Positions 1 to 13,396 of a stretch of 13,396 bases of DNA are shown in pieces (positions within the stretch are counted from its first letter, which is position 1; the number at the start of each line of letters is the position of its first letter). Made by a program: the position numbers and the translations under genes. Source of the stretch: an uncultured archaeon (GTDB taxonomy: Archaea; Iainarchaeota; Iainarchaeia; Iainarchaeales; 0-14-0-20-30-16); contig CAZQQS010000016.1 in NCBI GenBank assembly GCA_964595665.1, positions 1-13,396 on the forward strand. The letters run 5' to 3'. The notes under the pieces were generated by a model. It saw only the letters and a list, made by a program, of their open reading frames with translations. It was not told the DNA's origin and did not search any database.

Positions 1-1
1 A

Positions 2-577
2 AAACTTATTTTCAACATTGTAATTATTGCTTTAATAGCTATTTTGGCAATATTTACTTTAATTGTGTTTTTAGATAAAGATTATAAATATAGATTAGAT
101 TACGACAAAGTATTATTCTATTCAGATAATAATGTTTTTGATGACTTGTCTATACTTAAAGATGCAAATTTAGTTTTAATTGCTTTTGACAATACTCAAA
201 CAGCACATATTGCTAGTTTAATTCAATATATTCAAGTATTTACAATTTATAACAAACAAACTAATTTTTATATTATGTCAGAAAATGAATGTATTTTTTC
301 AGACACAAATACAAGAGCATATAACATAGTAAAAAAGGAAGAATGTGAATCTTTTTTAAATAATATAAATTATACAAAAATAATTCTTGGAAACATAAAT
401 ACAAAATTAACCAAAACTACAATTTATATTGAAAATAATACTTATAAAATAGTTTCAAATTCAAAAGAAAGTTTTAACGAATATTCTAAATTCTTAGAAA
501 TCTTATATCCTGATTATGCAGAAAGATTATTTGGTTTAGAAGAATTTACTTCAGATATTACTAAAAAAATTAGTTAG
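2..577 (+). CDS. Hypothetical membrane-anchored protein; 5' end probably lies outside the window
   Basis: The frame is open from nt 2 to TAG at 575-577. The track start at 44 is a TTG inside a hydrophobic helix (KLIFNIVIIALIAILAIFTLIVFL), so the real start is probably upstream of the window. I recognise no family motif in the soluble part. It is convergent with the last pilin-like gene and overlaps it by 8 nt. Confidence 0.5.
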   Translation, partial: KLIFNIVIIALIAILAIFTLIVFLDKDYKYRLDYDKVLFYSDNNVFDDLSILKDANLVLIAFDNTQTAHIASLIQYIQVFTIYNKQTNFYIMSENECIFSDTNTRAYNIVKKEECESFLNNINYTKIILGNINTKLTKTTIYIENNTYKIVSNSKESFNEYSKFLEILYPDYAERLFGLEEFTSDITKKIS

Positions 578-1241
578 ATAAAACATTTTGAACTTCTGTA
601 GTTAATACTTTACACTCTTCTAACATTTCTGTATTTAAATCGTGAGATAACCAACTACCTAAATAAATTGCACCATCTTCTTTTTTTGCCTCAGATGTAA
701 TAATATTATTAAACAATAAAAATTTTCCCTCAACAACAATTAAATCCAAAGAAACATTTTCCAAAAAAGAAATTAATTCGAAATCATTTGTACAATCATA
801 ATATTTTACTTCATCGTCAATTGTAATTTTTATTAATGTAAATAAATGCGTTAATATTTGCTCTTGATTTGCACTTGTCGTGTGATTTATGGATAAAAAA
901 TAATCTCTTTGATTATATGGTTTAAAAATATCTTCTAAAACTAAAAAAGCAGATATTTTTGTAAGTGTGTTTACATCGCCCCAACCATAATCTTCTTTTA
1001 TTAATGTTGAAATAGAATCTCTATAATTAGATTCATTAAAAGTATTTCCATCTCTCGAACCAGATGCACTAAAAAAAGATTTTAATGCAGAGTTATGATA
1101 ATTTTCTTTATACACTTGTTCGGCAGTAGATACAACATCATTACCATATGTTAAACCATAACTTACAATCAAAACAAATATTCCTGAAACTATTGTTAAG
1201 AATAATAATGCGTCTGTCGATGCAGCTTGTCCTTTCATCAT
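570..1241 (-). CDS. Class III signal peptide (archaeal type IV pilin-like) protein, 4th gene of the operon
   Basis: The N-terminus MMKG|QAASTDALLFLTIVSGIFVLIVSYGL has a short basic n-region and the KG|Q motif typical of archaeal prepilin peptidase substrates, followed by a ~20-aa hydrophobic helix. The ~190-aa ectodomain has 2 Cys. The start lies 1 nt after the upstream stop, with a GTGGT SD-like motif upstream. Confidence 0.7.
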   Translation of the reverse strand: MMKGQAASTDALLFLTIVSGIFVLIVSYGLTYGNDVVSTAEQVYKENYHNSALKSFFSASGSRDGNTFNESNYRDSISTLIKEDYGWGDVNTLTKISAFLVLEDIFKPYNQRDYFLSINHTTSANQEQILTHLFTLIKITIDDEVKYYDCTNDFELISFLENVSLDLIVVEGKFLLFNNIITSEAKKEDGAIYLGSWLSHDLNTEMLEECKVLTTEVQNVLSN

Positions 1242-1242
1242 A

Positions 1243-1815
1243 TTACCACGTCAAAACATATAAGTAAACTACTTTTGTACCATTAGGTGTGTATAAAGTT
1301 ACAGGAAAAATATATTGAAAATATTTTCTTGTTTTTACATATTCTATAAATTCAGAAAAATCACCATTATATTCTTTATTTAATTTATTTTCAACATTTC
1401 TACTAGCTCTAAAATAATATTCTTGATCTTCACAATCACAATTTCCTTCAGGAATACAAAAATCTTCTGAAAATATTATTTTATCATTACATTGCGAAAC
1501 AAATAACTCTTTATAATTTGTTAAACCCTCTAAATCAAATCCTTGCTCAGGAGACACCAATCCAAAAATATAATTTGATAAAATAACTAAATCTTTTGAT
1601 GTATTCATAAAATCTTCATAACTAGAAAAATTACTTTTTCCTAATGCTGATTTTGCAATAGTTAATGAATCTAAATAAGTATTCATTTGTGAATTTCTAT
1701 CATTAATAGTTGTGAAAACAAATGCCAACCCTGCAAAAAAAATCATTAATGCAAAGAATAAAGGAATTAAACTTGGCAAATCATCTCCAATTGAACCTAT
1801 AAAACCTTTTTTCAT
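1243..1815 (-). CDS. Class III signal peptide (pilin-like) protein, 3rd gene of the operon
   Basis: I prefer the ATG at 1815 (MKKG|FIGSIGDDLPSLIPLFFALMIFFAGLAFVF) over the track's TTG at 1845. It gives a KKG|F class III-like N-terminus and sits 2 nt after the upstream stop at 1818-1820. The mature part has 4 Cys, including a CDC cluster. Confidence 0.65.
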   Translation of the reverse strand: MKKGFIGSIGDDLPSLIPLFFALMIFFAGLAFVFTTINDRNSQMNTYLDSLTIAKSALGKSNFSSYEDFMNTSKDLVILSNYIFGLVSPEQGFDLEGLTNYKELFVSQCNDKIIFSEDFCIPEGNCDCEDQEYYFRASRNVENKLNKEYNGDFSEFIEYVKTRKYFQYIFPVTLYTPNGTKVVYLYVLTW

Positions 1816-1817
1816 TT

Positions 1818-2465
1818 TTATTCCCCAATAATTAATGGTACACAATAAAACTTTTCGCCTTGTGTACCAGATGTATTTAAACTTTTAGTTAAATCTGTTA
1901 ATTTTTCATAACAATCATTAAATCCAGATTCTCCAAAAAGAGGATCATAATCACAAGGTACAAAATAAATTTTTGTTTTTTGTTCATTATTTTTAGAATA
2001 TGAATTTTTAACCATATATAACACCCTTGTTTCTGTTGGATTAATATCTATTTCCTTAATTGTATTTGTGCTAGATTCATTATAAAAAACTAATTCTGCA
2101 TTTGTTTTAAAACTCTCAATAGCTATAGATTTCTTTGTACTTCTATTATAAACATCAAAAATAATAAATCTCGAATTATTAGATTCCTGAGTAGTAATTT
2201 TTATACCATAATAAATTGGCGTAAATGTTGCAGTATCACTAACTCCAAAAATATCAATATATTTTGGCAATAAAACTCTTTTAGATGCACATAAAGTATC
2301 TGATTCGGACATGTATTTTATTTGTTTGGCAATAATATTACTTATTTGTACTGTTTCATCTGCTAAAAAAACATCTTTTACACTTAATGAAAAAAATAAC
2401 AATATAGAGGCCATAGATATTGCAAAAATTAATATTCCTAATTTTGATAAAATAAAATCAATCAT
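1818..2465 (-). CDS. N-terminally anchored hypothetical protein (pilin-like accessory, non-canonical signal), 2nd gene of the operon
   Basis: The N-terminus MIDFILSKLGILIFAISMASILLFFSLSV is a single N-terminal helix with no adjacent K/R-G cleavage motif. Its ATG overlaps the upstream TGA (ATGA at 2462-2465), and an AGGTGA SD (complement of 2470-2475) lies inside the upstream gene. The protein has 4 Cys. Confidence 0.65.
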   Translation of the reverse strand: MIDFILSKLGILIFAISMASILLFFSLSVKDVFLADETVQISNIIAKQIKYMSESDTLCASKRVLLPKYIDIFGVSDTATFTPIYYGIKITTQESNNSRFIIFDVYNRSTKKSIAIESFKTNAELVFYNESSTNTIKEIDINPTETRVLYMVKNSYSKNNEQKTKIYFVPCDYDPLFGESGFNDCYEKLTDLTKSLNTSGTQGEKFYCVPLIIGE

Positions 2466-3016
2466 CTATTCACCTTATAAAAATATATTTTGGGAGTACC
2501 AGAAGCACTTCCAAAAGTATTGTTCTTTATAATATACATTCCATTTTTCAATTCTAAATCTGATTCTATAGTAGGCACAATAGAATATCCTTCTGGTGCT
2601 TCTGAAGATGTACCTATGTTTATCGATGGAGAAATATTCACACAATTAAATCTAGTTTGAGATGCTTTATCTTTATTATTTGTATATCTTAACAAATAAC
2701 AATTGGAACTCGAACCCGGACAATAAGATGAACACAATCTTGGATCTGAAACTTTCATTAATAAAATATTATAATCTGTGCCAAAACAATTTGGGGTTTG
2801 AACACTAAATTTTGTAGATATTAAAGGACTATTTGCCCCATCTTCAATATATCTCTTCAACTCTAATAAAGACAAATCTATTGTTTTAGAACATTTTGTA
2901 TTTGATAGGGAAGTCATTGCAAATGCTCCCGCAGTTAATACAAACCCTAAAAGTATAACTGATATTAACACTTCAAATACAGTATCGGATTGTCCTTTAT
3001 TATTAAATAATATCAT
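2462..3016 (-). CDS. Class III signal peptide (archaeal type IV pilin-like) protein, 1st gene of the operon
   Basis: The N-terminus MILFNNKG|QSDTVFEVLISVILLGFVLTAGAFAM has the KG|Q motif and an acidic residue a few positions into the mature N-terminus, followed by a hydrophobic helix. The ~150-aa ectodomain has 6 Cys. There is no SD, and a TATA-like box lies ~27 nt upstream, which suggests a leaderless transcript. Confidence 0.7.
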   Translation of the reverse strand: MILFNNKGQSDTVFEVLISVILLGFVLTAGAFAMTSLSNTKCSKTIDLSLLELKRYIEDGANSPLISTKFSVQTPNCFGTDYNILLMKVSDPRLCSSYCPGSSSNCYLLRYTNNKDKASQTRFNCVNISPSINIGTSSEAPEGYSIVPTIESDLELKNGMYIIKNNTFGSASGTPKIYFYKVNR

Positions 3017-3067
3017 AATATTAATAAAAAAAGAATAGAATATAAAGTTTTGCTTAGTTTATAAATT
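3017..3067. promoter_or_regulatory. Compact bidirectional promoter between the pilin-like operon and the HerA-like ATPase
   Basis: The spacer is 51 bp. A central A/T element at 3039-3047 reads AATATAAAG on the plus strand and CTTTATATT on the minus strand. It lies ~25-27 nt from both ATGs (3016 and 3068), the spacing expected for an archaeal TATA box driving leaderless mRNAs in both directions. A second palindromic TTTATAAA is at 3058-3065. Confidence 0.4.
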
Positions 3068-5581
3068 ATGTTTGATATTTTTGATACTATTATAGAAGAT
3101 ACTCCCAAAACCAAAAAAAAACAACCTAAAAAGGACTTGGAAGAAACAACTATTGAAAATTCTGAAAACCCTATAATAGAAGATGAACAAAATACAAATG
3201 ATAATTCTGAAGAAATAAATACTATTGAAGAACCAGAATCTGAAGATCAAGAAGAAGAAATAATTGCAAAAAAAGGCAAAAATGAAAATGTAGAATTAAC
3301 CTTTTTAGAAAATCCTGAAACTGGTCACGCAATAATCGGAAGACAAAAATCTGTTTTTAAAAAATATGGTGAAGAAGGCACATTATACTTAGGAAAAGTA
3401 AATGAACCAAATTATCCTGAAAAAGAAGTTTATTTTGATTCTTTAAATCCACAAGTAGTTTTTATTTGTGGATCAAGAGGTTCTGGTAAATCTTACATGT
3501 TAGGGGTATTAGCTGAAGAATTAGCTATTAAAAATAAAAATGTTGGACAAATTGTTGTAGATCCAATAGGTGTATTTTGGTCTATGCGATACCCAAATAA
3601 AGAAAAAAGAGAAATGGAATTATTAGATGAATTTGGTTTGAATCCTATGGGCTTAGAAAATATAATGGTATTTGTGCCTGAAGGTGCATCTGAAAAAATT
3701 CCAAAAGAAACTTTTGATTCTACTTTTACATTACAACCTTCATTTTTAAATTCTGAAGATTGGGCATTAACATTTAGTATTGATAGATTCTCACCTTCTG
3801 GTTTATTATTAGAAAAAGTAATTAAAAAAGTTAAAGATGGATATAGATCTTTGAAAGGTTTAATATTCAAAGCAAAAGATGAAAATTATGATTTAAACGA
3901 TATTATTTTTTGTTTAGAAAATGATGCTGAATTAAATTCAAAAGAAAAAGGATATAGAAAGGAATCTATTAGAGCGTTAGTTTCAAGATTTGAAGCTGCA
4001 AAAACTTGGGGCATATTTTCTAAACGAGGAACTCCTTTAATGGAATTATCTGTTCCTGGACAATTAACAATTATTGATACAAGCTTTTTAGAAGAAAATG
4101 TTTCTGCATTGTTAGTTGGAATATTAGCAAGAAGAATATTAAATGCAAGAAAAATGAATTCGAGAAAAGAGGCAACAAAACAAATGGGATCAAATACAAA
4201 AATTGATTTGGAAAATGATATCCCTCCTACATGGTTATTTTTAGATGAGGCACACACTTTAATACCTTCTGGTTCATTAGCTACCCCAGCATCAAAAGCA
4301 ATTGTAGAATATGTAAAACAAGGACGAAAACCTGGTTGTTCATTAGTTGTAGCAACACAACAACCTTCAGCTATTGATACACGAGTATTATCACAGGTAG
4401 GAACATTAGCAACATATAAATTAATTTTTGATGATGATATTAAAGCTGTATTTAGAAGAATGCCCTCAATAGTTCCAAAAACATATAAAGAACCAGATTT
4501 TATTAAAAAATTAGGAATAGGAATTCCAATATTTGCTGATAGAGTAGAAACAACTTCAAGAGCATTTGTTTTAAATGTAAGACCAAGAATGTCTCAACAC
4601 GAAGGTAGAGAAATACAAACATCAGAAACATCACATAATTTTACAGATGAAGAAGCATTAGATGTAATGGTTGATATTACAAAAAGTAAATTAAAACAAT
4701 TTGAAGAATTAGATGAACATTCATTAAAAACATTATTAAAAATTATGAATATGAAATTTAAAAAAGATGTAAAATATAAAGAATATATTGCAAAACTTTT
4801 AGAAAACGAAATAGTAGAAGATAAAGGAAAATTCTTTATCCCGAAAGATGAAGATGATAGTGAATATTTTGAAGAAAAAATTAGTTATAGTGTTTTAGAT
4901 TCACAATATACACATGAAGAAATGACTGGTTCAGCAAAGCGAGCTACAGGTTGGCAAAATTTTAATGTAAATCATGTTTATAGACCGATATTTAAAGTTA
5001 ATTATAGAGTACATAATAACGATGGTAGTTTTGCAGAAAATACATGTTATATTGATGCAGTAAAAGTAGAATTCATACATTATATTGATGATGATTTTGT
5101 ATACTCTGAAGGTTTAAGCATATTAAGAACTTTAGAAGCAGATGATATTAGAATATTATTAGCTTTGCCTAAAAAAAGAGGATTTGATAACGAATATTTA
5201 AAAGACGCTTTTCCATATGGAGATGTAAAATTAAAAAATAGTATGGATAGGTTTATTAGTATGGGTATTTTGAGAAAAGAAAAAAGAAGCACAAAAAATG
5301 TTTTCTTTTTAATTAAGAATTTAGAATTACCTAAAAATCCAATACATAAAATGCTTTCTACTTTTGAAGATCTAAATTTAAGTCAAGAACCAGTAGACAA
5401 AGACAATATTTTGGATGCTAGATCTACATTTGAAACTGTTAGAAACGTTTTAGGAACTCTTTGGGAAACTATAAAAATAGATGAAATTGAAACTGTTCTA
5501 AAACCAGAATATTTAATAACTAATTTAGATACTAAAGAAACTGTTTTATTTGATGCATTTACTGGAAAGAAAATTGTTTAA
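3068..5581 (+). CDS. HerA/FtsK/VirB4-class P-loop ATPase (DUF87/COG0433-like) with acidic N-terminal tail and long C-terminal extension
   Basis: Walker A is VVFICGSRGSGKS (about 3470-3493). Walker B is WLFLDEAH (about 4232-4255). An ATQQPS motif (4352-4369) resembles the TQRPS motif of HerA/FtsK ATPases, and the core ends in RPRMSQHEGRE, like the R-x-S/T-x-H-G-G ending of DUF87 proteins. The first ~70 aa are D/E/N-rich and low complexity. Residues ~530-837 have no motif I can name, apart from two winged-helix-like stretches. Confidence 0.85.
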   Translation: MFDIFDTIIEDTPKTKKKQPKKDLEETTIENSENPIIEDEQNTNDNSEEINTIEEPESEDQEEEIIAKKGKNENVELTFLENPETGHAIIGRQKSVFKKYGEEGTLYLGKVNEPNYPEKEVYFDSLNPQVVFICGSRGSGKSYMLGVLAEELAIKNKNVGQIVVDPIGVFWSMRYPNKEKREMELLDEFGLNPMGLENIMVFVPEGASEKIPKETFDSTFTLQPSFLNSEDWALTFSIDRFSPSGLLLEKVIKKVKDGYRSLKGLIFKAKDENYDLNDIIFCLENDAELNSKEKGYRKESIRALVSRFEAAKTWGIFSKRGTPLMELSVPGQLTIIDTSFLEENVSALLVGILARRILNARKMNSRKEATKQMGSNTKIDLENDIPPTWLFLDEAHTLIPSGSLATPASKAIVEYVKQGRKPGCSLVVATQQPSAIDTRVLSQVGTLATYKLIFDDDIKAVFRRMPSIVPKTYKEPDFIKKLGIGIPIFADRVETTSRAFVLNVRPRMSQHEGREIQTSETSHNFTDEEALDVMVDITKSKLKQFEELDEHSLKTLLKIMNMKFKKDVKYKEYIAKLLENEIVEDKGKFFIPKDEDDSEYFEEKISYSVLDSQYTHEEMTGSAKRATGWQNFNVNHVYRPIFKVNYRVHNNDGSFAENTCYIDAVKVEFIHYIDDDFVYSEGLSILRTLEADDIRILLALPKKRGFDNEYLKDAFPYGDVKLKNSMDRFISMGILRKEKRSTKNVFFLIKNLELPKNPIHKMLSTFEDLNLSQEPVDKDNILDARSTFETVRNVLGTLWETIKIDEIETVLKPEYLITNLDTKETVLFDAFTGKKIV

Positions 5582-5582
5582 A

Positions 5583-6797
5583 TTATTTTAAATCCAAATC
5601 TTTAGCATAATAATTCTTTCCAAAAACAGGATTTTTAGATAAGAACATTTTGTAAATCAATAATATAAATAACAAAATTCCCAAACCAAATAATATTGCT
5701 ATTGTAGATTCATCAGACATTGAAAAAAATCCAGTTATTGGCATTAAAGAAAAACTACTATCTTTATTTTTATCTACTATATCTGATTCATTTAATACAA
5801 ATTCACTAAATAATTTTTTATCCAAATAAACTTGAATATTTTTATCCAAATTATCAAAACTTAATAAATAATCTTGAGTTGGCCTTAATAATAAATTATA
5901 AGTTTTATTTTGTGTAACTATGTTTATTTGAGAGATATTATTACCTGTATTTATTAAATTTAAAGTTCTATTTTCTTTATTAAATATAACCATAATATCA
6001 TTTACACTTTTTGTAAAATTTGCCGTACCTAAAGAATATTCTTTATTAGTAGAAACTTCATTTGCAAAGAAATAAATTCTTGTAAAATCTATATCATAGT
6101 TTGCATCAAAAGTAATATTTACTAAAACATTTTTTTCAGAATCTTTTTGCACTACTATATATTTATTATCAAACTCAACATGAACTTTATTCTTATCTTT
6201 TGAATCTATAAAATAATCTAAATAATAATTTGCACTTGAACCTGTATTAGTTAATGTAAAGATAATTTGTTTTTTATCCTCATCTTTAATTAAAAAATTC
6301 TTTTGCGAAGTATTTTTAATTATTAAATTAGGTAATTCATTAGTATATTTATCAGTTTCAAATAATATGTTAGATTTTTCTACAACATTTACTTTAATAA
6401 TTGTTTCTTTTACACTTTTTATTCCTTCATAATTTAGAACATTTTTTAATTTAATATAATATTCTCCTAATGGAATATCATTAGAAACAAAAACTCTTAA
6501 AGGTAATCTAAAATCATAAAAACTTTTTTGATCTTTAGCATAATAAACAGTTATGCCTTCTGGAGATAAAACCTCAAATGAAAAATCTAATTCTTTAGAC
6601 GTATTAAATTTATAATCTATAAAAACACTATAATTAGAACCTTGTTGTAAAGTTAATAAATTAGTTTCAGGAACAACACTATAATTCATATTGTATTCAT
6701 ATGAATTAACAAAGGCCAATGTCAATAATATGGCTACAACTAAAATTAAACCTTTTAAAAAACCTTTTTGACTATTAAATGAAATATCTCTAATCAT
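5583..6797 (-). CDS. Secreted/surface protein: N-terminal signal peptide, beta-rich Ig-like repeats, C-terminal TM anchor
   Basis: The N-terminus MIRDISFNSQKGFLKGLILVVAILLTLAFVNS looks like a signal peptide. The alternative ATG at 6812 adds only MHILY. The long Cys-free body is N/K/Y/V-rich with alternating beta-strand-like patterning and about ten N-x-S/T sequons. The C-terminal helix IAILFGLGILLFILLIYKMFL is followed by a basic tail. The TTTATAAA at 6820-6827 lies ~26 nt upstream of the 6797 ATG. Confidence 0.7.
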   Translation of the reverse strand: MIRDISFNSQKGFLKGLILVVAILLTLAFVNSYEYNMNYSVVPETNLLTLQQGSNYSVFIDYKFNTSKELDFSFEVLSPEGITVYYAKDQKSFYDFRLPLRVFVSNDIPLGEYYIKLKNVLNYEGIKSVKETIIKVNVVEKSNILFETDKYTNELPNLIIKNTSQKNFLIKDEDKKQIIFTLTNTGSSANYYLDYFIDSKDKNKVHVEFDNKYIVVQKDSEKNVLVNITFDANYDIDFTRIYFFANEVSTNKEYSLGTANFTKSVNDIMVIFNKENRTLNLINTGNNISQINIVTQNKTYNLLLRPTQDYLLSFDNLDKNIQVYLDKKLFSEFVLNESDIVDKNKDSSFSLMPITGFFSMSDESTIAILFGLGILLFILLIYKMFLSKNPVFGKNYYAKDLDLK

Positions 6798-6890
6798 ATA
6801 TAATATATGCATACAAACCTTTATAAATCATTATTGTTTAACTCATATAGTTAAAGTGAAGGTTTTTATTATTTCCTTATATATATAATT
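6798..6890. promoter_or_regulatory. Divergent promoter region between the surface protein and the TM-wHTH ORF
   Basis: The palindromic TATA-like octamer TTTATAAA at 6820-6827 serves the minus gene. The T/A-rich TTTTTATTA at ~6863-6871 lies ~24 nt upstream of the ATG at 6891. No SD motif precedes either start. Confidence 0.35.
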
Positions 6891-7958
6891 ATGAATTATA
6901 TTCAAAAAGCATTATTTTTAGGAGTTTTTTTATTAATCTTGCCCATAATATCAGCAAATAACGAAATTTATGTAGATATTCATCAAGATATTCCGTATAT
7001 AGATTATACTATTTATTATGATTCTAATTTCGAAATGTATTTGCCAGATTTTCAAGAATTAATTTATATTAAGGGTTTGCCAGAACTAAATTATGATATT
7101 ATTGATTCTAAATTATATGTTTATAGTGCTAAAGGAACTTTAGTATTGAAATACAAAGGAAATGAATTCTTAGAAAATAAAAATACTTTAGAAAAGACAT
7201 TAGATTTTGATATTTTAAATAATACAGTAATAATTGTAAAATCAGATAAAGAATTTTTAAAAATAAATTCAGATTACAATAAAGATAATGATAAACACGT
7301 ATATGAAACAAATGAAGACTTTGTATTATATTTGGTTTATGAAAATGTTTCAAAATATTTCAATTTAGTTTTAGGATTTGTAATAAGCATTATTTTAATA
7401 ATTATTATTTTCAGCATATATTTTTACTATAAAAAAGCTAATCAAAAAAATAATACTAGATTTTTAGATATTAATCAAAATAATATTTTAAATTTAGTTA
7501 AAAATAACTCTTTAACGCAACAAGAAGTTGCCAACAAATTAAATATTAAAAAAAGCCATATGAGTAAAATTCTAAATAAAATGGAAAGGCAAGATTTAAT
7601 TGAGAGAAAAAAAATTGGGAAAATAAATATTGCTAACAAAAATACAAAAATAAAAAGCCCAGGAATGAAGTATAAACACTATAGTCCAAAAGCAAAAATT
7701 ATTTTGTTAGATAACTTATTAAATATTAAAAATAATTATTCAAAAGATAAAACAATAATAATTACCAAACATAAAATTAAAACACCTTATAAAAACATCA
7801 TTTATCAAAACAACTCAAAATTAGCTAAAAATATTTTTGCATGGTTTAGATATGCAGATTCAAAAAAATTTAATTTAATAATTATTGAAAAACCCAGAAA
7901 CAAAAATTTAGGGGCAAGTATATTAAATAGATTAGAAAAGGCAGCTTCAAAAAGCTAA
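6891..7958 (+). CDS. Chimeric protein: signal peptide + ectodomain + TM helix + MarR/ArsR-like winged HTH + orphan Sua5 C-terminal domain
   Basis: Residues 1-23, MNYIQKALFLGVFLLILPIISAN, form a signal peptide or anchor. Residues 156-180, YFNLVLGFVISIILIIIIFSIYFYY followed by KKANQK, form a TM helix (nt 7356-7430). Residues ~193-247, NILNLVKNNSLTQQEVANKLNIKKSHMSKILNKMERQDLIERKKIGK, form a wHTH (nt ~7467-7631). Residues 255-355 begin SPGMKYKHYSP and end NLGASILNRLEKAA. These match the conserved linker and C-terminal motifs of the Sua5 domain of threonylcarbamoyl-AMP synthase (nt 7653-7955). No YrdC catalytic domain is present. Confidence 0.75.
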   Translation: MNYIQKALFLGVFLLILPIISANNEIYVDIHQDIPYIDYTIYYDSNFEMYLPDFQELIYIKGLPELNYDIIDSKLYVYSAKGTLVLKYKGNEFLENKNTLEKTLDFDILNNTVIIVKSDKEFLKINSDYNKDNDKHVYETNEDFVLYLVYENVSKYFNLVLGFVISIILIIIIFSIYFYYKKANQKNNTRFLDINQNNILNLVKNNSLTQQEVANKLNIKKSHMSKILNKMERQDLIERKKIGKINIANKNTKIKSPGMKYKHYSPKAKIILLDNLLNIKNNYSKDKTIIITKHKIKTPYKNIIYQNNSKLAKNIFAWFRYADSKKFNLIIIEKPRNKNLGASILNRLEKAASKS

Positions 7959-9046
7959 TTCCAAAATCCTTTCTTTTTCTTTTTTGATTTTGGTTCTTTA
8001 TTAAACGCTTTTAAAAATAATTCTTTTTGTTCTTTAGTTAATTCAGGAATATCTACTATTACCTTAACATATTGATTACCTAAAGAATCTTTCAAAGAGG
8101 GCATACCCAAACCTTTTAATTTAAAAGTGGTATGGCTTTGTGTACTAGAAGGTATTTTTAATTTCGCTTTTCCTTTAATTGTTTTTACTTCTATTTCATC
8201 ACCAAATAATGCTGTATTCAAATCAATATGTTCTGTTGAATATAAATCATAATTTTCTAATTTAAAATAAGGGTGAGATCGTAAACTTAATTTAATATAT
8301 AAATCTCCTTTATGTCTAGAATCTGAAAAGCCCTCACCTTGTAATCTTAATACAGTGCCATTAGAAACTCCTTTAGGGATTTTAACATTTAATATTTTCT
8401 TATCTTTAATAGTTCCTAAACCTTTACATATGGCACACTTTTTAGAAATGGTCTTTCCTGTGCCTTGACAATATTCACAAACAGTAACAGACATCATTCT
8501 ACCAAATAAACTGTCTACAACTCTTTTTAACTTACCAGAACCATTACATTTGCTACAAGTACTTAAATGTCCAGATTCTGCTCCCGTCCCTTTACAAGAT
8601 TTACAAACTTCTTGAGTTGGTATTTGAATACTTTTTTCTGCACCAAAAAAAGCATCTTCTAAATTTATTTCTAAATTATATTGTAAATCTGAAGCACTAG
8701 ATTTTCTTTGATTCCTACTACCAAAATCCTCATTATCAAAACCAAATCCAAAATTTTTGAAGATACTCTCAAAATCAAAATCAGAATTATTATTAGAATA
8801 TTGTTGATAATTATTATAATTTCCTTGTGCATAATCTGAGCCATAAGAATCATATTGTTTTCTTTTGCCAGAATCTTTTAAAGTTTCATATGCTTCATTA
8901 ATTTCTTTAAATTTTTCTTCATACTCTTTATTGCCAGGATTTTTATCAGGGTGGTATTTTTTAACAGAGTCCATATATGCTTTTTTAATTTCTTCTTGAC
9001 TCGAAGTTTTGCTCACGCCCAAAATATTATAATAATCTTTACTCAT
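7955..9046 (-). CDS. dnaJ: Molecular chaperone DnaJ (type I Hsp40)
   Basis: The J domain DYYNILGV...KKYHPDKNPG carries the HPD motif. There are four CxxCxGxG zinc-finger repeats (CKSCKGTG, CSKCNGSG, CEYCQGTG, CAICKGLG) and a C-terminal substrate-binding region. A GAGGG SD (complement of 9053-9057) lies upstream. Confidence 0.95.
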   Translation of the reverse strand: MSKDYYNILGVSKTSSQEEIKKAYMDSVKKYHPDKNPGNKEYEEKFKEINEAYETLKDSGKRKQYDSYGSDYAQGNYNNYQQYSNNNSDFDFESIFKNFGFGFDNEDFGSRNQRKSSASDLQYNLEINLEDAFFGAEKSIQIPTQEVCKSCKGTGAESGHLSTCSKCNGSGKLKRVVDSLFGRMMSVTVCEYCQGTGKTISKKCAICKGLGTIKDKKILNVKIPKGVSNGTVLRLQGEGFSDSRHKGDLYIKLSLRSHPYFKLENYDLYSTEHIDLNTALFGDEIEVKTIKGKAKLKIPSSTQSHTTFKLKGLGMPSLKDSLGNQYVKVIVDIPELTKEQKELFLKAFNKEPKSKKKKKGFWN

Positions 9047-9164
9047 AAAATACCCTCTAATGTTTTATGAGATCTGTTGGGAGTTTTAATTTCTAAAAAT
9101 CTCAACTGGCTCATTATATCACACAAAAAAAGATAAAAGAAAAAGGAAGAAAGAATTTATATTC

Positions 9165-11024
9165 TTACTTCTTTTTTGGTTCCTCAGTAAAATCTGCATC
9201 TACTGTTTTTTCTTCCGAATCAGTTTTTGGTTCTTCTGAATTTTCTTTTGGATTTTGAGATGTATTTTGTTGAGGTGCATTTCTTTGATAAATTGCAGAA
9301 CCGATTTCTTGCATAGTTTTAGACAAAGATTCTGTTTCTTGTTTTAATTTAGTTACATCTTCAGATTCTAAAACTTCTTTTGCAATTTTTAATGCATCTT
9401 CGATTTTTTTCTTTTCATCTTCTTGTAATTTATCTTGTAATTCACTCAAAGATTTCTCTGTAGTGTAGATCATAGTATCTAAAGCATTTCGCTCATCAAT
9501 TAATTCTTTTTTCTTCTTATCTTCTTCTTCATGTGCTTTAGCTTCTTTTACCATTCTATCAATTTCTTCATCAGATAATTTTGTTGACGCAGTAATAGTA
9601 ATCTTTTGTTCTTTATTTGTACCCAAATCTTTTGCACTTACTGTTAAAATACCATTAGCATCAATATCAAAAGTTACTTCAATTTGAGGTATTCCTCTTG
9701 GTGCTGGAGGTATTCCAGTTAAATTAAACATTCCTAAAGAAGTATTGTCTTGTGCCATTGGTCTTTCACCTTGCAAAACATTTATTGTTACAGCAGTTTG
9801 CATATCGGCAGCAGTAGAAAATATTTTTTTCTTTTTTACTGGAACAGTAGTATTCCTATCAATTAAAGGTGTTGAAACACTTCCCAAAGTTTCCAAACCC
9901 AAAGTTAATGGAGTTACATCCAATAAAACAATATCGTTAATATCTCCTGCTAAAATTGCACCTTGAATAGCCGCACCAACTGCAACACATTCCATAGGAT
10001 CTACACCGCGTTCAACTTGTTTTCCTAAAATATTTTCAACAAATTTTTGAACCATTGGCATTCTTGTTGGACCACCAACTAAAATTACTTTATCAACATT
10101 TTCTTTAGACAATTTTGCATCTTTTAAAGCTTGTTCTATTGGATGTTTACATTTATCTATAATTGGTTGAACAATTTTTTCCAATTCTGGTTTTGTTAAT
10201 TTCATTACTAAGTGTTTTGGGCCATTTGAATCAGCAGTAATATATGGCAAATTAATTTCTGTCTCACCAACTTTAGATAATTCTATTTTTGCTTTTTCAA
10301 CAGCTTCCATTACCCTTTGTGTTGCCATTTTATCTTTTTTCAAATCTAAATTTTCCATTTGTTTAAATCTTTCAACAACATAATCATACAATAAATTATC
10401 CATATCTGTTCCACCTAATTGAGTGTCCCCAGATGTAGATAATACAGTATAAACACCATCATTTAATTCCATGATAGTAACATCTAATGTTCCACCACCT
10501 AAATCAAATACTAATATTTTATGATTTCCTGTTTTACCCAAACCATATGCCATTGCAGCAGCTGTTGGTTCGTTAACTAATCTAACTACATCTAATCCAG
10601 CAATTTTACCTGCATCTTTAGTTGCAGTTCTTTGGTTATCATTAAAATATGCTGGAACTGTTATTACAGCTTTAGAAATCTTTTCTCCTAAAAAAGCTTC
10701 AGCATCAGATTTAATTTTTTGTAAAATAAATGATGATATTTGTTGTGGAGTATATTCTTTACCTTGTACTTTAAACTTTTCATTAGTACCCATTTTTCTT
10801 TTTGCTTTTATAATTGTTCCATCAATATTAGAAACATATTGTCTTTTTGCAGGTTCTCCAACTATTACTCCATCTTTAGTAAACGCAACAACACTTGGAA
10901 ATGCTTTACCATATAGTGAAGCACCTTCTGCACTAGGAATCATTGTAGGTGAACCACCCATCATAATACATGCTTGTGAATTTGAAGTTCCTAAATCAAT
11001 ACCTAAAATTTTTTCTTTACTCAT
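9165..11024 (-). CDS. dnaK: Molecular chaperone DnaK (Hsp70)
   Basis: Hsp70 signatures are present: [29 protein letters not shown], and a substrate-binding domain with a helical lid. A strong AAGGAGGA SD (complement of 11032-11039) lies inside the grpE 3' end, and only 2 nt separate the grpE stop from the dnaK ATG. Confidence 0.97.
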
Positions 11025-11026
11025 AT

Positions 11027-11545
11027 CTATTCCTCCTTAGAAATATTTTTTGCTAATTTAACTTTTGAATATCTTAATACTTTATCATTATACAAATAAC
11101 CTTTTTGTAGTTCATCTAAAATAATATTATCTTCTTTATCACTTTCTTCTTGTAATAAAACTTCGTGATAATTAGGATCAAATTTTTTATTTAAACAATC
11201 AATTCTTTTTACATTATATTTTTCAAAAACCTTTTCCATATTTTTGTAAATCATTGTTAATCCTTTTAAATCTTCAGGATTTTTTATTAAGGGCAAAGCT
11301 CTTTCAAAATCATCAAAAATATTTAATAAATCTAATAATAAATTCTTATTTGCACATTTGATTTCATTTTCTAATTGTTTAGAAACTTGTTTTTTATAAT
11401 TCTCAAAATCTGCTAATAAATATTTACTATGCTGCGAAATATCTTGGAGTTTTTGTTCTAATAATTGATTTTGTGTTTTCAATTGCTCTATCTCTTGCTC
11501 CAATATCTGCAATTCCTTTTGTTCCTTTACCAATTCTTTGTTCAA
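11027..11545 (-). CDS. grpE: Nucleotide exchange factor GrpE (start re-called to TTG at 11545)
   Basis: A coiled-coil N-terminus ([27 protein letters not shown]) is followed by the GrpE core ([12 protein letters not shown]...[15 protein letters not shown]...DPNYHEVL). The track's first 31 aa (RSINITCLIFINIYKSFALFIFYNFF...) look like translated promoter DNA. An AGGTGG SD (complement of 11552-11557) sits 6 nt upstream of the TTG at 11545. Confidence 0.88.
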
Positions 11546-11760
11546 TAAAAACCACCTAAAAAAGTTATAAAATATAAATAAAGCAAAGGATTTATAAATG
11601 TTTATGAAAATTAGACAAGTTATGTTTATACTTCTCAAATAATTCGATTTTGATTGTTAAAACCAAATTACTTTCAAGTAAGTTTTTGTATATTAAAATA
11701 ACAAAAGAAAAGTTTATATAATCTATTAAAATATTTATTTTATAGTTATGAGGTGATAAT
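11546..11760. promoter_or_regulatory. Divergent heat-shock promoter region (grpE-dnaK-dnaJ versus hsp20)
   Basis: TTTATAAA at 11591-11598 lies ~46-53 nt upstream of the grpE start and leaves room for an SD-bearing leader. TTTATATA at 11713-11720 lies upstream of hsp20. A GAGGTGA SD is at 11750-11756. The inverted repeat TTACTT-TC-AAGTAA at 11668-11681 lies between the two TATA boxes. Confidence 0.45.
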
Positions 11761-12246
11761 ATGATTGCAAAAAAGAAATCTAAGAAAATAATTTCAAAAC
11801 CTAAAACAAAACCAAATAAAAAATTAGAAATTATTGAAAATAAAAATCCCTTTAATAACTTAATTGATTTAGAGAAAAATTTTTTTGATAATGATTTAAT
11901 GAATTTATTTGGAAAAATAAATTTACCTAGTACAGATATAGAAAATAAAAAAGATACTATAGAATTAACTGCAGATTTACCAGGCGTAAATAAAAACGAA
12001 ATAAAGATTTGTGTAAATAAAGATTCTGTTGAAATCTCTGCAGAAAAGAAAGCTGAAAAAAACACGCAAGAGAAAAATTACTATAAACAAGAAAGAACAT
12101 ATTCTGGATATCATAGAGTTATATCTTTACCTGCATTAGTTGATCCAAACAAAACAAAATGCGATTTTGTTAATGGCACATTAAAAATCACAATAAAAAA
12201 GCTAAAAGACAAAATCGATAAACCAAAAATGATTACTTTGAAATAG
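11761..12246 (+). CDS. Small heat-shock protein, Hsp20/alpha-crystallin family
   Basis: The alpha-crystallin domain pattern is IELTADLPGVNKNEIKICVNKDSVEISAEKK...YSGYHRVISLPALVDPNKTKCDFVNGTLKITIKK. The N-terminal arm is lysine-rich. A GAGGTGA SD lies 4 nt upstream of the ATG. Confidence 0.9.
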   Translation: MIAKKKSKKIISKPKTKPNKKLEIIENKNPFNNLIDLEKNFFDNDLMNLFGKINLPSTDIENKKDTIELTADLPGVNKNEIKICVNKDSVEISAEKKAEKNTQEKNYYKQERTYSGYHRVISLPALVDPNKTKCDFVNGTLKITIKKLKDKIDKPKMITLK

Positions 12247-12297
12247 ATTTTCTATTGTCTTTAAATGACATCTTAAAGATAGACTTTAAAGATATAT

Positions 12298-12354
12298 GTT
12301 AATAATTTGAAGATTGGTTGTTTCTGATTATTAACATTTCTTTTTTATTTTTTT
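12298..12354 (+). terminator. Candidate hsp20 terminator: A/T hairpin plus oligo-T tracts
   Basis: GTTAATAAT (12298-12306) and ATTATTAAC (12327-12335) form a perfect 9-bp inverted repeat around a 20-nt loop. It is followed by T6 (12341-12346) and T7 (12348-12354) runs on the plus strand. Oligo-T tracts are the usual archaeal termination signal. Confidence 0.35.
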
Positions 12355-12984
12355 CTATTCTGAATGAATAAGTTTTTTTAAATATTTTGCAATCATTAAC
12401 ATAAACAACTTATAAATTAAAATAATCAAACCAAAACTAAAGGTTATTATGTGCAATCCCAAAACATCCAATCTAAAATCTAAAAATAATGCTACAATTA
12501 AACTTATAGCTGCCAACCCAACATATACTCCTAAAAAATATAACATTTCTTGGTAAATTTTTAATTCAAAACTTAATTTGAATATTTTTTTCAAAACTAA
12601 TTTAATAAATTCATTTAAAAAGGAATAAATTAAACTTATAACTAAAAGAAATTTAAAAAACATCAAAAAATCAATTGAATTTCCAAAAATTTGTGTAAAA
12701 ATAATTAATAAATTTCCAACACATAGCGCTCCAAAATCACCAAATAAAAAAATTAGTGGAAAAAAAAGCATTATTGAAGAAAATATAAAAAATACTGTAC
12801 CTAAAGAACTTAAATATAAAAATAAAAAATATAATGGATACGCTATTTTTTTAAGAAATCTTTTTAATTTAAAACCATTTCTATATGCTTCCGCAGAAAT
12901 TGGAAACTCTTTTTCAAATTCAGGAGTAATATTGGATTCATGTTTTATTATTTTATTCCAATCATCCAATGTTTTTTTAACCAT
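12355..12984 (-). CDS. Hypothetical polytopic membrane protein (about 5 TM helices)
   Basis: The soluble N-terminus MVKKTLDDWNKIIKHESNITPEFEKEFPISAEAYRNGFKLKRFLKK is followed by about five hydrophobic helices. I prefer the ATG at 12984 to the track start at 13032. A TTTATAT box (complement of ~13004-13012) lies ~26 nt upstream of it, and MFCNRKDIYMLMCILI looks non-coding. No family is recognised. Confidence 0.55.
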   Translation of the reverse strand: MVKKTLDDWNKIIKHESNITPEFEKEFPISAEAYRNGFKLKRFLKKIAYPLYFLFLYLSSLGTVFFIFSSIMLFFPLIFLFGDFGALCVGNLLIIFTQIFGNSIDFLMFFKFLLVISLIYSFLNEFIKLVLKKIFKLSFELKIYQEMLYFLGVYVGLAAISLIVALFLDFRLDVLGLHIITFSFGLIILIYKLFMLMIAKYLKKLIHSE

Positions 12985-13060
12985 AATTAAAATACACATT
13001 AACATATAAATATCTTTTCTATTACAAAACATTTATATAATTCTAATTTCTTTTTAATTC
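12985..13060. promoter_or_regulatory. Divergent promoter region (membrane protein versus deaminase)
   Basis: TTTATATA at 13032-13039 lies ~26 nt upstream of the ATG at 13061 on the plus strand. An ATATTTATATG element on the minus strand, around 13003-13013, lies ~26 nt upstream of the ATG at 12984. Neither start has an SD, which is consistent with leaderless mRNAs. Confidence 0.35.
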
Positions 13061-13396
13061 ATGAACAAATATATGGAAGAGGCATTAAAAGAAGATTTGA
13101 AAGGAGTTAAAACTAAAAAAGGAGGTCCTTTCGGTTGTGTAATAGTACATAAAGGAAAAATAATATCTAAAGCACACAATACAGTAACAAGCTCTTTTGA
13201 TCCTACTGCTCATGCAGAAGTTAATGCAATAAGAAAAGCATCAAAAAAACTAAAAACATTTAATTTAAAAGATTGCGAATTATATACTACTTGCGAACCA
13301 TGTCCTATGTGCTTTGCAGCAATACATTGGGCAAGAATAAAAAAAGTTTATTTTGCATGTAATAGAAAAGATGCTGCAAAAATTGGTTTTGATGAT
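13061..13396 (+). CDS. guaD: CDA-fold nucleoside/guanine deaminase (B. subtilis GuaD-like); 3' end outside the window
   Basis: This ORF is absent from the track because it has no stop in the window. The frame is open from the ATG at 13061 to the window end (112 codons): MNKYMEEALKEDLKGVKTKKGGPFGCVIVHKGKIISKAHNTVTSSFDPTAHAEVNAIRKA...CELYTTCEPCPMCFAAIHWARIKKVYFACNRKDAAKIGFDD. It carries the zinc-binding HAE and PCxxC motifs. The GGPFG and GFDD contexts resemble GuaD-type guanine deaminase more than TadA. The symbol is tentative. Confidence 0.8.
   Translation, partial: MNKYMEEALKEDLKGVKTKKGGPFGCVIVHKGKIISKAHNTVTSSFDPTAHAEVNAIRKASKKLKTFNLKDCELYTTCEPCPMCFAAIHWARIKKVYFACNRKDAAKIGFDD

Follow-up and report, generated by a model that had tools for sequence, protein, structure and literature searches.

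As far as is known, characterized motors of the HerA clade act on DNA, either in end resection together with NurA or in anti-virus defense. FtsK, a motor of the same superfamily, carries a gamma domain, which is a C-terminal winged helix that reads DNA, and to our knowledge FtsK is generally lacking in archaea. We analyzed a 13,396-nucleotide stretch of archaeal DNA, referred to here as the window, in which no tRNA or Rfam family was found and which contains the following ORF:

3068-5581, plus strand: complete ORF with an ATG start, encoding a HerA-clade ATPase of 837 amino acids whose head is acidic and whose tail has four domains.

The coordinates and the length are exactly those given in the preliminary description of this DNA. 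The ORF product is a conserved, previously unstudied archaeal motor protein of the HerA/FtsK superfamily, and it consists of an acidic disordered segment (residues 1-72), a HerA-clade P-loop core (residues 77-515) and a folded extension (residues 516-837). A transmembrane segment is absent, as had been claimed, the 19-residue Kyte-Doolittle mean peaking at 1.32. The architecture, which had been called unusual, is so relative to textbook HerA, but it is otherwise the standard layout of a large, unnamed and uncharacterized archaeal family.

The ATPase core matched DUF87 (PF01935) over residues 133-357 (E 1e-13, 52 bits versus a cut-off of 23). Foldseek searches returned 43 HerA chains and 7 TdpAB chains among the 50 best matches (E 3e-18 to 8e-13), and the best PDB matches were all HerA (E 3e-18 to 1e-12). 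Matches by sequence in the PDB were HerA proteins (8xau, 9c1m, 8wiv, 4d2i) and, as other ATPases, TdpA and the DnaI helicase loader. The core contains these elements:

3296-4612, plus strand: short beta-rich N-subdomain (residues 77-125) followed by the HerA-type RecA-like ATPase core (residues 126-515), from DUF87 and Foldseek matches.
3470-3493, plus strand: Walker A, GSRGSGKS, with G135, G138, G140, K141 and S142 invariant.
4094-4177, plus strand: long helix with invariant R355, R356, R361, K362 and R366, then a low-confidence loop, from conservation and the AlphaFold2 (AF2) model.
4232-4249, plus strand: Walker B, WLFLDE, with D393 and E394 invariant.
4319-4369, plus strand: QGRKP (R420 invariant) to ATQQPS, aligned with EGRKYG...ASQRPS of HerA.
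4580-4612, plus strand: near-invariant RPRMSQHEGRE (residues 505-515), closing the core, with a disordered linker next (residues 513-524).

The catalytic motifs, namely Walker A, Walker B with its DE, the GRK arginine and the ATQQPS sensor strand, are intact and strongly conserved, the invariance of catalytic and basic residues being scored over 92 aligned homologues. Median identity in the core was 61.6% among the 120 homologues listed. The helix and loop at 4094-4177 constitute a candidate pore or DNA-contact element. Throughout the family, the TQRP motif of FtsK/HerA has Q in place of R, and the arrangement of the arginine finger is therefore uncertain. Six homologues carry a LAGLIDADG intein inside Walker A, at about residue 142; the P-loop is a typical site of intein insertion in essential, often DNA-metabolic, ATPases. 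The core ended where it had been placed, near RPRMSQHEGRE at about nucleotide 4610.

The extension comprises 322 residues past the core, has a pLDDT of 89 when modeled by itself and is supported by two high-confidence AF2 models. Four domains follow one another in it:

4646-4837, plus strand: winged helix 1 (wHTH1), residues 527-590, H1-S1-H2-H3-S2-S3 topology, net acidic, sequence poorly conserved.
4883-5107, plus strand: PepSY-like domain 1, residues 606-680, ending CYIDAVKVEF, pLDDT >90.
5114-5311, plus strand: winged helix 2 (wHTH2) of TrmB/MarR/Lrs14 type, residues 683-748, net charge +6.
5348-5578, plus strand: PepSY-like domain 2, residues 761-837, ending FDAFTGKKIV.

Both segments that the preliminary description had singled out as winged-helix-like (527-590 and 683-748) show this topology. 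Its account of the protein had missed the two PepSY-like alpha/beta domains that alternate with the winged helices, as well as a conserved motif in the N-terminal head. Foldseek of the whole-extension model returned winged-helix matches only (probability 1.0, ~2 A over ~68 residues, to regulators of the TrmB/MarR/Lrs14 kind, which of the two winged helices aligns being unspecified), and no whole-tail fold match was obtained by Foldseek against PDB and BFVD or by a PDB-sequence profile search, which gave single winged helices only. wHTH2 is backed by homology. The extension profile matched Lrs14, MecI, MarR and ArsR regulators in the PDB, with wHTH2 aligning to TrmB/MarR/Lrs14 regulators such as ST1889 (2D1H) and AbfR2 (6CMV) at E 8e-5 to 1e-3, and homologues matched Pfam HTH_27 (32.3 bits, cut-off 22.2), HTH_IclR (27.2, cut-off 22) and TrmB (25.6, cut-off 25.6), the query itself being sub-threshold. 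The basic recognition helix and wing of these regulators are kept; K/R are enriched across phyla in the wing and where the recognition helix begins, and the median net charge in the family is +3, but wHTH2 is present as a single copy in a motor protein and is without the dimerization helices of the regulators. Judged from its sequence, wHTH2 is of the DNA-binding-regulator type. wHTH1 is a weak DNA-binding candidate because it is net acidic; winged helices also act as protein-interaction modules.

An hhalign comparison (probability 94%, E 1e-7) shows that the two PepSY-like domains are homologues of one another. The query gave no match to Pfam PepSY (PF03413), and 10 of 26 family tails matched it; on the domain aligned to residues 761-837, homologues P0067, P0095, P0064 and P0078 scored 24.9-34.4 bits versus a threshold of 24. 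The tail shares the vDa.TGk ending with PepSY proteins such as YpeB and the M4 propeptides, but its PepSY-like domains differ from these in lying in the cytoplasm, between winged helices and as part of an ATPase. We know of no DNA binding by the PepSY fold. The proposed DNA-binding C-terminus is partly supported, with wHTH2 as a candidate DNA-binding domain but with about half of the tail PepSY-like; a match of the tail to a non-DNA-binding domain, which the preliminary description had named as evidence against its reading, was therefore in part found. PepSY is described as a protein-protein, protease-inhibitor module (Pfam description; PMC6393860), and a DPANN-specific "double PepSY-like" cluster, cls.004634, whose description resembles the two-PepSY tail, has been reported (Makarova et al. 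2019, PMC6393860).

The extension is kept in orthologues, all 113 full-length homologues occupying it in the multiple alignment. Among the 120 homologues listed, the core was covered in all 120, residues 641-740 in 111 and residues 741-837 in 89. A mis-fused ORF was ruled out, because every full-length orthologue keeps the extension. The family includes more than 590 proteins of Iainarchaeota (DPANN), and orthologues with 35-50% core identity and the same tail occur in Theionarchaea, Methanofastidiosa, Hadarchaeota, Hodarchaeaceae and Thermoplasmatota, so that it spans DPANN, several euryarchaeal lineages and one Asgard lineage. The protein was present in 272 species-representative genomes; the 80 of these that were kept have a single locus apiece, and the gene is phylum-wide and apparently single-copy. 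No paper describing this architecture, a motor combined with regulator-type winged helices and PepSY-like domains, was found in the literature searched. Apparent stand-alone tail proteins of ~330 amino acids were likely gene fragments: one clusters with a 763-residue protein, and those checked lie on contigs of 1.6-2.3 kb.

The N-terminal head comprises two features:

3068-3295, plus strand: head, residues 1-76, acidic and intrinsically disordered, with a net charge of -16.
3068-3094, plus strand: MFDIFDTII, a short linear motif at the N-terminus, with D-[ILP]-F-[DE]-E-[VLI]-[FL] as the consensus in the family.

The head is rich in E, I, K, N, D and T, and the disorder attributed to it earlier agrees with an AF2 pLDDT below 50 over residues 1-72. 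Across the family it is 6-312 residues long, with 30% D/E and a median charge of -17, and outside the N-terminal motif no sequence conservation was found across the family. The strict motif pattern occurred in 87 of 119 homologues versus 0.9 expected from shuffled tails, the others carrying mostly near-variants. The acidic head is specific to Iainarchaeota.

Clustering of the neighbors in 79 loci showed that the recurrent ones represent housekeeping synteny (glmS, glmM, an acetyltransferase, HAD-CofD, dUTPase and L44e). The gene stands solitary among housekeeping genes, which include glmS, glmM, tRNA synthetases, L44e, DNA ligase, Alba, Hjc and Lhr, and no gene partner pointing to a specific DNA process was conserved across the 79 loci. 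A 99-amino-acid gene downstream on the same strand recurred at 14 loci, and a DUF3566 membrane protein was encoded at 8; both are missing from the window.

We consider it possible, if just short of probable, that the gene product is a housekeeping motor, probably hexameric and driven by ATP, which translocates nucleic acid, most likely dsDNA, and contacts DNA through wHTH2, in a layout resembling that of FtsK-gamma. The DNA-pump role is inferred from the fold, the conserved catalytic and basic residues, the type of winged helix and the housekeeping behavior of the gene. Threaded through the ring, DNA would pass the invariant basic residues of the helix and loop (R355, R356, R361, K362, R366), and the basic, regulator-type wHTH2 would hold or recognize DNA at the mouth of the ring, much as the gamma winged helix is placed in FtsK. 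The two PepSY-like domains could serve as scaffolds for protein-protein contacts, placing the winged helices or joining neighboring subunits, and the N-terminal motif, on its flexible acidic tether, could dock the motor onto a partner; alternatively, it might fold back as a DNA mimic and auto-inhibit the motor. Such a motor may act in chromosome segregation or resolution, in repair or in another DNA transaction. Counting against a translocase are the PepSY-like half of the tail, the acidic wHTH1, the use of winged helices as protein-interaction modules in other proteins, the Q in the TQRP position, the lack of a conserved gene partner and a distant paralogue with the same tail inside an arvABC (vesicle-formation) operon. 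The paralogue was found at one Woesearchaeota locus; tblastn found no arv genes in the other fetched loci, and the arvABC link was dropped.

FtsK/SpoIIIE proteins belong to the same superfamily and show an analogous order, in which a long and flexible linker at the N-terminus precedes the ring motor and a winged helix lies at the C-terminus. The present protein differs from them in having no N-terminal membrane domain and in possessing two winged helices interleaved with PepSY-like domains. The FtsK_SpoIIIE model (PF01580) gave no query match at E 0.1 or better, homologues scoring 16.9-21.4 bits versus 24, and no FtsK-gamma match was listed, the C-terminal winged helix being of TrmB/MarR type instead. 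Another relative is YjgR/DUF853 (HerA_C, PF05872), to which homologues have precomputed or weak matches, some being named "DUF853 family protein" by NCBI; the query, however, reached 15 bits versus 22, and the tail and head are not in the PF05872 model.

If the family does consist of DNA translocases, it would represent a new class of chromosomal motor for archaeal cell biology and a candidate for segregation, resolution or DNA handling in reduced-genome DPANN archaea. A more specific proposal, which we regard as improbable, is that the family is the missing counterpart of FtsK/SpoIIIE in FtsZ-dividing archaea. It would then be a soluble HerA-clade dsDNA pump which is loaded directionally on chromosomal motifs by its tail winged helix and which, in Iainarchaeota, is recruited by the N-terminal peptide to the division or segregation machinery, clearing or resolving chromosomes at division. 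The conserved peptide offers a direct handle for finding partners, and in-vitro tests are feasible despite the uncultured hosts because the protein is soluble and confidently modeled.

The ring might instead act on something other than DNA, remodeling proteins or RNA or working as an ATP-dependent switch, in which case the winged helices and PepSY-like domains would bind partners or inhibit; a protease, a vesicle factor or a division factor may be named as example partners. The interpretation of PepSY domains as protein-protein (protease-inhibitor) modules (PMC6393860), the acidic wHTH1, the docking-type motif conserved on a flexible head and the presence of Cdc48 near the gene at two loci (L002 and L083) are consistent with this reading. 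It is nevertheless rather unlikely, as the top structural matches are all DNA-associated complexes, characterized members of the clade work, as far as is known, on DNA, the basic pattern that DNA-binding regulators show in the recognition helix and wing is retained in wHTH2, the Iainarchaeota loci have no arv genes nearby and no protease neighbor is conserved.

We also weighed whether the protein is the repair HerA of this lineage, resecting the ends of double-strand breaks together with NurA, Mre11 and Rad50, whose genes would lie elsewhere, its tail replacing lost partner contacts. HerA (4D2I, 9X1M, 8XAU, 7WRW) is the closest solved relative by fold and by sequence, sharing the DUF87 RecA-like core, Walker A and B, the GRK...(S/T)Q(R/Q)PS region and, ahead of Walker B, a long helix that leads into a basic loop. 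Moreover, an SMC_N-type ABC ATPase (~995 amino acids) with a CPIC motif in the middle of its coiled coil, which resembles the Rad50 hook, is encoded on the same strand 4-10 genes further downstream at 17 of the 79 loci, and a Metallophos protein lies ~9 kb from the gene in L002. Identity to HerA, however, is 13-19%, and the scores fall far below the equivalog cut-offs of the NCBIfam repair models NF040819 and NF040937 (37.4 bits versus 970 and 35 bits versus 800). No HAS-barrel match in Pfam was found for the query, the window proteins or seven homologues, and only ~50 structured residues, forming four short strands as judged from secondary structure, precede the P-loop strand. The 322-residue tail and the acidic head are additions, canonical HerA being without a wHTH/PepSY tail. 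No NurA match was found among the window proteins, in line with the absence of nurA claimed earlier, and no conserved neighbor cluster recognizable as NurA or Mre11, nor any effector partner, was found in the 79 loci (representatives of some clusters were scanned against Pfam). These results set the protein apart from canonical repair HerA, as had been proposed, and make a lineage-specific repair HerA improbable as well.

In a further candidate role, the ATPase would serve a surface-filament, secretion or DNA-transfer apparatus as its cytoplasmic, VirB4/CedB-like motor and work with the operon upstream of the gene:

570-3016, minus strand: four small proteins encoded in a divergent operon, all with a single hydrophobic helix at the N-terminus (context only).

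The start codons of the operon and the ATPase gene are 51 bp apart, and the four proteins have class-III-like signals, three of them a K-G class-III (prepilin-like) signal. The same arrangement was seen in the close relatives L002, L004 and L008 (65-73% identical), and a pilin-like cluster lies 3-10 kb upstream of the gene in the complete Iainarchaeum genome. Pilin-like genes, however, are abundant in DPANN genomes generally. Scoring of class-III-signal neighbors in the 79 loci showed that the adjacency is confined to the clade of the window and is absent from most of these loci; it is also absent from the loci of Theionarchaea, Hadarchaeota, Woesearchaeota and others, and the pilin link was dropped as functional evidence. 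The ATPase has no transmembrane segment, VirB4 (TIGR00929) scored 19.5 bits versus a cut-off of 643, no PilB/PilC, CedA or VirB6-type matches were obtained, and no VirB4/CedB/TraG-type channel components adjoin the gene, whose neighbors in this respect are pilin-like proteins only, and only in close relatives. A filament or transfer motor is accordingly even more doubtful than a repair HerA.

An anti-virus defense ATPase of HerA type (Sir2-HerA, DUF4297-HerA or MADS-like) is highly improbable: PADLOC HerA models reached 72 bits and mad8 reached 60 bits, and a core-only relative sits beside a BREX ATPase on a Haloplanus plasmid, but the PADLOC matches are limited to the generic motor region, the NCBIfam antiphage HerA models (NF042943/4) scored 41-42 bits versus cut-offs of 800-850, no effector is adjacent, and a phylum-wide, apparently single-copy, conserved gene with housekeeping neighbors is the opposite of the patchy, island-borne pattern of defense genes. 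Searches of mobile elements by tblastn yielded only an 80-residue match in phages and only core-only or weak relatives on plasmids. The Haloplanus relative, of 389 amino acids and 31.6% identity, lies in an island that holds, besides the BREX ATPase, a PD-(D/E)XK nuclease/helicase pair.

The HerA-like ATPase is encoded by an ATG-initiated ORF of 837 aa at 3068-5581 (+) in the window, which is strongly AT-rich (20-31% GC). The preliminary description of this protein was accurate. An acidic disordered N-terminal tail had been proposed, and residues 1-76 (the head), in which E, I, K, N, D and T are abundant, carry a net charge of -16, with residues 1-72 lacking predicted structure in the AlphaFold2 model (pLDDT <50). 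The core (residues 77-515) ends at RPRMSQHEGRE (residues 505-515, nt 4580-4612), where its end had been placed, and the extension said to comprise about 300 aa contains 322 residues (516-837). The reported absence of a TM segment and of nurA was confirmed, as no hydrophobic stretch was found in the whole ATPase and no NurA-like protein among the proteins of the window. AlphaFold2 modeling yielded a mean pLDDT of 84.5 for the whole ATPase (92-sequence alignment) and 89.0 for the tail alone, and the winged-helix-like segments noticed in the extension corresponded to two winged helices in a tail modeled as follows:

residues 527-590: wHTH1, a winged helix (H1-S1-H2-H3-S2-S3)
residues 606-680: alpha/beta domain 1 (PepSY-like)
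residues 683-748: wHTH2, the second winged helix
residues 761-837: alpha/beta domain 2 (PepSY-like)

The extension was occupied in all 113 of 113 full-length homologues in the multiple alignment and was confidently folded, which excluded the alternative of a mis-fused ORF. The core aligned in 120/120 listed homologues, with a median identity of 61.6%; residues 641-740 aligned in 111 of these and residues 741-837 in 89, with an identity of ~27-31% over the aligned tail residues, and residues 531-640 gave BLAST alignments in close relatives only. Foldseek comparison of the tail with the PDB returned winged-helix proteins only (ST1889, TubR, AbfR2, MarR and ArsR; probability ~1.0, rmsd ~2 A over ~68 residues, E 0.05-0.3), the output not specifying whether wHTH1 or wHTH2 was aligned. 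No match to the whole tail module was found by Foldseek in the PDB, and the BFVD search gave the same picture. The tail profile matched Lrs14-like, MecI, MarR and ArsR regulators in the PDB (E 8e-5 to 1e-3), every one of them on wHTH2. Pfam scanning of 26 family tails detected TrmB in 13 and PepSY in 10; in single homologues, wHTH2 scored above or at the gathering score for HTH_27 (32.3/22.2), HTH_IclR (27.2/22) and TrmB (25.6/25.6), and the last tail domain scored 24.9-34.4 bits for PepSY (gathering score 24). Since the two alpha/beta domains are mutually homologous (hhalign probability 94%, E 1e-7) and the tail halves align over 95 columns (probability 93%), sequence comparison suggests that a wHTH-PepSY unit underwent an ancient duplication. 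The winged helices differ in charge: wHTH2 is basic (+6 in the query, family median +3) and wHTH1 is acidic (-3 and -2, respectively). Across phyla, wHTH2 has kept K/R where the recognition helix starts and in the wing, together with the regulator winged-helix core L..L...KGL.

Pfam DUF87, the HerA central domain, was detected at residues 133-357 (E 1e-13). Strong PDB sequence matches of the core were exclusively to HerA proteins, with weaker ones to TdpA and a DnaI-type helicase loader, and the best 50 structural matches consisted of 43 HerA and 7 TdpAB chains (E 3e-18 to 8e-13, identity 13-19%), which belong to repair HerA or to defence complexes. Over 92 sequences, invariant residues were found in Walker A (G135, G138, G140, K141, S142), in Walker B (D393, E394), at R420 of QGRKPG, at T430, Q431, Q432 and P433, in a cluster of basic residues on the long helix preceding Walker B (R355, R356, R361, K362, R366) and at the majority of positions of RPRMSQHEGRE. 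An intein of ~430 aa with LAGLIDADG endonuclease domain matches interrupts Walker A at about query residue 142 (GSGK|S) in six homologues (P0006, P0012, P0072, P0113, P0116 and P0120).

These results suggest, as the best-supported reading, that the ATPase has a housekeeping role as a DNA-acting ring translocase of the HerA clade; ring formation, DNA binding and translocation are what we infer from the HerA fold, whose catalytic and basic residues are intact and strongly conserved, the regulator-type basic winged helix of the tail, the phylum-wide and apparently single-copy conservation, and the intein in the P-loop. One rival is a repair HerA whose NurA is encoded elsewhere, as the HerA matches of the core would allow; however, the NCBIfam equivalog for repair HerA was missed widely (37 vs cut-off 970), as were those for antiphage HerA (42 vs 800) and VirB4 (19.5 vs 643). 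No HAS-barrel match was found in the query or in seven homologues, and the AlphaFold2 model places only ~50 structured residues (four short strands and one helix) upstream of the P-loop strand. The order of flexible N-terminal tether, motor and C-terminal winged helix is analogous to that of FtsK. The ATPase did not qualify as an FtsK on the features tested. Throughout the query family, Q takes the place of R in the FtsK/HerA motif TQRP.

The head varies in length across the family (6-312 aa, median 160) and is not alignable, with 30% D/E and a median charge of -17. Its first residues form a conserved motif, D-[ILP]-F-[DE]-E-[VLI]-[FL], which is short and is represented in the query by MFDIFDTII. 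The strict pattern occurred in 87/119 homologues vs 0.9 expected from shuffled tails, and most homologues missed by it contained near-variants. The head has the appearance of a flexible acidic tether bearing a docking peptide. Orthologues beyond Iainarchaeota start right at the core without a head, indicating that it is a lineage-specific addition.

A search of 5.8 billion proteins gave 596 homologues among the candidates scored, the named ones all from Diapherotrites/Iainarchaeota (DPANN), with lengths of 814-1100 aa except for intein-containing forms. The tail profile, run against 1.84 billion representatives, matched 358 proteins at E <=1e-3, which comprised the Iainarchaeota family; clear orthologues with the same tail and 35-50% core identity from Theionarchaea, Hadarchaeota and Thermoplasmatota, the last (P0177, P0185, P0279) being ~1200 aa long with DUF835 inserted between core and tail; and, at greater distance, compact DUF87 ATPases of 510-730 aa that share this tail, one of them from Woesearchaeota. 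The profile built from the orthologues outside Iainarchaeota matched 3,985 proteins at E <=1e-20, with named members from Methanofastidiosa, Theionarchaea, one Methanomicrobia MAG, Hadarchaeota and Hodarchaeaceae (Asgard); all of these are annotated as DUF87 or ATP-binding protein and nothing more. The family is large, and its importance to the hosts is clear. As a motor of the HerA/FtsK superfamily it carries an undescribed double wHTH-PepSY tail, to which Iainarchaeota add a motif-tipped acidic head; our literature search found no paper on this architecture. Makarova et al. 2019 (PMC6393860) listed a DPANN-specific 'double PepSY-like' cluster, which may or may not be related to the query tail. 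With the function that we infer, the family could bear on chromosome handling in FtsK-less archaea.

The genomic neighbourhood was examined for a partner of the ATPase. Its start codon lies 51 bp from that of a divergent group:

570-3016 (-): four consecutive small ORFs of 223, 200, 215 and 184 aa, divergent from the ATPase

Each product has a single N-terminal hydrophobic helix, three of the four carry a K-G/[QF] class-III (prepilin-like) signal, and none matched Pfam, NCBIfam or PADLOC. A motor for this pilin-like operon is an unlikely rival reading of the ATPase. The divergent layout recurs in three loci of relatives 65-73% identical (L002, L004, L008); it is missing from most of the 79 loci analysed, where neighbour clustering recovered housekeeping synteny only (glmS, glmM, acetyltransferase, HAD-CofD, dUTPase, L44e). 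An SMC_N ABC ATPase of ~995 aa was encoded on the same strand 4-10 genes downstream in 17/79 loci (including L028, L033, L039, L055, L062, L072 and L077), with a Rad50-hook-like CPIC motif in mid coiled-coil and no adjoining Mre11. In 14 Iainarchaeota loci, a 99-aa protein with weak TBP/DUF3378-like matches is encoded directly downstream on the same strand (e.g. L065 4436-4738 and L035 12772-13119), and a 115-aa DUF3566-like membrane protein is often encoded after it; neither gene is in the window. In other phyla the ATPase gene is again solitary, amid informational and metabolic genes (including tRNA synthetases, a Top6B_C-like protein, Alba, DNA ligase, Hjc, Lhr, RNase J, Cdc48).

The strongest rival to a DNA translocase is a non-DNA remodeller or switch, against which the basic wHTH2 counts. 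On a Woesearchaeota contig (L085 8001-12520), the same PepSY-wHTH-PepSY tail occurs in a distant DUF87 ATPase whose gene precedes, on one strand, those for a 324-aa Cys-rich membrane protein, an ArvA/OapA-type small GTPase, OapB and OapC. The last three correspond to the Haloferax vesicle-formation operon, and the arv/Oap genes have been linked to the formation of vesicles (PMC10927574); this gene association was found in no other fetched locus. A defence system is the weakest rival. A 389-aa core-only relative on the Haloplanus sp. HW8-1 plasmid NZ_CP098519.1 (L092 5820-8128; 31.6% identity over residues 119-513, overlapping a 380-aa hypothetical gene) shares its island with a BREX ATPase and a PD-(D/E)XK nuclease/helicase pair, so this core may have given rise to it as a defence-type offshoot.

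As for the other genes of the window, the ORF at 5583-6812 (-), which adjoins the ATPase in close relatives only, encodes a protein of 409 aa that has a pilin-like hydrophobic helix at its N-terminus and a TM anchor at its C-terminus; it had no family match and resembles surface or adhesin-type proteins. In the 355-aa ORF at 6891-7958 (+), a signal/TM region occurs together with a MarR-type wHTH (about 193-250) and, at 241-353, a Sua5 C-terminal domain (E 1e-22), with no YrdC domain; this ORF is an odd fusion or gene remnant, and its L002 counterpart is 266 aa, with no Sua5_C match on record. The region 7955-12246 is an ordinary chaperone cluster, with dnaJ-dnaK-grpE on the minus strand followed by ORF 11761-12246 (+), which looks like a candidate small heat-shock protein; the synteny of dnaJ and dnaK extends to L002.

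What the first reader, a model, noticed from the sequence alone, without database searches (positions are those of the whole stretch)
6891..7958. Orphan Sua5 C-terminal domain fused in frame to a membrane-tethered winged-HTH protein, with no YrdC catalytic domain
The last ~100 residues (SPGMKYKHYSPKAKIILLDN ... NLGASILNRLEKAASKS) match the conserved inter-domain linker and C-terminal domain of Sua5-type threonylcarbamoyl-AMP synthase, the first step of universal tRNA t6A synthesis. The ~200-aa YrdC-like catalytic domain that should precede the P-G-M-x-Y-K-H-Y-x-P linker is missing. The upstream residues are instead a wHTH whose wing appears cut short (ERKKIGKINIANKNTKIK|SPGM). This looks like a deletion that fused a regulator gene to the 3' third of sua5. 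Alternatively it is a genuine new domain architecture in which the Sua5 domain acts as a ligand-sensing module on a one-component regulator. If this is the only sua5/tsaC locus, the organism would lack or outsource t6A synthesis, which would be remarkable. The junction region is A-rich, with an A8 run at 7608-7615, so an assembly or indel artefact must be excluded.
Basis: partly seen in the sequence, partly recalled or inferred. Interest (0 to 1): 0.65.

Follow-up and report, generated by a model that had tools for sequence, protein, structure and literature searches.

The report
Deletion scar fusing regulator to sua5 tail
The odd "regulator plus Sua5 tail" gene is what remains after about 2 kb of DNA was lost between two short matching sequences, which removed two small genes and the catalytic part of the tRNA-modification gene sua5; it is not a new kind of protein.

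Summary
Window 6891-7958(+) is one 355-aa ORF with a signal/TM segment, an extracytoplasmic beta-sandwich, a TM helix, a MarR-like wHTH (about residues 194-241), then the Sua5 linker and SUA5 domain (PF03481, E=1e-22). No YrdC/TsaC domain occurs in any frame of the window.

The cause is a deletion. Syntenic relatives (L001-L004, L168, L174+L007) carry HerA, a 400-aa gene, wHTH (254 aa), a 293-aa gene, an 86-aa gene, full Sua5 (316 aa), then DnaJ-DnaK-GrpE. The window lacks about 1.95 kb of this. Both breakpoints lie on an in-phase (I/V)GK(V/I)N-coding direct repeat found in both parent genes, so the fusion is automatically in frame.

The architecture is unique among 285 database hits. The Sua5 remnant shows no decay: 17 of 18 highly conserved positions are kept and its divergence rate is normal. 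The event is therefore recent, or an assembly or chimera artefact that cannot be excluded without reads.

The product cannot make threonylcarbamoyl-AMP. sua5 is also cleanly absent at this locus in relative L005 and in L171-L173. Ongoing loss of Sua5 in this DPANN (Iainarchaeota-like) clade is therefore possible but untested.

Interest is low to moderate.

The parts
6891..7958 (+). Chimeric ORF, 355 aa: membrane-anchored wHTH regulator (residues 1-246) joined to the Sua5 linker and SUA5 domain (residues 247-355)
6891..7616 (+). Part derived only from the regulator gene: signal/TM residues 1-28, extracytoplasmic beta-sandwich residues 24-151, TM helix residues 152-183, cytoplasmic MarR-like wHTH residues 194-241. 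It is 67-71% identical to P0002-P0006 over residues 1-246.
7607..7614 (+). A8 run inside codons AGA AAA AAA ATT (R-K-K-I). It is ancestral, since L168 has AGA AAA AAA GTT, and it is in frame on both sides, so it is not an indel site.
7617..7628 (+). Crossover microhomology GGG AAA ATA AAT (G-K-I-N). One copy remains of a direct repeat that relatives carry, in the same codon phase, at the end of the wHTH gene (residues 245-248) and in sua5 (residues 205-208).
7629..7958 (+). sua5-derived 3' remnant, equivalent to Sua5 residues 209-316 plus the stop codon. It holds the inter-domain linker and the SUA5 Rossmann-like domain and is 64-65% identical to intact orthologues.
7656..7688 (+). Linker motif S-P-G-M-K-Y-K-H-Y-S-P (PGM and HY motifs, which in Pa-Sua5 bind ATP/PPi in the now-missing catalytic domain). 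All invariant residues are intact.
   Evidence: PMC6004061
7955..9046 (-). dnaJ, convergent, with a 4-nt overlap with the sua5 stop as in L168. This is the downstream synteny anchor and shows that the sua5 3' end is native.
5583..6812 (-). 409-aa membrane protein, the upstream synteny anchor (68% identical to the L001 400-aa gene).

Best explanation
The ORF is the scar of a deletion of about 1.95 kb. In the ancestor the locus read wHTH regulator (254 aa), 293-aa secreted coiled-coil protein, 86-aa lipoprotein-like protein, then sua5 (316 aa), convergent with dnaJ. The wHTH gene codes (I/V)GK(V/I)N six codons before its stop. sua5 codes the same peptide at the end of its YrdC/TsaC-like domain (residues 205-208). 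Both use nearly the same 12 nt (GGN AAA GTA AAY) in the same codon phase. Recombination, slippage or end-joining between these two short direct repeats removed everything in between: the regulator's last 6 codons, its stop and terminator region, two whole genes, and sua5 codons 1 to about 208. One repeat copy was left (window 7617-7628). Because the repeat is read in the same phase in both genes, the product is in frame without any selection. The chimeric gene is driven by the regulator's own start and promoter. It probably still makes a membrane-anchored wHTH protein, now with a 109-residue SUA5 tail. It cannot synthesise threonylcarbamoyl-AMP because the whole catalytic domain is gone. What is shown: the deletion relative to relatives, the repeat at both breakpoints, the absence of a YrdC domain, the uniqueness of the fusion, and the lack of decay in the remnant. 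What is inferred: that the event is biological rather than an assembly artefact, that it is evolutionarily recent, and that the SUA5 tail is a passenger without function.
For: Synteny: L001-L004, L168 and L174+L007 from one sample all have wHTH, 293 aa, 86 aa, Sua5(316 aa, PF01300+PF03481), then DnaJ. The more distant L169 has wHTH, 380 aa, 96 aa, Sua5. In tblastn of L001 proteins against the window, wHTH 1-248 maps to 6891-7628 and Sua5 201-315 maps to 7605-7952. The 293-aa and 86-aa genes have no hit, while HerA, the 400-aa gene, DnaJ, DnaK, GrpE and Hsp20 are all collinear. The codon-level junction is shown. In-register repeats of 8-10 nt exact (11-12 nt with one mismatch) occur in L001, L168 and L174/L007. 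The repeat-to-repeat distance is 1953 nt in L001 and 1954 nt in L168. Uniqueness: the fusion protein has 1 member on 1 contig; P0002-P0023 (wHTH relatives) have no PF03481; P0024-P0120 all have PF01300+PF03481. No decay: identity of the remnant to outgroup L169 is 49.6%, against 45.7-49.1% for intact orthologues. It keeps 17 of 18 columns that are >=90% conserved among 63 intact Sua5 (intact mean 0.96). This includes PGM, HY, P and two invariant Arg, R74 and R101 of the remnant, which I take, without a direct alignment to Pa-Sua5, to match its interface residues Arg301/Arg328. These residues are only known to act on or contact the missing domain (PMC6004061). The isolated SUA5 domain of Pa-Sua5 had no detectable ATPase activity and was unstable (PMC6004061). 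Microhomology-mediated end joining has been observed in archaea (PMC8708640).
Against: No reads are available, so a mis-join or chimeric template at the repeat cannot be excluded. No conspecific contig was found that shows either the same junction or the undeleted state. An intact, undecayed remnant is also what purifying selection on a functional domain would give. Loss of the catalytic domain of a near-universal, usually essential enzyme is a priori unlikely unless a second copy exists or t6A is dispensable here.
Confidence: 0.7

Rival explanations
1. Assembly or library artefact. The real genome has the intact arrangement wHTH, 293-aa gene, 86-aa gene, sua5. The contig skips the 1.95-kb segment because of a graph short-cut or a chimeric template (for example MDA or PCR) formed at the short GK(I/V)N-coding repeat. 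Alternatively, the contig represents only a minor deletion variant of the population.
For: The junction sits exactly on a direct repeat, which is where both assemblers and chimeric amplification mis-join. The remnant shows no decay at all. The fusion is seen on a single contig only. The deleted gene is normally essential (PMC10321239).
Against: In relatives the exact in-register repeat is only 8-10 nt. Given the conserved flanking codons (ERKK|IGKIN|KIV in the regulator, EKI|IGKIN|IAN in sua5), I infer that the window's ancestor could hardly have shared more than about 16 nt. That is shorter than the k-mers assemblers normally use (>=21). sua5 is independently and cleanly missing from the same locus in relative L005 and in L171-173, so loss at this locus is biologically tolerated in the clade.
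Confidence: 0.25
2. Genuine new architecture. The SUA5 domain has been co-opted as a cytoplasmic ligand- or partner-binding module of a membrane-anchored one-component wHTH regulator and is kept by selection.
For: The reading frame is open through 109 sua5-derived codons in a 25% GC genome where stop codons arise easily. Conserved SUA5 positions are retained. The domain is predicted to fold on its own (pLDDT 80.7).
Against: There is a single occurrence among 285 homologues, and no relative of either parent family shows the fusion. The in-frame join is explained mechanically by the in-phase repeat. The residues retained include linker motifs whose only known role is in the active site of the absent domain (PMC6004061). 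The isolated SUA5 domain of Pa-Sua5 was poorly soluble, unstable and inactive. The deletion also removed two unrelated conserved genes.
Confidence: 0.04

Closest known systems
Sua5-type threonylcarbamoyl-AMP synthase (Pa-Sua5 6F87, St-Sua5 2EQA, T. maritima TsaC2 9D3H)
   Same: Residues 247-355 are the orthologous inter-domain linker (PGM, HY and P motifs) and the SUA5 Rossmann-like domain. This rests on Pfam E=1e-22, PDB sequence hits and fold hits.
   Different: The whole TsaC/YrdC-like catalytic domain (PF01300, KxR/SxN tetrad) is missing, so this is a gene fragment and not an enzyme.
Pa-Sua5 delta(1-239) construct (SUA5 domain alone), PMC6004061
   Same: It has the same content as the remnant apart from the linker: the SUA5 domain without the catalytic domain.
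   Different: That is an engineered protein, reported as less soluble, unstable and without ATPase activity. Here the fragment is appended to a membrane-anchored wHTH protein.
Eroding Sua5 of Archaeoglobi (A. profundus, A. fulgidus, A. veneficus), PMC10321239
   Same: This is natural erosion of sua5 by internal deletions.
   Different: There the linker and SUA5 domain are being lost while the catalytic domain is kept, giving a TsaC-like protein that is still functional. Here the reverse part is lost, which abolishes function.
Absence of sua5/tsaC in obligate DPANN ectosymbionts (Nanoarchaeum equitans, Nanobdella aerobiophila; not detected in Undinarchaeota and Huberarchaea), PMC10321239
   Same: This is a DPANN-type lineage in which the sua5 locus is inactivated. 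Relatives L005 and L171-173 also lack sua5 at this position.
   Different: Only 13.4 kb of the genome is known, so a second copy elsewhere cannot be excluded. Closer relatives (L001, L168, L007, L169) keep an intact sua5.
Membrane-anchored MarR/DUF7343-type wHTH proteins of Iainarchaeota-like DPANN (P0002-P0023, 253-279 aa; for example the Candidatus Diapherotrites CG08 protein COT14_00355)
   Same: Residues 1-246 are an orthologue (67-71% identity to the closest) with the same locus position next to the 400-aa membrane protein and HerA.
   Different: The native proteins end 6 residues after GK(V/I)N. Here that tail is replaced by 109 sua5-derived residues.

Membership tests
Sua5/TsaC threonylcarbamoyl-AMP synthase (COG0009) | TsaC/YrdC-like catalytic domain (PF01300) with the KxR/SxN tetrad | tested here: not met
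   No PF01300 hit in the ORF. tblastn with a relative's residues 1-200 finds nothing above noise in any frame of the window. The best weak hit, ORF 44-577, has no YrdC domain.
Sua5/TsaC threonylcarbamoyl-AMP synthase (COG0009) | Sua5-specific inter-domain linker with the PGM and HY motifs and the conserved Pro | tested here: met
   S-P-G-M-K-Y-K-H-Y-S-P lies at residues 256-266. P, G, K, Y, H, Y and P are invariant columns in a 64-sequence alignment. The motifs are defined in PMC6004061.
Sua5/TsaC threonylcarbamoyl-AMP synthase (COG0009) | C-terminal SUA5 domain (PF03481, atypical Rossmann fold, NRLxKA helix) | tested here: met
   PF03481 E=1e-22. AF2 model with Foldseek top hits 6f87, 9d3h and 2yv4. 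17 of 18 highly conserved columns are kept.
   The window protein is the only one of 285 hits with both domains; its cluster has 1 member on 1 contig. No locus in 160 fetched from metagenome and genome collections matches both halves.
Membrane-anchored MarR-like wHTH family (P0002-P0023) | Signal/TM segment, extracytoplasmic beta domain, TM helix, cytoplasmic wHTH, conserved locus position | tested here: met
   and synteny.
Membrane-anchored MarR-like wHTH family (P0002-P0023) | Native C-terminus a few residues after the wing motif GK(V/I)N | tested here: not met
   The native ...GKVNKIVLKN* is replaced by ...GKINIANKNTKIKSPGM....
Deletion between short direct repeats (microhomology-mediated) | Relatives carry the intervening DNA, and a short direct repeat sits at both breakpoints with one copy left at the junction | tested here: met
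Deletion between short direct repeats (microhomology-mediated) | Junction supported by primary reads from the organism | not testable with these tools
   No read data are available. Exact-protein look-ups for the fusion, DnaJ and the 409-aa neighbour found no other contig.

The most novel reading that the evidence does not exclude
The deletion is real and there is no second sua5/tsaC. On this reading, this Iainarchaeota-like DPANN lineage has just lost threonylcarbamoyl-AMP synthase. Its relatives show independent clean loss of sua5 from the same locus (L005, and the L171-173 lineage including the Diapherotrites CG08 MAG). The clade would then be caught in the act of abandoning, or outsourcing to a host, the first step of the otherwise universal t6A tRNA modification. 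That would extend what is so far documented only for Nanoarchaeum and Nanobdella.
Probability: 0.22. Interest if true: 0.55.

Novelty: new member of a known kind. Interest (0 to 1): 0.27.

Why it matters
As a protein architecture it does not matter. It is a one-off deletion product and should be annotated as a disrupted sua5 fused to a regulator, not as a new Sua5-domain regulator or a t6A enzyme. It is a clean example of how an in-phase microhomology yields an in-frame chimeric ORF that domain-based annotation would misread. The only wider interest concerns Sua5/TsaC, one of about 60 near-universal proteins, known to be missing only in obligate symbionts (PMC10321239). A partial deletion here, together with complete absence at the same locus in two related lineages, flags this DPANN clade as a place to look for ongoing loss of t6A synthesis. 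That needs whole genomes and reads.

Tried and rejected
1. Exact-sequence look-ups of the fusion protein, the adjacent DnaJ and the 409-aa neighbour, to find conspecific contigs with or without the deletion. None is on record.

2. The search for related loci with the fusion protein in metagenome contigs and genome contigs. Both scans were swamped by the generic PGMKYKHY Sua5 pattern.

3. A second homologue search with the L169 Sua5, to see whether the Diapherotrites CG08 MAG (no sua5 at this locus) has a sua5 elsewhere. There was no named hit from that MAG in the top 120, so the result is inconclusive. It did suggest, from equal contig lengths only, that P0015/P0122 and P0009/P0123 also pair a wHTH gene with sua5 on one contig.

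4. A weak tblastn similarity of the YrdC domain to ORF 44-577 (E=0.13). It was rejected because there is no Pfam YrdC hit in it or in its L003 orthologue.

5. P0124, an apparently C-terminally truncated Sua5 (291 aa), considered as further evidence of erosion. It is a frameshift at an A7 run with the rest of the gene intact in the next frame, possibly a sequencing error, so it was not used as evidence.

6. A full-length AF2 model from a mixed wHTH+Sua5 alignment. The SUA5 part came out at pLDDT 33-70 and is uninformative, probably because of the alignment. It was redone with a Sua5-only alignment. Alignment A2 misaligned the wHTH proteins and was discarded.

7. The sigma-70 promoter and terminator scan is uninformative for an AT-rich archaeal sequence.

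8. dN/dS was not attempted. At 65% amino-acid identity to the nearest relatives, synonymous sites are saturated. Amino-acid relative-rate and conserved-column tests were used instead.

9. There are no tRNA genes in the window.

Full report
**1. What is in the sequence**

Window 6891-7958(+) is a single 355-aa ORF with an ATG start. Its TAA stop overlaps the convergent dnaJ by 4 nt. The window is 25% G+C.

- Pfam places Sua5_C (PF03481) on residues 241-353 at E=1e-22, 81.6 bits against a cut-off of 22.9.
- A family of overlapping wHTH models (MarR_2, MarR, DUF7343, TrmB, HTH_24) falls on about residues 195-247.
- The YrdC/TsaC catalytic domain PF01300 is not found.
- Hydropathy gives two hydrophobic segments, residues 1-28 and 152-183.
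- An AF2 model shows a confident beta-sandwich at residues 24-151 (pLDDT above 90), a long TM helix, and a three-helix wHTH at residues 194-241.
- The C-terminal part matches the C-terminal domains of solved Sua5/TsaC2 structures by sequence: 9d3h, 6f87, 2eqa.
- Modelled with a Sua5-only alignment, it also matches by fold. pLDDT is 80.7 and the top Foldseek hits are 6f87 (TMq 0.66), 9d3h and 2yv4.
- No YrdC remnant exists in any frame of the window.

**2. What it is: a deletion scar**

A search of 5.8 billion proteins shows that the fusion is unique, with a cluster of one member on one contig, which is the window itself.

- The 22 listed relatives of the N-terminal part (P0002-P0023, 253-279 aa, up to 72% identity) all end just after the wHTH.
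- All listed proteins with a SUA5 domain (P0024-P0120) also have PF01300.

The loci of the closest relatives settle the matter. In L001-L004, in L168, and in L174+L007 (two contigs from one sample) the gene order is:

- HerA/DUF87
- a 400-aa membrane protein, on the minus strand
- wHTH, 254 aa
- a 293-aa protein
- an 86-aa protein
- Sua5, 316 aa, with PF01300 E=5e-59 and PF03481 E=9e-27
- DnaJ, DnaK and GrpE on the minus strand, then Hsp20

The window has the same order and orientation. tblastn identities to L001 are HerA 89%, the 400-aa gene 68%, DnaJ 84%, DnaK 92%, GrpE 80% and Hsp20 86%.

The L001 wHTH maps to 6891-7628 and L001 Sua5 residues 201-315 map to 7605-7952. The 293-aa and 86-aa genes and Sua5 residues 1-200 have no counterpart. 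The more distant L169 also has wHTH, 380 aa, 96 aa, then Sua5, so the intact arrangement is ancestral.

**3. How it happened**

The codon-level comparison is:

- regulator: ...E R K K V G K V N | K I V L K N *
- Sua5: ...I E K I I G K V N | V A D N K T K I K S P G M
- window: ...E R K K I G K I N | I A N K N T K I K S P G M

Both parental genes encode (I/V)GK(V/I)N with nearly the same 12 nt (GGN AAA GTA AAY). In relatives 8-10 nt of this are exact. The repeat is in the same codon phase in both genes.

The repeat-to-repeat distance is 1953 nt in L001 and 1954 nt in L168. A deletion between these direct repeats leaves one copy (window 7617-7628). It is automatically in frame, so no selection is needed to explain the open frame.

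The A8 run lies upstream in the R-K-K-I codons. It is also present in L168, and the frame on both sides matches the relatives, so a homopolymer indel is excluded.

Only the last six residues of the regulator (KIVLKN) are replaced. Microhomology-mediated joining has been observed in archaea (PMC8708640). Replication slippage would give the same product. Which of the two occurred is not determinable here.

**4. Age and function of the remnant**

The sua5-derived 109 codons are not decaying.

- Against the outgroup L169 the remnant is 49.6% identical. Intact orthologues are 45.7-49.1% identical to L169 over the same columns.
- In a 64-sequence alignment the remnant keeps 17 of 18 columns that are at least 90% conserved. 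The intact mean is 0.96, and the one mismatch, M to L in ILNRL, is shared with its intact relatives.
- The kept residues include PGM, HY, the conserved Pro and two invariant Arg, R74 and R101 of the remnant. I take these two to correspond to Arg301 and Arg328 of Pa-Sua5. That is an inference from their positions in the FR and NRL motifs, not a tested alignment to Pa-Sua5.
- In Pa-Sua5 these linker and interface residues act in, or contact, the catalytic domain. The isolated SUA5 domain had no ATPase activity and was unstable (PMC6004061).

Keeping residues whose only known partner is gone points to a very recent event or an artefact, rather than to a new function. The chimeric protein cannot make TC-AMP. 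It most likely still behaves as the membrane-anchored regulator with a passenger tail, which is an inference.

**5. Real or artefact**

No reads are available and no conspecific contig was found. A mis-join at a repeat is possible.

Given the conserved flanking codons, however, the shared stretch in the window's ancestor can hardly have exceeded about 16 nt. That is below usual assembler k-mers, though this is also an inference.

Loss of sua5 at this locus is clearly tolerated in the clade. In L005 the sua5 CDS is cleanly missing between the 86-aa gene's terminator and dnaJ. L005 lacks L001 positions 12063-13017, leaving a 63-nt spacer. In L171-173, which include a Diapherotrites CG08 MAG, a GDPD gene follows the small gene and no sua5 is present.

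I put about 0.70 on a real recent deletion, 0.25 on an artefact or minor variant, and 0.04 on a selected new architecture.

**6. Comparison with what is known**

The tail is a bona fide Sua5 linker plus SUA5 domain. The ORF nevertheless fails the defining feature of the Sua5/TsaC family, the catalytic domain.

The case is the mirror image of the eroding Sua5 of Archaeoglobi, which lose the SUA5 domain and keep catalysis (PMC10321239). sua5/tsaC are known to be absent only from obligate symbionts such as N. equitans and N. aerobiophila, and were not detected in Undinarchaeota and Huberarchaea (PMC10321239).

The nearest named relatives of this contig are Candidatus Diapherotrites and Candidatus Iainarchaeum-type DPANN archaea. 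A lineage-level loss of Sua5 would fit that pattern, but it cannot be shown from 13.4 kb.

**7. Verdict**

The new-architecture reading is rejected, and the t6A-loss reading is open. This is an ordinary kind of event, a gene-disrupting deletion between short repeats, in an unusual gene. Interest is low to moderate.

Noticed in passing
L005:9483-9545 (compare L001:12063-13017): In the relative with the most similar wHTH gene, the whole sua5 CDS is cleanly absent between the 86-aa gene's terminator hairpin and the dnaJ stop, leaving a 63-nt spacer. This is an independent loss, or relocation, of sua5 at the same locus.
   Followed up: partly
L171:7109-7834, L172:7802-8527, L169:4362-5030: In the Diapherotrites CG08-type relatives a GDPD (glycerophosphodiester phosphodiesterase) gene sits where sua5 is in L001. 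L169 has both sua5 and GDPD. The segment between the small lipoprotein-like gene and dnaJ therefore varies across the clade.
   Followed up: partly
L176:1300-1410: sua5 of this JGI relative is called as 291 aa because of a frameshift at an A7 run about 25 codons before the end. The next frame continues with ...GFGSAIINRLKKAESK*. This is either a homopolymer sequencing error or an incipient pseudogene.
   Followed up: partly
window 570-3016 (-): Four consecutive small ORFs (223, 200, 215 and 184 aa) each start with a short polar leader followed by a hydrophobic helix, for example MMKGQAAST... and MILFNNKGQSDTVFEVL... They look like archaeal type IV pilin-like proteins with class III signal peptides. 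None of the called genes at these positions in L001, L005 or L171 has a Pfam hit on record. The cluster is conserved in L001, L005 and L171.
   Followed up: no
window 3068-5581 (+): An 837-aa HerA/DUF87 ATPase lies divergent from the pilin-like cluster. Roughly its last 350 residues have no Pfam hit. It is 89% identical to the L001 orthologue, much more conserved than its neighbours (68%).
   Followed up: no
L005:2469-6170: The HerA orthologue of L005 is 1233 aa and carries an intein (Hint/Intein_splicing plus LAGLIDADG_3) inserted near residue 158 of the ATPase. The intein is absent from the window and from L001.
   Followed up: no
window 6891-7628 (+) and P0002-P0023: The parental regulator is itself an uncharacterised family: a signal/TM segment, a confident extracytoplasmic beta-sandwich (weak Foldseek similarity to the N-terminal domain of M1 aminopeptidases, TM about 0.25), a TM helix, and a minimal MarR-like wHTH. 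It always lies next to a 400-aa membrane protein and HerA in these DPANN contigs.
   Followed up: partly
L005:8343-9217: The 293-aa secreted coiled-coil gene, which is deleted in the window, is split into 116-aa and 175-aa ORFs in L005. The cause is a frameshift or an error.
   Followed up: no
window 11027-11638 (-) and 11592-12065 (-): The listed grpE ORF is 203 aa from a TTG start, with a hydrophobic N-terminal extension not matched by the L001 GrpE (130 or 174 aa as called). The true start is probably further downstream. The overlapping 157-aa ORF antisense to hsp20 is likely spurious.
   Followed up: no
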